IMG/VR virus record: IMGVR_UViG_3300045988_030125
Source: a virus
Direction: 5' to 3' (one strand)
DNA length: 51,397 bases
The translations under genes and the position numbers were made by a program. Below the pieces are notes generated by a model, which did no database searches, was not told the DNA's origin, and saw only the letters and a program-made list of their open reading frames with translations. Shown piece by piece: positions 1 through 51,397 of this stretch. Within the stretch, counting starts at the first letter, position 1; every line of letters begins with the position of its first letter.

Positions 1-55
1 TACTGATAAGCTACCAGGGTCACCGCCCTAACCAATAACCAAACAAACAAACAAA
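1..55. repeat. 55-bp terminal identity, left copy (identical to 51343-51397)
   Basis: Direct comparison shows that the first 55 nt equal the last 55 nt. This length matches a common de Bruijn k-mer overlap for a circular contig. Confidence 0.95.
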
Positions 56-59
56 CAAA
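40..59 (+). repeat. (CAAA)x5 microsatellite
   Basis: Read directly: CAAACAAACAAACAAACAAA. Confidence 0.9.
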
Positions 60-96
60 GCAAAGACGCCGGCGTCAGGGCACACACACCAACCCA

Positions 97-225
97 GGGC
101 CTGTCGAACGTAACCGTAGGGGCCAGCTAACTCGTGTTAGCCAGGCTTTCGTGACCCGCCCCTGTCGAACGTACTAAGGGGGCTGTCGCACGCTAACCGA
201 GGCCCTGCCCTGTCGAACGTAACCT
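97..225 (+). repeat. Cluster of direct repeats with core CCTGTCGAACGTA (three exact cores plus one variant)
   Basis: CTGTCGAACGTA starts at 101, 162 and 210. The variant GCTGTCGCACGCTAACC lies at 182-197. A further copy of CTGTCGAAC starts at 51279. Confidence 0.85.
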
Positions 226-234
226 ACCCCGTGA

Positions 235-289
235 TGTGACGCAGAACACACCTTATCAAGTTGACAGCCACTTAGCGCCTAGCTAAGCT
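235..289 (+). promoter_or_regulatory. Promoter P1 with upstream CRP-like box
   Basis: TGTGA-cgcaga-ACACA lies at 235-250. TTGACA is at 261-266, followed by a 17-nt spacer and TAAGCT at 284-289. Confidence 0.6.
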
Positions 290-295
290 TGAGTT

Positions 296-573
296 ATCGG
301 CAAGGGAAACCCGGCAAGGACGCGAAAGCGACCGCCGAGACGGCCCGGGCGAGGACCTTAGTCCGAATGGTCTTTGTGAACTGAATTACACACAGGGGCG
401 AGGCTTGCACCTGCCGAAAAGTTGGCAACTTTTCCATCGCCTGTGTCGGCTAGGATGCGAACACGCTGAAACTTTACGTTCGGTCAGTAAAATAAGCGTG
501 CACACATGCCTAGGGCCGCTAGAATGACTTTGTACTGACAAAGTGGCGAGTTCAATTCTCGCACGGCTCACCA
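296..573 (+). ncRNA. Candidate structured non-coding RNA ending in a tRNA-like T-arm/acceptor/ACCA
   Basis: The region lies downstream of P1 and has no credible ORF. It contains hairpins GGGAAACCC (304-312) and CGCGAAAGCG (321-330), an 8-bp stem 416-423/427-434 and a long-range stem ACACAGG/CCTGTGT (about 389-395/440-446). It ends with T-arm GCGAG-TTCAATT-CTCGC (546-562), then ACGGCTC, A and CCA (563-573). Confidence 0.45.
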
Positions 574-591
574 AGATTCTGAACAACCAAA

Positions 592-647
592 TGTGACGCG
601 GTTCACACGCTGTCAGCTTGACACGGCCCCCAGGGGTCCGATAGACT
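592..647 (+). promoter_or_regulatory. Promoter P2 with perfect CRP-like box
   Basis: TGTGA-cgcggt-TCACA lies at 592-607. TTGACA is at 618-623, followed by an 18-nt spacer and TAGACT at 642-647. Confidence 0.65.
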
Positions 648-686
648 GTAGTCACAAGATCAAACCACACCGAAGGGTTACCTACC

Positions 687-911
687 ATGCTCATGCTGTC
701 CGATCCCACCACCAACCGCCTGCCCGTGCTCCCCCTGCCGTTCCCCGACTACAGCTGCCTTAAGCACTTCTTCTCGCACGTGCCCGGCTTCAGCACCTAT
801 GACGCCGCCAAGTGGGCACAGATCACCGAACGCGCGTGCTACGGCGACAGGGTGGCCCTCGCCCGCCTTGACGCGGCTGGGTTCTCCCTGATGGTCACCA
901 CGCGGCTCTGA
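687..911 (+). CDS. hypothetical early protein (74 aa), paralog of 2219-2452
   Basis: The ORF is in the track. GAAGGG lies 9 nt upstream of the ATG. The C-terminal half aligns by eye with the 2219-2452 product. Confidence 0.7.
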   Translation: MLMLSDPTTNRLPVLPLPFPDYSCLKHFFSHVPGFSTYDAAKWAQITERACYGDRVALARLDAAGFSLMVTTRL

Positions 912-919
912 CCCCCCTC

Positions 920-946
920 GCCCGGCCCCCTCACCCGGGGCCGGGC
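920..946 (+). terminator. GC-rich hairpin after the first early gene (no U-tract)
   Basis: GCCCGGCCCC (920-929) pairs with GGGGCCGGGC (937-946) around a 7-nt loop. Confidence 0.5.
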
Positions 947-974
947 ACCCTCCCTCCACACAACCAAGGAAGCA

Positions 975-1247
975 TTGTGTACAACCCGAACTTGCCCCCT
1001 TATCCGCGGCCTCAAGGGCGACTTTGAGGTCATTATCGACACGGGCGAGGTGCTTAACGTGACCAGCAACCCCCGGCTTGCTTGCTACTTGGCGCGCTCG
1101 CTTGACCTGCCTATGCCCCGCGCTGACTGCCTTGTCGAGTTGGTTCACAGCGCCTGTCGTGGCAGCGTGCGTGTCGTCGAACTACTAGCACGGATGGACT
1201 GGCAAATTATTCAGCTTGACGCCGATACCTTGCCGTTCACGGTGTGA
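975..1247 (+). CDS. hypothetical protein (90 aa, TTG start)
   Basis: The ORF is in the track, with SD AAGGAAG at 966-972. Confidence 0.6.
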   Translation: MCTTRTCPLIRGLKGDFEVIIDTGEVLNVTSNPRLACYLARSLDLPMPRADCLVELVHSACRGSVRVVELLARMDWQIIQLDADTLPFTV

Positions 1248-1298
1248 TCCACATCACAACCTAACAAGTTGACAACTACCTAGCACCGTTGCTAGGCT
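1243..1298 (+). promoter_or_regulatory. Promoter P3 with perfect CRP-like box
   Basis: TGTGA-tccaca-TCACA lies at 1243-1258. TTGACA is at 1269-1274, followed by an 18-nt spacer and TAGGCT at 1293-1298. Confidence 0.65.
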
Positions 1299-1335
1299 GA
1301 AAGCACAAACCAAACCACACAGAAAGTGAAACACC

Positions 1336-1509
1336 ATGGCACTCCAATACTGGAATGACTGCTTGCAAGCCGCGCGCGACTTTGCCGGTGATTCCGCTGG
1401 CGACTTCGTCATTGAGGCACTGGCATCTGAGCTTTTCGACTGGTGCCCGAATCAGACACCTACGTTGAGCGAGAGTACACAGACGCCGAGATTCAAGCGT
1501 GCGACGTGA
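1336..1509 (+). CDS. hypothetical 57-aa ORF, possibly the N-terminal part of a frameshifted 1336-1805 product
   Basis: I translated this by hand; it is below the track cutoff. The leader AGAAAGTGAAACACC precedes the ATG strongly. The N-terminal 35 aa look protein-like, but the tail looks off-frame. Confidence 0.55.
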   Translation: MALQYWNDCLQAARDFAGDSAGDFVIEALASELFDWCPNQTPTLSESTQTPRFKRAT

Positions 1510-1805
1510 GCACCTGGCAAGATACGTGCGAGCCTACCGAAGATGGTACCCTGCTGTATGAACGCTGGTTCCAGTCCCCGCTGGGACCGGTTCACGTGGG
1601 AGCGTGGGAGAACACCGACGGGCGCGTGTCGCTCACGCTTAGCACGGTGCGGGACGGCGGTTATGACATGTGGGAGCCTACCTCCAAGACCATCGCCGAC
1701 AGCGACAAGCCCTCCACGTGGGGCGAGTTTGACCGGGCCTACGGTTCTCGCAAAGCTTGGGAGTCCGATCTGGCTACTATCGCCGATACGATCCGCGAGT
1801 CTTGA
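1443..1805 (+). CDS. hypothetical protein (120 aa from a GTG lacking an SD)
   Basis: The ORF is in the track and its composition is protein-like. The frame opens at 1431 and has no RBS of its own. Confidence 0.6.
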   Translation: MPESDTYVEREYTDAEIQACDVSTWQDTCEPTEDGTLLYERWFQSPLGPVHVGAWENTDGRVSLTLSTVRDGGYDMWEPTSKTIADSDKPSTWGEFDRAYGSRKAWESDLATIADTIRES

Positions 1806-1817
1806 CACAACTCAACA

Positions 1818-1867
1818 TCCCCGTATCGATGGTGATATAAAGCCCGGTTCAACCCCGGGACGGGGAA
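1818..1867 (+). ncRNA. tRNA-like minihelix B (acceptor stem plus T-arm, about 50 nt)
   Basis: TCCCCGT (1818-1824) pairs with ACGGGGA (1860-1866). The T-arm is CCCGG-TTCAACC-CCGGG (1843-1859). A small stem carries the loop GATGGT. A hairpin follows at 1871-1890. Confidence 0.55.
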
Positions 1868-1919
1868 CGATGCCCCTCAAAACGAGGGCACAAACCAACA
1901 AACCGAAGGGTTAATTATC

Positions 1920-2183
1920 ATGGCACACACCTACAAGACCGATCCCGACTGGGTTAAGGAAGCACGCGGTGAAGCGTGGCACCCCTCCCAGTTCGCCCGC
2001 TACGGTAGCGGGTACACCCGCCACACGCGGGACCTGAGCAAGCGTATTCGCGCCAGGGAGCGTAGGGAGATGGACCGCATCATGCGTGACCTGGAAGCGT
2101 GGGAGGGCTACTACCCGACGGGTAACAGCGTGATTAGGGAGTTCGATACCGAGACCAACGCTCACGCTTGGATGGACTACTAG
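1920..2183 (+). CDS. hypothetical protein (87 aa)
   Basis: The ORF is in the track, preceded by a CA-rich leader with GAAGGG. Confidence 0.7.
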   Translation: MAHTYKTDPDWVKEARGEAWHPSQFARYGSGYTRHTRDLSKRIRARERREMDRIMRDLEAWEGYYPTGNSVIREFDTETNAHAWMDY

Positions 2184-2218
2184 GCCAACAGCCCGTCCCC
2201 ACACAGAAAGCCACAATT

Positions 2219-2452
2219 ATGTCCTACCGCACGTGTACAATAACAGACCATGTTCTGTACAATTTCGAGACGTTTCCCATCTATAACGGTGTAGTTGACC
2301 ATAAGTCGCTTTGCCGTTGGTTTGGGAGCATCCCCGGCTATGACGTGTTTAAGGCCGCGAAAATGGCGACTGCGACACAGCTTGTGCTTTTGGGAGACGC
2401 AAAACAAATGCGCGTGCTCACACAAGCTGGGTTTGACCTGACATTCAACTAA
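2219..2452 (+). CDS. hypothetical protein (77 aa), paralog of 687-911
   Basis: I moved the track ORF start to ATG 2219, which follows CACAGAAAG. The product resembles the 687-911 product by eye. Confidence 0.7.
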   Translation: MSYRTCTITDHVLYNFETFPIYNGVVDHKSLCRWFGSIPGYDVFKAAKMATATQLVLLGDAKQMRVLTQAGFDLTFN

Positions 2453-2483
2453 TCAACAACACAGAAAGACAAAGACAAAGACA

Positions 2484-2870
2484 ATGGGTATTCTTGACAA
2501 TATCAGCAGCGCCGCGTATGACATTATGGCGGGCCGTGTTGGCGATGGGTTCCTGCCTGTCGCTAAGAATTTCAACATCGCTGCGAATCACAACCACCCG
2601 ATTCGCAACAGCCGATTTGACGTTTATTCCTACACAACGCGCGTTGCAGTAGTGAACAAGAATGAGAATGGGGACTGGGACACTTTCGTACACCGTGATG
2701 CGTTCCATCATTCGACAACTACAAGCCGACACGTGCGCCAGTTCCTGTCGGCAATGGCTGGCCGTGTTGACTGGGACGCGCTTTACAAGGCGTGCAACAA
2801 AGCTTGTAAAGATGAAACTATTAACGGTAATGGTAACCCATTCGTCAATGTGAGCCAGTTCACGTACTAA
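2484..2870 (+). CDS. hypothetical protein (128 aa)
   Basis: The ORF is in the track, preceded by the leader CACAGAAAGACAAAG. Confidence 0.75.
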   Translation: MGILDNISSAAYDIMAGRVGDGFLPVAKNFNIAANHNHPIRNSRFDVYSYTTRVAVVNKNENGDWDTFVHRDAFHHSTTTSRHVRQFLSAMAGRVDWDALYKACNKACKDETINGNGNPFVNVSQFTY

Positions 2871-2903
2871 CAGCTTGACAACAACCAGCCAACCAGATAC
2901 TAT
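2849..2903 (+). promoter_or_regulatory. Promoter P4 with CRP-like box
   Basis: TGTGA-gccagt-TCACG lies at 2849-2864. TTGACA is at 2875-2880, followed by a 17-nt spacer and TACTAT at 2898-2903. Confidence 0.6.
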
Positions 2904-2944
2904 TAAGTCATAGGCAAACCACACAACAGAAAGCGAGAACTCAA

Positions 2945-3124
2945 ATGCGAATCAACAAGGACACTATGACCGTTATCAAGGCCGCTACCGCCGCTAAGAT
3001 TACCTTCCGAAAGATGGGAGCCGACTACGGCGATAATCCGAGTGTGCTTGCCGCTATTGACGCGGTGGTTACTGCCCTGGATGGGCTGTCGGATGCAGTA
3101 GTCATGTCAGAAATTGAGGGCTGA
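2945..3124 (+). CDS. hypothetical protein (59 aa)
   Basis: I translated this by hand; it is below the track cutoff. The leader CAGAAAGCGAGAAC precedes the ATG. Confidence 0.65.
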   Translation: MRINKDTMTVIKAATAAKITFRKMGADYGDNPSVLAAIDAVVTALDGLSDAVVMSEIEG

Positions 3125-3127
3125 GCA

Positions 3128-3322
3128 ATGGAACTAACTAATTCTCAACTTGACTTTATCCACATCGCACTTGAAGCGCATATTGAAGCACTCAATAATG
3201 AGCTTAGGGTTGTCAACGAACCACTCGTTACAGAGACAATTCAAGCGCGCATTGACGGTATTCTCCCTGTGCTTGAAGCTCTTGAGTCAGGTGACTACAC
3301 TCTCATTCTGGAAGAATACTAG
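3128..3322 (+). CDS. hypothetical protein (64 aa)
   Basis: The ORF is in the track and is tightly packed against the upstream ORF. Confidence 0.7.
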   Translation: MELTNSQLDFIHIALEAHIEALNNELRVVNEPLVTETIQARIDGILPVLEALESGDYTLILEEY

Positions 3323-3337
3323 GCCCTAGCAAGGGTA

Positions 3338-3386
3338 TCCCTAGCCTGACGGTAGGTAAATGCAGGTTCAACCCCTGCCTAGGGAG
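3338..3386 (+). ncRNA. tRNA-like minihelix C, structural homolog of element B
   Basis: TCCCTAG (3338-3344) pairs with CTAGGGA (3379-3385). The T-arm is GCAGG-TTCAACC-CCTGC (3362-3378). A small stem carries the loop GACGGT. A hairpin follows at 3391-3409. Confidence 0.55.
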
Positions 3387-3437
3387 CTGAGCTAACCAAG
3401 GTGGTTAGCCTACAACAACAACCGGAAGGTGAAAACC

Positions 3438-3902
3438 ATGTGCAATGAATACGCCTACAAGGTCGCTAAGGCCCTCGTTTGGCCCGAACTTACTGTTGAG
3501 TTTGCAGCGGCAGTGGTTAACGGCTGGGTGAACGGTAGTACCATTTGGGACGAAACTTGTACACTCACGGGTGGCTGGGGAAATGATGCAGCGGTGTTCC
3601 TTGCATGGGACAAGATGGGACGTCCCGATGAATCGGAATACCTGGACCCTGGCTACGATCTGGAACGGGACCCTGCCTGTCGCCGTAACATGGTCGCTAA
3701 TGCCCGCATCTCTGCTATGGCTGAGTGTGTGGCAGATGCACTATACAGCGTTGTTGACGAAATTATCGTGAACGAGGGCTGGAAGTGCATCCCCGCTACC
3801 GAAATTGAAACTGATATGCACGGCATTGGGTGGTTGGAGGAGGGCTGTGACGCCCTTGACTGCCATGTCGAAAGCTACCTGTTTAAGCCAGATGGGAGGT
3901 GA
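3438..3902 (+). CDS. hypothetical protein (154 aa)
   Basis: I moved the track ORF start to ATG 3438, which follows GGAAGGTGA. Confidence 0.75.
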   Translation: MCNEYAYKVAKALVWPELTVEFAAAVVNGWVNGSTIWDETCTLTGGWGNDAAVFLAWDKMGRPDESEYLDPGYDLERDPACRRNMVANARISAMAECVADALYSVVDEIIVNEGWKCIPATEIETDMHGIGWLEEGCDALDCHVESYLFKPDGR

Positions 3903-3904
3903 CC

Positions 3905-4417
3905 ATGCCTAGGGTAGAAAACTATAAGTTTGAGGCATTGGACGAAAACTATCAGGTAGATACGTACAATACCGCTAACATTTGCTCCAACACACTTATC
4001 CTTACACGCAAGCCAGAAATAGATATTTATTGGCTTTATTGCTGCTTACCCGAACATGGCTTTGTTTGGGTTACGCACTGGAAGATTTATACCTGCAAAG
4101 AGTTTGCCGAGTATATGCGTGAATACAAGGAAACATACAAGCGTTACCCGGAAAGAATCTGGGGGCACAAAATTAAGGAAGGAAGTAACATGTTGCCTAA
4201 TTGGTATGGTATCCCCGGTATCGGCTTTGAGTGGTGTGGTTCCCAAAATGACCCTATGTTGCACTACAAGGGGCATGTGTTTAACGCCCATGACATGCAA
4301 GATGGGTTGTGGGAGAACTATCGGGACGATTTAGAAATGGGCTATACGTCCCTTGAGTGGGAGGAATATGTCAGGGACAACGCAACTAACTACCTTGACG
4401 ATGCACTATTTTTTTGA
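3905..4417 (+). CDS. hypothetical protein (170 aa)
   Basis: The ORF is in the track. ATG 3905 follows GGGAGGTGA. Confidence 0.75.
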   Translation: MPRVENYKFEALDENYQVDTYNTANICSNTLILTRKPEIDIYWLYCCLPEHGFVWVTHWKIYTCKEFAEYMREYKETYKRYPERIWGHKIKEGSNMLPNWYGIPGIGFEWCGSQNDPMLHYKGHVFNAHDMQDGLWENYRDDLEMGYTSLEWEEYVRDNATNYLDDALFF

Positions 4418-4437
4418 GTGGGAGGAATGGTAACAAC

Positions 4438-4602
4438 ATGATTATGCTAGGTATTATTGGACTCGTTGTCGCTGTTGGGCTTATCTATATGGGCTTTAAG
4501 GGTGACTCTAACCTGACATGCTTCCTGGGTATCCTGTGTGGCGGGATGGTGGGACTCTGTAGGGTTATTCATATTCTTTACGTAATGGGGATGGAGAGTT
4601 AA
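4438..4602 (+). CDS. small membrane protein (54 aa, two hydrophobic helices)
   Basis: The ORF is in the track. ATG 4438 lies 10 nt after GGGAGGAA. The sequence is hydrophobic. Confidence 0.6.
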   Translation: MIMLGIIGLVVAVGLIYMGFKGDSNLTCFLGILCGGMVGLCRVIHILYVMGMES

Positions 4603-4603
4603 C

Positions 4604-4984
4604 ATGTGGGAAGAATTGCTGAGCGTCATTACTGACCGTTATTACCTGCTAGAATCTATGCAGGAAAACGTGGCTGGTTACATTGATCCTGACAAGGGCT
4701 GGGACCTGACACGTGTTAACCCTTGGTTTACCGAGCATGGCTATGAGTTTGTGGGTCTGCTTGACCTGTTCTCTGAAAACGAGGCAAGCGGTGTCTACGT
4801 GAACGTGGATGGTTACGTATGGCGTTGTCGCACTAATGCCGCTGACAATAGCATCTATTGGTACTGGGAGTCCAATAACGAGGGCGTTACCTTGGATGAA
4901 CTGCGCTTCCTGCATGGGTACGTGCACCAATTCATCTGGGACCAAGACGAACAAACGTGTAACGTAGTTCACATGGCAGAATGA
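4604..4984 (+). CDS. hypothetical protein (126 aa)
   Basis: The ORF is in the track, with SD GGAGAG. Confidence 0.75.
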   Translation: MWEELLSVITDRYYLLESMQENVAGYIDPDKGWDLTRVNPWFTEHGYEFVGLLDLFSENEASGVYVNVDGYVWRCRTNAADNSIYWYWESNNEGVTLDELRFLHGYVHQFIWDQDEQTCNVVHMAE

Positions 4985-5041
4985 CCAACAACCTGATAGA
5001 CTAGACACAACAAACCAACCAAGCGAAAGCGAGAAACAAAA

Positions 5042-5560
5042 ATGACCATCGAACTTACCCAGACTGAACACGCGCACACTGTCTATGTTCCCGACGAATG
5101 GGAGTACAACGGACAGACTTTCCAAGTGTGGCAGGATGACTGTGCAGAGTGCCCTATCAAGCAGCTTGACGATGCAAGCGCACTTTGCGTTATCGGTGGG
5201 CCACGTGGATGTATCCTCCACAACCCAGCCGACACTAATTGCCCCGCAATGTGGGAGTTTGATAACTTCCATGAAGAACACGGGCGCATCCTCACACAGG
5301 AAGAATGGGAGAATCTTTGCCCCGATTACTGGGTGTATGTTGGTTGGCACGCTATGGATGCTGAGCGTCTGTTTGCAGCAGCGTTCGACAAGGAAGTGTT
5401 CTCTACCAACCCTTGCGAGTCATGGGTGCATGAGTACTCTATGTGGGCAGACGGCTACGTCTGGGTAGTGTCGAACGAAACTACTGGGGACTGCCTGGCG
5501 GGTATCTATGCCGACAGCGAGGAAGATGCTATCCGAAACTACATCGAAAACTATATGTGA
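5042..5560 (+). CDS. hypothetical protein (172 aa)
   Basis: The ORF is in the track, preceded by the leader GCGAAAGCGAGAAAC. Confidence 0.8.
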   Translation: MTIELTQTEHAHTVYVPDEWEYNGQTFQVWQDDCAECPIKQLDDASALCVIGGPRGCILHNPADTNCPAMWEFDNFHEEHGRILTQEEWENLCPDYWVYVGWHAMDAERLFAAAFDKEVFSTNPCESWVHEYSMWADGYVWVVSNETTGDCLAGIYADSEEDAIRNYIENYM

Positions 5561-5562
5561 GA

Positions 5563-5718
5563 ATGATGGAAATTAAGGTTTGCGCGGTACTACTAATCGC
5601 ACTCGGCGTGTTCGCCCTTATTTCCTACAGTTTTACAGGCCATGCGCAGATGGTGTTCTATGGGACTATGGGCGTAACGGCTGGGACAATGACACTACTA
5701 CTCTACGAGGGAGAATGA
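5563..5718 (+). CDS. small membrane protein (51 aa)
   Basis: This uses the in-frame ATG of track ORF 5443-5718. The sequence is hydrophobic and the RBS is weak. Confidence 0.5.
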   Translation: MMEIKVCAVLLIALGVFALISYSFTGHAQMVFYGTMGVTAGTMTLLLYEGE

Positions 5719-5719
5719 C

Positions 5720-6031
5720 ATGATTCAGATTAACAACCTTGAAGCACTCAAAGACTTTGACACCGCCGTCGCGTACCGTGCCAAGGATTTGGGGCTTGAG
5801 CCGGGAGAATGGGACTTTGTCACTTGCAACGGCGCCCTCCAACTTTATGAGCACTACGAGGAAATGGCCGCTGATACGATGGATGGTATCGTATCGCCAA
5901 TTGAACTACTCGGCAAGGAATACAAGCCTAGCGACATTGCTAGGGAGGTAGACCCTGCTGGTTGGCAAGCGTTTGTCGAACTGGGCATTGCATTTGCCAT
6001 TGCTAACGATCTGGTTAGGAAGATCGTTTAA
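5720..6031 (+). CDS. hypothetical protein (103 aa)
   Basis: The ORF is in the track. Confidence 0.75.
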   Translation: MIQINNLEALKDFDTAVAYRAKDLGLEPGEWDFVTCNGALQLYEHYEEMAADTMDGIVSPIELLGKEYKPSDIAREVDPAGWQAFVELGIAFAIANDLVRKIV

Positions 6032-6132
6032 TGTTCGCGGTCGCCTACTATGCGCTATTCTTTATAGCTGCACTCATCCCTACGTCCATTTACTGCCACC
6101 ACAAAGAAAGTGAGAACAACAATGAAGACTGA
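6031..6132 (+). CDS. possible 33-aa hydrophobic peptide
   Basis: I translated this by hand. Its start overlaps the upstream stop as TAATG. It overlaps the next start by 11 nt. Confidence 0.3.
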   Translation: MFAVAYYALFFIAALIPTSIYCHHKESENNNED

Positions 6133-6457
6133 GGCCCTGGTTAGCAAGATCAACAAGCTCAACGCCGAGATTAGCGCACTGACCGAAGCGCGGGATGAGC
6201 TTAAGGCTCAGCTATGCGAACAGTTTAACCCCGGCGACAAGATCACCGTGGGAGCCACTAGGGTCACTTTCGCGGTGCGCAAGACTATCAACCCAGCAGC
6301 GGTCGAAAAACTTGCAGCGTTTAAGAAACTGCCCAAGGCCGTGCGTGAGTCAGTCTACGACAAGCCCAAGCTCAACACGCGCAAGCTTGCAGCATTGGAG
6401 CTTATCGATCTGGGACCTGCAACCACCGTGTCGGACGTGTACGCGACATTCCGATGA
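6122..6457 (+). CDS. hypothetical coiled-coil protein (111 aa)
   Basis: I moved the track ORF start to ATG 6122, which follows AGAAAGTGAGAAC. Confidence 0.75.
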   Translation: MKTEALVSKINKLNAEISALTEARDELKAQLCEQFNPGDKITVGATRVTFAVRKTINPAAVEKLAAFKKLPKAVRESVYDKPKLNTRKLAALELIDLGPATTVSDVYATFR

Positions 6458-6681
6458 AGTGGAGCCAGTATGGGACGGGCAACAGTGAATACACTGTCCG
6501 ACAGGTTGAAGCTGTTGCCCGATCCCTGGAAGATAACGAGCTGGTGGAGTACTCCACCATGTGGCACGAAGCTGTACGCCAAATGCGGGCCGCTGAAATT
6601 ATCCACCAAAACCTTGGCGTTGGAGCCGAAATAGAATTGCCTAACGGCATGAGTATCTATATTGAAAGTGAGCGCAAATGA
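6454..6681 (+). CDS. hypothetical protein (75 aa)
   Basis: The ORF is in the track. Its start overlaps the upstream stop as ATGA. Confidence 0.7.
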   Translation: MKWSQYGTGNSEYTVRQVEAVARSLEDNELVEYSTMWHEAVRQMRAAEIIHQNLGVGAEIELPNGMSIYIESERK

Positions 6682-7217
6682 GTCTGAAAACTATTGCGGG
6701 ACAGGATTACGAGGATGTGTGCGTCTTCCAGTCCGACAACGGTGGGATCTACGTTGCCATGCGGGACAGAGATACGCCTGAGCCGGTTGAACTAGTCGGG
6801 GATTCCGATAAGTTCACCTACGGCTGTGTCGAAAGCGACAGTGAGTGCACGCTTTTCAAGCGCATCATGCGGTTCTGTGAAGTTCACGATCTGGCCCTGT
6901 ATGACGTGGATGTTACGGATATCTTTGAGGGCTACTGCAAGTGCTTCAAGTTCCCTGGTTGGCAAGACTATGACTACCATAACGAGCGCGGTGTGCTGTT
7001 CATGGTGCATAAGATGCTGGGAACCGCTAAACAGTGGATGGACTACAGCGACATGTGGGACATGAAAGACGTGTGGTCCATCATTGACCAAGCCAAGGGC
7101 GTGACTGTCGATGCAGTCTACGCTGAAAGTGGTCGGGACGCAGTGGAACTGTACCTCGACAAGGGGGACAAAGCATCCCTCAAGACCATTATTGACGACG
7201 CACTAGGGAGGTTCTAA
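6678..7217 (+). CDS. hypothetical protein (179 aa)
   Basis: The ORF is in the track. Its start overlaps the upstream stop as ATGA. Confidence 0.8.
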   Translation: MSLKTIAGQDYEDVCVFQSDNGGIYVAMRDRDTPEPVELVGDSDKFTYGCVESDSECTLFKRIMRFCEVHDLALYDVDVTDIFEGYCKCFKFPGWQDYDYHNERGVLFMVHKMLGTAKQWMDYSDMWDMKDVWSIIDQAKGVTVDAVYAESGRDAVELYLDKGDKASLKTIIDDALGRF

Positions 7218-7630
7218 TGTTTTCTGACTGGGTAGATAGACAAACGTTCAACTTGAATGAGCTGAGTGAGGATATTTTCAGGGAGCAATTTGACTCCAAC
7301 AGTATCGAAGGCTATCAGCGGTCCAAGGATAGCGAGACAGATGCAGAGAACGCGTGGGCATACTGGGACGATAATAATCTGCTGTATGACTTCCTTGAAA
7401 ACCTGTTTGAGACTCTCGGCTTTGTCGAATGGGACGATAAGCCGAGCGACGGACGTTTCATCTGGATTCAGGATTACGAGATGCTGGTTGTCAAGTCTAG
7501 CGATATTGCACTGCCTACCGAGGTTGTCGCAACATTCGACCGTGACTCTCTGTATGAGTGCCAGTATGCACAGGGCGTTGTCCGAGACGGTGTGTTCTAC
7601 TGTACCGTCGTTGCAAGGGAGCTTGACTAA
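7217..7630 (+). CDS. hypothetical acidic protein (137 aa)
   Basis: The ORF is in the track. Its start overlaps the upstream stop as TAATG. Confidence 0.8.
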   Translation: MFSDWVDRQTFNLNELSEDIFREQFDSNSIEGYQRSKDSETDAENAWAYWDDNNLLYDFLENLFETLGFVEWDDKPSDGRFIWIQDYEMLVVKSSDIALPTEVVATFDRDSLYECQYAQGVVRDGVFYCTVVARELD

Positions 7631-7788
7631 TGGACAATGCTTATATCCAAGTGCTAGAAGATGGGACAGGTATCGTTGTGACACATGACTTTGATATGGG
7701 TATTGGTGTCATTGCGGGACCACGCATCCTGGCATACCTGACCAAGGAACAAGTCAACATGATTAGGAGGATAAAGAATGAATCTTGA
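7630..7788 (+). CDS. hypothetical protein (52 aa)
   Basis: I translated this by hand. Its start overlaps the upstream stop as TAATG. Confidence 0.5.
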   Translation: MDNAYIQVLEDGTGIVVTHDFDMGIGVIAGPRILAYLTKEQVNMIRRIKNES

Positions 7789-8117
7789 AGAAATGACCAA
7801 GTAGTACAACCTTGCCTGTGCTAAGGCAGTGCAAGACGCTATCCACGAGCTTGCCGAAAAGTGGGGTCAAGATGCTATTAACGATCTGAATGAATCAGAT
7901 TACAAGGCTTGCGTTGAATTGTACGATGGGAGCATGTGTATCTATGCGCGTGTCGCTAAGGACGATTACTACGGCCCCCATTCGGTATGAAGATGATGAA
8001 CTAAATGCCGACGTACAGGAAGCGTTTGATAAGCTGGGCTTCCAGGTTGTTCTCAACGCAATGATTCATTACGGGATGGAAAGCACTGATGAACCACTGT
8101 ATTGGAGGATCTACTAA
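7778..8117 (+). pseudogene. interrupted gene with an in-frame TAG at 7802-7804 and a +1 frame change at a C5 run (7975-7979)
   Basis: A strong SD (AGGAGG) precedes ATG 7778. Protein-like sequence continues through the TAG. The C-terminal half lies in the frame of track ORF 7890-8117. Confidence 0.5.
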
Positions 8118-9533
8118 ATGACATTCAAGCCGCGCCACTACCAGGAACGTGTGCTGGAAGGGCTGGCAAACAGCAAAACGCCGTACACGGGCCTGGTAGG
8201 CGCGGGCCTAGGTACGGGCAAGACGGCAATGAGCGTGTGGAACGCGCTTAACGCTTTCGGTAGCACCATTGGGGACCAGATTATCCTGATCGTTGCCCCT
8301 GTCCGTACTGAGTCTGGCTGGCGCTCGCACTGGAAGACGCTTGCGGGCATCGACATGCGCACCTTGTCGGGGAAGAAAACAAAGGCCGCGCTTGCAGTGT
8401 GGGACGATCTTGAAAACCACGTCCCTGGTGTCTACTTCATCACATGGGAGCTTATGCGCTCACGTAACAAGGAACAGCGCTGGGACGGGCGCGCCAAGAA
8501 GATGGTGTACAAGTCCATGGCCCAGCCGTTCTATGGTGTCGAATTTGGGATGGTCATTGCCGATGAATGGCACCGCGCGTGCAACCATTCCTCGCTCAAC
8601 TTTGACGTAGCGCGACACATTAAGGCACAGTACCGCCTTGCGCTGAGTGCGACACCAGCGGGGAACAAGCCTTGTAACATTTGGGCAGCATTGAAGTTCT
8701 TGTGGCCTAACCATTACGGTGGATACTGGGACTTCTGTGAGAAGTTTTTTAAGGTTGAGCTTAACCCTTGGAGCGCATACTGGAAAGACTTTTCGGGAGA
8801 AAAGTACCCTGGCATGGTGCGTCGTGGCGCGCCGTCCTATCACGAGGTGAGCCAGGCTGAGGCCAACCCTGAGCTTCCTGGTGTCGTGATCCACCGTGTC
8901 GAAGTGGAGCTGACTAGGCAGCAGCGCAAACTTTACAACGAGCTGGAACAGAAGGCGCTCACGTTCCTAGGTGACCATCCGTTGGCGCTGTCGATCCCGA
9001 TGGAACTCGACACCCGCTTGCGTCAGATGACCCTGGGAGTACCTTCATTTAATGAAGACATGACTGTCGATTACAAGGAAGACTGCAAGTCGTCCAAGCT
9101 CGACGCCATGATGGACATTATCGCCGACCTCCCAGAGAATGAGCCTGTCGTTGTGTGGGTGCATAGCCAGAAGTTCATTAAGGCGGCGCTGCACCGTCTG
9201 AAGAAAGCTGGGATCAAAGCCATTGAAGTCTCTGGCAAGTCTCGTGGTGACTTCCAAGACATGATTAACGGCGACGTGCGCGTCATTGTCGCACAGCATG
9301 AAGCCATGTCAGAAGGAGTTGACGGTTTGCAGCGGGTGTGCCATACTGAGATATGGCTGAGCCAGTCAAACTCCCTGGTAATCAATGAGCAAGCAACGGG
9401 ACGACTCAACCGGCAGGGCCAGACTACAGTCGTTAACCGCTTCCTAATTCAGGCTACCAACACCGTGGACGACCGTGTTCTGGGACGCTTGCAGGAACGA
9501 TTCGACAAGCTCAAGGCATCCGGCCTTATCTGA
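8118..9533 (+). CDS. SNF2/DEAD-like superfamily-2 helicase
   Basis: The product has Walker A GLGTGKT, a DEWH box (VIADEWHR) and C-terminal helicase motifs (471 aa). Confidence 0.9.
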   Translation: MTFKPRHYQERVLEGLANSKTPYTGLVGAGLGTGKTAMSVWNALNAFGSTIGDQIILIVAPVRTESGWRSHWKTLAGIDMRTLSGKKTKAALAVWDDLENHVPGVYFITWELMRSRNKEQRWDGRAKKMVYKSMAQPFYGVEFGMVIADEWHRACNHSSLNFDVARHIKAQYRLALSATPAGNKPCNIWAALKFLWPNHYGGYWDFCEKFFKVELNPWSAYWKDFSGEKYPGMVRRGAPSYHEVSQAEANPELPGVVIHRVEVELTRQQRKLYNELEQKALTFLGDHPLALSIPMELDTRLRQMTLGVPSFNEDMTVDYKEDCKSSKLDAMMDIIADLPENEPVVVWVHSQKFIKAALHRLKKAGIKAIEVSGKSRGDFQDMINGDVRVIVAQHEAMSEGVDGLQRVCHTEIWLSQSNSLVINEQATGRLNRQGQTTVVNRFLIQATNTVDDRVLGRLQERFDKLKASGLI

Positions 9534-9563
9534 AATAACCCAACAAACTGAAGGAGAACAAAC

Positions 9564-9818
9564 ATGTACGATTACTACAATGATGCTGTTAGCAAGCTGA
9601 ACGCAAACCGGGAGAAGAAGTCTAAGGGTCGCTTCATCCCAATCCTGTTCTGTTTCGCTTTCGTGATTACGGGAGTTTGGTACCCTGCCTACTTCATGTG
9701 GGTTGTGTATGCTTTCGTGGCTTACATGGCAGTGATTATTGGGGCGCTTATCCTTGTGGGAGTGATCCTACTTGTGGTGTGGCTTCTGGTCCGGTACGCA
9801 AACAAGCTGGAAGACTGA
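9564..9818 (+). CDS. membrane protein (84 aa)
   Basis: The ORF is in the track, with SD GAAGGAG. It contains two long hydrophobic segments. Confidence 0.75.
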   Translation: MYDYYNDAVSKLNANREKKSKGRFIPILFCFAFVITGVWYPAYFMWVVYAFVAYMAVIIGALILVGVILLVVWLLVRYANKLED

Positions 9819-9821
9819 GCC

Positions 9822-10229
9822 ATGAAGATCGTTGAAGTTAACCACAAGACGGTAGCAAATCTCCTGAAGAAGTCCGTGGTAGAACACTGGCTTGAAGGGG
9901 AAGACGCTTGGCTGAAGTTCACTGATGGGAGCGTCGTGTGCATCCACGTGCTTAACCCTAAGTGGGAGACATATGTGTCACTGGATGAGCGAAAAGAAAA
10001 GGAAAGCACCACTAATAGTGTGTCGTTTAGCGACCACCAGGAGATTCATCTGTGGTACACCAGCACGGGTGAGGAGCACTTGTTCACGTCGCGCACTGTG
10101 TCTATTAATTTCGATTCTAGGCACTACTATGTGTCGGATAGGCTTAACTATCCAACTCGACAGTATGTCCCGATCATTGAGTTCAACTACTATGAAGAAG
10201 GAGAGCCACTTGGCAATTACAATTCGTGA
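9822..10229 (+). CDS. hypothetical protein (135 aa)
   Basis: The ORF is in the track. Confidence 0.75.
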   Translation: MKIVEVNHKTVANLLKKSVVEHWLEGEDAWLKFTDGSVVCIHVLNPKWETYVSLDERKEKESTTNSVSFSDHQEIHLWYTSTGEEHLFTSRTVSINFDSRHYYVSDRLNYPTRQYVPIIEFNYYEEGEPLGNYNS

Positions 10230-10890
10230 TATCTACGCGCCTGTTCTGGGCTATGGTTGGGAGAATCTTCCCATCCGCTACAACAAGCGACAGTACCTTG
10301 ACATCGAAGACGGCCTTGTCACTATGCCTAGTGGTGCGGTCATGGGCACCGGCAAGCTCCCTAACGGGCGTCTGGTTCTGCTCAACGACAAGGGGTCAGT
10401 GTGCGCTCAGTGGTGGAGTGGGCAGGACGAAATGGCCGCTGTCGATCCGTTCGACAACAAGGTCTTCACTGTGCCATACGCCGAGGACCTGAAGTGCAAC
10501 GCGCGCGAAATGACTTCTGCGCACATTGACATCAAGAAGGCTCAGCCACTTGACCTGTCGATCATGTGGGTCGATGACATTACGAACGAGTGTGGTTTCT
10601 TCAAGGAAGACCTCAGTGTCGGTGAGAACCACTACACTGACCGGCTGAATGGTAGTATGCTGCTTGCACTCACCGAGGACGAGGATGGTAACTACGTCGT
10701 GGGACGTAACTCCATCTTGTGCCGTCTGCTGCGGTACGTCGATGGGGATAGGTTCGCGTTCACTGACTATCGGAAGAAGTCGGGGCCTAGTCTTCTCACC
10801 GACAGCGGTACACTGACGGACTATGCACGGAAGATTCTTGCGTGGGCACAGAGTCTCACGCCTGAGCAGCGGGAGATTCTTTCTCGATGA
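10210..10890 (+). CDS. hypothetical protein (about 226 aa; start uncertain, 10192 or 10210)
   Basis: This is the 3' part of track ORF 9925-10890. TTG 10210 follows AAGGAGAG. The upstream part of the track ORF overlaps gene 9822-10229. Confidence 0.65.
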   Translation: MAITIRDIYAPVLGYGWENLPIRYNKRQYLDIEDGLVTMPSGAVMGTGKLPNGRLVLLNDKGSVCAQWWSGQDEMAAVDPFDNKVFTVPYAEDLKCNAREMTSAHIDIKKAQPLDLSIMWVDDITNECGFFKEDLSVGENHYTDRLNGSMLLALTEDEDGNYVVGRNSILCRLLRYVDGDRFAFTDYRKKSGPSLLTDSGTLTDYARKILAWAQSLTPEQREILSR

Positions 10891-11315
10891 GAGAGTACAT
10901 CAAGGCTGCTCGTGACGAGGCAGCTAAATCGCGATGTGATCGTGCCCATGTCGGGTGCGTGATTGTTGACCGTGCGACTGGTCGTGTGGTGTCTCGTGCA
11001 TTTAATGAGACACCACACGGCTTGGAGCCGTGCGACACGGGCGGTCACCGAATGATTGATGGGCACTGTGTTAACACTGTTCACGCGGAACGTAACGCGA
11101 TTAGGAAGATGACTTCACACGACAGTGAGTACACGCTTTACGTGACGCACTACCCGTGTCAGGGCTGTGCCCATCTCATTGCATCATGTCCCGATATCGT
11201 TGAGGTTGTGTACCTCGGCGACTATCGAAACTCCGAAGAAGCTACCGCCCTGTTGATGGGCCTGTCGAAAGGTGTTCACTGTGCAGAAGAAGATTGTTCT
11301 TCAAGTCCCGCCTGA
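10887..11315 (+). CDS. dCMP/cytidylate deaminase
   Basis: The zinc-binding motifs HAERNAI and PCQGCAHLI are present. Confidence 0.9.
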   Translation: MREYIKAARDEAAKSRCDRAHVGCVIVDRATGRVVSRAFNETPHGLEPCDTGGHRMIDGHCVNTVHAERNAIRKMTSHDSEYTLYVTHYPCQGCAHLIASCPDIVEVVYLGDYRNSEEATALLMGLSKGVHCAEEDCSSSPA

Positions 11316-11565
11316 GTATTTGTGGGACATCATTGATATCAACAAAGTGAAGAAGACCGGATGGGAGGTTAAGTCTGGCTCAGATAAGGTCACACGTAAG
11401 ATTCCGACGGTACCTATCTTTGGTACACGGGAAATGTGGAAAACAACAAAGCCAGGAGACATTCTGGTTTTCGTCGAGTCATCAGTTGATGACTTGCACA
11501 CGTACGCATGGAACCTCTATGTGATGTCAGAGGCTTTCTATAAGAAGTGGGAAGCCAATGAGTGA
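11281..11565 (+). CDS. hypothetical protein (about 94 aa; alternative start 11272)
   Basis: The ORF is in the track. GTG 11281 lies 7 nt after GAAAGG. Confidence 0.65.
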   Translation: MQKKIVLQVPPEYLWDIIDINKVKKTGWEVKSGSDKVTRKIPTVPIFGTREMWKTTKPGDILVFVESSVDDLHTYAWNLYVMSEAFYKKWEANE

Positions 11566-12262
11566 AATCTACGACCGGATTATCAAGGAACTCACCAAGC
11601 CCTCTGAGCGTGATAAACAGCGTAAGGTTGGTCCAAGTGAACTAGGAGACCTCTGCGAGCGTTGCTTGGCAGAAAAGCTGCTGGGTGTCCATCAGGATGA
11701 GAAGAACTACCCTCTAGCCCCTATGATCGGTACTGCTTTCCACCTGTACCTTGAGAACGTTATTGGCCTCAAGGATTACTTGAGGGAAACTAAGGTCACT
11801 GTAGGCACAATCGAAGGTTACGGGGATATCCGTGGTACTGCTGACGGTTTTTATGTTCCTACGGGGCATGTCGTTGACTATAAGGTCCTGTCGAAGAAGA
11901 AGATCAAGGCGTTTTCGTCTGCCACGTTCTTTGACGAGGACCGCAACCCTGAGTTCTACTCGGACTCGATGACCGAAGGCTCGCTCAAAAAGTACTACTA
12001 TCAAATGATGTTGTACGGTTTGGGTCTTGAAAACGCTGGCTATGAAGTGAATCACGTCTCATTGGTTTTGTTCCCACGAGACTGTACTGTAGAATCTGTC
12101 ATGGCTGCAAGTCATGAGCTGTGCTTTAAGTACAACCGTAAGGCTGCCCTGGCCGTTCTTGAACGTGCCAACCAAATCTTCAAGTGGGCCAACGAAAATC
12201 GGGACAACCTTGGAGAACTCGGCAGCCACCCCGGCTGCTACTATTGTGCTTTCAAGCGCTAA
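11558..12262 (+). CDS. Cas4/RecB-like PD-(D/E)xK exonuclease
   Basis: An N-terminal CxxC (CERC) and a C-terminal CYYC give four Cys residues. A D...DYK nuclease motif is present. Confidence 0.8.
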   Translation: MSEIYDRIIKELTKPSERDKQRKVGPSELGDLCERCLAEKLLGVHQDEKNYPLAPMIGTAFHLYLENVIGLKDYLRETKVTVGTIEGYGDIRGTADGFYVPTGHVVDYKVLSKKKIKAFSSATFFDEDRNPEFYSDSMTEGSLKKYYYQMMLYGLGLENAGYEVNHVSLVLFPRDCTVESVMAASHELCFKYNRKAALAVLERANQIFKWANENRDNLGELGSHPGCYYCAFKR

Positions 12263-12274
12263 GAAAGGAGAAAC

Positions 12275-13045
12275 ATGGGAAAGTTTGATTCATTCCTGGA
12301 GGGAATTGATATCGAAGTGTCTGATCCCCGAACCACCACACCTAAGCTGAAGGTCCTACTCTATGGACCTTCTGGCACTGGCAAGACCTCCCTTGCATCC
12401 TCGGCCTCTAAGGTTGAGGAGCTTGGACCTGTCCTCTATGTTGACTTGGAGCGAGGCACTGCGCCCGCTGCCAAGTTCGGTGATCTGGATAACATGCTCA
12501 TTGTCCAGCCTGCAACGTACAAAGAGTTCGCAGACCTCCTTGTTAAGATCAGTGGCGCAAAGGATAAGCCCTTCAAGACTGTCGTCATCGACACCGTTGA
12601 CCGCTTGCAGGAACTTATCAAGCTGCACTTTGCGGCGGTCAATCCAAAGGATTCATTCGCAATGTGGGCGGCGGCGTATGACAAGGTATTGGACCTTGTT
12701 AATACGATTGCCTTCGACATGGGCTTGAACATCATCACGATCACACACGAATCCCGCGAGATCGTGGAGACAGAACGACTCTCTCAAATTGCCCCTGACT
12801 TCGAGGGCAAGAAGAGCTTTAAGAAGCTCCCGGCAATCTTCGACCTGATTGGTCGAATGACCTGGGAGGATGTGGGAGAAGACGGGGAAGAAAAACTCAT
12901 CACTGTTCTTACAGTCAAGTCCCCGTCGAGTATTCTCACTAAGACCAGGTTCGACAACATGCCCGCAATGGTTGGCAACCCGTCGTTCGATAAGATCATG
13001 GGCTGGGTGCATGAACACTACGACATCAAGGAGAAGGATGACTGA
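12275..13045 (+). CDS. AAA/RecA-like ATPase
   Basis: Walker A GPSGTGKT and Walker B VVIDTVD are present. The SD AAAGGAGAAAC is strong. Confidence 0.85.
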   Translation: MGKFDSFLEGIDIEVSDPRTTTPKLKVLLYGPSGTGKTSLASSASKVEELGPVLYVDLERGTAPAAKFGDLDNMLIVQPATYKEFADLLVKISGAKDKPFKTVVIDTVDRLQELIKLHFAAVNPKDSFAMWAAAYDKVLDLVNTIAFDMGLNIITITHESREIVETERLSQIAPDFEGKKSFKKLPAIFDLIGRMTWEDVGEDGEEKLITVLTVKSPSSILTKTRFDNMPAMVGNPSFDKIMGWVHEHYDIKEKDD

Positions 13046-13235
13046 GTACCTGTCGATCAAGGACGTCTCTGAGATGACTGGGGTTAATCGGACTACCATC
13101 CTGTACCGTCTCCGAGCAGACAACAAGGCCTTCCCGGAGCCAGACTGTATTATTCGACATGGGCGAATCAACACCTACGGCTGGCTCCCTAAGACCATCA
13201 ACAATTACATTGAACTCAACAAGAAGGAGAACTGA
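13038..13235 (+). CDS. helix-turn-helix DNA-binding protein (MerR/excisionase-like, 65 aa)
   Basis: This uses the in-frame ATG of track ORF 12870-13235. YLSIKDVSEMTGVNRTTILYRL is a typical HTH. An SD AAGGAGAAGG precedes the ATG. Confidence 0.75.
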   Translation: MTEYLSIKDVSEMTGVNRTTILYRLRADNKAFPEPDCIIRHGRINTYGWLPKTINNYIELNKKEN

Positions 13236-13237
13236 TC

Positions 13238-13705
13238 ATGATTAACTTTGACGAGCTTATGACACTTGACGTTGCGGAGTCCATGAGCTTTGACCCCCTG
13301 CCCAAGGGACAGTACAAGGTGGCTGTCGATGCCTGTGAGCTGGGAGAGTCCAAGAATGGCAAGGCCATGTACACCGTGGACTTTGTTGTTACCGAGGGCG
13401 ACCACGCGGCACGTCAGATTCGCTACTGGCTGGTGCTTCAGACGAAGAAGGGTCTCCACTGGGACCTGCCCTCGTTCTGCAATGCATCTGGTAACGCCTG
13501 GCCTGAAGAGCCAACCGCTCGTACTGGTGAGTACTATTACCAGGTCGAACGAGACATCGTTGGTAAGACTGCGACGATCACTGTCGATGTCGAAGATAGT
13601 GAATACAATGGGCAGGTCACCAAGCGTAACAACATCAAGAAGGTTGAGTGGGACGAGGCCAAGAAGAAGTCTAAGAAGAAGAAGGCTTCTCGGATCGAAC
13701 TCTGA
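13238..13705 (+). CDS. DUF669-like phage protein (possible ssDNA-binding)
   Basis: The ORF is in the track, with SD AAGGAGAA. It has a lysine-rich acidic tail. The family assignment comes from memory of similar sequences. Confidence 0.6.
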   Translation: MINFDELMTLDVAESMSFDPLPKGQYKVAVDACELGESKNGKAMYTVDFVVTEGDHAARQIRYWLVLQTKKGLHWDLPSFCNASGNAWPEEPTARTGEYYYQVERDIVGKTATITVDVEDSEYNGQVTKRNNIKKVEWDEAKKKSKKKKASRIEL

Positions 13706-13713
13706 TCCCTTCG

Positions 13714-13756
13714 GGCGGGCCGTATCTTGACAGTGAGGTACGGCCCGCCGTACTAT
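13714..13756 (+). promoter_or_regulatory. Promoter P5 embedded in an 11-bp hairpin
   Basis: GGCGGGCCGTA (13714-13724) pairs with TACGGCCCGCC (13739-13749). TTGACA (13727-13732) sits in the loop. TACTAT lies at 13751-13756. Confidence 0.55.
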
Positions 13757-13777
13757 ATACAAGCAGAAAGGAGAGCG

Positions 13778-16093
13778 ATGGACCTCACACAATTCTTCCA
13801 AGCAGTCCTCCCAACGGGCGAAGGCTGGACACCCATCATTTTGAAGGGGCCTATGGGCGGCCTGACCAACTTCCGCTGGTTCGAATTGCCCGCACAGCTT
13901 GACAAGATGGTGGCGTACGCGCAGTCTCACGCGGACTTGGATGTCTACTACAGCCCCTTCCTGTACACCAAGCCCCCGGCCCTGTCGAACACCAGGCACG
14001 CGGCCAAGGATAACGTCATCCATGCCTCGTGCGTGTGGGCAGACGGCGACGACTGCCCGCTCGACAAGCTGAAGATTCAACCAACTATCACTGTCAAGAC
14101 CAGCGAAAAGCACTGGCAGGGATACTGGCTTCTCACCGACGCAGACGACCTGTCGAATGACATGCTTGAAGCCCTCTCGCGGGGACTCTACGAAGCACAC
14201 AAGAACGACGGGATGGACCGAGGCTGGCCCCTGTCGAAGAAGCTCCGCGTCCCCTTCACGCATAACCTCAAGAAGGTGAAGCCTTGGGAGATCACTCTCA
14301 CCGTTAACGACGAGGCTATCACCGCAGCAGAGTTCGCAGCCGAGTACGCACCTGTCGAACGCATGGGCATTGAGGAAGAAGACTTCCCGACCGACATCCC
14401 GTCGATGTTTGAAGTTCTTGGCATGGTGAACCGTAGTTACATTACCGATCTGGCTACGGACGACACCTTCACCACCGAGGAAGATCGTAGCGCGAGGATG
14501 TACCATCTTCAGTGCGCCCTCTGGGAGGAAGGCTGTTCCATTGTCGAGGCCTTTGCCGTCGTGCGCGGAACTGAGTTCAATAAGTTCGAACAGGACGGAC
14601 GCGGCGATGGTTACTTGTGGAGGCAGGTCAACCGTGACTATGCACGCTGGAAAGCCGAACACAGCGGACCAACTGAGAACGATCTCGAAGCGACGACACG
14701 TATTGGGTCCTCGTATCTCCTGAGCGAAGCACGCGAACTCGTGCTCCAGGATGTGAACTTCCTCCACGAAAATGAGCAAGAACCTATGGGCCTCTTTGTC
14801 GATCAGTTCGCAGCATGGGCGTCAACCAAGTCTGCAATGGCGCCTAAGCAGTTTCACTACGCAGGTGCTCTCGCTATCCTATCGTCCATGTTTGCGAAGT
14901 ACGGCTTCCTGCCAATCAATGTCCAAAAAATGCCGTTGAACCTGTACTTCCTGGTTCTGGGGCGTACAACCCAATCCCGTAAGTCAACGTCGTTGCGACT
15001 TGCAGAGGGCATGATGCGCGACGTGGCTGTTGGTATTGGTAAGGGGCCTGATGCTTTCATTGCGCCTGAAGATTCGACAGGTGAGGCTCTGTCCTCGTAC
15101 CTGCGCACCAAGCCGAAGGAGAGCGGCCTCTTCGCAATCGATGAGGTTCAAGACTTCTTTGCACATGCTGCCCAGAAGGGCAGCTACATGTCATCGATGA
15201 TGCCGTTCTTAACTAAGAGCTACGACGGCTACATTCCGGCTGTCGCACGTAAGGACAAGGGTGGCAAGGTTGCCTACCAGACTGCCACCCCGTATTACAT
15301 GACGTTCTACGGGACGGGCATCTTGGACCAGGCCGCGAAGCACCTGACGACCGAGAAGGTGGAGTCCGGCTTCACGCCTCGCTGCCTTGTCGTTATTGAC
15401 GACCGGGACAAGTACATCACGTCCTCTCAGGATGTGAAGCTGGTGCCAGTCAGTGCATCGACAGGCAAGATTGAGGACAAGCAGCGTGACTTCATGCTGT
15501 CGAACTTGATCAAGTCGGTCGCCAAGTTCGATGCACAGTTCAGTGCGCGTCAAGCATCGCGACTCCCTAACGAGGAAGTCCGTATCCCTATTGAGTTCGA
15601 GCCGGGTGTGTTCGAGCGCTGGATTGACTTCTCTGAGGAAGCCAAGGTCATGGCTGAGCGACACATGTTGAATAGTCGTGAGCTGTTCCCAGGCACTGAG
15701 CGTATGACGTTCTCGGTGTTGCGTATCGCTGCTCTACTTGCTATGTATAATGGGCCGACGACAAAAGGCACTGTCGTTGTCACAATGCGAGAAATGCTGA
15801 AGGCTATCTCGCTTGCGTCCATCTGGCTGTCGAGCAATGAAGTGTTCATCCACCACGTGAAGAACTCTAACTTCAGTAACAAGGTCGATAAGCTCATCAA
15901 CTTTGTTGCACGCACCGACAACGGCCTTGTTGCGATTCCCAAGCTCATGCTGAAGTTCCAGAGTGATATCAGTGGGATGCGTGAACTGAAGGAAATCATC
16001 ACATACGCCCAGGCGCGCGGAACAATCCGTGAAGTCATCAAGGGCAAGACAAACAACGAACGATTCATTGAATACGTAGGAGGGCAGGTATGA
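13778..16093 (+). CDS. DNA primase/polymerase-helicase (771 aa)
   Basis: I moved the track ORF start to ATG 13778, which follows AGAAAGGAGAG. The large replication protein has a P-loop-like GRTTQSRKST. It lies directly upstream of the DNA polymerase gene. Confidence 0.8.
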   Translation: MDLTQFFQAVLPTGEGWTPIILKGPMGGLTNFRWFELPAQLDKMVAYAQSHADLDVYYSPFLYTKPPALSNTRHAAKDNVIHASCVWADGDDCPLDKLKIQPTITVKTSEKHWQGYWLLTDADDLSNDMLEALSRGLYEAHKNDGMDRGWPLSKKLRVPFTHNLKKVKPWEITLTVNDEAITAAEFAAEYAPVERMGIEEEDFPTDIPSMFEVLGMVNRSYITDLATDDTFTTEEDRSARMYHLQCALWEEGCSIVEAFAVVRGTEFNKFEQDGRGDGYLWRQVNRDYARWKAEHSGPTENDLEATTRIGSSYLLSEARELVLQDVNFLHENEQEPMGLFVDQFAAWASTKSAMAPKQFHYAGALAILSSMFAKYGFLPINVQKMPLNLYFLVLGRTTQSRKSTSLRLAEGMMRDVAVGIGKGPDAFIAPEDSTGEALSSYLRTKPKESGLFAIDEVQDFFAHAAQKGSYMSSMMPFLTKSYDGYIPAVARKDKGGKVAYQTATPYYMTFYGTGILDQAAKHLTTEKVESGFTPRCLVVIDDRDKYITSSQDVKLVPVSASTGKIEDKQRDFMLSNLIKSVAKFDAQFSARQASRLPNEEVRIPIEFEPGVFERWIDFSEEAKVMAERHMLNSRELFPGTERMTFSVLRIAALLAMYNGPTTKGTVVVTMREMLKAISLASIWLSSNEVFIHHVKNSNFSNKVDKLINFVARTDNGLVAIPKLMLKFQSDISGMRELKEIITYAQARGTIREVIKGKTNNERFIEYVGGQV

Positions 16094-18147
16094 AGATTCT
16101 AACTACTGACTGCGACGAGCTGCCTGTTCTTGCGCAGATTCTACTGAAGCGGGCATACGTGGTATCTGGCCTTCCAGAGGACACGCACGTAGAAATCACT
16201 GACGATGTGAACGATGTGGATATCAAGATCACCCTCGGCACTGTGAAAGGTTACAAGGGTGGTGCGTACAAGACGCTTTCACCTAAGCAGATTGTTACCA
16301 ATCCGCAGTCTGTTCTGTTCCTTGCTCAGGCGTTGCAGTATGGTTACCTTGGTCCTGTTGATCTTAATCTGGAACTCGGCAAGGACTGGGTTATCTGGGA
16401 GGGTGAGGACATCACCTTCAAGCCAGGCACGGTGATTGCACTCGACATCGAGTCCGCTGGTGACATCGACAACGACACGTTCGCGGCTGGGCGCATCCTG
16501 TCGATTGCCCTGTGGAATGGCAAGTTTGGTGTGGTTATCCCCGAGGAGCTTGCTGAGACCGACAAAGCAGCAGAGACCATTAAGAGGCTGTGCGACACCT
16601 GCACGGTTGTCTGCCACAACGGGACCTTCGATATGCCGTACCTGTCGAAGCGCCTGGGTATCAACGTGTATCACCATGAGGACACGCTGCTCATGCACTT
16701 CGTGCTCGACAACCTGGCCGGTGAGCATGGCCTGAAGCCTCTCGCTCGTCGCTGGTTGCGTGCAGAGGATTGGGACTCGGATGCAAAGTCTTACCTGAAG
16801 GGCGGGGCGTACTTCGAAAACATCCCCAAGGAAAAGCTCTATGAGTACAACTTGGCAGACGTGGTATGGACCTTCAAGCTGTACGAATACTTCCTTCCGA
16901 TGCTCAAGAACAGCAGAAAGTACGACTACTACCGCTACCGTATGCAGGTCACGAAGGTTCTCAACGATGTGCAGATGAACGGTGTTGCAGTGTCGCTCAA
17001 TGCTCTCGATGAACTGGAAGAGAAGTATAAGCGTCAGTGTGACGAGAACCTTGTTGTCTTGAGGCAGCACGCGGGTGAGGACTTCAACCCACAGTCTCCT
17101 AAGCAGATCAAGGACTACTTCAAGTCTAAGGGTGTGTCGTCCCCGTCGTTCGACTCCGACCACCTGAAGAAGCTGCGACGCGAAGGCAAGGAGACTGAGT
17201 TTATCGACGCTCTGCTTGCCTACCGCTACGCAGCTAAGGTGATTGGCTCATTCATTGCTAACGTGCGCCGTAAGGTCGGTGAGGATGGACGTATCCATCC
17301 GTACTACCTGCCTCACGGTGCTAAGACGGGTCGCTTGTCGGCCAAGGGGCCAGCGATTCAGACGATGGGACGCGACAGCGGTATCAAGCGTGCCCTTGTC
17401 GCTGCACCTGGTTGCAAGATCATCTCTTGCGACTACTCCCAGGCTGAGCTACGTACTGTCGCTGAGCTCGCGGACGACGAGGCTATGATTGCCGCGTTCC
17501 AGCCGGGTGCACCGGACTTTTTTGACGATCTGATGACAAAGATCTGGCCAGAAGAGTTCCCGACAATCGAAGCGTACGAGGCTTTCAAGCACGAACAGCC
17601 AAAGACCGCGAAGAACCGACGCGCACTGGTCAAGAGCGTGGTGTACGGTCTCAACTACAATAGAGGTGTACCAGCTATTGCGACAGCGCTTGAACAGCCT
17701 CTTGAGGCCGCACAGCATGTGGTCGATCAATACCTCGGCTCCTACCCGGGACTTCGAGACTGGCAGGCACGGGTTAAGCACAGTGTAGGACGTAAGGAAG
17801 AGGACCACGAACGTAAAACCAAGTTCGGCCTCACCTTCAATCCCCTTTTCGTGTCGGACAGCAACTACAATTCGACACAGAATGAAGCACTCGCCTTTGT
17901 TCCACAATCGACAGCCAATGACATCTGTCTGAACGCAGCAATCAAGATCAATGAACAAGTTGGTCAATACGGAGCTAAGCTGATTGGTCTTGTCCATGAC
18001 GCTACCTATGTCGAGTGCCCCGAAGAAACCATTGAAGAGTGCTCCAAGATGATGGAATACGAAATGGCTAAGGCGGCGACGATTGTGTTCAATCGTGTGC
18101 CTTTTGCTGCTGAAGCAGAGGTCGGTAACAACTGGGAAGAGGTGTAA
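16090..18147 (+). CDS. family-A DNA polymerase (Pol I-like, with 3'-5' exonuclease)
   Basis: Exonuclease motifs LDIES and HNGTFDMPYL are present. Polymerase motifs DYSQAELR, KSVVYGLNY and LVHDA are present. Confidence 0.93.
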   Translation: MKILTTDCDELPVLAQILLKRAYVVSGLPEDTHVEITDDVNDVDIKITLGTVKGYKGGAYKTLSPKQIVTNPQSVLFLAQALQYGYLGPVDLNLELGKDWVIWEGEDITFKPGTVIALDIESAGDIDNDTFAAGRILSIALWNGKFGVVIPEELAETDKAAETIKRLCDTCTVVCHNGTFDMPYLSKRLGINVYHHEDTLLMHFVLDNLAGEHGLKPLARRWLRAEDWDSDAKSYLKGGAYFENIPKEKLYEYNLADVVWTFKLYEYFLPMLKNSRKYDYYRYRMQVTKVLNDVQMNGVAVSLNALDELEEKYKRQCDENLVVLRQHAGEDFNPQSPKQIKDYFKSKGVSSPSFDSDHLKKLRREGKETEFIDALLAYRYAAKVIGSFIANVRRKVGEDGRIHPYYLPHGAKTGRLSAKGPAIQTMGRDSGIKRALVAAPGCKIISCDYSQAELRTVAELADDEAMIAAFQPGAPDFFDDLMTKIWPEEFPTIEAYEAFKHEQPKTAKNRRALVKSVVYGLNYNRGVPAIATALEQPLEAAQHVVDQYLGSYPGLRDWQARVKHSVGRKEEDHERKTKFGLTFNPLFVSDSNYNSTQNEALAFVPQSTANDICLNAAIKINEQVGQYGAKLIGLVHDATYVECPEETIEECSKMMEYEMAKAATIVFNRVPFAAEAEVGNNWEEV

Positions 18148-18440
18148 TGAACGCATCCGATTATGAAGAAGCAGCTTGCCTTAATGCTCCTGTCGAGCTG
18201 TTCTACGATGTGAAGCTCTACGCAGACGTTGCACGAGTATTCTGCGAGAACTGCCCCATCAAAGAACAGTGTCTTCAAGATTGCCTGCAAGCCGAAGAAA
18301 CACCTGTTGACGGTAAGAAGTTCCGTTCAGGTGTCTTCGGTGGGCTTTCACCGAGCGCAAGGAATGTTTACGCTGGCACAGCATACGATGTACTAAGTGA
18401 TGATTGGGAGGAAGAATATGCAAACAGTAATAGCAATTGA
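18147..18440 (+). CDS. whiB: WhiB-family Fe-S transcription factor
   Basis: The Cys pattern is C-x21-C-x2-C-x5-C (AACL...FCENCPIKEQC), followed by GVFGGL. Confidence 0.8.
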   Translation: MNASDYEEAACLNAPVELFYDVKLYADVARVFCENCPIKEQCLQDCLQAEETPVDGKKFRSGVFGGLSPSARNVYAGTAYDVLSDDWEEEYANSNSN

Positions 18441-18879
18441 TCCTGGTGTCAACACAGGACTAGTTGTTGCCCATGTCGATGAAGCAGTGGAAATCCTACA
18501 CTTCGATCAATTCATCTGTTCGACACACATCGAAACCGTGGAACTGATTAAACGTCATCTCGACCAGCATCCTGGTGCCACTGTCGTTGCCGAGCAGTTC
18601 GACCTGCGTCCAAGCAACAAGTTCACAGCAGACCTCACCCCTGTGAAGGTAAACGCTGTGCTTGACTGGCTTGTCGATGACATCCACTATCAGACCCCGG
18701 CGCAAGCCAAGGGCCTCGTGAAGGATGCGACACTGAAGAACCTAGGGTGGTGGCTCACCGGCAAGCACGTAAACTACAAGGACGCCAACGATGTCCGTGA
18801 CGCTTTCCGGCATCTGGTGTACTACCTTGTACACGAGCTACACCATAAATGGACACTCGACAACGGGTGGCCAAGGTAA
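18418..18879 (+). CDS. RuvC-like Holliday junction resolvase
   Basis: I moved the track ORF start to ATG 18418, which follows GGGAGGAAG. The N-terminal motif is AIDPGVNTG. Confidence 0.8.
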   Translation: MQTVIAIDPGVNTGLVVAHVDEAVEILHFDQFICSTHIETVELIKRHLDQHPGATVVAEQFDLRPSNKFTADLTPVKVNAVLDWLVDDIHYQTPAQAKGLVKDATLKNLGWWLTGKHVNYKDANDVRDAFRHLVYYLVHELHHKWTLDNGWPR

Positions 18880-18881
18880 TA

Positions 18882-18925
18882 GAAAACCCCTCTGCTAGGA
18901 AAGGAGAACTAGCAGAGGGGTTTTC
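18882..18925. terminator. Bidirectional intrinsic terminator at the convergence of the two arms
   Basis: GAAAACCCCTCTGCTAG pairs with CTAGCAGAGGGGTTTTC in a 17-bp stem. T-runs follow on both strands. Confidence 0.9.
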
Positions 18926-18991
18926 TCACCCAATCGCCCACAGCAACCACACAGAATGTGTTGATAACTGTCGCTACTTAGTATAGCACAC

Positions 18992-19663
18992 TCAGCCGAT
19001 CTTCGAGGCCCCAATACAGAGGCCGCCCCAGCCAATATTGTTGACTGGGCTACACTGAATCTTGACAGCAACATTCACCTTACCAGGGCTATAGGCGTAG
19101 TATGGCATTGTCGCCATACGGAACGACGTGACACCCTCAGCGTGGTTGTACGTGTTGGTAGTACCGACGTTGACAAACTGAGCATTTGCAATTGACTGGA
19201 ACACGTCGATATTGGTGTCCTTGGAAGAGTTATTATTATCCAGCGTAATGCAGTTGGAGAACAGCCACAGGCCCTTCGAAGGCAAATCGATCATCTGGTT
19301 AATCGTAGCGCTCGCGCCGTGCTGAGTGTAGCGACGCCACTGAGAGAACGATTCGTTGTTGTTCACATAACGAACCTCTGGTGCACCGCCCCAGACCTTC
19401 TCAGATCGGTTGTTGGTATATAGGTACATCTCATTCGTATCTGCACGATAGATCAAGATGTCTGCAACATTTGCAGTAGCTCTATTAATAGCCGACAGCT
19501 TGGCCGTCTCATCAGCAGCGTTCTTAGCAATAAGAATACGATTCTGCTGAAGCTGCTTGATGACTTCAGATACAGAGTTAAAGCCCAAGTTCATAAACGC
19601 GGGCCAACTTTGAATAACATCATTCGGACTGTAGACCCAGATCCCTTGTGGATTGGTAGCCAT
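18992..19663 (-). CDS. minor tail / putative receptor-binding protein (223 aa)
   Basis: I moved the track ORF start to ATG 19663, which follows GGAGTGAGG. It is the last gene of the tail module. Confidence 0.7.
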   Translation of the reverse strand: MATNPQGIWVYSPNDVIQSWPAFMNLGFNSVSEVIKQLQQNRILIAKNAADETAKLSAINRATANVADILIYRADTNEMYLYTNNRSEKVWGGAPEVRYVNNNESFSQWRRYTQHGASATINQMIDLPSKGLWLFSNCITLDNNNSSKDTNIDVFQSIANAQFVNVGTTNTYNHAEGVTSFRMATMPYYAYSPGKVNVAVKIQCSPVNNIGWGGLCIGASKIG

Positions 19664-19665
19664 GG

Positions 19666-20274
19666 TCAGTACCTCACTCCTGTAATCTCCATGAACAGAT
19701 GGGAATACCCATCCCAATTGTAAATCAACTGTGGTTTATCAGCCGAGCCTTCCACACCTAGATACATGTAACCATCGTAGTACTTGTCGAATGGGATAAT
19801 GGTGGTGTAGTTAATGATAGCGTCAAGAATAAACTTCCCTTCTTGACCAATCGACCTGTACGAAGTGTAACAATAGCTACGCAAGACATGGGCTTTAGAC
19901 CCATCCATTACACCGACAGAGACGGCTGGTCCACGGCTGTCACCCCGGAAGAGGTCGGCACCAACCACGAGTTCAAGTGTCCCAGTCAAGGTAAGCTGCA
20001 TGAACGAACCGGAATCGCCCCAAGGTAGAGACTGGTACCACAGGTCTTCATACGTACCAACGCCACTGCTACGGCCCGGCTGAGGAATAATCATCGAATC
20101 ATTAAAGGGAACCGCCACACCAGAGTTTGAGCGACTATTGGTGAGAGCGTTAATGCTATCAACTGAGTTGCTGAAGTTACTCTTTAGCAGCCTGAGTTCA
20201 GCTTCCAGTGAGGCAATTCGACGATCAACGTCAGTGCCCCAAGCCTGAGAAGGTTGTGGAAGGTTATGCTTCAT
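19666..20274 (-). CDS. minor tail protein with an N-terminal coiled coil
   Basis: The ORF is in the track and lies within the tail module. Confidence 0.7.
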   Translation of the reverse strand: MKHNLPQPSQAWGTDVDRRIASLEAELRLLKSNFSNSVDSINALTNSRSNSGVAVPFNDSMIIPQPGRSSGVGTYEDLWYQSLPWGDSGSFMQLTLTGTLELVVGADLFRGDSRGPAVSVGVMDGSKAHVLRSYCYTSYRSIGQEGKFILDAIINYTTIIPFDKYYDGYMYLGVEGSADKPQLIYNWDGYSHLFMEITGVRY

Positions 20275-22066
20275 TGTGCTTAAATCCCCTCAGCGTTAGT
20301 TCTTCTAGTGTAAGGCCCGTCGGGTCTTCCAGTTGTTCGACACGTGGCGTATCAAAGATGTTCATCACGTCCCACAAGGTTGTCCAACCCTCACACGTCA
20401 GATCGACACCAGTCTCACTGTAGTTCGCGGATGTGATCTGCCAACTGTACCTGTCGAAAACAGCCGTGGTCCCGGCCAAACGACCAAAGACCTGCACCCT
20501 GTCGGCCAGCTTACGGTTGGACGTGAACGACACCAAGTCGTTATAAATCTTGTCCATCGTTGTATTCTTAGGCCAACGCTCTTCTGCCTTAGCTGGCAGT
20601 GGTTGCCCAGTGAAGTCATCAGCATCTGACACCACGACCGGCGGGCGCTCGAAGTCATAGACAACAGACGTGTAAGAGTCATTCAGCGGTGGCATACCAG
20701 ACCATTCAAGTGTAGTCTTCGTACCCAATGCATCCTGAGCAGCATACATGCACGCGGCGTACGCCTTATCCAGGCTGTCGATGAACCGGGAGGTAATCTT
20801 CAACGGCTCAGTCTTGTGGGGATAGCCGGTGTAGAAAGTCAAGACCTTCTCTTCGTAAGGTAGCGCCTGGCCGTAGATACGCAGTGTCGAATAGTCGTTC
20901 TGCCCATCCGATTCAGCAATACGGTATGGTCCAAGACGCTTGTTCAGCATCCCGGTAACCGTAACCTTAAGCTGGTTAGGCTCATCACCAAGTTCGACAG
21001 TAAGACGACCACCCTCAGCCCTCCACTGAGCAGGTGTAATTGGCTTGTTGTCCTTGCCAACAACCGTGTACACACTATAAGGTGGTGTGTGCCTAGTGGC
21101 ACCAGGACCCCTAGGAGCAAGAATGTATTGCTGATGCCACTGCACGATATACTTAGGATCGACACAAGTGACCTGAGGAGGGACACTCTTAAGCAGGCTT
21201 GGTGTTTCGAGAATGAACTCCTTAGTCTCTCCTGCCTCGACAGATAGCACCTCACTCTTCTTCGCGGCATCGAGCAGCATTTCATTAGGTGCGACCGGCG
21301 GCCAGATAAGCATCGTTGGGCACTCACCCCTGTGGCTCATGGCATCGTAAGAAATAGTCCCATTAGCTTCAGGATACCCAGCGTCATATCCAGCCACATA
21401 ATCGAGACTAAGATCCACATAATAAGTACACTCAATAGACGAAGCTGGCTCAGATTGAGTGTAATTCACCTTATAGTCAGCTGTGTAACCTTGAAGGCGC
21501 GTGAGAACAGTATGGTTCTTAAATATCACGATGGTGTCATAAACCCAAGTAACCTGAAATCCGACACTCGCCAACCAGTTCTTCAAAATAGACCACAAAT
21601 TGCCCTTGCCACCAGGGAAGGATTTATGATCTTTCTCCCATTGAGAAGACTCGTTTATGAACGGGTTATAGTCATCAGAAACGAAAGGCTGCACCCACAT
21701 CTTAGGTGGCTCTGGTGCACCTGCCACCTCAAAGAACCTTCGAACAACCTCTGAGACCTTGACTACACACATTGGTGGGACATAAGCCTCAACATCAAGA
21801 AGATAGAAAGGATCATTAAGCGTTGCAGACCAGGACCAAGGCCCTGTCGTCAAGGCTCGTGCGACCGCATGGGTGCGGCCAAAGCGAACATCATCAAGGA
21901 CGACACTCTTGTTGATCACGAGAGCTGGCTCGATCCCACCAGCACCTTCAAGGTGGTACTCAGAAAAACCACCTGTCGTCATGTCCATGTCCATAGACAC
22001 AGAATCTTCAGCGACAGACCAAGAAGTGAGCTTTTCAGCCGGAATACCCAGCGCCCGCATTACCAT
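20264..22066 (-). CDS. minor tail protein (Tal-like, 600 aa)
   Basis: This large ORF lies downstream of the distal tail protein and the tape measure. Confidence 0.75.
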   Translation of the reverse strand: MVMRALGIPAEKLTSWSVAEDSVSMDMDMTTGGFSEYHLEGAGGIEPALVINKSVVLDDVRFGRTHAVARALTTGPWSWSATLNDPFYLLDVEAYVPPMCVVKVSEVVRRFFEVAGAPEPPKMWVQPFVSDDYNPFINESSQWEKDHKSFPGGKGNLWSILKNWLASVGFQVTWVYDTIVIFKNHTVLTRLQGYTADYKVNYTQSEPASSIECTYYVDLSLDYVAGYDAGYPEANGTISYDAMSHRGECPTMLIWPPVAPNEMLLDAAKKSEVLSVEAGETKEFILETPSLLKSVPPQVTCVDPKYIVQWHQQYILAPRGPGATRHTPPYSVYTVVGKDNKPITPAQWRAEGGRLTVELGDEPNQLKVTVTGMLNKRLGPYRIAESDGQNDYSTLRIYGQALPYEEKVLTFYTGYPHKTEPLKITSRFIDSLDKAYAACMYAAQDALGTKTTLEWSGMPPLNDSYTSVVYDFERPPVVVSDADDFTGQPLPAKAEERWPKNTTMDKIYNDLVSFTSNRKLADRVQVFGRLAGTTAVFDRYSWQITSANYSETGVDLTCEGWTTLWDVMNIFDTPRVEQLEDPTGLTLEELTLRGFKHNEA

Positions 22067-22971
22067 GAGTAAACCTCCTCTAGCGTCACAGAAGCCGAGA
22101 AATGACCACGATAGTTGTTAACAGTCAAAACCTTAGCAGTACCAGGAACAACCTTCAAATTGCCCCCACCAGACGGATACGAGTAAGTGTACTCAGGCGG
22201 TGGGGTGCTAGGCCATGTGGTAGGACTCTTAGTCAGGCGAAGACTAGCCCAGCTAATGTGCCCTTCTTGAACAGGCTTCATAGTAATTTCCCATACGCCT
22301 TTACCAAAGCTGAAAACCTGGTTCTTCAGCTTAGTGATCACATGCAGTGGCAAATCACCACCATCCACACGAATAAAGCTCCACTCGAACGGGCGCTTGT
22401 TGTCCTCAAAACCGTAAGCGAAAAACGTGCCGTACCACCCTTGTGGAATAACAACACGTTCAGTGTAGCTACCGGGCTTACTGAGCGCGAGTGACTGCTC
22501 ACGACCATTCAGCTTGTCACGCTTAGTTAAGAACTGGTTGTTCATGTTCAGCATGTTCGGCTTAAGAATGACACCGGGATGCCCGGTAGTAGAATCAGCA
22601 TCCTTCGTAGGGAACAACGCTTGCTTACCCCAATCGTTAAACGCGAATGGGGTCCCCGCATGGTAGTGCAGATATGGCAGACCCATCAGAGGCGACAGCA
22701 TGTTGTTAAACGCAAACGGATCAGCATAACTCACCCACTCGTCGCCCCTGTTCATGAACAAGCGACGGAACAAATCAGCCTGATCACGATTCAAGAACGA
22801 CCAAGTAAGCTCGTACTTCTTATGGCCATAGACTGAACCATTCGTGTACCCGAAACCGTTGAGCAGCGTTGTCGAACCATCACCCGCGTGAATGTTATCC
22901 GACACGGGCGATTCGTCAGGCGCAGGGAACCACGACATAAAGTTCCCCACAGCGAAAAAGACCTCTCTCAT
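22060..22971 (-). CDS. distal tail protein (303 aa)
   Basis: I moved the track ORF start to ATG 22971, which follows AGGGGTTG. It lies immediately downstream of the tape measure gene. Confidence 0.7.
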   Translation of the reverse strand: MREVFFAVGNFMSWFPAPDESPVSDNIHAGDGSTTLLNGFGYTNGSVYGHKKYELTWSFLNRDQADLFRRLFMNRGDEWVSYADPFAFNNMLSPLMGLPYLHYHAGTPFAFNDWGKQALFPTKDADSTTGHPGVILKPNMLNMNNQFLTKRDKLNGREQSLALSKPGSYTERVVIPQGWYGTFFAYGFEDNKRPFEWSFIRVDGGDLPLHVITKLKNQVFSFGKGVWEITMKPVQEGHISWASLRLTKSPTTWPSTPPPEYTYSYPSGGGNLKVVPGTAKVLTVNNYRGHFSASVTLEEVYSW

Positions 22972-22981
22972 TTCACAACCC

Positions 22982-25900
22982 CTAGTAGACTCCACGATTA
23001 CCGCTCCTCGTATTGCCATTGTCGATGTTACGGCTAATCGCACGACCATCAAGCATGACCGCAGTCGAAACAGCCTTCACCAACTGATTAAACTGTGCTG
23101 GGTTAATTGTAACAAGACCGTCACTAACACCAGCAGAGTAACCACCGACAGACGCCACAGGCACCTGCATCGTGTTAAGGGCGTTCATGAAGCCCTTACC
23201 GTAGAAATCGACAGCGGGCTGGGAAATGACGTACTCGCCGCTGCGCAACTTGAACAGGCCTTGCCCATTCGTAGCCAGGAGATTGTCGGTGCTCGGGTTA
23301 GCCGGAGGACGACCAGGCAGCAAGCCACCACCCGCGTAGCCAGGGATAGGGCCACCCATAAAGCGGCTACTGCGACCAGAACCAGTCCATGCCGGGATAT
23401 AGCCATCACTCCAAGGTCCGGGCGTGTTCGGGTGTGTCGCACCAATCCACGTGGGTTTAATCATCACCGAAATAACACTCCGACTAGGCTGGACAGGAAC
23501 CGTCACAGGGTCAGCGTGTAACGAATCAATGGCACTCTGTGTCGAACCGACAGTGCCGTTATCGGTCACATGCTCCTTCACCTCACGAGGAACCTGCCCA
23601 ATCGTCCCAGTCAAGCTATCGAAAGCCCCAGCCAACTCGGTGACCTCACCTTGGTTAAAACCAAGCTGAGTCACCTGTTCAATAAACTGGCGCTTCAGGC
23701 TTTGAGTGTACGCCTCGATCTCCTGTGTCGAATGACCAGCGGCAGCATACGCCTCGATCAACCCAATCATCTGAGACTGCAACGACCGCAGCGCCTCACG
23801 GTTAGCGATAGCAGCTTCCGTGTAGCCCTTCAGCGCGTACTGACCAGCTTGCAGGGTAGCGATCTCATTGTTGTTCTCACTGATCTTGTTCTGACCCTCG
23901 TTGATCTTCTCCTTGGCATCATCGATGTCCACCTGCAAGGACTGAGCGCGCTCCTCGTCGCCGTACTTCAAGGCGACAGCGCGGAAGAACTCAGCATCAT
24001 GCAAGTCTTGCTGAGCCTTACGCATGTCAGAAGCGAGCTTGTCGTTCTCCTTGCGAAGGTCCTTCACCTTCTTGGTCGTGTTCTCAACATCCTTCTTCAG
24101 GCTGTTAAGACCCTTACGGTAGTTGTCCTGAGCAGTTGTCGAACGCCACCAGGAGGTCAGCGCCTTGTCGAGCGCCGACTTTAGTCTCGACAGGAAGTCC
24201 TCGAAGATTTCAGCAGCAGTCTTGGTCTCCTTGCGGGCATGAGACGCACCACCTCGGCCACCACTTCCACCAGAACGAGGCGAGTGTCCACCACCGCCCC
24301 CGCCGGACGAGCGCTGAGGCTTGGCACGGAAGTTGTTGCCGCTAAACGCCGACCGCCCACCATTACGCACACCAAAGGTAGGCATACGAATACCGGACGA
24401 CCGACCCACACCAAACGAACCCTTGCCGGTCTTAGACCGCGTACCACCGATAAGGGCTTGGTACCTTTGAATAGCACCAAAGATAGCTGAAACCTGACCA
24501 AGGGCACCTTGGGCCTGGCCGACAGCGTTCACAGCATTGTTGACCATCTGATTCAACGATGCATCCGTCTTAGAGTGATCGACCTCGCCGGACTGATAAG
24601 GCTGAGCGATGATAGCGGCCATAGTGTCGCGCTGCTGTTCAAACGCGCTCATGTCGAAACCCTGAGCAGTAAGGAAGTCAATCGTATCCTGGATCGACTG
24701 CTGAGCGTACTGGTATGCTTCCTCGCCAGTCAGGCCCATTTCTTCAATACCTGCAGCAGCGGCATTGCCCATCTTCTCGAAGTACTCCGAGATAGCAGCA
24801 ATGTTGGCCTGGCCAGCAGGAGAGTTCGGGTCCATCGACGTGCCGTTAGTCTGCATCGACTCGTACACTTGCTGCATAGCACTGTCGAGCGCTGCAGCAG
24901 CATCTGTCGAAGAGAACATCTCCTCCAAGACAGAGTGGATCACCTCGGCCATGTCCTTGAACTCGCCCTTGGCGTCACCAATCTTGAAGCCAGCCTCTTC
25001 CGTCTGCTCACCAGTCTCTTCGATGCCCTGGCCAAAGAGGACAGCATCATTCAGGGCGTCACGCATAGCACCGCCGACACCTTCAGACTGCCCCTTCAAT
25101 TCATTCAGAGCGTTGATCTGGTCATCATACTTCTTGGTGGCAATCAAAATACTGCCAGAAGAGTCACCACCACCGATATTCGCATCAATGGCTGCTTGGG
25201 CAGCTTCATTAGAGCGTGCCTGAATCTGCTTGATATACCCGTCGATATACGCATCAGCAGCAGCCTTGCCGCCACCCTGAGACTCAGAGGTCGTGGCCAG
25301 CTTGATGTACTTTGCATATGAGAAGCCCATGTCAACCAATGCTTGCTTGGTTTCCTTGGACATGCCCTTGAAAGCCTCAGAACCCTGAATGGCATCCATA
25401 ATCAAAGCTTGAGTATGCTCACCAATCTTCAGGGTAGAGTAACCCATGGCCTCGGCCTGCTCATGCGTAGCCTGAACGACCTGACCCGACTGATCCACAT
25501 AGTAACCAAGCGCCTGGCCGTTAGCAGTCAGAACTTCACCATTCTGCTCAATCGTCGCGTTCAGCTCAACAAAGCCAGACTGGGTGCCGTCACCAACTTC
25601 CTTCGTATCCTGAACCAAAGCGTTCATAATTGCAGAAGTACCGCCGACAGCGTTCTTAAACTCATCAGCCTTAACGGATGCTTCAGAGAACGAGTCACTA
25701 AGGTACGTAGCAGCAACCGACACAGCAGCTAGGCCAGCAGAAATAGCAATACCCCATGGCCCACCGAACATCGACATCAGGCCAGAGCCGACAGCGGACA
25801 GCTTAGACAGGGCACCGACAGCCTGGCCAGCGCCAGCCGCAACCTGAGCGCCAGCAGCAGCCGCAGACGCCCCAGCAGAAGCCATTTGAGCGGCGTTCTG

Positions 25901-28186
25901 AGCACCCTTAGCCACCGCAGCCTTACCAGCAGCAGCAGCCACCGCATTATCCGCAGCGGCAAGACGCTGGTTAGCTGCAGCAGCAGCATTAGCCGTACCT
26001 ACGTTAGCGGCCAGCGACGCATCGTAGGCAACCACACCCGTCTGAGCTTGCTTCACGGCCTGCCACACGATGTTCCACGAGACCTTGGACTGGCCCGTGG
26101 CCTGTACCATGCGAGTCTGCATCTGCAAGAAGGTAGCAGACATCGACACAGCCGCAGCCTTCACAGCCAAGAGACCGACACGCACAGTGCCCACAGCCGC
26201 GAGCGCACCGACAAACGCCTGAATAGGCCTGGGGAGCTGGGCGAAGGCGTTAATGATGCCTGTCGCCAAGGAAATCAGGCCCTTGAACGGAACCATGAAG
26301 CTGCTGTTGATAGCCGCGCCCGCGTTCTGCAAAGCGTGCTGGAAGGCCTCGACCTTAGCAGCCATAGTGCCCATGATGATGCCCATGGACTCATCAATGA
26401 ACGTCGTACCCTTAGCGGCCTTGTCGGCTTCCTTCAACTGCTCCACGTACAGGCCGAGGCTGTTCGACATACGCGACAGCAGCTCAACGTCACGCACGTT
26501 CTTGAAGCCTAGGTCCTTAATTGCCTGAGCCTTATCAACCTTGTCGCTGATTCCTGCAAGGTGCTGCAAGATACCCTGGAAAACCCTGTTCGGGTCATCA
26601 CGCCAAAGCTTCTGGAACTCCTCGTCAGTCGCGCCAATAGCACGTGCGTAGGTGTGCATCGAATCACTGCCCTCTGCTGCAGCAGAGTTAATTGAATTGA
26701 AGATACGCTGCAATGATCCTCGCGCCCATTCCTTCGGAATAGCAAGCGACGACAACGTAGACGACAGCGCGAGAATCTGGTTCTGGGTAAGACCAGCACT
26801 CTTACCCTGTGCAGCGATGCTGACCATCATGTTCGCAATCTCAGGCTCAGTCGCAACAGACTTCGCGCCGAGGTCCGCAACCTGGTTCGCAAGGACAGCG
26901 TAACCATCACCAGCACCCTTAGCTGACTCCTGCAAGCCGCCCATCATCTGACCGAAACGACCGAAAGCCGTTGTCGCAGCCTCAACCTCCATACCAGTCA
27001 CCGTCGAGAACTGGGCGACAGCCTTGGTGAAATCTTCAAGGTCCTTAGTCGGAATGTTCATCTGCGCACCGAGCGTACCAATCTTCGACAGATCAGCAAA
27101 CGACGTAGTAGTCTTCGTAGACAACTCGGTATAGGCGCGCTTCAGGTTATCCAAATCCGCTGTCGTGCCCTGGGCAGTACGCTGCACGTCAGCAAACGCA
27201 CGCTCCTGTGCGATACCGGCCTGGGTAGCAGACGACACCACACGGCCAAGGCCAGCCGTAATCGCGCCGTAGTACACGGCCATATCGCGCGCAGCATAGC
27301 GGGCGTTCTCGATAGCACGCTCACTCGCGTGAGCATCATTACGAGCGCTACTTGCACTCGTCCTCACCAACTGTCGATCAAAAGCACCTTGTGTCTTGAT
27401 CTTCTCACGCTCAGTACGAGCGGCCTCAGACTCTCGGTTCGCAATGATCTTCGCAGACGCAGCCTCGACAGCCGCCGCACGCTTAGACTCAGCAGCAGCC
27501 GTCGTTGCAGCCGCCTTAATCTCTGCCTGCTCCAAAGCCGTGAGCGCCTGAATCTCGGCAAGACGAGTAGCCTCGGCACCTTTCGCCTTCACCAGACTAC
27601 GCTCATCTCGCCCCTTCTGCTTCTGCAAAGGGAGCGCATTGTCCTCGTGCTTGACCGCTGCCTGAGCGCGCAGCTTCTCAGCCTGCGCTTCGGTCTTACG
27701 GGCCTGCGACTGGTTCAACGCCGCCTGGGCCTTCTTCGCCTTGTTCTCGGCCTCAGCCATAGCGTTCGACGCAGAGGCCACCTCACGCATAGCTGAGGCG
27801 GTATCCTTCAGCTTAGCGATGTGATCCTTGCTGAGTGCGTTCATCGTGCGCGTCTCACGGATGAACTGTCGATACGCGCTAACAGCCTTATCGACACCAG
27901 CCGAAAGATCAGCCTTGCTCACATCCCCGGCAGCCTTGTTCAGCGCACCAAGAGCATCAGCCACAGACCGCAGCGCTGTAGCTGATTCCTTCAGGTTCTT
28001 GACCTTCGAGCTGTCGAGCTGCAAAGAATCAAGAACCGTACCACCACGGCCAGAAGGAGACTTCAGCGTAGCGACAGCGCTCTGAAGCGAGCCGATCTGC
28101 TTTTCCAGAGCACCAATGCTCTGCGCCGCCTTATCCGCGCCAGAGGCATTAACGTCAATGTCAATCTTAATCGACTCGTCTGCCAC
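22982..28186 (-). CDS. tape measure protein (about 1734 aa; the track's TTG start is at 28222)
   Basis: This is a very long Ala/Gln-rich coiled-coil ORF with hydrophobic central segments and a Gly-rich tract. GTG 28186 lies 5 nt after AGGAG. Confidence 0.93.
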   Translation of the reverse strand: MADESIKIDIDVNASGADKAAQSIGALEKQIGSLQSAVATLKSPSGRGGTVLDSLQLDSSKVKNLKESATALRSVADALGALNKAAGDVSKADLSAGVDKAVSAYRQFIRETRTMNALSKDHIAKLKDTASAMREVASASNAMAEAENKAKKAQAALNQSQARKTEAQAEKLRAQAAVKHEDNALPLQKQKGRDERSLVKAKGAEATRLAEIQALTALEQAEIKAAATTAAAESKRAAAVEAASAKIIANRESEAARTEREKIKTQGAFDRQLVRTSASSARNDAHASERAIENARYAARDMAVYYGAITAGLGRVVSSATQAGIAQERAFADVQRTAQGTTADLDNLKRAYTELSTKTTTSFADLSKIGTLGAQMNIPTKDLEDFTKAVAQFSTVTGMEVEAATTAFGRFGQMMGGLQESAKGAGDGYAVLANQVADLGAKSVATEPEIANMMVSIAAQGKSAGLTQNQILALSSTLSSLAIPKEWARGSLQRIFNSINSAAAEGSDSMHTYARAIGATDEEFQKLWRDDPNRVFQGILQHLAGISDKVDKAQAIKDLGFKNVRDVELLSRMSNSLGLYVEQLKEADKAAKGTTFIDESMGIIMGTMAAKVEAFQHALQNAGAAINSSFMVPFKGLISLATGIINAFAQLPRPIQAFVGALAAVGTVRVGLLAVKAAAVSMSATFLQMQTRMVQATGQSKVSWNIVWQAVKQAQTGVVAYDASLAANVGTANAAAAANQRLAAADNAVAAAAGKAAVAKGAQNAAQMASAGASAAAAGAQVAAGAGQAVGALSKLSAVGSGLMSMFGGPWGIAISAGLAAVSVAATYLSDSFSEASVKADEFKNAVGGTSAIMNALVQDTKEVGDGTQSGFVELNATIEQNGEVLTANGQALGYYVDQSGQVVQATHEQAEAMGYSTLKIGEHTQALIMDAIQGSEAFKGMSKETKQALVDMGFSYAKYIKLATTSESQGGGKAAADAYIDGYIKQIQARSNEAAQAAIDANIGGGDSSGSILIATKKYDDQINALNELKGQSEGVGGAMRDALNDAVLFGQGIEETGEQTEEAGFKIGDAKGEFKDMAEVIHSVLEEMFSSTDAAAALDSAMQQVYESMQTNGTSMDPNSPAGQANIAAISEYFEKMGNAAAAGIEEMGLTGEEAYQYAQQSIQDTIDFLTAQGFDMSAFEQQRDTMAAIIAQPYQSGEVDHSKTDASLNQMVNNAVNAVGQAQGALGQVSAIFGAIQRYQALIGGTRSKTGKGSFGVGRSSGIRMPTFGVRNGGRSAFSGNNFRAKPQRSSGGGGGGHSPRSGGSGGRGGASHARKETKTAAEIFEDFLSRLKSALDKALTSWWRSTTAQDNYRKGLNSLKKDVENTTKKVKDLRKENDKLASDMRKAQQDLHDAEFFRAVALKYGDEERAQSLQVDIDDAKEKINEGQNKISENNNEIATLQAGQYALKGYTEAAIANREALRSLQSQMIGLIEAYAAAGHSTQEIEAYTQSLKRQFIEQVTQLGFNQGEVTELAGAFDSLTGTIGQVPREVKEHVTDNGTVGSTQSAIDSLHADPVTVPVQPSRSVISVMIKPTWIGATHPNTPGPWSDGYIPAWTGSGRSSRFMGGPIPGYAGGGLLPGRPPANPSTDNLLATNGQGLFKLRSGEYVISQPAVDFYGKGFMNALNTMQVPVASVGGYSAGVSDGLVTINPAQFNQLVKAVSTAVMLDGRAISRNIDNGNTRSGNRGVY

Positions 28187-28240
28187 TTCCACTCCTAAGA
28201 AAAGTCCCTGATACCAATCCAATGATACCAGGGACTCTTC

Positions 28241-28700
28241 CTAACTAACCTGTTCGAGAGCTTCAATAGGCGTTGGTAGCGACTCTTTCGTGCCGTCCGA
28301 ATACTCAACAGTATCCAGAACAGTGAACGAGCTTTCACCAGGTTTCGGATGCTTATGCTCACGATACCTATCAAGCTCAGCACACGAGTAGCATGTCGAT
28401 GTTTCAACATGGAACTCAATCGCGCTATGCTCACTGCGACCGTACCAGAGCGGCATACCACACTTGTTACACAGACTATCGAGATAGTACTGATAACCAG
28501 CGGCCAAAGCTAGGTCAAGGTTAGTGTATTCAGTTTGATCTATTGGCTCCGAGTCCATCTCGTCACCAATCCATGCAGGCACTGACCGAGCAAACATGCC
28601 AGGAGCACCAATGAACAATGTCGGAGGCTTACCCTCAGCCCTCGCCGTTTTCAACAAGAGAATCATCCACTGGTTCTCCGGCCTCGACAGTTCCGTCCCC
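28241..28700 (-). CDS. tail assembly chaperone frameshift extension (T part), in the +1 frame relative to G
   Basis: Track ORF 28241-28807 overlaps the 3' end of G and has no start signal of its own. The frame offset (29261-28807=454) is 1 mod 3. A GGGG run lies at 28697-28700. Confidence 0.6.
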
Positions 28701-29261
28701 ACGAAACGTAGGGTCACTAATCGCTTCCGACACCACGGCACCGAGCTGCTGTGCATCGTTCCACGTACCGCAGATTTCCTGCCACAGGAACTCAGGAAGG
28801 TGACCACGCAGCTCTGCTGCCTCGTCTTCCGTCAGACCCTTCTTCGACTCGCCCGTGGAGTTGTCGAAGATCTCGACACAGGAGCGAGAGATAACATACT
28901 CCATCAAGCGATCTTCGCGCTCGACGGCAATGACTGCCTTTTCCTCTTCACTCTTGTTCTTCGTACTGAAGAACTTGTCCTCCCACACGCGACGCTTCAG
29001 GACATTGAGTTCCTTGTTCGACAGCGCACGCAGACGAAGAGTAATCGTCTCCTTGCGAAGAGCCTCAAGCTCTTCCTGAAGCTCAACACCCGGGGAAGTG
29101 TCGGTAATCGAACGAGACATAGGTGCCTCAACGATCTGGGCAGTCTTAGCGATCTCGACCAGTTGGGCGAAACGCTCCGCGTTCTCAGTGTTCAACGGAA
29201 CATCAATCGTCTTCACGGTCGGCTTGATGGACGAGATAATCTTAGACAGTTCGAAAGCCAT
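28635..29261 (-). CDS. tail assembly chaperone (G)
   Basis: It lies between the major tail and tape measure genes. The product is acidic. An SD GGAGTAG is present. Confidence 0.8.
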   Translation of the reverse strand: MAFELSKIISSIKPTVKTIDVPLNTENAERFAQLVEIAKTAQIVEAPMSRSITDTSPGVELQEELEALRKETITLRLRALSNKELNVLKRRVWEDKFFSTKNKSEEEKAVIAVEREDRLMEYVISRSCVEIFDNSTGESKKGLTEDEAAELRGHLPEFLWQEICGTWNDAQQLGAVVSEAISDPTFRGDGTVEAGEPVDDSLVENGEG

Positions 29262-29281
29262 GTCTACTCCAATCAGATATG

Positions 29282-29318
29282 AGAATACCCCCGCACCTCG
29301 GAGGTACAGGGGTATTCT
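29282..29318 (-). terminator. Hairpin (attenuator-type) after the major tail gene
   Basis: AGAATACCCC (29282-29291) pairs with GGGGTATTCT (29309-29318). Confidence 0.5.
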
Positions 29319-29329
29319 AGCAGAGTTGA

Positions 29330-29875
29330 TCAGGCAGTGACAGCCTTGTTCAACTGCATAAAGCCCTGGGGCAGGAACGGCACCTCAAACTGGATCGGCT
29401 TGTCGCCGTCACCCAGAACATCCTTCGGGTTGTCAGGGACAACCTTAAAGGCCGAGAGTTCCTGACCAGCCTCGACAGGGGTGCCCTGTCGGAAGCCGAT
29501 GCGCTGAACGAGGTAGCCCTCCTTCAGGCCGTCCAGCGTTCCACGCTTGAACAACTGGAAAGCCTTGTCATAGACGCTGGTGTTACCCGCCGCCTTTTGA
29601 CCCTTAGCGATCTCCTCACGGAAGAAGGTGAGGGATGCTTCATAATTTGCGATAGTCGGGGTCTTGGCGTTCCCGGAATCGCAAATGGAGCGAGAATCAT
29701 CAGTATCACTATCGGTTGCACCGAGCGTCATGCCCGCCGCAATAGCACACGAAATATCGACAGCCTTCGGCGTGCCACCCGTATAGGTAGCCGCCTTAAA
29801 CAAGTCATCAGTATTCGTGATACCATCAGCCGGAACCCACCAAATGGTGGTGTTCGGACTCAACATCTTCGCCAT
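29330..29875 (-). CDS. major tail protein
   Basis: It lies upstream of the chaperones. The 181-aa product is rich in beta-forming residues. An SD AGGAGG is present. Confidence 0.8.
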   Translation of the reverse strand: MAKMLSPNTTIWWVPADGITNTDDLFKAATYTGGTPKAVDISCAIAAGMTLGATDSDTDDSRSICDSGNAKTPTIANYEASLTFFREEIAKGQKAAGNTSVYDKAFQLFKRGTLDGLKEGYLVQRIGFRQGTPVEAGQELSAFKVVPDNPKDVLGDGDKPIQFEVPFLPQGFMQLNKAVTA

Positions 29876-29877
29876 AA

Positions 29878-30051
29878 TCAGTCCTCCTGATCGATAGTAT
29901 TGTCGTCTTCAATGGTATCATCTGCACCACAGCAAGACGGCTGAGTTAATGGTGTCTTATCATCGACACGCTCATACATGTCCGGCAGAACCGAAAGCTC
30001 CGCCTCGGACTTCTCGCACACGATATTGGTGTACACATTACGCACACGCAT
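29878..30051 (-). CDS. hypothetical acidic 57-aa protein
   Basis: I translated this by hand; it is below the track cutoff. An SD GAGGAGAC is present. The ORF fills the gap between the tail terminator and major tail genes. Confidence 0.55.
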   Translation of the reverse strand: MRVRNVYTNIVCEKSEAELSVLPDMYERVDDKTPLTQPSCCGADDTIEDDNTIDQED

Positions 30052-30052
30052 A

Positions 30053-30469
30053 TTAGTCTCCTCTATCTAGGTTGACGTAGAAAGCCATACTGTGCTGAAA
30101 AATAGCCGGACGCAAAGTCGAATCGAAATCCTTAGACGTACCGACAGATGCAGCGATATTGATGCCATTTGATCCATCAATCAACACAGCACCAATAAGC
30201 TTTTCCTTCACAACCGACACAAGCCGATTGAGAAGCCTCTTATCCTCGCCATACACATCCACGTGGAAGGGGTGCTCGTACACATCCAGCATGTGCCCGG
30301 CAACCGACTTGTAACCTCGTAGCTGTCGATTGATCTCAGCGCCGCCGTGGTACACAATGTACAGCGGCGCATCCACCTTACGAGCAAAAGAATCGAAAAC
30401 CTCAATACCCTTGATGCCACGCAAAAGAGCCAGGCAGGCCTCGTCAAACTCTAAGGTCCGATCTTTCAC
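30053..30469 (-). CDS. tail terminator-like protein
   Basis: The ORF is in the track. Its GTG start overlaps the upstream stop as GTGA, and it follows GGGAGG. The call rests on position in the module. Confidence 0.65.
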   Translation of the reverse strand: MKDRTLEFDEACLALLRGIKGIEVFDSFARKVDAPLYIVYHGGAEINRQLRGYKSVAGHMLDVYEHPFHVDVYGEDKRLLNRLVSVVKEKLIGAVLIDGSNGINIAASVGTSKDFDSTLRPAIFQHSMAFYVNLDRGD

Positions 30470-30945
30470 TTCAGCCTCCCGTAGAACTCTTCACGGAACA
30501 CAGCCGTCACACGAGGGAGATACTTAGCGGGGATAATACCCTTCGAACTCTTGCTACCTCGTGCCTTGCCACGCAAGCCAGAACGCAGATAGCCAGAAGT
30601 TCGATTACCATAAGTACCATTCTCCTGCCAGGAATAGTATGGCTTTTCGCGCTCCCACTTATGCCAGCCGATCTCGACGGTCTTACCCCCCTTGGATGCA
30701 TCGACGCTGAACGTGTCACGCATATAACCAGTATCGACACGCCGTGGGTCTGTCCCAATCAACTGGCGACCATACTCAGTAGAAGCAGCAGCAGCAGCCT
30801 TAGCGGCGGCGTCAACCTTCTTCCAAGCGGCGTCGATGATCTTCTTCTTCGCCTTAGCTGCAACACCGTAACGGTCGGAATCGACAGTAACCTTAATGCC
30901 AGTAACTCGACCGTCGTATCGTACTGTCTTCTTAGTGCGTGCCAT
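30466..30945 (-). CDS. head-tail joining protein (HK97 gp10-like)
   Basis: I moved the track ORF start to ATG 30945, which follows AGGGGA. The call rests on position in the module. Confidence 0.6.
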   Translation of the reverse strand: MARTKKTVRYDGRVTGIKVTVDSDRYGVAAKAKKKIIDAAWKKVDAAAKAAAAASTEYGRQLIGTDPRRVDTGYMRDTFSVDASKGGKTVEIGWHKWEREKPYYSWQENGTYGNRTSGYLRSGLRGKARGSKSSKGIIPAKYLPRVTAVFREEFYGRLK

Positions 30946-31429
30946 GAGCAGTATCCCCTGTCTCCACATCACAAAGCAGTGTTACCTGCCAGTTTAGCGT
31001 ATCGATCTGGGCATTACGCACAACCAGCTTCAAGCCCTCAACCCTGGTGTCGGTAGGCATTTCGTCTACTTGGAGACGCATACCCTCACCGAACGACACA
31101 CGTACAGAAGGCTCACCCCACAAATCCTGCGACACCAGCTCGTTCTTGTCGAGATGCAAAAGCTGCACACGATAAGCGTGAACACCTGTCACTTCACCGG
31201 CCCACTCGCGGTTACGGGCACGCCAGTCCACGTTTGGTGTAATGTTCGCCCAACCCTTCCACACAGGATGGTTGTCCTTAGCTGACAGCCCATTGTCAGC
31301 CGTCCAGTCATACGACACCGTGTCGGGCGTTTCGTAAATACTAACCTTCGTATTAGCCAACAACTGCAATGGGTAGTACGAAGCATACAAGAACAGAGGG
31401 TGGATATTAGGATTGATCGACAGTGCCAC
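30932..31429 (-). CDS. head-tail connector/closure protein (alternative start 31447)
   Basis: The ORF is in the track. GTG 31429 overlaps the upstream stop by 1 nt. Confidence 0.6.
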   Translation of the reverse strand: MALSINPNIHPLFLYASYYPLQLLANTKVSIYETPDTVSYDWTADNGLSAKDNHPVWKGWANITPNVDWRARNREWAGEVTGVHAYRVQLLHLDKNELVSQDLWGEPSVRVSFGEGMRLQVDEMPTDTRVEGLKLVVRNAQIDTLNWQVTLLCDVETGDTAHGTH

Positions 31430-31815
31430 TAGAAGTTCACCGCCCAATCCACAGGCTCAAACGTCGGCTGCACAACATCAAAGCAAAGGTTGCTTACCTC
31501 GTCTTCCTTCGCCTGAGCACGCAACTGACGAGCACGACCGACAATCGCAGCCAGCAGCTTAGCACCATCTGTCTGCTTGTCGTCCGTCTTCAAGACAAGC
31601 AGCTGCAAAGCCTTATCCATGCCAATAGCGTCACACGCATCAGCAGCAGCCAGCTTCACGTTACCACCGTTAACAGCGAGCAAAGCCTCAATCTCTTCAT
31701 CCGCGAAAAGATAACGCGGCTCGTTCCTCAGATCACGCAAGTCCTCCAACTTACGCAAATCAGGAATAAGAACACGCACCTGACCTACAGGCGAAGAAAA
31801 ATCAATATCACTCAT
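31429..31815 (-). CDS. head-to-tail adaptor protein
   Basis: I moved the track ORF start to ATG 31815. It is the first gene after the capsid gene. TATACT lies 6 nt upstream of the ATG. Confidence 0.65.
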   Translation of the reverse strand: MSDIDFSSPVGQVRVLIPDLRKLEDLRDLRNEPRYLFADEEIEALLAVNGGNVKLAAADACDAIGMDKALQLLVLKTDDKQTDGAKLLAAIVGRARQLRAQAKEDEVSNLCFDVVQPTFEPVDWAVNF

Positions 31816-31826
31816 AAAACCAGTAT

Positions 31827-31864
31827 AGCAAGACCCCGTGACCAAAGGGGCCACAGGGTCTTGC
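31827..31864 (-). terminator. Hairpin after the major capsid gene
   Basis: AGCAAGACCC (31827-31836) pairs with GGGTCTTGCT (31855-31864), 10 bp. Confidence 0.65.
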
Positions 31865-31879
31865 TACTCAGCTAACTGA

Positions 31880-33022
31880 TCAGAGGTGACCGTTTTGACC
31901 ACCGGCAGACAGGACGACACCATCAAGGTTCAGCAGGCCAGCACCCGCGATCTGACGAACGCGAATCTCCACGTCGTCATTGTCAAAAGAGCCTTCACGG
32001 TAATCGACAGCACCGCCGCCGAGCATCGTACCAGTCGCGTTGTGGGCGCGAAGCTCCGGGGTCTCACGGCCACGCATGGAGGTCTTAGCGATAGTGGTCT
32101 TATCGCCAGCCTTACCACCCTTGGGAACCAGTGCCCAAGCGTCGTCACCAACAATGGTGCCAATGAGATCAGACTCGACAACCTCAATGTCGGTCAGCGT
32201 GTTGGTGCTGATCGTGGTCGTCTTGCCGTTGGTCGTGCGAATCTCACGGATAGCGAGAAGTTCGCGGGCAAGCTGAGCCTGAGCGGGCGAACACACCAGC
32301 GCGAAACCACCAGGAACGGTGACCGTGCGACCGGACTCAGACTTGGTGTTAAGGGCCTGCCAACGAGCAGCAGTGATAGCACCGTAGGAAATACGCGCAT
32401 CCTTGCCGTTATTACCGGCAACAGCCTCACCCTTGAACTCGGCAGGCACCTTCGTCAGGTCAAGCTGACGACCCAGCTCGGTCTTAATGTAATTGATGCG
32501 GAGGTCGAACAAGGTCATGAGAACCAGCAAGTCCTCAGTGCGAGCCGCAAGACGGCCAGCGTCAGTTGGCAGCTTTTCAATCGTGTTCCAATCGTCATTG
32601 ACGATTGCCTCGAAGCTGAACTGAAGGCGCGCACCATGCTTGCCAACCTCAACGAAACGACCGTTGCCGGTGTACGTGAGAGTCGGGTAGGGGGTCAACT
32701 CAGGAATCGCGGGCAGCGTGTCCTGGATGGGCGAGAAGCCGCCGTTGTCGATAGGCATCGACGCAATGTCCGAGTTCAGCGACAGGTAAGCGGCAGAGCG
32801 GAAGTCGTTGAGCAAGACCTTTTCCGCAATGCGGGGCCAGATCGAGTCATACTCGTTGTAAGCTTTAACGAACTGCACGTTAGCAGCGTTAACGAACATG
32901 GTCGGTGCGAGGCTGTCAGTGGTGACAGCCTCCTTCAGACGCGCCTGAGCGATCTTGTCGCCCTTGAAGGCACCTTCGAGCAGCTTGTTGAACTCAAGCT
33001 GGTCCTTTTCATTGATCGACAT
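31880..33022 (-). CDS. major capsid protein (HK97-fold type)
   Basis: The 380-aa ORF lies after the scaffold/decoration genes and is followed by a strong hairpin. Confidence 0.85.
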   Translation of the reverse strand: MSINEKDQLEFNKLLEGAFKGDKIAQARLKEAVTTDSLAPTMFVNAANVQFVKAYNEYDSIWPRIAEKVLLNDFRSAAYLSLNSDIASMPIDNGGFSPIQDTLPAIPELTPYPTLTYTGNGRFVEVGKHGARLQFSFEAIVNDDWNTIEKLPTDAGRLAARTEDLLVLMTLFDLRINYIKTELGRQLDLTKVPAEFKGEAVAGNNGKDARISYGAITAARWQALNTKSESGRTVTVPGGFALVCSPAQAQLARELLAIREIRTTNGKTTTISTNTLTDIEVVESDLIGTIVGDDAWALVPKGGKAGDKTTIAKTSMRGRETPELRAHNATGTMLGGGAVDYREGSFDNDDVEIRVRQIAGAGLLNLDGVVLSAGGQNGHL

Positions 33023-33034
33023 TAGTTAAACCTT

Positions 33035-33523
33035 TCAGGGCAGGGGACGAGTGTCGAGAACAACCTGGTAGACGCGGTCCTTAGCGGCGGTAGCGTACTC
33101 CTTCACCCAGCCGAGCACAACATCAGCGCCCGCCTTGGTGAAGGTAATGGTCGGCTTGGCACCGGCAGTAGCGGCCTTCAGGTAGACGAGCGTGCCAACC
33201 TTGAACGGGGACGGAGCAGTACCATCAACCTTGAGAGCGAACACGCCGCCCTTCACGCGAACCGAAGCGTGCTGATCACGGTTCAGACCATACGTAGGCT
33301 TGGTAAGGGCCTCAGCAGCAGTCGCGTAATCCGTCTTCTCCACAACCGGAGAAACATCCGACATCAGGATGCCACCAATACCAGCCTCCTTATTGATGAC
33401 AACCGCGTCGCCAGCCTTCAGGTGCTTCTGCGCGTCGTCAATCAGAAGAGAAAGAGTATCCGAGTACTCGAAAATCTGATTCTCACGGTTCCCATTCAGA
33501 GGGAACTTCTTGATACCTGCCAT
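33035..33523 (-). CDS. putative head decoration or scaffold-associated protein
   Basis: I moved the track ORF start to ATG 33523. It lies between the protease/scaffold and capsid genes. Confidence 0.5.
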   Translation of the reverse strand: MAGIKKFPLNGNRENQIFEYSDTLSLLIDDAQKHLKAGDAVVINKEAGIGGILMSDVSPVVEKTDYATAAEALTKPTYGLNRDQHASVRVKGGVFALKVDGTAPSPFKVGTLVYLKAATAGAKPTITFTKAGADVVLGWVKEYATAAKDRVYQVVLDTRPLP

Positions 33524-33528
33524 AAAGA

Positions 33529-34407
33529 TCACTTCCAGCCAATCTTAGCGTAGGACTCCTTCAGAGAAACCTGCGCGGACTCGTCAACAACAGGGGAGGC
33601 AGTCGCAGCGACAGCCTCCTTGAGATACGCACGCTCAGCCTCAAGAGCGGAATCGACATCCGCGCCCTTCTTCACAGCCTCACGAACACGCGCGACAGCC
33701 GCCTCGGGCAGACCCGACTCGGCAATCTTCTTGCCCGCTTCAATAGCGGCATCGACATCGACAGATGCCTCTTCGACCTTCTCGTCCTCCTTGGACTCCT
33801 GAATAGAAGTCACAACGGAATCGAGCTTAGAACCAAGTGCCTCAAAAAGAGTGGCAAACTTAGTCTCAAGGTCGCTGAACTTGGACTCGATCTCCTTGTC
33901 CACGTCCGCCTCCTTAGTAATAGAGTTGTTTCGATTTGATTCTAGCAGATCAATAACTGCGCCACCCGCACCGGGGGCAGTAACAAAGTCAACTGAGCGA
34001 ACACCGGCAAAAACAGGAACAACACCCGTTTCCGCAATTGGCTCGTTGCACCAGGCGTTAATGGAAACACCAATGTGCTCCCACTTATCTCGGATGATTT
34101 CATTTACACCCGAGAACACCTTACAGATGGTGTAAAGTGCCCCGTCTGCCCCCACTGTCGCGTCCTCAAGGAAGACGCCTGCGTAGTCACGAATAGAGCG
34201 CTCGGGTCGCTCCCATTCTTCGGACTCGGTTGGGTGGTCAATAAACATTTCCGTGCCCGCCTTAAACAAAGGCGCAGACGCAGCCAGGTTCTCAGCAGTG
34301 TAAATACCGCTCGAACCCTGGCCCGGCACGATAATACGGATGCGGTACTTACCCTCACCAAGAGACTCAGTACCGACAGCCGCCGTTGACTCATGCAGCT
34401 TATGCAT
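33529..34407 (-). CDS. putative capsid maturation protease/scaffolding protein
   Basis: I moved the track ORF start to ATG 34407, which follows AGGGGGA. It has an acidic coiled-coil C-terminus and lies after the portal gene. Confidence 0.55.
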   Translation of the reverse strand: MHKLHESTAAVGTESLGEGKYRIRIIVPGQGSSGIYTAENLAASAPLFKAGTEMFIDHPTESEEWERPERSIRDYAGVFLEDATVGADGALYTICKVFSGVNEIIRDKWEHIGVSINAWCNEPIAETGVVPVFAGVRSVDFVTAPGAGGAVIDLLESNRNNSITKEADVDKEIESKFSDLETKFATLFEALGSKLDSVVTSIQESKEDEKVEEASVDVDAAIEAGKKIAESGLPEAAVARVREAVKKGADVDSALEAERAYLKEAVAATASPVVDESAQVSLKESYAKIGWK

Positions 34408-35743
34408 CAGTCCCCCTATCTCGGTTGTCGTTAGTTCCGTCAGACATTGGCCCAACACCTGTTGCGCGTCCGTCCTCGTCATTAGCCTTTGTCACTGCCG
34501 AGTCGTCCTCGCCCTCAGCCTCCTTCTCAGAGGGCAGTTCAGGCAAGTCTTCCAACGGCAAAGAACCGGCAATCTTCAAGAGCTGCAACACGCCGGAACG
34601 CATTTCAATCTGATGCAAAGCACCATTCTGGAACGCCAGCGTCAAAGACTGAATACGGCGGTGCGTCTGGTCATTATTGATCGAACCGTACTCAATCGAC
34701 ACCTTAATGCCGAGAGCCATAGCAATCTCATTCAGCATGTCGATATGCAGCTGACGACGCAATTCCAGCGCCTTAAAGGTTGGGTCTTCAAGAGCCGTCT
34801 CAGCGCCCTGTCGGCCACCCGCAGAACCATCTGTCAACAGCACCGACAAGGGGATGTCGAGAGCAGCCGACACCATAGCCGCAAGAGGCGTGCCAGCCGA
34901 GAAATCAATGCCCGCTCCAGCCTTGTTAATCGCCTGAATGTCCTGCCCAGCACCGATGTTCGCCGTGGCACCGACACCAGGACCAGCCATACGCTGCTGA
35001 ACGGCCTGCTGCTGCCTGGAGTTGACGCTCGTCGCCTTAAAGGCCAGCTTTGCCAAGGACTTCTCCATAAGGTGCGCAACCTCAAGGTGCTCCTTGTACC
35101 GCTGCGCATACGACATAGCACTCATGAGATCAGGCTTACCGTATTGCTCCGACATCAGCCGGTTTACCGTCGCGTACACGGCAGTCAAGCGCCGATTCAC
35201 CTTGTAGTTAGACTTAGTGATCTTCACACCCACTCGATCCCACAGCATGTACCACTGTGGATCGCCGCTCATGACAGGGTTAATGAGCAGAGCAACGACA
35301 TCCCCGGTTGCATCATCAGTCGCCACACCACCAAGACGCATGAGCGGAACAGGCGTAACAGTCTTCGTCGCCTTGTCGATCAAGTAGATAACACAACCAT
35401 CCGTGTTGAACGACTGCTCATCTCGAACACGGGCCTGCACACTAAAGCACGCCTTCGCGTTCTCGTCAATCACCTTACGGGCCGGTCGCGTCTCACCCTT
35501 ATACACGACCGGGTCTGCCCACATGTAAGCATTGCGGACAACAAGACCACGCTTCACAATAGGGTTAAGTGTAGCCAAACGACGTGCGCGCGCAGAGTGA
35601 TCCCGGATCACATCAAGGGTGATGAGGGAATCAGGGCCTTCAACAGCAGACAAAGGCAGCCAGCCAATGTCTTCACGCTTGAGACGCGCTAGGGTGTCGG
35701 AAAAGGCCCCCATAGCCTCTCTAAACGTCTGCTCATACTTCAT
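34400..35743 (-). CDS. portal protein
   Basis: The 447-aa ORF lies immediately downstream of the large terminase gene. Confidence 0.88.
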   Translation of the reverse strand: MKYEQTFREAMGAFSDTLARLKREDIGWLPLSAVEGPDSLITLDVIRDHSARARRLATLNPIVKRGLVVRNAYMWADPVVYKGETRPARKVIDENAKACFSVQARVRDEQSFNTDGCVIYLIDKATKTVTPVPLMRLGGVATDDATGDVVALLINPVMSGDPQWYMLWDRVGVKITKSNYKVNRRLTAVYATVNRLMSEQYGKPDLMSAMSYAQRYKEHLEVAHLMEKSLAKLAFKATSVNSRQQQAVQQRMAGPGVGATANIGAGQDIQAINKAGAGIDFSAGTPLAAMVSAALDIPLSVLLTDGSAGGRQGAETALEDPTFKALELRRQLHIDMLNEIAMALGIKVSIEYGSINNDQTHRRIQSLTLAFQNGALHQIEMRSGVLQLLKIAGSLPLEDLPELPSEKEAEGEDDSAVTKANDEDGRATGVGPMSDGTNDNRDRGTDA

Positions 35744-35756
35744 GCTAATTATCCTA

Positions 35757-37265
35757 TCACGCTAGAAATACCGACAACTCTTCCTCGAACATGAAGTCCA
35801 AGAGGTCATCCTCTTCGAGCAGGTCATCCGGTGAATAGTACTGGCCTTCTGCATCACCGGCCATAATTGCCCCAATATTCTGGTATGCATAAATGACAGC
35901 ATCAAGAACGTCAGGCGACTTAATGCCACGCTTACGCATGTTCTCCTTCGATTCGATAAGCAATGCTGATCCGCGATACTCATACTTAATCGAAGCAATT
36001 TCGTTATGCAGCTCATCGTCATCTGGCAAGAAGACACGACCATCAGCGACAGCCTTAGCGAACTGGTCATACATAGCGGCGCGATAGTTGTACCACTTCG
36101 TGCTATCACCAGACTTTGCGTTGCCGTGAATACCAACGACAGACATGCTAGGCGGTACGTAATTGTAGATACTATCGAGAACAGACGCACCAACACCGAT
36201 CGCGTCGATACGAATCTCGACAGCCCCAAGTTCGACTGCCAACTCACCGACCTTGCGTGCAAGCTCAGGCCCGTTTAAGCCCTGGTAGCGACCATGAATC
36301 TTAATGTAGCCACCCTGGTTCGACACGATCACAGAGCTGTCGGAACCATAACGGGCAACGTCAACACCAATGGTGATCGGCATACCCTCGTCTGGCTCCG
36401 AGGTGTCGTAAGCCTCCATCGACTGCATGACGCGGCCCATGTTGAACAGACCATCATCCGACACGTCAGGGAACTCACCAAGGACACGTGCGACAAAACG
36501 GGGATCGTCCTCGCCCCATTCCTTCTTACGCGCTTCCACCCAGTCAACCTGCACAAGACGAGTCGCAACCTCGACAGGCACGACTTCGCCCGTGAAGTTA
36601 GGCGTGTCGTATGCTCCGAACTGGATGATGTTCCAGGAACGCTCTTCAGGCTTCAGGCGCATCTCCCGCTTGTACACCTCGGCCATGTAGCATGAGGGGT
36701 CGTTAGGGTTAGCAATAGCCAGGATACGCGCGAACTTGTTAGTCGTGATTGCGTCGGCTGCGGTGAAGATTTCCTTGGAGATACCTCCGGCCTCGTCCAT
36801 GATGACGAGAACGTACTGGTCGTGAACACCTTGGAAGCCGGACTCGTCCTTATCGTCCGGCTTCATACCGAAAGCAATAGGGTCTTGGCGATCTCCCATC
36901 TTCCATGTTGCATCGGCGTTAACCTTGCCGGGGATACCAGCGACAGCCTTGACACGGGGAATCTCTTTCCACAGGACGTTGCGTACCTGTTTCCAGTTTG
37001 TCGCTGTGGTGACGACTGTTGTGTCATCGACAGGATGAGTAGCCACCCACCAGTTGACGAGGGTTGCTGACAGATAGCTCTTGCCGCAGCCGTTGGAGGT
37101 AACCACAAGGGTTTTCTGATGCTCGACAACCGACTGTGAAACTTCACGCTGCTTAGACCACATGAACAAGCCGTGGTCCTCAGCCCATTTGGCAGGGTTG
37201 TTACGCCACACTTCAAGGCGCTGAGCATCTGAGAATTTCTTGGCGACAGCACCGAAAGGCAGCAT
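35757..37265 (-). CDS. terminase large subunit
   Basis: Walker A SNGCGKS and Walker B VLVIMDEAG are present, with a C-terminal nuclease-type region. Confidence 0.92.
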   Translation of the reverse strand: MLPFGAVAKKFSDAQRLEVWRNNPAKWAEDHGLFMWSKQREVSQSVVEHQKTLVVTSNGCGKSYLSATLVNWWVATHPVDDTTVVTTATNWKQVRNVLWKEIPRVKAVAGIPGKVNADATWKMGDRQDPIAFGMKPDDKDESGFQGVHDQYVLVIMDEAGGISKEIFTAADAITTNKFARILAIANPNDPSCYMAEVYKREMRLKPEERSWNIIQFGAYDTPNFTGEVVPVEVATRLVQVDWVEARKKEWGEDDPRFVARVLGEFPDVSDDGLFNMGRVMQSMEAYDTSEPDEGMPITIGVDVARYGSDSSVIVSNQGGYIKIHGRYQGLNGPELARKVGELAVELGAVEIRIDAIGVGASVLDSIYNYVPPSMSVVGIHGNAKSGDSTKWYNYRAAMYDQFAKAVADGRVFLPDDDELHNEIASIKYEYRGSALLIESKENMRKRGIKSPDVLDAVIYAYQNIGAIMAGDAEGQYYSPDDLLEEDDLLDFMFEEELSVFLA

Positions 37266-37858
37266 TACTCAACCTCAACTTCCACAGTCGCCTCAAGAAG
37301 AGCGGCAGGCTTGTTTACAGCCTGAGAGAACCAGTCAGCCTTATTCGTCTCTAAGGCACGCTTTGCCTTAGCAGACAGGTGCGGGTACATGAGAGCCGTG
37401 TACTCTTCGAGCACCTGATTGGTGAACGACAGCATGATGTCCACTTGTTTCTCTTCGATCACACGAATCTCATGAGTCACCGTCTGGCGCTTTAGATTCG
37501 CAACTTCGGAGATTTCACGCAGGACCGCGAGAACAGCCTGAAGGTTCTGGCCCCAGTTGCCCTTCTCATCAGCAAGACCGAACATCTCGATCTGGCTATA
37601 AGCCATATCGACAAGGGCATCAAGACGATCAAGCTGCTTGATGCGCTGGTTGCGAGGCGACAATTCCTGTCGGCTGTCGTAGTAGGACTGCTCGATGATG
37701 AATAGTTCTTCAGACGTGAAGCCTGTCGCCTTGATGATTTTGTTTCGTTCAGTGCCGCGCTTCAGCAGCGACAGGGCCATGTCGCGCTTACCACGCAGCT
37801 CAGGATCATCACTCGTCAGCAAACTGTGCGAGCTGTTCTGCGACATCATTGAGCACAT
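37265..37858 (-). CDS. terminase small subunit (start uncertain)
   Basis: It lies upstream of TerL, and its stop overlaps the TerL start as TAATG. It has an N-terminal HTH-like segment. Confidence 0.65.
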   Translation of the reverse strand: MCSMMSQNSSHSLLTSDDPELRGKRDMALSLLKRGTERNKIIKATGFTSEELFIIEQSYYDSRQELSPRNQRIKQLDRLDALVDMAYSQIEMFGLADEKGNWGQNLQAVLAVLREISEVANLKRQTVTHEIRVIEEKQVDIMLSFTNQVLEEYTALMYPHLSAKAKRALETNKADWFSQAVNKPAALLEATVEVEVE

Positions 37859-37961
37859 CCTTCACAGTCTTCTCAAACTTGTTGTCTAGGTACATATACA
37901 TGCCCACCGCACCAAGCATGGCACCAACACAGACACTGAGTAGCATCCACACAAAAAGCAT
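37809..37961 (-). CDS. small membrane protein (50 aa)
   Basis: I moved the track ORF start to ATG 37961, which follows AAGGAGG. It has one TM helix. Confidence 0.6.
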   Translation of the reverse strand: MLFVWMLLSVCVGAMLGAVGMYMYLDNKFEKTVKDVLNDVAEQLAQFADE

Positions 37962-38203
37962 TAGTCCTCCTTTGGTACCGAAGGCAAGTCCTCTACCTTC
38001 ATACCAGCCTGAACAGCAGCGACACGCACAGCATAAGCATGTTCCTTCCACAGGAACGCTTGCGTGCGCAGCTCAGCTTCCAGATCGTCACGGGCCTCTT
38101 GAACTTCTCGGGCCTTCTTATAACGATCTACACACATGTCAATAATAGCCTTGATAACAAGGGTTACGGCAGAGACCACGAGGCCCACCAATGCCGTGTT
38201 CAT
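37961..38203 (-). CDS. membrane-anchored coiled-coil protein (80 aa), lysis-associated
   Basis: The ORF is in the track, with SD AAGGAG. It has an N-terminal TM segment. Confidence 0.65.
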   Translation of the reverse strand: MNTALVGLVVSAVTLVIKAIIDMCVDRYKKAREVQEARDDLEAELRTQAFLWKEHAYAVRVAAVQAGMKVEDLPSVPKED

Positions 38204-38217
38204 ACGCTAACTCCTTG

Positions 38218-38682
38218 TTACTCACTAACGGTTGACAAGTATTCTTCCTTCGTGCGCTTGTAGCGCTCCTGAGCTTCTTCCAGCTTGCTCTTTGGCAGAA
38301 CCCCAGGCCGATACGAGTAGGGCCACACACGTAGAGCGCGGCCCAGGAAGAACAAGCCAATGATTACTGACAAAATAATAACATGGAATGGCCAACGGAC
38401 GTGTGCCGTGGTCAGCACAAACTCGTTGATTGACACCAACATGATGCCAAAGACAGCGACAAGTGCGGCGGGGCCTTCCAACCACCAGGAACCCAACCAC
38501 GCCGAGGGCGCGCCCATAATACCGGACGCGACCATTAGCACCCCCGCAAGGGTGATAACCCACGGAAGGGCCTCGTAGCTCGTAATAAAGCCAACACCGG
38601 TAATCGAGATAGCGGTGTAGATAATCACCATCACCGCCGTCACCGACCTTGGCTCTGACATAGTACTCAGTAGATTCTTCAT
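38218..38682 (-). CDS. four-TM membrane protein (154 aa), holin-like/lysis-associated
   Basis: I moved the track ORF start to ATG 38682, because the track start lies inside a hairpin stem. TATAAT lies 7 nt upstream of the ATG. Confidence 0.65.
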   Translation of the reverse strand: MKNLLSTMSEPRSVTAVMVIIYTAISITGVGFITSYEALPWVITLAGVLMVASGIMGAPSAWLGSWWLEGPAALVAVFGIMLVSINEFVLTTAHVRWPFHVIILSVIIGLFFLGRALRVWPYSYRPGVLPKSKLEEAQERYKRTKEEYLSTVSE

Positions 38683-38699
38683 GGCCCTTATTATAGCGA

Positions 38700-38727
38700 A
38701 CACCCCCTACCAACAAGTAGGGGGTGT
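38700..38727 (-). terminator. Perfect 11-bp hairpin after the holin gene
   Basis: ACACCCCCTAC pairs with GTAGGGGGTGT around a 6-nt loop. Confidence 0.6.
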
Positions 38728-38739
38728 CCACACTAAATG

Positions 38740-38994
38740 TCACTCAGCGTCAGGAGTGCCATAGGACGGGGCAAGATACGTGCCACCAGTATGAGATGCT
38801 GCCAAGAGCAGTGCCACAAGGCCCAGCAACTTATCAGCCACATCGAGCCACTGTGCCGACTGCTCAGGGGCGACAAACCCATAAGCGACACCAATGGCAA
38901 GCAATGCTGCAACGATGCCGTAAATCGCCTTACGACGTTCCGGCGTCAACACTGCCCACTTCGTTCGATCCGTGGTCAAGACTTCAGGAACCAT
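38740..38994 (-). CDS. holin (84 aa, two TM)
   Basis: It lies directly downstream of the endolysin gene. An SD AGGAGG is present. It has two hydrophobic helices. Confidence 0.75.
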   Translation of the reverse strand: MVPEVLTTDRTKWAVLTPERRKAIYGIVAALLAIGVAYGFVAPEQSAQWLDVADKLLGLVALLLAASHTGGTYLAPSYGTPDAE

Positions 38995-39017
38995 GTCCAG
39001 TACCTCCTAAGTAAATG

Positions 39018-40043
39018 TTACTTAGATTCTACCAGCTTCACGATTCCGTTACTGTCTTGTTCAACGACGATCCTGCCGTGCAACAACTTGCCATCTTCAC
39101 CGAAGATCGAGCAAGCACCATCGAGGCGGGTCTGGCACAGGCCGACAGCCATAGCACCCGTCTCGGTCAGGTAGTAGTCATCGCCCTTGTACGACAGCCA
39201 GCCAGTACGCATAGCACCGTTTTCCTCAAGGTAGTACCACTTTCCCTTATCCAACTGCCAGCCGGTGAGCATCTGTCCCTTGTCGTTCAAGAGGAACCAA
39301 TGTTCGCCGTCCTTGATCCAGCCGGTCTCCATCTCACCATAGCGAGTGTCGTGGACATTGTGCAGGTAGTACCACTGACCATCAATGTGCTGCCAGCCGA
39401 CCTGCAACCAGCCACGGTCATTGGCGTAGTACCACTTCTCATTAACAGGGAACCAGCCAGTCTCCCACGAGCCGTCAGCAAGGCGGTACCACCAGCCGCC
39501 GTCCTGTGACACCCAGCCTTCCTTGTTGGACAGGTCAGCATCAAGGTTGTCGTAGTACTCCTGTGCCTTCTCGATGTACTCGCCAGCGTACTTATCACGC
39601 AAGGAAGCCGGGCAGGCAGTCGAGTAGAAGTCCGAGTGGGGGAACACATTGGAGCGCCACTCAGGGCGACCAAGACCATACGCTCGACAGATAGCAGCGG
39701 TCAGGTGGGCGCCCGCGTCGATGGTCTCATCCCCGACATCCCACCCGCCCTCAGCACCAGAGCAGTTTGCGTGCTCGATGCCGATACTCTTCTTGTTCAC
39801 ACCAGGGCAGTGCCATGCTGTGTCGGAATCATGTACGAATTGGCAAATGTTGCCGTCGATGTCAACGTTGTAATGGGCAGAAGTCCCATTATTAGTGAAG
39901 GCCCCATACACACCAGCATGTGTCATAGCCTCACCTGCGTTGTGGTGGATGACAACACGATCAAGGGCGAAACCACCTCGCCCTTCATCGAAGTTGTCGA
40001 TCCAGATGTTTTGATCGGCAATCAGATCAGTCCAACTAATCAT
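39018..40043 (-). CDS. endolysin: N-acetylmuramoyl-L-alanine amidase with C-terminal GW/WYY cell-wall-binding repeats
   Basis: The N-terminus resembles amidase_2/PGRP (VVIHHNAG, AHYNVD, SIGIEH). The C-terminus has at least six repeats of the type GW..(D/N)G.WYY. Confidence 0.9.
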   Translation of the reverse strand: MISWTDLIADQNIWIDNFDEGRGGFALDRVVIHHNAGEAMTHAGVYGAFTNNGTSAHYNVDIDGNICQFVHDSDTAWHCPGVNKKSIGIEHANCSGAEGGWDVGDETIDAGAHLTAAICRAYGLGRPEWRSNVFPHSDFYSTACPASLRDKYAGEYIEKAQEYYDNLDADLSNKEGWVSQDGGWWYRLADGSWETGWFPVNEKWYYANDRGWLQVGWQHIDGQWYYLHNVHDTRYGEMETGWIKDGEHWFLLNDKGQMLTGWQLDKGKWYYLEENGAMRTGWLSYKGDDYYLTETGAMAVGLCQTRLDGACSIFGEDGKLLHGRIVVEQDSNGIVKLVESK

Positions 40044-40321
40044 CTCTTAATCTCCCAAGGACCCATATACGACTGCTCAGCATTGATGACTTCGGTAAGG
40101 GCTTGAATACCCTCGTCTGTCACGAATACTTGCCTATGATGATTCTTCCGCTTCCCGCCGTTGGTAACGACAGTGCGCACTCCGAGAAGGCCCTTAGCCT
40201 TCTCAGTAGGCATCTTAGACTCATAACTGCGCTTCAGGTACCCGGCACGACACAGGCACCGAATGACCTTGATGGGGCCGATCTCAAATGTTCGCGCGAA
40301 CTCCAACAGACTTGGTTCCAT
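40040..40321 (-). CDS. hypothetical protein (93 aa), possibly a KilAC-like DNA-binding domain
   Basis: The ORF is in the track. Its start overlaps the upstream stop as TGATG. The domain assignment is a weak impression only. Confidence 0.6.
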   Translation of the reverse strand: MEPSLLEFARTFEIGPIKVIRCLCRAGYLKRSYESKMPTEKAKGLLGVRTVVTNGGKRKNHHRQVFVTDEGIQALTEVINAEQSYMGPWEIKR

Positions 40322-40746
40322 CACGCACCGTCCACTTCTGTGAAGTAGTCGGCGAATGGGTTATCGCCTGGCTCTGAGAACTCCATGTCGATAGTTGCAG
40401 CCTCCGCATCGACAGGACGCAAAATGTCCTTCGGCTGTCGAATCGACTTGAGGACCAAGGTCCAGTCAACTGGCATATAGTCTCCCAACATGATCATGTC
40501 CTTGATCGTCAGGCTCCCGTTCACCAACTTAGTATGATAATAGCGTGCGGAAGGCCCACCGATAAGTTCCCCATCCTTCATGATCGACAGGCCTGCATCC
40601 TTAAACTGCTTAATCACAAGTTCTCGAATGAAGGCAACACGTGTTTCGACATCCTGTGGGTACTTGCCGCCCATCCGGGTGGCACGTGCCTTAGCCATGC
40701 GGGCGCGCGCTTTTTCGAGCTTAATAGGGTCTGTAACCTTAGTCAT
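40321..40746 (-). CDS. hypothetical protein (141 aa)
   Basis: The ORF is in the track. Confidence 0.75.
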   Translation of the reverse strand: MTKVTDPIKLEKARARMAKARATRMGGKYPQDVETRVAFIRELVIKQFKDAGLSIMKDGELIGGPSARYYHTKLVNGSLTIKDMIMLGDYMPVDWTLVLKSIRQPKDILRPVDAEAATIDMEFSEPGDNPFADYFTEVDGA

Positions 40747-40987
40747 TCTGTGTCTCCTTCTTCAAGAGGTCCGGTCGGAAGCCGGACCAGTGCTTCTTAA
40801 TATGTTCATCTTCACCTTCACGCACGACAACGACGGGGGCCTGCTGGTAGCCCAGTGCGCGGATAAATGCCCGTGCAGCCGCATCTTCCGTTACGTCGAA
40901 GCTTTTGAAGGGAAGGCCCAAAGACTTCAGCTTGCGATACGTAGCCGTACACTGGGGGCAGCGGGGCTTGGAGTAAACGTTGATCAT
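40739..40987 (-). CDS. nrdH: NrdH-like glutaredoxin
   Basis: The 82-aa product carries a CPQC redox motif near the N-terminus. Confidence 0.85.
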   Translation of the reverse strand: MINVYSKPRCPQCTATYRKLKSLGLPFKSFDVTEDAAARAFIRALGYQQAPVVVVREGEDEHIKKHWSGFRPDLLKKETQND

Positions 40988-41400
40988 TAGTTGATCCTTC
41001 CGGTTGATCCGAAACCACCCTTTCCTCGCTTCTTATCTGCTTGGATGGGTGGTTGTGAGTAGAGGGCCGAGGTGCCCTCTAGTCTGACGATGACAATTTG
41101 AGCGATACGCTCATGTTCTTCCAGCACGACAGGGGTGTCCGTGCTCATGTTCCACAGAGCAACCATGACTTCACCTTCGTACCCGGCGTCGATAACACCG
41201 ACACCGTTGGCGAGGAGCAGTCCCTTCTTGCTCAGTGACGAGCGGGCAAAGACAAGTCCGACAGAGCCGTCGGGGATGTCATGCTTGTCTGGACAGTACC
41301 CTGTTGGTACGAAGACTGTCTCACCCGGGTAGATGATGACAGATGTCTTCGTAGAGAGGTCGAAACCAGCATCATTATAGTGCTGTCGTTGTGGTCGCAT
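40987..41400 (-). CDS. dut: dUTPase
   Basis: The motifs AGFDL, IDAGYEGEV and the C-terminal RGKGGFGSTG are present. Confidence 0.92.
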   Translation of the reverse strand: MRPQRQHYNDAGFDLSTKTSVIIYPGETVFVPTGYCPDKHDIPDGSVGLVFARSSLSKKGLLLANGVGVIDAGYEGEVMVALWNMSTDTPVVLEEHERIAQIVIVRLEGTSALYSQPPIQADKKRGKGGFGSTGRIN

Positions 41401-41433
41401 TGGTTCTCCTTTGTGTTAACTATCAAGGCAAGA

Positions 41434-41467
41434 TAGAGGGCCAGCACCAAGCAGCACTGGCCCTCTA
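41434..41467 (-). terminator. Terminator hairpin after the LPXTG gene
   Basis: TAGAGGGCCAG pairs with CTGGCCCTCTA, 11 bp. Confidence 0.65.
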
Positions 41468-41475
41468 CTTATGTG

Positions 41476-42822
41476 TCAGCGAGTCTTGCTGTATCGACCG
41501 ACACACCAGGCCACAGTCACGGTGGCTACACCGAACAGCAGCGACAGAATCCCGATCACAGCGGCCTCAGAGGCAGCACCAGTCTTGGCCAGCTTGGCCT
41601 TCGGGGCCTCAATCGTTGGCGCAGGCTTCGGGGCCGGGGCCGGTGCAGGCTTAGTCGGTGCAGGGATAGGCTCGATCTTGCAGGGCGTCCGGTCCTTGTC
41701 TCGGTCAGGGTGGATCGTGCAAGGGGTCTGGGTCGGCGTGGGCGTCGGCTCATCCGAAGGCGCAGGCGTCGGCGTCGGCTCGGACGGCTTGGAAGGCTCA
41801 GGGGCCGGGGTCGAGGTCGGCTCAGTAGAAGGGGCCGGTGCAGGCGTAGACGGCTCAGGTTCCGGCGTAGGGGCAGGAGTCGGCTTCGGGTCCTCAGACG
41901 GCGTAGGTTCCGGCGCGGGCGTCGGCTTCACAGAGCCGTCACCGTCCGTGCCTCCGTTAGAACGGACGGTCGCAGTAGCTTCCAGTTTGAGACCATTCAC
42001 CTCAGCGTGGTTGGTAACTGAGGTCTGACCCTCGGGCACCTTCATCTGCTCGGGTGGGTACGTGGCGCAAGTCTTAGACCCTTCAGGCGCGGTGAACTTG
42101 ATCGTGTTCGCATCCACCTGATCGGCGGTAACAATCTCGGTCGTGGCCGGGTCCCAGGTTGGACCCTTAGCGCACTTCACGTACGTGCTCAGCCGAGTGT
42201 CGAAGTCCTTAACGGTGTACTCGACACCGCCCTCGGCAATAAACTTGATGCCCCATCCAACGGTTCCGTTGGAATTGGTCCAACCAAACTTGATGTTGGA
42301 AGGCTCTGCGTACTCAAAGTGGGCCGGACTATCACAGTCGCTCGTGCAAGACCCTGTGCCTTCAGCATCGCCCCAGATGAGCTTCTTGACAACCTCACCA
42401 TTGAGGGTGATCGTACCCTCGTTAGTGCCGACAGCGGCGTCCTGAAGCCTGGCTCGCGCCCACCACGAACCGCTGACGTTCTCCTTATCCTTATAAGACT
42501 CAGGCACCTCGGTCACCTTGCAGGTCAGCGTCGCCTGATCGGCGTTGCACTCACCGACGACAGTGCCGTCATTAAGAGCGAATGGAAAACTAGCGTTCCA
42601 CTTGAAGCCACCATCCTTAGACGCGACGGTGAAAGACTGTCCGACAGCCAGTCGCTCAACGGTCCAGATTCCACCCACATTGACCTCGCTAGAGGTCTGC
42701 CGAGACGAGGACGTTGCCTTGGTGACCTCGGCCTTGATCTCAGGGGTGGTGTCGGCGGCATAGGCTGCTGCTGGGGCAATCATCAGTAGTGCGACACCGG
42801 CTGTCGCAAGAAAACGCTTCAT
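41476..42822 (-). CDS. secreted, sortase-anchored (LAKTG) cell-wall surface protein with a Pro/Thr-rich stalk
   Basis: The signal peptide is MKRFLATAGVALLMIAPAAAYA. The PT-rich linker spans about 41640-41940. The LAKTG motif lies at 41578-41592, followed by a hydrophobic helix and an RYSKTR tail. An SD GAAAGGA precedes ATG 42822. Confidence 0.88.
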   Translation of the reverse strand: MKRFLATAGVALLMIAPAAAYAADTTPEIKAEVTKATSSSRQTSSEVNVGGIWTVERLAVGQSFTVASKDGGFKWNASFPFALNDGTVVGECNADQATLTCKVTEVPESYKDKENVSGSWWARARLQDAAVGTNEGTITLNGEVVKKLIWGDAEGTGSCTSDCDSPAHFEYAEPSNIKFGWTNSNGTVGWGIKFIAEGGVEYTVKDFDTRLSTYVKCAKGPTWDPATTEIVTADQVDANTIKFTAPEGSKTCATYPPEQMKVPEGQTSVTNHAEVNGLKLEATATVRSNGGTDGDGSVKPTPAPEPTPSEDPKPTPAPTPEPEPSTPAPAPSTEPTSTPAPEPSKPSEPTPTPAPSDEPTPTPTQTPCTIHPDRDKDRTPCKIEPIPAPTKPAPAPAPKPAPTIEAPKAKLAKTGAASEAAVIGILSLLFGVATVTVAWCVGRYSKTR

Positions 42823-42863
42823 TGTTAGTTGTCCTTTCGTAGTTGTCTGGGCTGACAACATTT

Positions 42864-42919
42864 AGTGTAGCTGACAGACCGAGTAGTTTACGATAGATAA
42901 TCACGTGACACTGCTCACA
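42864..42919 (-). promoter_or_regulatory. Promoter of the LPXTG gene: CRP-like box, weak -35, good -10
   Basis: Read on the minus strand, TGTGA-gcagtg-TCACG lies at 42919-42904. A 7-nt gap follows, then CGTAAA (42892-42887), a 17-nt spacer and TACACT (42869-42864). Confidence 0.5.
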
Positions 42920-42924
42920 TAGTA

Positions 42925-42961
42925 TCATCCCCCTACCGAGGGTTAGTCGATAGGGGGATGA
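42925..42961 (-). terminator. 11-bp hairpin after gene 43063-43359
   Basis: TCATCCCCCTA pairs with TAGGGGGATGA. Confidence 0.6.
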
Positions 42962-43062
42962 GTCCTCACGCATTTTGAACCTGCGTGCAAGGCCGGTACT
43001 TGGAAGGCGAACCCTCCCGTACCTAATCCCGAGATCAGAGGCGCGCTGTCTCAGGCCGCTTA

Positions 43063-43359
43063 TCACAGATGGTCGAACGGACGATGCTCCAAAATCTCTT
43101 CCATCTTATGACCTGGAATGGTGTAGACACCAGGCGAGACGACACCGTAGGTCATCGGGGTAACCATCGTCACAGGAGCCTTCTCGACAATGCCCTGGTC
43201 AAGCAGAGCGATAAGCTCAGGGTCCTGCGTGGTGATCGTGTAGACACCCGTACGAGCCTCCTGGGTGATGGTGGTCTTCATCTCGTCATTCTTGATGAGA
43301 GACGAGTAACTGCCCTCGAAAGCCTTGCCCAGCTTGACTGCGAGATCGACAATGCTCAT
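43063..43359 (-). CDS. hypothetical protein (98 aa)
   Basis: The ORF is in the track, with SD AAGGAGG. Confidence 0.75.
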   Translation of the reverse strand: MSIVDLAVKLGKAFEGSYSSLIKNDEMKTTITQEARTGVYTITTQDPELIALLDQGIVEKAPVTMVTPMTYGVVSPGVYTIPGHKMEEILEHRPFDHL

Positions 43360-43394
43360 TGTTCCTCCTTGGTTGTCGTTACTAGGCTATTGTA

Positions 43395-43712
43395 TCAGCC
43401 CCAGATGACCTCAGCGTTCTTATCGTTGGTACGCAGATTGTATGCTAGTTCTGCATCATTGAACTTATCACCCCAAGATGATACCCAGTATTCTTCGGAA
43501 CCTTCGATACCATCCGAGACACGCAAGAAGAATGACGAGTTAGTCTGAATCACACAAGGGGCTTCACACTCATTAAGATAACAGATGACACCATTCTTGT
43601 CCCTAAAGTAATTACGACTCTCGTGCTCTTCTTCAAGTTCGACACCCAGCTTGGGTGCGATCTTCTTCAGCAGCTTATCAGCGAGTTCATCAAACTGCTC
43701 ATCAGTTAACAT
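43395..43712 (-). CDS. hypothetical protein (105 aa), paralog of 44115-44447
   Basis: The ORF is in the track, with SD GGGAG. It shares R(D)K(N/D)GV...(L).E...CVI(Q/D)TN with 44115-44447. Confidence 0.75.
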   Translation of the reverse strand: MLTDEQFDELADKLLKKIAPKLGVELEEEHESRNYFRDKNGVICYLNECEAPCVIQTNSSFFLRVSDGIEGSEEYWVSSWGDKFNDAELAYNLRTNDKNAEVIWG

Positions 43713-44099
43713 TGTTAACTCCCTTCAGCGCCCAATCGAGACTTTTATTGAGTTCTTCCATGGTGGAGCACCACTGGGCATCCTTAAGAACAGCAAACAG
43801 AAACTCCTTCCAGAAGCGGTCACCTGGAAGACGAGCGAAATCCTCGTCTTCTTCAATAATCTCTGTCGGCTCCTTGAACTCAGCGTCATGCAACCAAGTT
43901 GTGAACATTGGAAGGTTGATGTCGATGGTAGTGAGGTGCCCCAGTCAGACCACCAGCCCTTAATAGTGTAGCTTTCACCGTAACTGGAAGTAAAGGTATA
44001 CGCAGGGTGGTCAAGCATACCTGTGTACATACACATATCACATGAACCATCTGTATCTTCATAGGTATTCGTATCAAAATTGGTAAGGCGCAGCTTCAT
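43702..44099 (-). CDS. hypothetical protein needing a +1 frame change at a G4 run (43939-43942)
   Basis: ATG 44099 follows GAAAGGA. The protein-like frame switches from track ORF 43725-44099 to track ORF 43702-43908. The second ORF has no RBS. Confidence 0.55.
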
Positions 44100-44114
44100 T
44101 TTAGTTTCCTTTCG

Positions 44115-44447
44115 TTAGAACTTATAAACAGTGATCTCGACATCAGGGTCATCAGCATGATCACGAATGAGTGCCGCAAGATTCCTTGGGATATAGTAAT
44201 TACCCCCAAGAGAGACGAAGTAGCGTACGAATGAAGTTTGTGAGGTTACTGGCATATAGAGGTTAACATTAGTGTCGATCACGCACTTCTCTTTAACCAG
44301 TTCAGTAAGATCATGAACGACACCATCCTTGTCCCTAATCTGTGTGTCGCTCAACTCTTCTACTGGGCTGGCATCCAGCACGTCTACCAGCTTTGCAACT
44401 GTGCGTCGTACCTCTTCCATCCAGGCATCAAATTCAGCGTTGGTCAT
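44115..44447 (-). CDS. hypothetical protein (110 aa), paralog of 43395-43712
   Basis: The ORF is in the track, with a strong SD AAAGGAGAAAC. Confidence 0.8.
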   Translation of the reverse strand: MTNAEFDAWMEEVRRTVAKLVDVLDASPVEELSDTQIRDKDGVVHDLTELVKEKCVIDTNVNLYMPVTSQTSFVRYFVSLGGNYYIPRNLAALIRDHADDPDVEITVYKF

Positions 44448-44469
44448 TTTGTTTCTCCTTTCTTTCGCG

Positions 44470-44540
44470 CTCCCAGACTAGGACTCGAACCTAGTCCGAC
44501 AGGGCCAAAACCTGCCGTGCTGCCATTACACTATCTGGGA
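44470..44540 (-). tRNA. tRNA-Gln (anticodon TTG)
   Basis: I folded the cloverleaf by hand. The acceptor is TCCCAGA/TCTGGGA, the anticodon loop TTTTGGC and the T-arm CTAGG-TTCGAGT-CCTAG. It is 71 nt long with no encoded CCA. Confidence 0.88.
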
Positions 44541-44611
44541 TAAACCCAGGCAGTCCCGGAGGACGCCTGGGAACTAAGTGCTGCATATGCAACAGTAGGC
44601 AATACTGCCCG

Positions 44612-44684
44612 TCGGAATGGTGAGACTCGAACTCACGGCCCCCTGGTCCCAAACCAGGTGCGCTACCTACTGCGCTACATTCCG
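44612..44684 (-). tRNA. tRNA-Pro (anticodon TGG)
   Basis: I folded the cloverleaf by hand. The acceptor is CGGAATG/CATTCCG, the anticodon loop TTTGGGA and the T-arm GTGAG-TTCGAGT-CTCAC. It is 73 nt long. Confidence 0.9.
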
Positions 44685-44846
44685 TTGGAAGGGGATGCTA
44701 TTCGGACGACAGAAACACACACTAAAAAGAGTCGTCCCTAGGGTGCTACCCCGCACGTGATCCCCCGATCACGACGGCTGGTCCATCCTCTTGGCCAAAG
44801 AGGCAGGCGACAAGGCCTAATCATCCAGCATTGTCCAGCCGCTTGG

Positions 44847-44931
44847 TGGTCCCCTTGGTGAGAGTCGAACTCACACTCCTTTCGGAACTCGATTTTGAGT
44901 CGAGCGCGTCTGCCTGTTCCGCCACAAGGGG
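44847..44931 (-). tRNA. tRNA-Leu (anticodon CAA), type II with a long variable arm and encoded CCA
   Basis: I folded the cloverleaf by hand. The acceptor is CCCCTTG/CAAGGGG, the anticodon loop CTCAAAA, the variable arm TTCCGAAAGGAGT and the T-arm GTGAG-TTCGACT-CTCAC. It ends in ACCA. Confidence 0.88.
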
Positions 44932-45000
44932 TAGTGCCTCCCAATGTTCACCATCCCTTACTTGTAGGGTTTTGAGAGGCTATTCAGTTGTGATGTGTTC

Positions 45001-45056
45001 AGTATAGGCCCGCTCTTTCTGAACTGTCAACCCTATACCACGTGACGTGTGTCACT
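45001..45056 (-). promoter_or_regulatory. Promoter of the tRNA operon with CRP-like box
   Basis: Read on the minus strand, AGTGA-cacacg-TCACG lies at 45056-45041. TTGACA is at 45030-45025, followed by an 18-nt spacer and TATACT at 45006-45001. Confidence 0.65.
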
Positions 45057-45390
45057 CTGAAGTGTTGATGAGCGTCGCGATGTACGGGTCTTCAGAAAGC
45101 AAGATGCTGACGATATCGATGCTTTGAAGCACAGCCTTACTATCACCGATGCCAGTACGGACCCAGCACTTACTGCGAATCTTCAGAAATGCTCCGTGTC
45201 GCTCTGTGATGATAACACTACCAGTGCTGGTGATCGACTCCAACGCTTGTGCTGTTTCGATTGCTACAGTCCGCCCATAACCGTTATAGTCAACACTCCA
45301 AACACTGAGGTCATCAATACCTGCGTTGCGTAGCTTGAGGTTGTCGTCAATCAGCTTATCGTAGAATTCTTGAAACGTATCTTTGCTCAT
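45052..45390 (-). CDS. hypothetical protein (112 aa), paralog of 45387-45740
   Basis: The ORF is in the track. Its start overlaps the upstream stop as ATGA. The similarity was judged by eye. Confidence 0.75.
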   Translation of the reverse strand: MSKDTFQEFYDKLIDDNLKLRNAGIDDLSVWSVDYNGYGRTVAIETAQALESITSTGSVIITERHGAFLKIRSKCWVRTGIGDSKAVLQSIDIVSILLSEDPYIATLINTSE

Positions 45391-45740
45391 GACTGCGCCC
45401 CAGGATCGACAATCGTAGCGACATGGCCACCATTATCACTCTCGGTAATGATGAACTTGAGAATGTCAAGATCATGAACCACACGATCCTCACCTGTAGT
45501 AGGTTCAGTCCAGTTCTGGTCGTTGATCTTCAGCCAGATACCGTGATTCTTAGTGATGATCATACAGCCCTTCGTAGTGATAACACCGAAGTCACGGCAG
45601 TCCAGGACTGTAGTCACTTCCCGCTTACCAAAACCCATAACGCACTGCACGCTAAGACCATGGATATCCCATGTATGCATCCTGATGTGGTTCTCTCGCG
45701 TCTGGTTATAAAACTCGATGAACTCCTTGTTGTCGCTCAT
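45387..45740 (-). CDS. hypothetical protein (117 aa), paralog of 45052-45390
   Basis: The ORF is in the track, with SD GGAAGGAG. Confidence 0.75.
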   Translation of the reverse strand: MSDNKEFIEFYNQTRENHIRMHTWDIHGLSVQCVMGFGKREVTTVLDCRDFGVITTKGCMIITKNHGIWLKINDQNWTEPTTGEDRVVHDLDILKFIITESDNGGHVATIVDPGAQS

Positions 45741-46018
45741 TCTTTATCTCCTTCCGTTTCAAGAATGATTGCTTGCTTATTACTGTTGTTGATAAGATAC
45801 GCAAGCTCATAACTGTACAGGCCAATCAGCACAACACTGTCGAACACACGCCAGAGCTGGCTACCCTTCTTAAAGGTGATCCCGTTCCACTTCAGCTTGC
45901 GCACTGTATCAAGGTCTACATTGCCAAGGCCAGGAACGTCAACGACAGGGTAATCACTTTCCTGCGCATTGTCGCAGGCTTCGTAAAGCAGATTATGGAT
46001 TTCGCTCACACTTAGCAT
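45737..46018 (-). CDS. hypothetical protein (93 aa)
   Basis: The ORF is in the track. Its start overlaps the upstream stop as TAATG. Confidence 0.75.
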   Translation of the reverse strand: MLSVSEIHNLLYEACDNAQESDYPVVDVPGLGNVDLDTVRKLKWNGITFKKGSQLWRVFDSVVLIGLYSYELAYLINNSNKQAIILETEGDKE

Positions 46019-46155
46019 TAGTTTTCCTCCAATGAAAGTAGTGCTTCAGCATAGCCAGCTACCTTAAACCAGCTCATGTTAGACGGGTTGCTTTTATACT
46101 CGCTAGACGCAATGTCAAAAATCTCTTGGAGCAGAGAATGTCCAAATGTCGCCAT
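46018..46155 (-). CDS. hypothetical 45-aa protein
   Basis: I translated this by hand. It has a strong SD GAAAGGAGAAAC and is the first gene after promoter 46187-46242. Confidence 0.6.
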   Translation of the reverse strand: MATFGHSLLQEIFDIASSEYKSNPSNMSWFKVAGYAEALLSLEEN

Positions 46156-46186
46156 TGTTTCTCCTTTCTTCGGGGCTGATGCATTT

Positions 46187-46242
46187 ATACTAATGCTCTC
46201 TACCGTCGCCTGTCAACAACTACCCACGTGACGTGTACCACA
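46187..46242 (-). promoter_or_regulatory. Promoter with CRP-like box
   Basis: Read on the minus strand, TGTGG-tacacg-TCACG lies at 46242-46227. TTGACA is at 46216-46211, followed by an 18-nt spacer and TAGTAT at 46192-46187. Confidence 0.6.
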
Positions 46243-46258
46243 TAGTTGTGAGAGTAAA

Positions 46259-46296
46259 ATAAGACCCCCACATGTGCCGTCATGCAGGGGTCTTAT
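46259..46296 (-). terminator. Intrinsic terminator (10-bp stem, T-run on the minus strand)
   Basis: ATAAGACCCC pairs with GGGGTCTTAT, followed by TTTT on the minus strand. Confidence 0.7.
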
Positions 46297-46362
46297 CGGA
46301 TGATCAATCAGTCGATACCTAGTGTACCAGAAGAAAACCGATCATGCCAAGGCAGGTGATAA

Positions 46363-46452
46363 TCACCAGGAATAGGCCACAAAGCTATCCTTGCTGTTCA
46401 TCCCGACAAGGGCTATGCAGGCGCAGAGTATGAACCAAGCAATGATTGCCAC
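46363..46452 (-). CDS. possible 29-aa hydrophobic peptide
   Basis: I translated this by hand. It has a GTG start following AGGAG. Confidence 0.3.
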   Translation of the reverse strand: MAIIAWFILCACIALVGMNSKDSFVAYSW

Positions 46453-46456
46453 GAGC

Positions 46457-46672
46457 CTACACTCCTATTTCTGCCACCAACGAATCAGCGACCACATATG
46501 GGGTTTCACCCTTGCCAGGATACAACTCAGCAAGAGCATCGTCCCAGCACACTCCATCAAAGAGGCCAAGCTCATTAGCAACTGACACGATGACCTTAGC
46601 CTCCATCAGCTCCTTCAGATCGTCCTCAAAGATGCCATACTCACCAATGCCAATGTACCGGATACCATTCAT
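46457..46672 (-). CDS. hypothetical protein (71 aa), paralog of 46669-46929
   Basis: The ORF is in the track. It shares GI(R/E)YIG...(E/D)...L(K/Q)EL and (L/V)YPG.G.TP with 46669-46929. Confidence 0.7.
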   Translation of the reverse strand: MNGIRYIGIGEYGIFEDDLKELMEAKVIVSVANELGLFDGVCWDDALAELYPGKGETPYVVADSLVAEIGV

Positions 46673-46929
46673 CGCACAAGCACACTCCAGTCTTTGTCGT
46701 CATCCTCAATAAGCTTAGACACAACAGCAGTGGCAACTTCTTGTGGTGTTTTGCCATAACCTGGATACACCTTTGGAATACGCTCACACCACAAATAGTG
46801 GTACCCCTGGTCATAGAACTCCACGAAAAGCTCATTACCCAGAAGTTCCTGAAGTCTCTCCTTGGTGACAACAAACTCGTCGTCACCAATGTACTCTATA
46901 CCATCGATTAGGCCTCCAGCTCGAATCAT
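46669..46929 (-). CDS. hypothetical protein (86 aa), paralog of 46457-46672
   Basis: I moved the track ORF start to the ATG that overlaps the upstream stop as ATGA. Confidence 0.7.
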   Translation of the reverse strand: MIRAGGLIDGIEYIGDDEFVVTKERLQELLGNELFVEFYDQGYHYLWCERIPKVYPGYGKTPQEVATAVVSKLIEDDDKDWSVLVR

Positions 46930-47144
46930 GGCAGCACCTTCCATCCTGCACCATCCCCGATGTCTTTCAGCATCTCAGCGTCAGAGTGAGCCTGGTTAGA
47001 CCACAGGTCCTTACCATGAACCCAGTAGTCCTCCATGTCCTCACCGATAGACTTCAGATAGCGAGTGTCATCCGGGTCGATCAGGACAGCACCAGTCGCA
47101 AGACGATGGAACGGAATCTGAAGATCATTGAAATTGATAATCAT
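46926..47144 (-). CDS. hypothetical protein (72 aa)
   Basis: The ORF is in the track and is translationally coupled to its neighbors. Confidence 0.7.
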   Translation of the reverse strand: MIINFNDLQIPFHRLATGAVLIDPDDTRYLKSIGEDMEDYWVHGKDLWSNQAHSDAEMLKDIGDGAGWKVLP

Positions 47145-47359
47145 TCTCGGTTCTCCTTTGCCTCGACAAGGCGGTACTTAGCGACCGCGTAGTCATCCTT
47201 CTCTTCACGGGCGAACTGCCCAATGCGCCCAATGCCGCCCCAACCCATCTTCTCAGACGGGTAAGCGTGAACAATCTGATACTTCTTACGACTGCCGGTT
47301 TTGATGCTGCCAGTCTTCTTGTTGAAAATCACGTAGATTTCCTCAGCAGGATTAGTCAT
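47141..47359 (-). CDS. hypothetical protein (72 aa)
   Basis: The ORF is in the track and is translationally coupled to its neighbors. Confidence 0.7.
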   Translation of the reverse strand: MTNPAEEIYVIFNKKTGSIKTGSRKKYQIVHAYPSEKMGWGGIGRIGQFAREEKDDYAVAKYRLVEAKENRE

Positions 47360-47859
47360 TTCTTATCATGTCCCTTCGTAAATAGGTTCATAAGGCTGTG
47401 GTCGTCTTGATATTCCTTCAAGAAGATGTTGTTCGCAACAGCCAGCAGCCCTACAGGCTTAAGATCGTTCTCCGTATCAAGGAAGAAGTTCTGGTACTTA
47501 ACGAAATGGTCGTCCAGCAGCGTGTCCCCGTTCTCAGTGTCCAGCACCGTTTCCAACGCCTCGTTATGTCGCTTGACAATATCATCCGACACCGGCTCGC
47601 GGAAGCTAACTGACTGTGCCTCCTCCTTCAAATGGTTATTACCCTGGATGGTTTCAATGAAGTCCGCCACCCCCTCCCAGATGAAGGAATCATCTGCTGC
47701 AGCAAACCATCCGCCGGAGGTCTTCACGAAGCTGAAAGTGCCTGCCCTGAAAAACTCAAGATCGACAACCCAGCCGGAAGGAAGCGCATCGAGAGCAGCC
47801 TCAAGGACCTCCGTGTTGTGGACCAGATCAATGTGATCTGTATCGACAGTAACCAGCAT
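47356..47859 (-). CDS. hypothetical protein (167 aa)
   Basis: The ORF is in the track. Its start overlaps the upstream stop as TAATG. Confidence 0.8.
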   Translation of the reverse strand: MLVTVDTDHIDLVHNTEVLEAALDALPSGWVVDLEFFRAGTFSFVKTSGGWFAAADDSFIWEGVADFIETIQGNNHLKEEAQSVSFREPVSDDIVKRHNEALETVLDTENGDTLLDDHFVKYQNFFLDTENDLKPVGLLAVANNIFLKEYQDDHSLMNLFTKGHDKK

Positions 47860-48368
47860 TACTTATTCTCCTTATCCTTCACGTAACGCCACGCGCTGTC
47901 AGCACCATCAAGTATGCCAAGAACATGTGGATTCTTACTAAATGACCCCAGATCGAAGTTACCGATAAGACCGTCGAAGAAACCCTCAACGTAGTCTTCC
48001 TGCCACTTGTCGAACCGCTCCTTGCCGATACCGGCGATGTCAGCTTCCGACAAGGCCTTGTTCAGAGCGTTCTTGTAGCCGTACTCATCCGACAGGGCAA
48101 CAAGCCGCACTTCTTCAAGCTTGTCGATAGCTTCCTTTTCACCGACAATGGTGAGGTAGATGTCATTCTCCGTGTGCACAAGGCAGCCGAAAACATTGGC
48201 AGTAAGCTCTAAAGCCTTGCCAATGATGTCTTCTGGGTCAAAAGAGCAGTACCCGATCTGAGCAGGGTGGGCCAGCTCGACGCCATATTCATCCCTCAGC
48301 ACGTCATTAGCGAGGACGAAATCACCTCGACGAATGAACTGCGCCGCCAATTCAACTGGATGCTTCAC
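47859..48368 (-). CDS. hypothetical protein (169 aa)
   Basis: I moved the track ORF start to GTG 48368, which overlaps the upstream stop as GTGA and follows GGAGTGGG. Confidence 0.7.
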   Translation of the reverse strand: MKHPVELAAQFIRRGDFVLANDVLRDEYGVELAHPAQIGYCSFDPEDIIGKALELTANVFGCLVHTENDIYLTIVGEKEAIDKLEEVRLVALSDEYGYKNALNKALSEADIAGIGKERFDKWQEDYVEGFFDGLIGNFDLGSFSKNPHVLGILDGADSAWRYVKDKENK

Positions 48369-48529
48369 GATGCCCACTCCACCAGGTACGTAATGACGAC
48401 ACAAGCCGCACCAGCACTAGCCAGAACATCAGGCCAGATCCTCACGCCATCCAAGTGTGACTTCCACCAAGCCAAGGCAGCCCAAACAGCGCTAACAATC
48501 GACCAGACAACAATGTTGAAAACAATCAT
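48365..48529 (-). CDS. small membrane protein (54 aa)
   Basis: I translated this by hand. Its start overlaps the stop of 48526-48771 as ATGA. It is rich in hydrophobic residues and Trp. Confidence 0.55.
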   Translation of the reverse strand: MIVFNIVVWSIVSAVWAALAWWKSHLDGVRIWPDVLASAGAACVVITYLVEWAS

Positions 48530-48771
48530 GAAAGGCTCCTTTCAATAGTAACCTGTTCATTAAAGAGGTCAACTGTTACCTTCAAACAAGTAACGTAAGG
48601 TTCTGTTGACCTGGGGACCTCAATTTCAGCCTCAAAAGGCTGGCAATCATCCCAAGACCTCTCTAGGCTGTCAATAAGCATAGTGCAGCAGTGTTCAGGC
48701 AAATCAGGGCACAGATCAACAATAACCTCTGGTGAGAACTTAAGCTCTGGCATTTTTGGTTTAATAGCCAT
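48526..48771 (-). CDS. hypothetical protein (81 aa)
   Basis: The ORF is in the track. Confidence 0.7.
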   Translation of the reverse strand: MAIKPKMPELKFSPEVIVDLCPDLPEHCCTMLIDSLERSWDDCQPFEAEIEVPRSTEPYVTCLKVTVDLFNEQVTIERSLS

Positions 48772-48776
48772 GATGA

Positions 48777-49127
48777 TCAGTACCCCTTGTGAACTAGATG
48801 AGTGTAGTCGAGATTGCGCAGGATGTGGACGAACATCTCAGTATCGTTCCTCACACCCCCATAACAGCTCACCCACTTATCTTCGCAGCGCATCCATTCA
48901 CAATCGCAGACAGCAATAACCATCCCCGGACTAGCCTTCCACAAGTCATCAGGCGTAGTGATAGTAAACCCTGTAGCGTTACCGTCGTTGTCCTTCAGCT
49001 CGACAGGTGTCTCATTGTCGTACATGAGACTATCGATCCGAATTTCAAAAGACCTGAACATTTCATATGCTTCATCACGCTTGTGAGTGAGATCAGTGTA
49101 CTTGGTCAACAGCTCTTCAATGTTCAT
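48777..49127 (-). CDS. hypothetical protein (116 aa), distant paralog of 49939-50244
   Basis: The ORF is in the track. The C-terminal halves align by eye with 49939-50244. Confidence 0.75.
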   Translation of the reverse strand: MNIEELLTKYTDLTHKRDEAYEMFRSFEIRIDSLMYDNETPVELKDNDGNATGFTITTPDDLWKASPGMVIAVCDCEWMRCEDKWVSCYGGVRNDTEMFVHILRNLDYTHLVHKGY

Positions 49128-49129
49128 GG

Positions 49130-49354
49130 TTAAGACCCCCTAAAGTTTGTTGTTGTAAAAAAGACGCGGTGCCCGGAGTCTACAACCTCGTAGTCAAGTT
49201 CTCGACACAGCTGCTCCATAGCGTCTTCACTGTAATAGTTACCCTTGTTGTCCAACCAGTAGTACGTCAGCTCTCCAAGGATCAGGAAAAATGACTTGTG
49301 TAGCCGTTCGACACGGATGCAGGCACCGCTGCTGAGTTTATTCAGGACAGCCAT
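49130..49354 (-). CDS. hypothetical protein (74 aa)
   Basis: I moved the track ORF start to the ATG that overlaps the upstream stop as TAATG. Confidence 0.65.
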   Translation of the reverse strand: MAVLNKLSSGACIRVERLHKSFFLILGELTYYWLDNKGNYYSEDAMEQLCRELDYEVVDSGHRVFFTTTNFRGS

Positions 49355-49557
49355 TAGCGGCACCCCGCAATCATTGCGACACCAATAACCATGTGTAAGA
49401 CAAACTCAACCAGTGCGACAACGACAACCAAGCCCAACAGGCACGACACGCCCCAGCCTATGATGTCCCAGCAATCGTAGATTGTGTAGCTGACCACAAA
49501 CACTGCGCCAAGCCACAGAAGAGCCATGAAACAGTAGACTATCCCCAGGACCATCAT
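49354..49557 (-). CDS. membrane protein (67 aa, two TM)
   Basis: The ORF is in the track and the sequence is hydrophobic. Confidence 0.7.
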   Translation of the reverse strand: MMVLGIVYCFMALLWLGAVFVVSYTIYDCWDIIGWGVSCLLGLVVVVALVEFVLHMVIGVAMIAGCR

Positions 49558-49871
49558 CCCTCCAACACCACCTCGACAGGCTGTTCACTATCAACCACCA
49601 TGCACAGGAACTCGTAAACACTGTAGGTATTAGACTCTTCGTCGGTCCATGCGCCTTCAAGGTCCATCATCCCCAAGGGGCAACTGTAGAAGTAGCGGTG
49701 GTCCTTAAACTTAACGACAGTGCCTGATTCGAGTAGGTGGTAATAACCACGGTTTGATAGTGCGGTGGTGTCGCGATCCTTGACTGGGATTTCAACATCC
49801 CGCATCTTCCATGTCAGTTCACAGTACAGACTGTTCAGTTCCTTGAACTTATCCAGCAGGTTGCTGGTCAT
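49554..49871 (-). CDS. hypothetical protein (105 aa)
   Basis: I moved the track ORF start to ATG 49871, which follows AGGAGGAGAAA. Confidence 0.75.
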   Translation of the reverse strand: MTSNLLDKFKELNSLYCELTWKMRDVEIPVKDRDTTALSNRGYYHLLESGTVVKFKDHRYFYSCPLGMMDLEGAWTDEESNTYSVYEFLCMVVDSEQPVEVVLEG

Positions 49872-49938
49872 TTTCTCCTCCTGTTTGTAGGTTATTGGGC
49901 GCTTGTTATCAATACGGCTCACAATGAACCAGGCTTTG

Positions 49939-50244
49939 TCACTGCATCTCCTGAAAATCGTAGTTACTGAGGTAGACCAGCTCGGTGTCTTTGGCGTTTG
50001 TGAGTTCTTCAAAAAGCTCCTCGCACGTCAGGATAGTTCCGTTAGAGCTGACCCACCTGTCACCTTTAATCGACAGGTAGTTAGGGCCTGTAGTGGCAAT
50101 GACGCCTCCAGGCTTAGACGACAGGTCCATTGGGCTGGTGATAGCAAACGTTTGGCCGTCATACTCCTGCCGCAAGTAGAACATCGGCGGGGTCAGCATT
50201 GGTTCGACAGCGGGTGTGCTGCACTTAGGGCAATTGCAAGTCAT
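49939..50244 (-). CDS. hypothetical protein (101 aa) with an N-terminal CxCxxC
   Basis: I moved the track ORF start to ATG 50244, which follows AGAGGAGAAAC. It is the first gene of the minus-strand arm. Confidence 0.75.
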   Translation of the reverse strand: MTCNCPKCSTPAVEPMLTPPMFYLRQEYDGQTFAITSPMDLSSKPGGVIATTGPNYLSIKGDRWVSSNGTILTCEELFEELTNAKDTELVYLSNYDFQEMQ

Positions 50245-50278
50245 GGTGTTTCTCCTCTGGTTGTTTGTTATTGCTTTA

Positions 50279-50333
50279 AGCATAGAAGGGTAGATGGTTA
50301 AAGTCAACAAGATAATTTGTGATCTGACCCACT
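50279..50333 (-). promoter_or_regulatory. Right-arm promoter with a half-conserved CRP-like box
   Basis: Read on the minus strand, AGTGG-gtcaga-TCACA lies at 50333-50318. TTGACT is at 50307-50302, followed by a 17-nt spacer and TATGCT at 50284-50279. Confidence 0.5.
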
Positions 50334-50377
50334 AAGGGGTATGACCTATAGCCAGGGTATACGCAAAGGGGTATGAC
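50334..50377. repeat. Direct repeats AAGGGGTATGAC x2 with a related CAGGGTATAC between them
   Basis: Copies lie at 50334-50345 and 50366-50377, with the related copy at 50352-50361. They sit between two tandem minus-strand promoters. Confidence 0.75.
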
Positions 50378-50398
50378 ACCCCCCACCAACTTTACACT

Positions 50399-50427
50399 CC
50401 TATAGCATTTGATTTTTTACTTGTCAA
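50399..50427 (-). promoter_or_regulatory. Upstream tandem right-arm promoter
   Basis: Read on the minus strand, TTGACA lies at 50427-50422, followed by a 17-nt spacer and TATAGG at 50404-50399. Confidence 0.45.
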
Positions 50428-50564
50428 ATCGAGGCCCCAAAATCCGATGTGTCAAGTGATTCCCCCTCCCAGCCCCCTCCCTAGCCCCGGACCAAACCCA
50501 AACGCATATCCAAACCAATTTTGTGACCCGGGCCACATAATCCCATCCCAACACCCACCTATAA

Positions 50565-50655
50565 CTTAGGTAAGCCTAACCTTAGCATCGTGACTCTCAC
50601 CACCTAACCTAACTTAGGCTCACCTAACTTACCTACCCACTCCCTAACTTACCTT
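50565..50655 (+). repeat. Four copies of (C)CTAACTTA within 90 bp
   Basis: Read directly: ATAACTTAGG, CCTAACTTAGG, CCTAACTTACC and CCTAACTTACC. Confidence 0.75.
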
Positions 50656-50770
50656 GCCATTGCCTTACCTGATCAACCTGCATCATTCAACACGAAGTGC
50701 AACCAACTAACTGCTCGCTACCCCCGGAAAATTGCTCTCACGAAATACCCCCCTAAGATTCCTACACACA

Positions 50771-50993
50771 AAGTAAATTACATACCTAGCAATGTAATTA
50801 CCCGCTTAATCTGTATGTAATACCCAAAGATAAGAATAATGTAAAGTACATATAAACAAGAAGGTTTCTATGATAATGTAATATAGGGGTATAGTATGTA
50901 TATATGTATTATATGTATGTAAATGTAAAAGCGTCAGATCATAGACGACAGTAATATACCCCCGGGGGGTATCCTTATTGAGAATGATTCTCA
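50771..50993. repeat. AT-rich island with ATGTAA(T/A) iterons and two palindromes
   Basis: ATGTAA(T/A) occurs at 50792, 50815, 50839, 50876, 50917 and 50923, with three further ATGTAT copies. ATACCCCCGGGGGGTAT lies at 50956-50972. GAGAATgATTCTC lies at 50981-50993. Confidence 0.8.
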
Positions 50994-51298
50994 TTATCAG
51001 TTCTCACCCTCCCTCAATTGTCCTGTCATTTACCCTATGCTATCTCTAAGCCCCTAACACCCCCTCAGAGCTACCCACATACCACTAACCCCCTAAAAGT
51101 CTCTCTACGCCCCTTCCAGACCCCTCCACGGCCATGCCAGCACCAACCACCTCCCTCCCAACCCACAACTCCCTCGCACACACACGCGCGTATAGCACAC
51201 CAAACCCAACCATGCAACTTAAACCACATCTTGAGATGTCAAGACAACACCAACCGTCTTGGCACCTAATTAGTGCCCCTGTCGAACACCCTCCAAAG

Positions 51299-51354
51299 TG
51301 TTACCCATTTCACACCATAAAAACCTTGACTTTCTCTCTCGATACTGATAAGCT
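51299..51354 (+). promoter_or_regulatory. Promoter P0 with CRP-like box; its -10 falls inside the 55-bp terminal identity
   Basis: TGTTA-cccatt-TCACA lies at 51299-51314. TTGACT is at 51326-51331, followed by a 17-nt spacer and TAAGCT at 51349-51354 (equivalent to positions 7-12). Confidence 0.5.
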
Positions 51355-51397
51355 ACCAGGGTCACCGCCCTAACCAATAACCAAACAAACAAACAAA
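51343..51397. repeat. 55-bp terminal identity, right copy
   Basis: It is identical to positions 1-55. Confidence 0.95.

What the first reader, a model, noticed from the sequence alone, without database searches (positions are those of the whole stretch)
42864..46242. The same CRP-like box, at the same spacing, controls three accessory transcription units on the opposite arm
Read on the minus strand, three promoters carry the box.
- tRNA operon: AGTGAcacacgTCACG (45056-45041), 26 nt before TTGACA.
- 46155 operon: TGTGGtacacgTCACG (46242-46227), 26 nt before TTGACA.
- LPXTG gene: TGTGAgcagtgTCACG (42919-42904), 27 nt before the -35 position.

A half-conserved copy also precedes the first right-arm promoter (50333-50318).

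At the LPXTG promoter the -35 is poor (CGTAAA) and the -10 is good (TACACT). That is the signature of an activator-dependent promoter.

Nine promoters on both strands therefore appear to share one regulator.
Basis: partly seen in the sequence, partly recalled or inferred. Interest (0 to 1): 0.65.

Follow-up and report, generated by a model that had tools for sequence, protein, structure and literature searches.

The report
CRP-type boxes on actinophage promoters
Nearly every strong promoter of this uncultured oral actinobacterial phage has a CRP-type 16-bp palindrome exactly 10 bp upstream of its -35 element, and the same layout recurs in many unrelated WhiB-encoding phages, so these phages probably tie their early transcription to the host's cAMP-receptor protein.

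Summary

- **In the window.** It is a complete ~51.3-kb phage genome. Seven sites have tGTGa-N6-TCAC[a/g] exactly 10 nt upstream of TTGAC[A/T], against 0.04 expected. Eight of the ten strong sigma-70-like promoters carry the box. The three flagged promoters (46242, 45056, 42919) and the one at 50333 are as described. One detail is off: by homology the LPXTG -35 is TCGTAA at 26 nt, not CGTAAA at 27.
- **In relatives.** In about 90 related IMG/VR contigs the GTG/CAC cores are nearly invariant, while the N6 spacer, linker and flanks drift. A tenth promoter (4958) has the box abutting its -35, one helical turn closer.
- **Beyond the family.** An unbiased variable-gap scan of IMG/VR puts about 44 of 120 hits at gap 10. 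WhiB-like genes occur in 34 of 120 gap-10 loci, against 3 of 76 for other gaps.
- **Best explanation (about 0.5).** A host Crp/GlxR-type dimer binds at about -53.5 and recruits RNA polymerase. The conserved positions match those critical for M. tuberculosis CRP, and Crp-activated M. tuberculosis genes have sites at -44.5 and -54.5.
- **Main rival.** An unrecognised phage-encoded dimer.
- **Limits.** Binding and regulation are untested, and the host is unidentified.

The parts
46227..46242 (-). Box of promoter P46 (TGTGGTACACGTCACG). The -35 is TTGACA at 46211-46216 and the -10 is TAGTAT at 46187-46192. It drives the four-gene unit 46155-45052.
   Evidence: conserved in 26 relatives
45041..45056 (-). 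Box of promoter P45 (AGTGACACACGTCACG). It overlaps the stop codon of ORF 45052-45390. The -35 is TTGACA at 45025-45030 and the -10 is TATACT at 45001-45006. It drives tRNA-Leu/Pro/Gln (44469-44931) and four small genes.
   Evidence: conserved in 38 relatives
42904..42919 (-). Box of promoter P42 (TGTGAGCAGTGTCACG). The -35 is weak, TCGTAA at 42888-42893. The -10 is TACACT at 42864-42869. It drives the LAKTG-anchored surface protein gene.
   Evidence: relatives have TTGTAA, TTGTGG or TTGTAT as the -35 with a near-perfect box
50318..50333 (-). Box of the first right-arm promoter P50 (AGTGGGTCAGATCACA). The -35 is TTGACT at 50302-50307 and the -10 is TATGCT at 50279-50284.
   Evidence: kept in L277, L280 and L281
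51299..51314 (+). Box of the left-arm promoter that runs across the assembly junction (TGTTACCCATTTCACA). An 11-nt linker leads to TTGACT at 51326-51331. The -10 is TAAGCT at 51349-51354.
235..250 (+). Box of early promoter P235 (TGTGACGCAGAACACA). The -35 is at 261-266 and the -10 is TAAGCT at 284-289.
592..607 (+). Box of early promoter P592 (TGTGACGCGGTTCACA). The -35 is at 618-623 and the -10 is TAGACT at 642-647.
   Evidence: kept in L277
1243..1258 (+). Box of early promoter P1243 (TGTGATCCACATCACA). The -35 is at 1269-1274 and the -10 is TAGGCT at 1293-1298.
   Evidence: kept in L278 and L279
2849..2864 (+). Box of early promoter P2849 (TGTGAGCCAGTTCACG). The -35 is at 2875-2880 and the -10 is TACTAT at 2898-2903.
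   Evidence: kept in L277 and L279
4958..4973 (+). Box abutting a -35-like hexamer with no linker (TGTAACGTAGTTCACA, then TGGCAG at 4974-4979, a 17-nt spacer and TAGACT at 4997-5002). Its centre is about -43.5, one helical turn from the other boxes.
   Evidence: the same arrangement occurs in L276 and L280
375..390 (+). Orphan box (TGTGAACTGAATTACA) with no -35 at the standard distance.
   Evidence: conserved in L277
50522..50537 (.). Orphan palindromic box (TGTGACCCGGGCCACA) in the non-coding region between the two arms.
   Evidence: conserved in L281
41476..42822 (-). Gene for a secreted surface protein. It has a signal peptide, a Pro/Thr-rich stalk and an LAKTG sorting signal with a membrane anchor. 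Hairpins flank it (42920-43062 upstream, 41436-41465 downstream). It is conserved across the phage family.
44469..44931 (-). tRNA-Leu(CAA), tRNA-Pro(TGG) and tRNA-Gln(TTG), transcribed from P45.
18147..18440 (+). WhiB-like protein. It is the only recognisable transcription factor in the genome and marks the host as an actinobacterium.

Best explanation
The box is a real binding site for a dimeric protein and is built into almost every sigma-A-type promoter of this lytic actinophage. Most likely the host's Crp/GlxR-type cAMP-receptor protein, already present in the cell when the DNA enters, binds tGTGa-N6-TCAC[a/g]. The site is centred about 53.5 bp upstream of the start: 16-bp box, 10-bp linker, -35. 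From that face of the helix the dimer contacts RNA polymerase (alpha C-terminal domain and/or sigma region 4) and recruits it.

At promoters with consensus -35 and -10 elements this would add strength and link early transcription to host cAMP and energy state. At the LPXTG promoter, where the -35 is poor in every relative, the contact would be required.

**Shown:** the sites, their strict register, their conservation and the match of the motif to actinobacterial CRP.
**Inferred:** which protein binds, the direction of the effect and the contacts with polymerase.
For: 1. **Non-random and position-locked.** Seven sites against 0.04 expected, and only at gap 10. Eight of 10 strong promoters carry the box.
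2. **Purifying selection on the half-sites only.** In 98 distinct family promoters, motif positions 2-4 (GTG) and 13-15 (CAC) are kept in 95-98 of 98. Positions 1, 5, 12 and 16, the N6 spacer and the linker vary.
3. **Match to mycobacterial CRP.** Those six positions are the ones reported as the shared core (2, 3, 14, 15) and the CRPMt-specific discriminators (4G, 13C) (PMC5758884). GlxR recognises TGTGA-N6-TCACA (PMC7999487).
4. **Actinobacterial host.** The phage encodes WhiB and an LAKTG sorting signal. Its closest cultured relatives are Arthrobacter phages.
5. **Geometry matches Crp activation in an actinobacterium.** M. tuberculosis genes that lose expression in a crp mutant have sites at -44.5, -54.5, -57.5 and -59.5 (PMC4117774 Table 2). 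The phage uses about -43.5 and about -53.5.
6. **The same layout recurs widely.** It appears in at least 61 unrelated promoter sequence clusters in IMG/VR. About 44 of 120 hits of a variable-gap scan fall at gap 10, with minor peaks at 19-22 and 29-30, which indicates helical phasing. The gap-10 loci are strongly enriched for WhiB-encoding phages, 34 of 120 against 3 of 76. These phages share no protein with the window except WhiB, which points to a conserved host factor.
7. **Chromosomal use.** Five Actinomycetes/Acidimicrobiia genomes have TGTGACATATGTCACA-10-TTGACA upstream of a 3D-domain gene, so host-encoded factors plausibly use this geometry, though a prophage location was not excluded.
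8. **The boxes sit on the very first promoters to fire.** An activating factor must therefore already be in the cell.
9. **No phage candidate found.** Pfam finds no HTH or CRP-like protein among about 60 phage ORFs.
Against: - No binding or expression data exist.
- The host genome and its Crp are not in hand.
- The centre at -53.5 fits neither E. coli class I (-61.5) nor class II (-41.5); those two numbers are from my own knowledge.
- Eight of the nine promoters already have near-consensus -35 and -10 elements, so they should fire without an activator. This fits a repressor or timing switch at least as well.
- The nearest cultured relative, Arthrobacter phage Amigo, lacks the architecture.
- Most early proteins are ORFans with no detectable family, so a phage-encoded binder cannot be excluded.
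- Some gap-10 contigs are low in G+C and lack WhiB, and genome hits span many phyla. The motif alone therefore does not identify one protein.
- The conservation counts come from about 10 orthologous promoter groups, so they are not independent events.
Confidence: 0.5

Rival explanations
1. A phage-encoded dimeric DNA-binding protein, one of the many ORFan early products, binds the boxes. After the first minutes it would shut off or retune the strong early promoters and at the same time activate the weak-(-35) LPXTG promoter. Phi29 p4 works this way, repressing strong promoters and activating a weak one from an upstream site.
For: - Box-bearing promoters are already consensus-strength, so repression or timing makes sense.
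- One site type sits on both strong promoters and one weak promoter.
- About 60 ORFs have no recognisable family.
- Several early proteins are conserved in all relatives that keep the boxes, for example 1920-2183, 2484-2870, 2945-3124 and 6110-6457.
- The strict register implies contact with RNA polymerase, which a phage protein could also make.
Against: - No HTH, wHTH or zinc-finger protein is detectable.
- Most conserved early proteins are acidic.
- At least 61 unrelated promoter sequence clusters in other phage contigs use the identical box and spacing, yet share no window protein other than WhiB.
- Chromosomal actinobacterial promoters with the same layout exist where no phage protein is evident.
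Confidence: 0.25
2. Another host regulator with a similar dyad binds the boxes instead of the main Crp/GlxR. Candidates are a second CRP/FNR paralogue such as Cmr, or Rex.
For: - Many CRP/FNR-family proteins and Rex recognise TGTGA-type dyads.
- Genome hits to the architecture span Clostridia, Chloroflexi, Saccharibacteria and others.
Against: - **Rex** needs TGTGAA....TTCACA. In the family, A follows TGTGA in 3 of 98 sites and T precedes TCAC in 5 of 98.
- **Cmr** prefers 4C/13G, whereas the boxes have 4G/13C in at least 95 of 98 sites.
Confidence: 0.1
3. The boxes are not primarily regulatory. They could be a structural or UP-like promoter extension read by RNA polymerase itself. Alternatively they could be a decoy array that titrates host Crp as the phage genome replicates.
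For: - There are 12 high-quality boxes per genome, including two orphan boxes with no -35 (375-390 and 50522-50537).
- Multiplied by phage copy number, these could soak up a global regulator.
Against: - A G+C-containing perfect dyad is not what UP elements look like (my own knowledge).
- The strict 10-bp register and helical phasing would be unnecessary for a decoy.
- The short stems and non-complementary N6 spacer exclude a terminator hairpin.
Confidence: 0.07

Closest known systems
Crp (Rv3676) of Mycobacterium tuberculosis and GlxR of Corynebacterium glutamicum, with their regulated promoters
   Same: - Both use a 16-bp dyad TGTGA-N6-TCACA with the G2 T3 G4 / C13 A14 C15 core.
- Sites upstream of the -35 are associated with activation.
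- M. tuberculosis has Crp-activated genes with sites at -44.5 and -54.5.
- The host phylum is the same.
   Different: - Here the sites are on a virus, on nearly all of its promoters, and locked to one spacing.
- Known host regulons show scattered distances.
- No phage promoter is listed among known targets. The CRP review (PMC10187061) never uses the word 'phage'.
[quoted passage not shown]
   Same: - The dyad is the same.
- The logic is the same: a dimer on one face of the helix contacts RNA polymerase, with helical periodicity of allowed positions.
   Different: - The centres are about -53.5 and -43.5 here, against -61.5/-72.5 and -41.5 in E. coli (my own knowledge).
- Most promoters here have consensus -35 elements, unlike typical CAP-dependent promoters.
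Phage phi29 protein p4 switch (my own knowledge)
   Same: One upstream-bound regulator acts on several phage promoters. The outcome, repression or activation, is set by the strength of the -35.
   Different: - p4 is phage-encoded.
- It binds a different sequence, further upstream.
- No p4-like protein is detectable here.
P2 Ogr / P4 Delta late promoters (my own knowledge)
   Same: A dyad (TGT-N12-ACA) is centred near -55 and works through the alpha subunit. The position is very similar.
   Different: - The dyad spacing differs (TGT-N10-ACA here).
- The promoters here have good -35 elements.
- No Cys4 zinc-finger protein is encoded in the early regions.

Membership tests
CRP/GlxR-type (CRP-FNR superfamily) binding site | 16-bp dyad TGTGA-N6-TCACA with G2, T3, G4 and C13, A14, C15 essential | tested here: met
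   These six positions are kept in 95-98 of 98 distinct family sites, while positions 1, 5, 12 and 16 vary. Their requirement is taken from PMC5758884.
CRP/GlxR-type (CRP-FNR superfamily) binding site | Sites lie in promoter regions at distances compatible with regulation of RNA polymerase | tested here: met
   Eleven of 12 boxes with 1 or fewer mismatches lie in regulatory DNA. The centres are about -53.5 and -43.5, and M. tuberculosis Crp-activated genes have sites at -54.5 and -44.5.
CRP/GlxR-type (CRP-FNR superfamily) binding site | The site is bound by the host Crp/GlxR protein, with cAMP dependence | not testable with these tools
   Needs EMSA, footprinting or ChIP. The host genome was not identified.
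E. coli-type class I / class II CAP-dependent promoter | Site centred at -61.5 (or -72.5 and further in phase) for class I, or at -41.5 for class II | tested here: not met
   A gap of 10 bp to the -35 gives -53.5/-54.5, and a gap of 0 gives -43.5/-44.5. The reference distances are from my own knowledge.
Rex operator | TTGTGAA-N4-TTCACAA, with A after TGTGA and T before TCACA | tested here: not met
   A at that position in 3 of 98 sites and T in 5 of 98.
P2 Ogr-type late promoter | TGT-N12-ACA dyad near -55, no -35 element, and a phage Cys4 zinc-finger activator | tested here: not met
   The dyad is TGT-N10-ACA, the -35 is consensus at 8 of 9 promoters, and no early CxxC...CxxC protein is present.
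Moron-like autonomous unit (LPXTG gene) | Own promoter and flanking hairpins or terminators around a non-structural gene | tested here: met
   P42 lies upstream and the hairpin 41436-41465 lies downstream. However, the gene is conserved throughout the family, so it is core to the family and not sporadic.

The most novel reading that the evidence does not exclude
The 16-bp CRP-type dyad, 10-bp linker and TTGACA together form an unrecognised, widespread promoter class of actinobacterial phages, also used by some actinobacterial chromosomal genes. In this class a Crp-family dimer activates from about -53.5, a position that does not work in the E. coli paradigm. A possible reason is that in Actinobacteria the space next to sigma region 4 is occupied by a WhiB-like protein, host or phage, which could bridge the dimer to the polymerase. 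Phages from many lineages would then have converged on wiring their earliest transcription to host cAMP status.
Probability: 0.3. Interest if true: 0.8.

Novelty: new variant of a known kind. Interest (0 to 1): 0.68.

Why it matters
If host Crp/GlxR drives these promoters, infection by a very abundant family of human oral phages would depend on the host's cAMP and energy state. More than 100 contigs of about 50 kb belong to this family. Many freshwater and soil actinophages would share the dependence.

- **A testable model.** It would provide a compact natural model for an activation geometry (-53.5/-43.5) that differs from the E. coli textbook classes. The geometry can be tested directly with linker-length variants.
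- **Practical uses.** The architecture is a simple sequence signature for finding early promoters in uncultured actinophages. It also offers strong, tunable promoter parts for Actinobacteria.
- **The surface protein.** A conserved sortase-anchored surface protein would come under the same signal, which bears on how infected cells change their surface.

Tried and rejected
- **CACGTG / ACACGTCACGTGG as the real motif.** GTCACGTG is no more frequent than chance (3 matches against 2.75 expected), and relatives do not keep it.
- **Terminator hairpin.** The stems are only 5 bp, the N6 spacer is not complementary and no T-run follows. One genome hit family (Acutalibacteraceae) really is a terminator that happens to contain the motif, so single exact hits elsewhere need care.
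- **Rex and Cmr.** Both are excluded by base preferences.
- **Close cultured relatives.** None were found by DNA search. The nearest by protein, Arthrobacter phage Amigo (35-41% identity), lacks the architecture.
- **Phage-encoded regulator.**
  - Pfam and PHROGs scans of about 60 ORFs gave only WhiB and a KilAC-like domain.
  - No early Cys4 zinc-finger motif was found.
  - A tblastn search of window ORFs against unrelated gap-10 loci found only WhiB and one other ORF.
- **Host identification.**
  - LPXTG homologues are all on phage contigs.
  - Literature searches for Rothia phage or that accession found nothing useful.
- **Literature on phage promoters with CRP boxes.** Nothing relevant was found.
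- **Rfam.** No hits on the leaders of chromosomal look-alike promoters or on the structured element upstream of P42.
- **Not attempted.** Structure prediction of early ORFans, because a negative result would not be informative.

Full report
**What the window is.** The 51,397-base window is a complete phage genome of about 51.3 kb at 52.5% G+C. Its two ends repeat 55 nt, so it was assembled as a circle.
- The left arm (1-18.9 kb, + strand) carries small early genes and replication genes: an SNF2 helicase, dCMP deaminase, an AAA_24 protein, DUF669 and DNA polymerase A. It ends with a WhiB-like protein at 18147-18440.
- The minus strand from about 50.3 kb down to 19 kb carries, in order:
  - small early genes;
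  - the three units in the finding;
  - dUTPase;
  - a lysin with Amidase_2 and choline-binding repeats;
  - terminase and the structural genes.
- No integrase was found, so the phage is probably lytic.
- There is no DNA-level relative in INPHARED. By protein, the nearest cultured phages are the Arthrobacter Amigo-like phages, at 41% for the large terminase and 35% for the polymerase.
- IMG/VR holds at least 80 closely related contigs of about 50 kb, many from human samples.
- WhiB and the LAKTG sorting signal, which I take from my own knowledge to be the sortase-E type, indicate an actinobacterial host. Rothia is my guess from G+C content, oral origin and the kinship to Micrococcaceae phages. 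It is not shown.

**The observation.**
- Each promoter has a 16-bp box, exactly 10 nt of linker, the -35, a 17-18-nt spacer and TAnnnT.
- Genome-wide, seven sites combine a box (2 or fewer mismatches), a 10-nt gap and TTGAC[A/T]. Shuffles give 0.04. Apart from one site at gap 11 and one at gap 24, no other gap from 0 to 40 is populated.
- Of the ten TTGAC[A/T]-N16-21-TAnnnT matches in the genome, eight carry the box. The two exceptions are 13727, inside a hairpin, and 18452, antisense within coding sequence.
- At the LPXTG promoter, homology shows the -35 is TCGTAA at the same 26-nt offset as the others, not CGTAAA at 27.

**Conservation.**
- In relatives, the orthologues of P46 (26 loci), P45 (38 loci) and P42 (38 loci) keep GTG...CAC. 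The N6 spacer, the 10-nt linker and the upstream flank change freely.
- Among 90 distinct TTGACA promoters in relatives, 38 have a box at gap 10 and essentially none have one elsewhere.
- The left-arm promoters and P50 behave the same way in the seven loci that cover them.
- Over 98 distinct family sites, motif positions 2-4 and 13-15 are kept in 95-98 of 98. Positions 1, 5, 12 and 16 take nearly all the mismatches.
- The CACGTG shared by two of the window's boxes is not conserved and occurs at the chance rate.
- In many relatives a GH16 gene is inserted just upstream of the P42 box, so box and promoter move together as one module.
- P42 always pairs a near-perfect box with a poor -35 (TTGTAA, TTGTGG, TTGTAT or TCGTAA).

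**A second register.** The box at 4958 is conserved in relatives. It directly abuts a weak -35 (TGGCAG or TTGCAG) placed 17 nt before TAGACT or TACACT. Its centre is therefore about -43.5, exactly one helical turn from -53.5. Two further conserved boxes, at 375 and 50522, have no -35 at either distance.

**Beyond this phage family.**
Almost every hit is followed by a good -10, and several contigs have 2-4 copies.
- A scan with the gap left free (0-30) and a -10 required gives an unbiased sample. About 44 of 120 stretches are at gap 10 and no other gap exceeds 10. Minor peaks lie at 9, 19-22 and 29-30, which is a helical-phase pattern.
- The gap-10 promoters fall into at least 61 sequence clusters.
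- Thirty-four of 120 gap-10 loci encode a WhiB-like protein within the few kilobases fetched, against 3 of 76 loci with other gaps.
- The only window proteins with homologues in those loci are WhiB (10 loci) and one other ORF.
- Amigo, the nearest cultured relative, lacks the layout.
- In bacterial genomes the full pattern occurs 64 times, against roughly 9 expected by my uniform-composition estimate, and across many phyla. One group of hits is a terminator artefact.
- Five Actinomycetes/Acidimicrobiia genomes share TGTGACATATGTCACA-10-TTGACA upstream of a 3D-domain gene with a long leader.

**Who binds.** The positions under selection are those reported as essential for M. tuberculosis CRP. 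Positions 2, 3, 14 and 15 form the shared core, and 4G/13C discriminate CRP from Cmr. GlxR uses the same consensus and is close in sequence to Rv3676.
- **Rex** is excluded by the bases flanking the half-sites, and **Cmr** by the 4G/13C preference.
- **Geometry.** The position is not that of E. coli class I or II. However, in M. tuberculosis the genes that lose expression in a crp mutant have sites at -44.5, -54.5, -57.5 and -59.5. That matches the phage's two registers.
- **Timing.** The boxes sit on the first promoters to fire, and unrelated WhiB-encoding phages use the identical layout without sharing a candidate protein. A pre-existing, conserved host factor is therefore the simplest reading.
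- **No phage candidate.** No HTH or CRP-like phage protein is detectable, and most conserved early proteins are acidic.

**Uncertainty.** I put the host Crp/GlxR model at about 0.5. That the box is a real shared cis-element is about 0.95.
- The main reservation is that eight of nine promoters are already consensus-strength. That fits a phage-encoded repressor or timer equally well (0.25).
- The other rivals are another host paralogue (0.1), and a decoy or structural role (0.07).

**Novelty.** Searches found no description of CRP-type boxes locked to phage promoters, and the CRP review never mentions phages. I class this as a new variant of a known kind: a familiar operator, in an unfamiliar fixed register, on viral promoters, and widespread.

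Noticed in passing
window 51279-51288, 101-110, 162-171, 210-219 (+): Four copies of CCCTGTCGAACGTA lie in the non-coding stretch between the first two left-arm promoters. CTGTCGAACR occurs 8 times in the window against 0.27 expected. This could be a second regulator's sites or a replication or packaging element.
   Followed up: partly
window ~540-575 (+): A tRNA-like 3' end (GGCGAGTTCAATTCTCGCACGGCTCACCA, a T-arm plus acceptor with CCA) lies downstream of P235. No full tRNA was called by ARAGORN or Rfam.
   Followed up: no
window 42920-43062 (-): A non-coding element of about 140 nt lies just upstream of the P42 box and folds into four hairpins (z = -4.2). Its 3' ~70 nt are more conserved in relatives (94-100%) than the promoter next to them. 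There is no Rfam match. In relatives a GH16 gene starts 15 nt after it.
   Followed up: partly
window 50334-50377 (+ coordinates; upstream of P50): AAGGGGTATGAC is repeated twice directly upstream of the P50 box and is kept in relative L277. It may be a site for another factor.
   Followed up: no
window 46350-46254 (-): A promoter-like TTGGCA-18-TACACT with a TG extension is followed about 30 nt later by a G+C-rich hairpin and a T-run (46293-46254). This could give a transcript of about 60 nt just upstream of P46.
   Followed up: no
window 50780-50960: A very A+T-rich block with repeated ATGTAA/TGTAAT motifs lies in the non-coding region between the two arms. It may be an origin or packaging region.
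   Followed up: no
L210, L211, L214, L232, L263 (Actinomycetes/Acidimicrobiia genome contigs): A chromosomal gene for a 3D-domain, cell-wall-hydrolase-like protein with a leader of about 184 nt is preceded by a perfect TGTGACATATGTCACA-10-TTGACA in five genomes. The leader has no Rfam match.
   Followed up: partly
L225, L231, L251, L258 (Armatimonadota genome contigs): Cold-shock-protein genes carry the same box-10-TTGACA layout with an extended -10 and a long conserved leader.
   Followed up: no
window 39018-40043 (-) and neighbours: The lysis cassette (an Amidase_2 lysin with choline-binding repeats, then a holin) lies upstream of the terminase genes. A KilAC-like 94-aa protein (40040-40324) precedes the lysin.
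   Followed up: no
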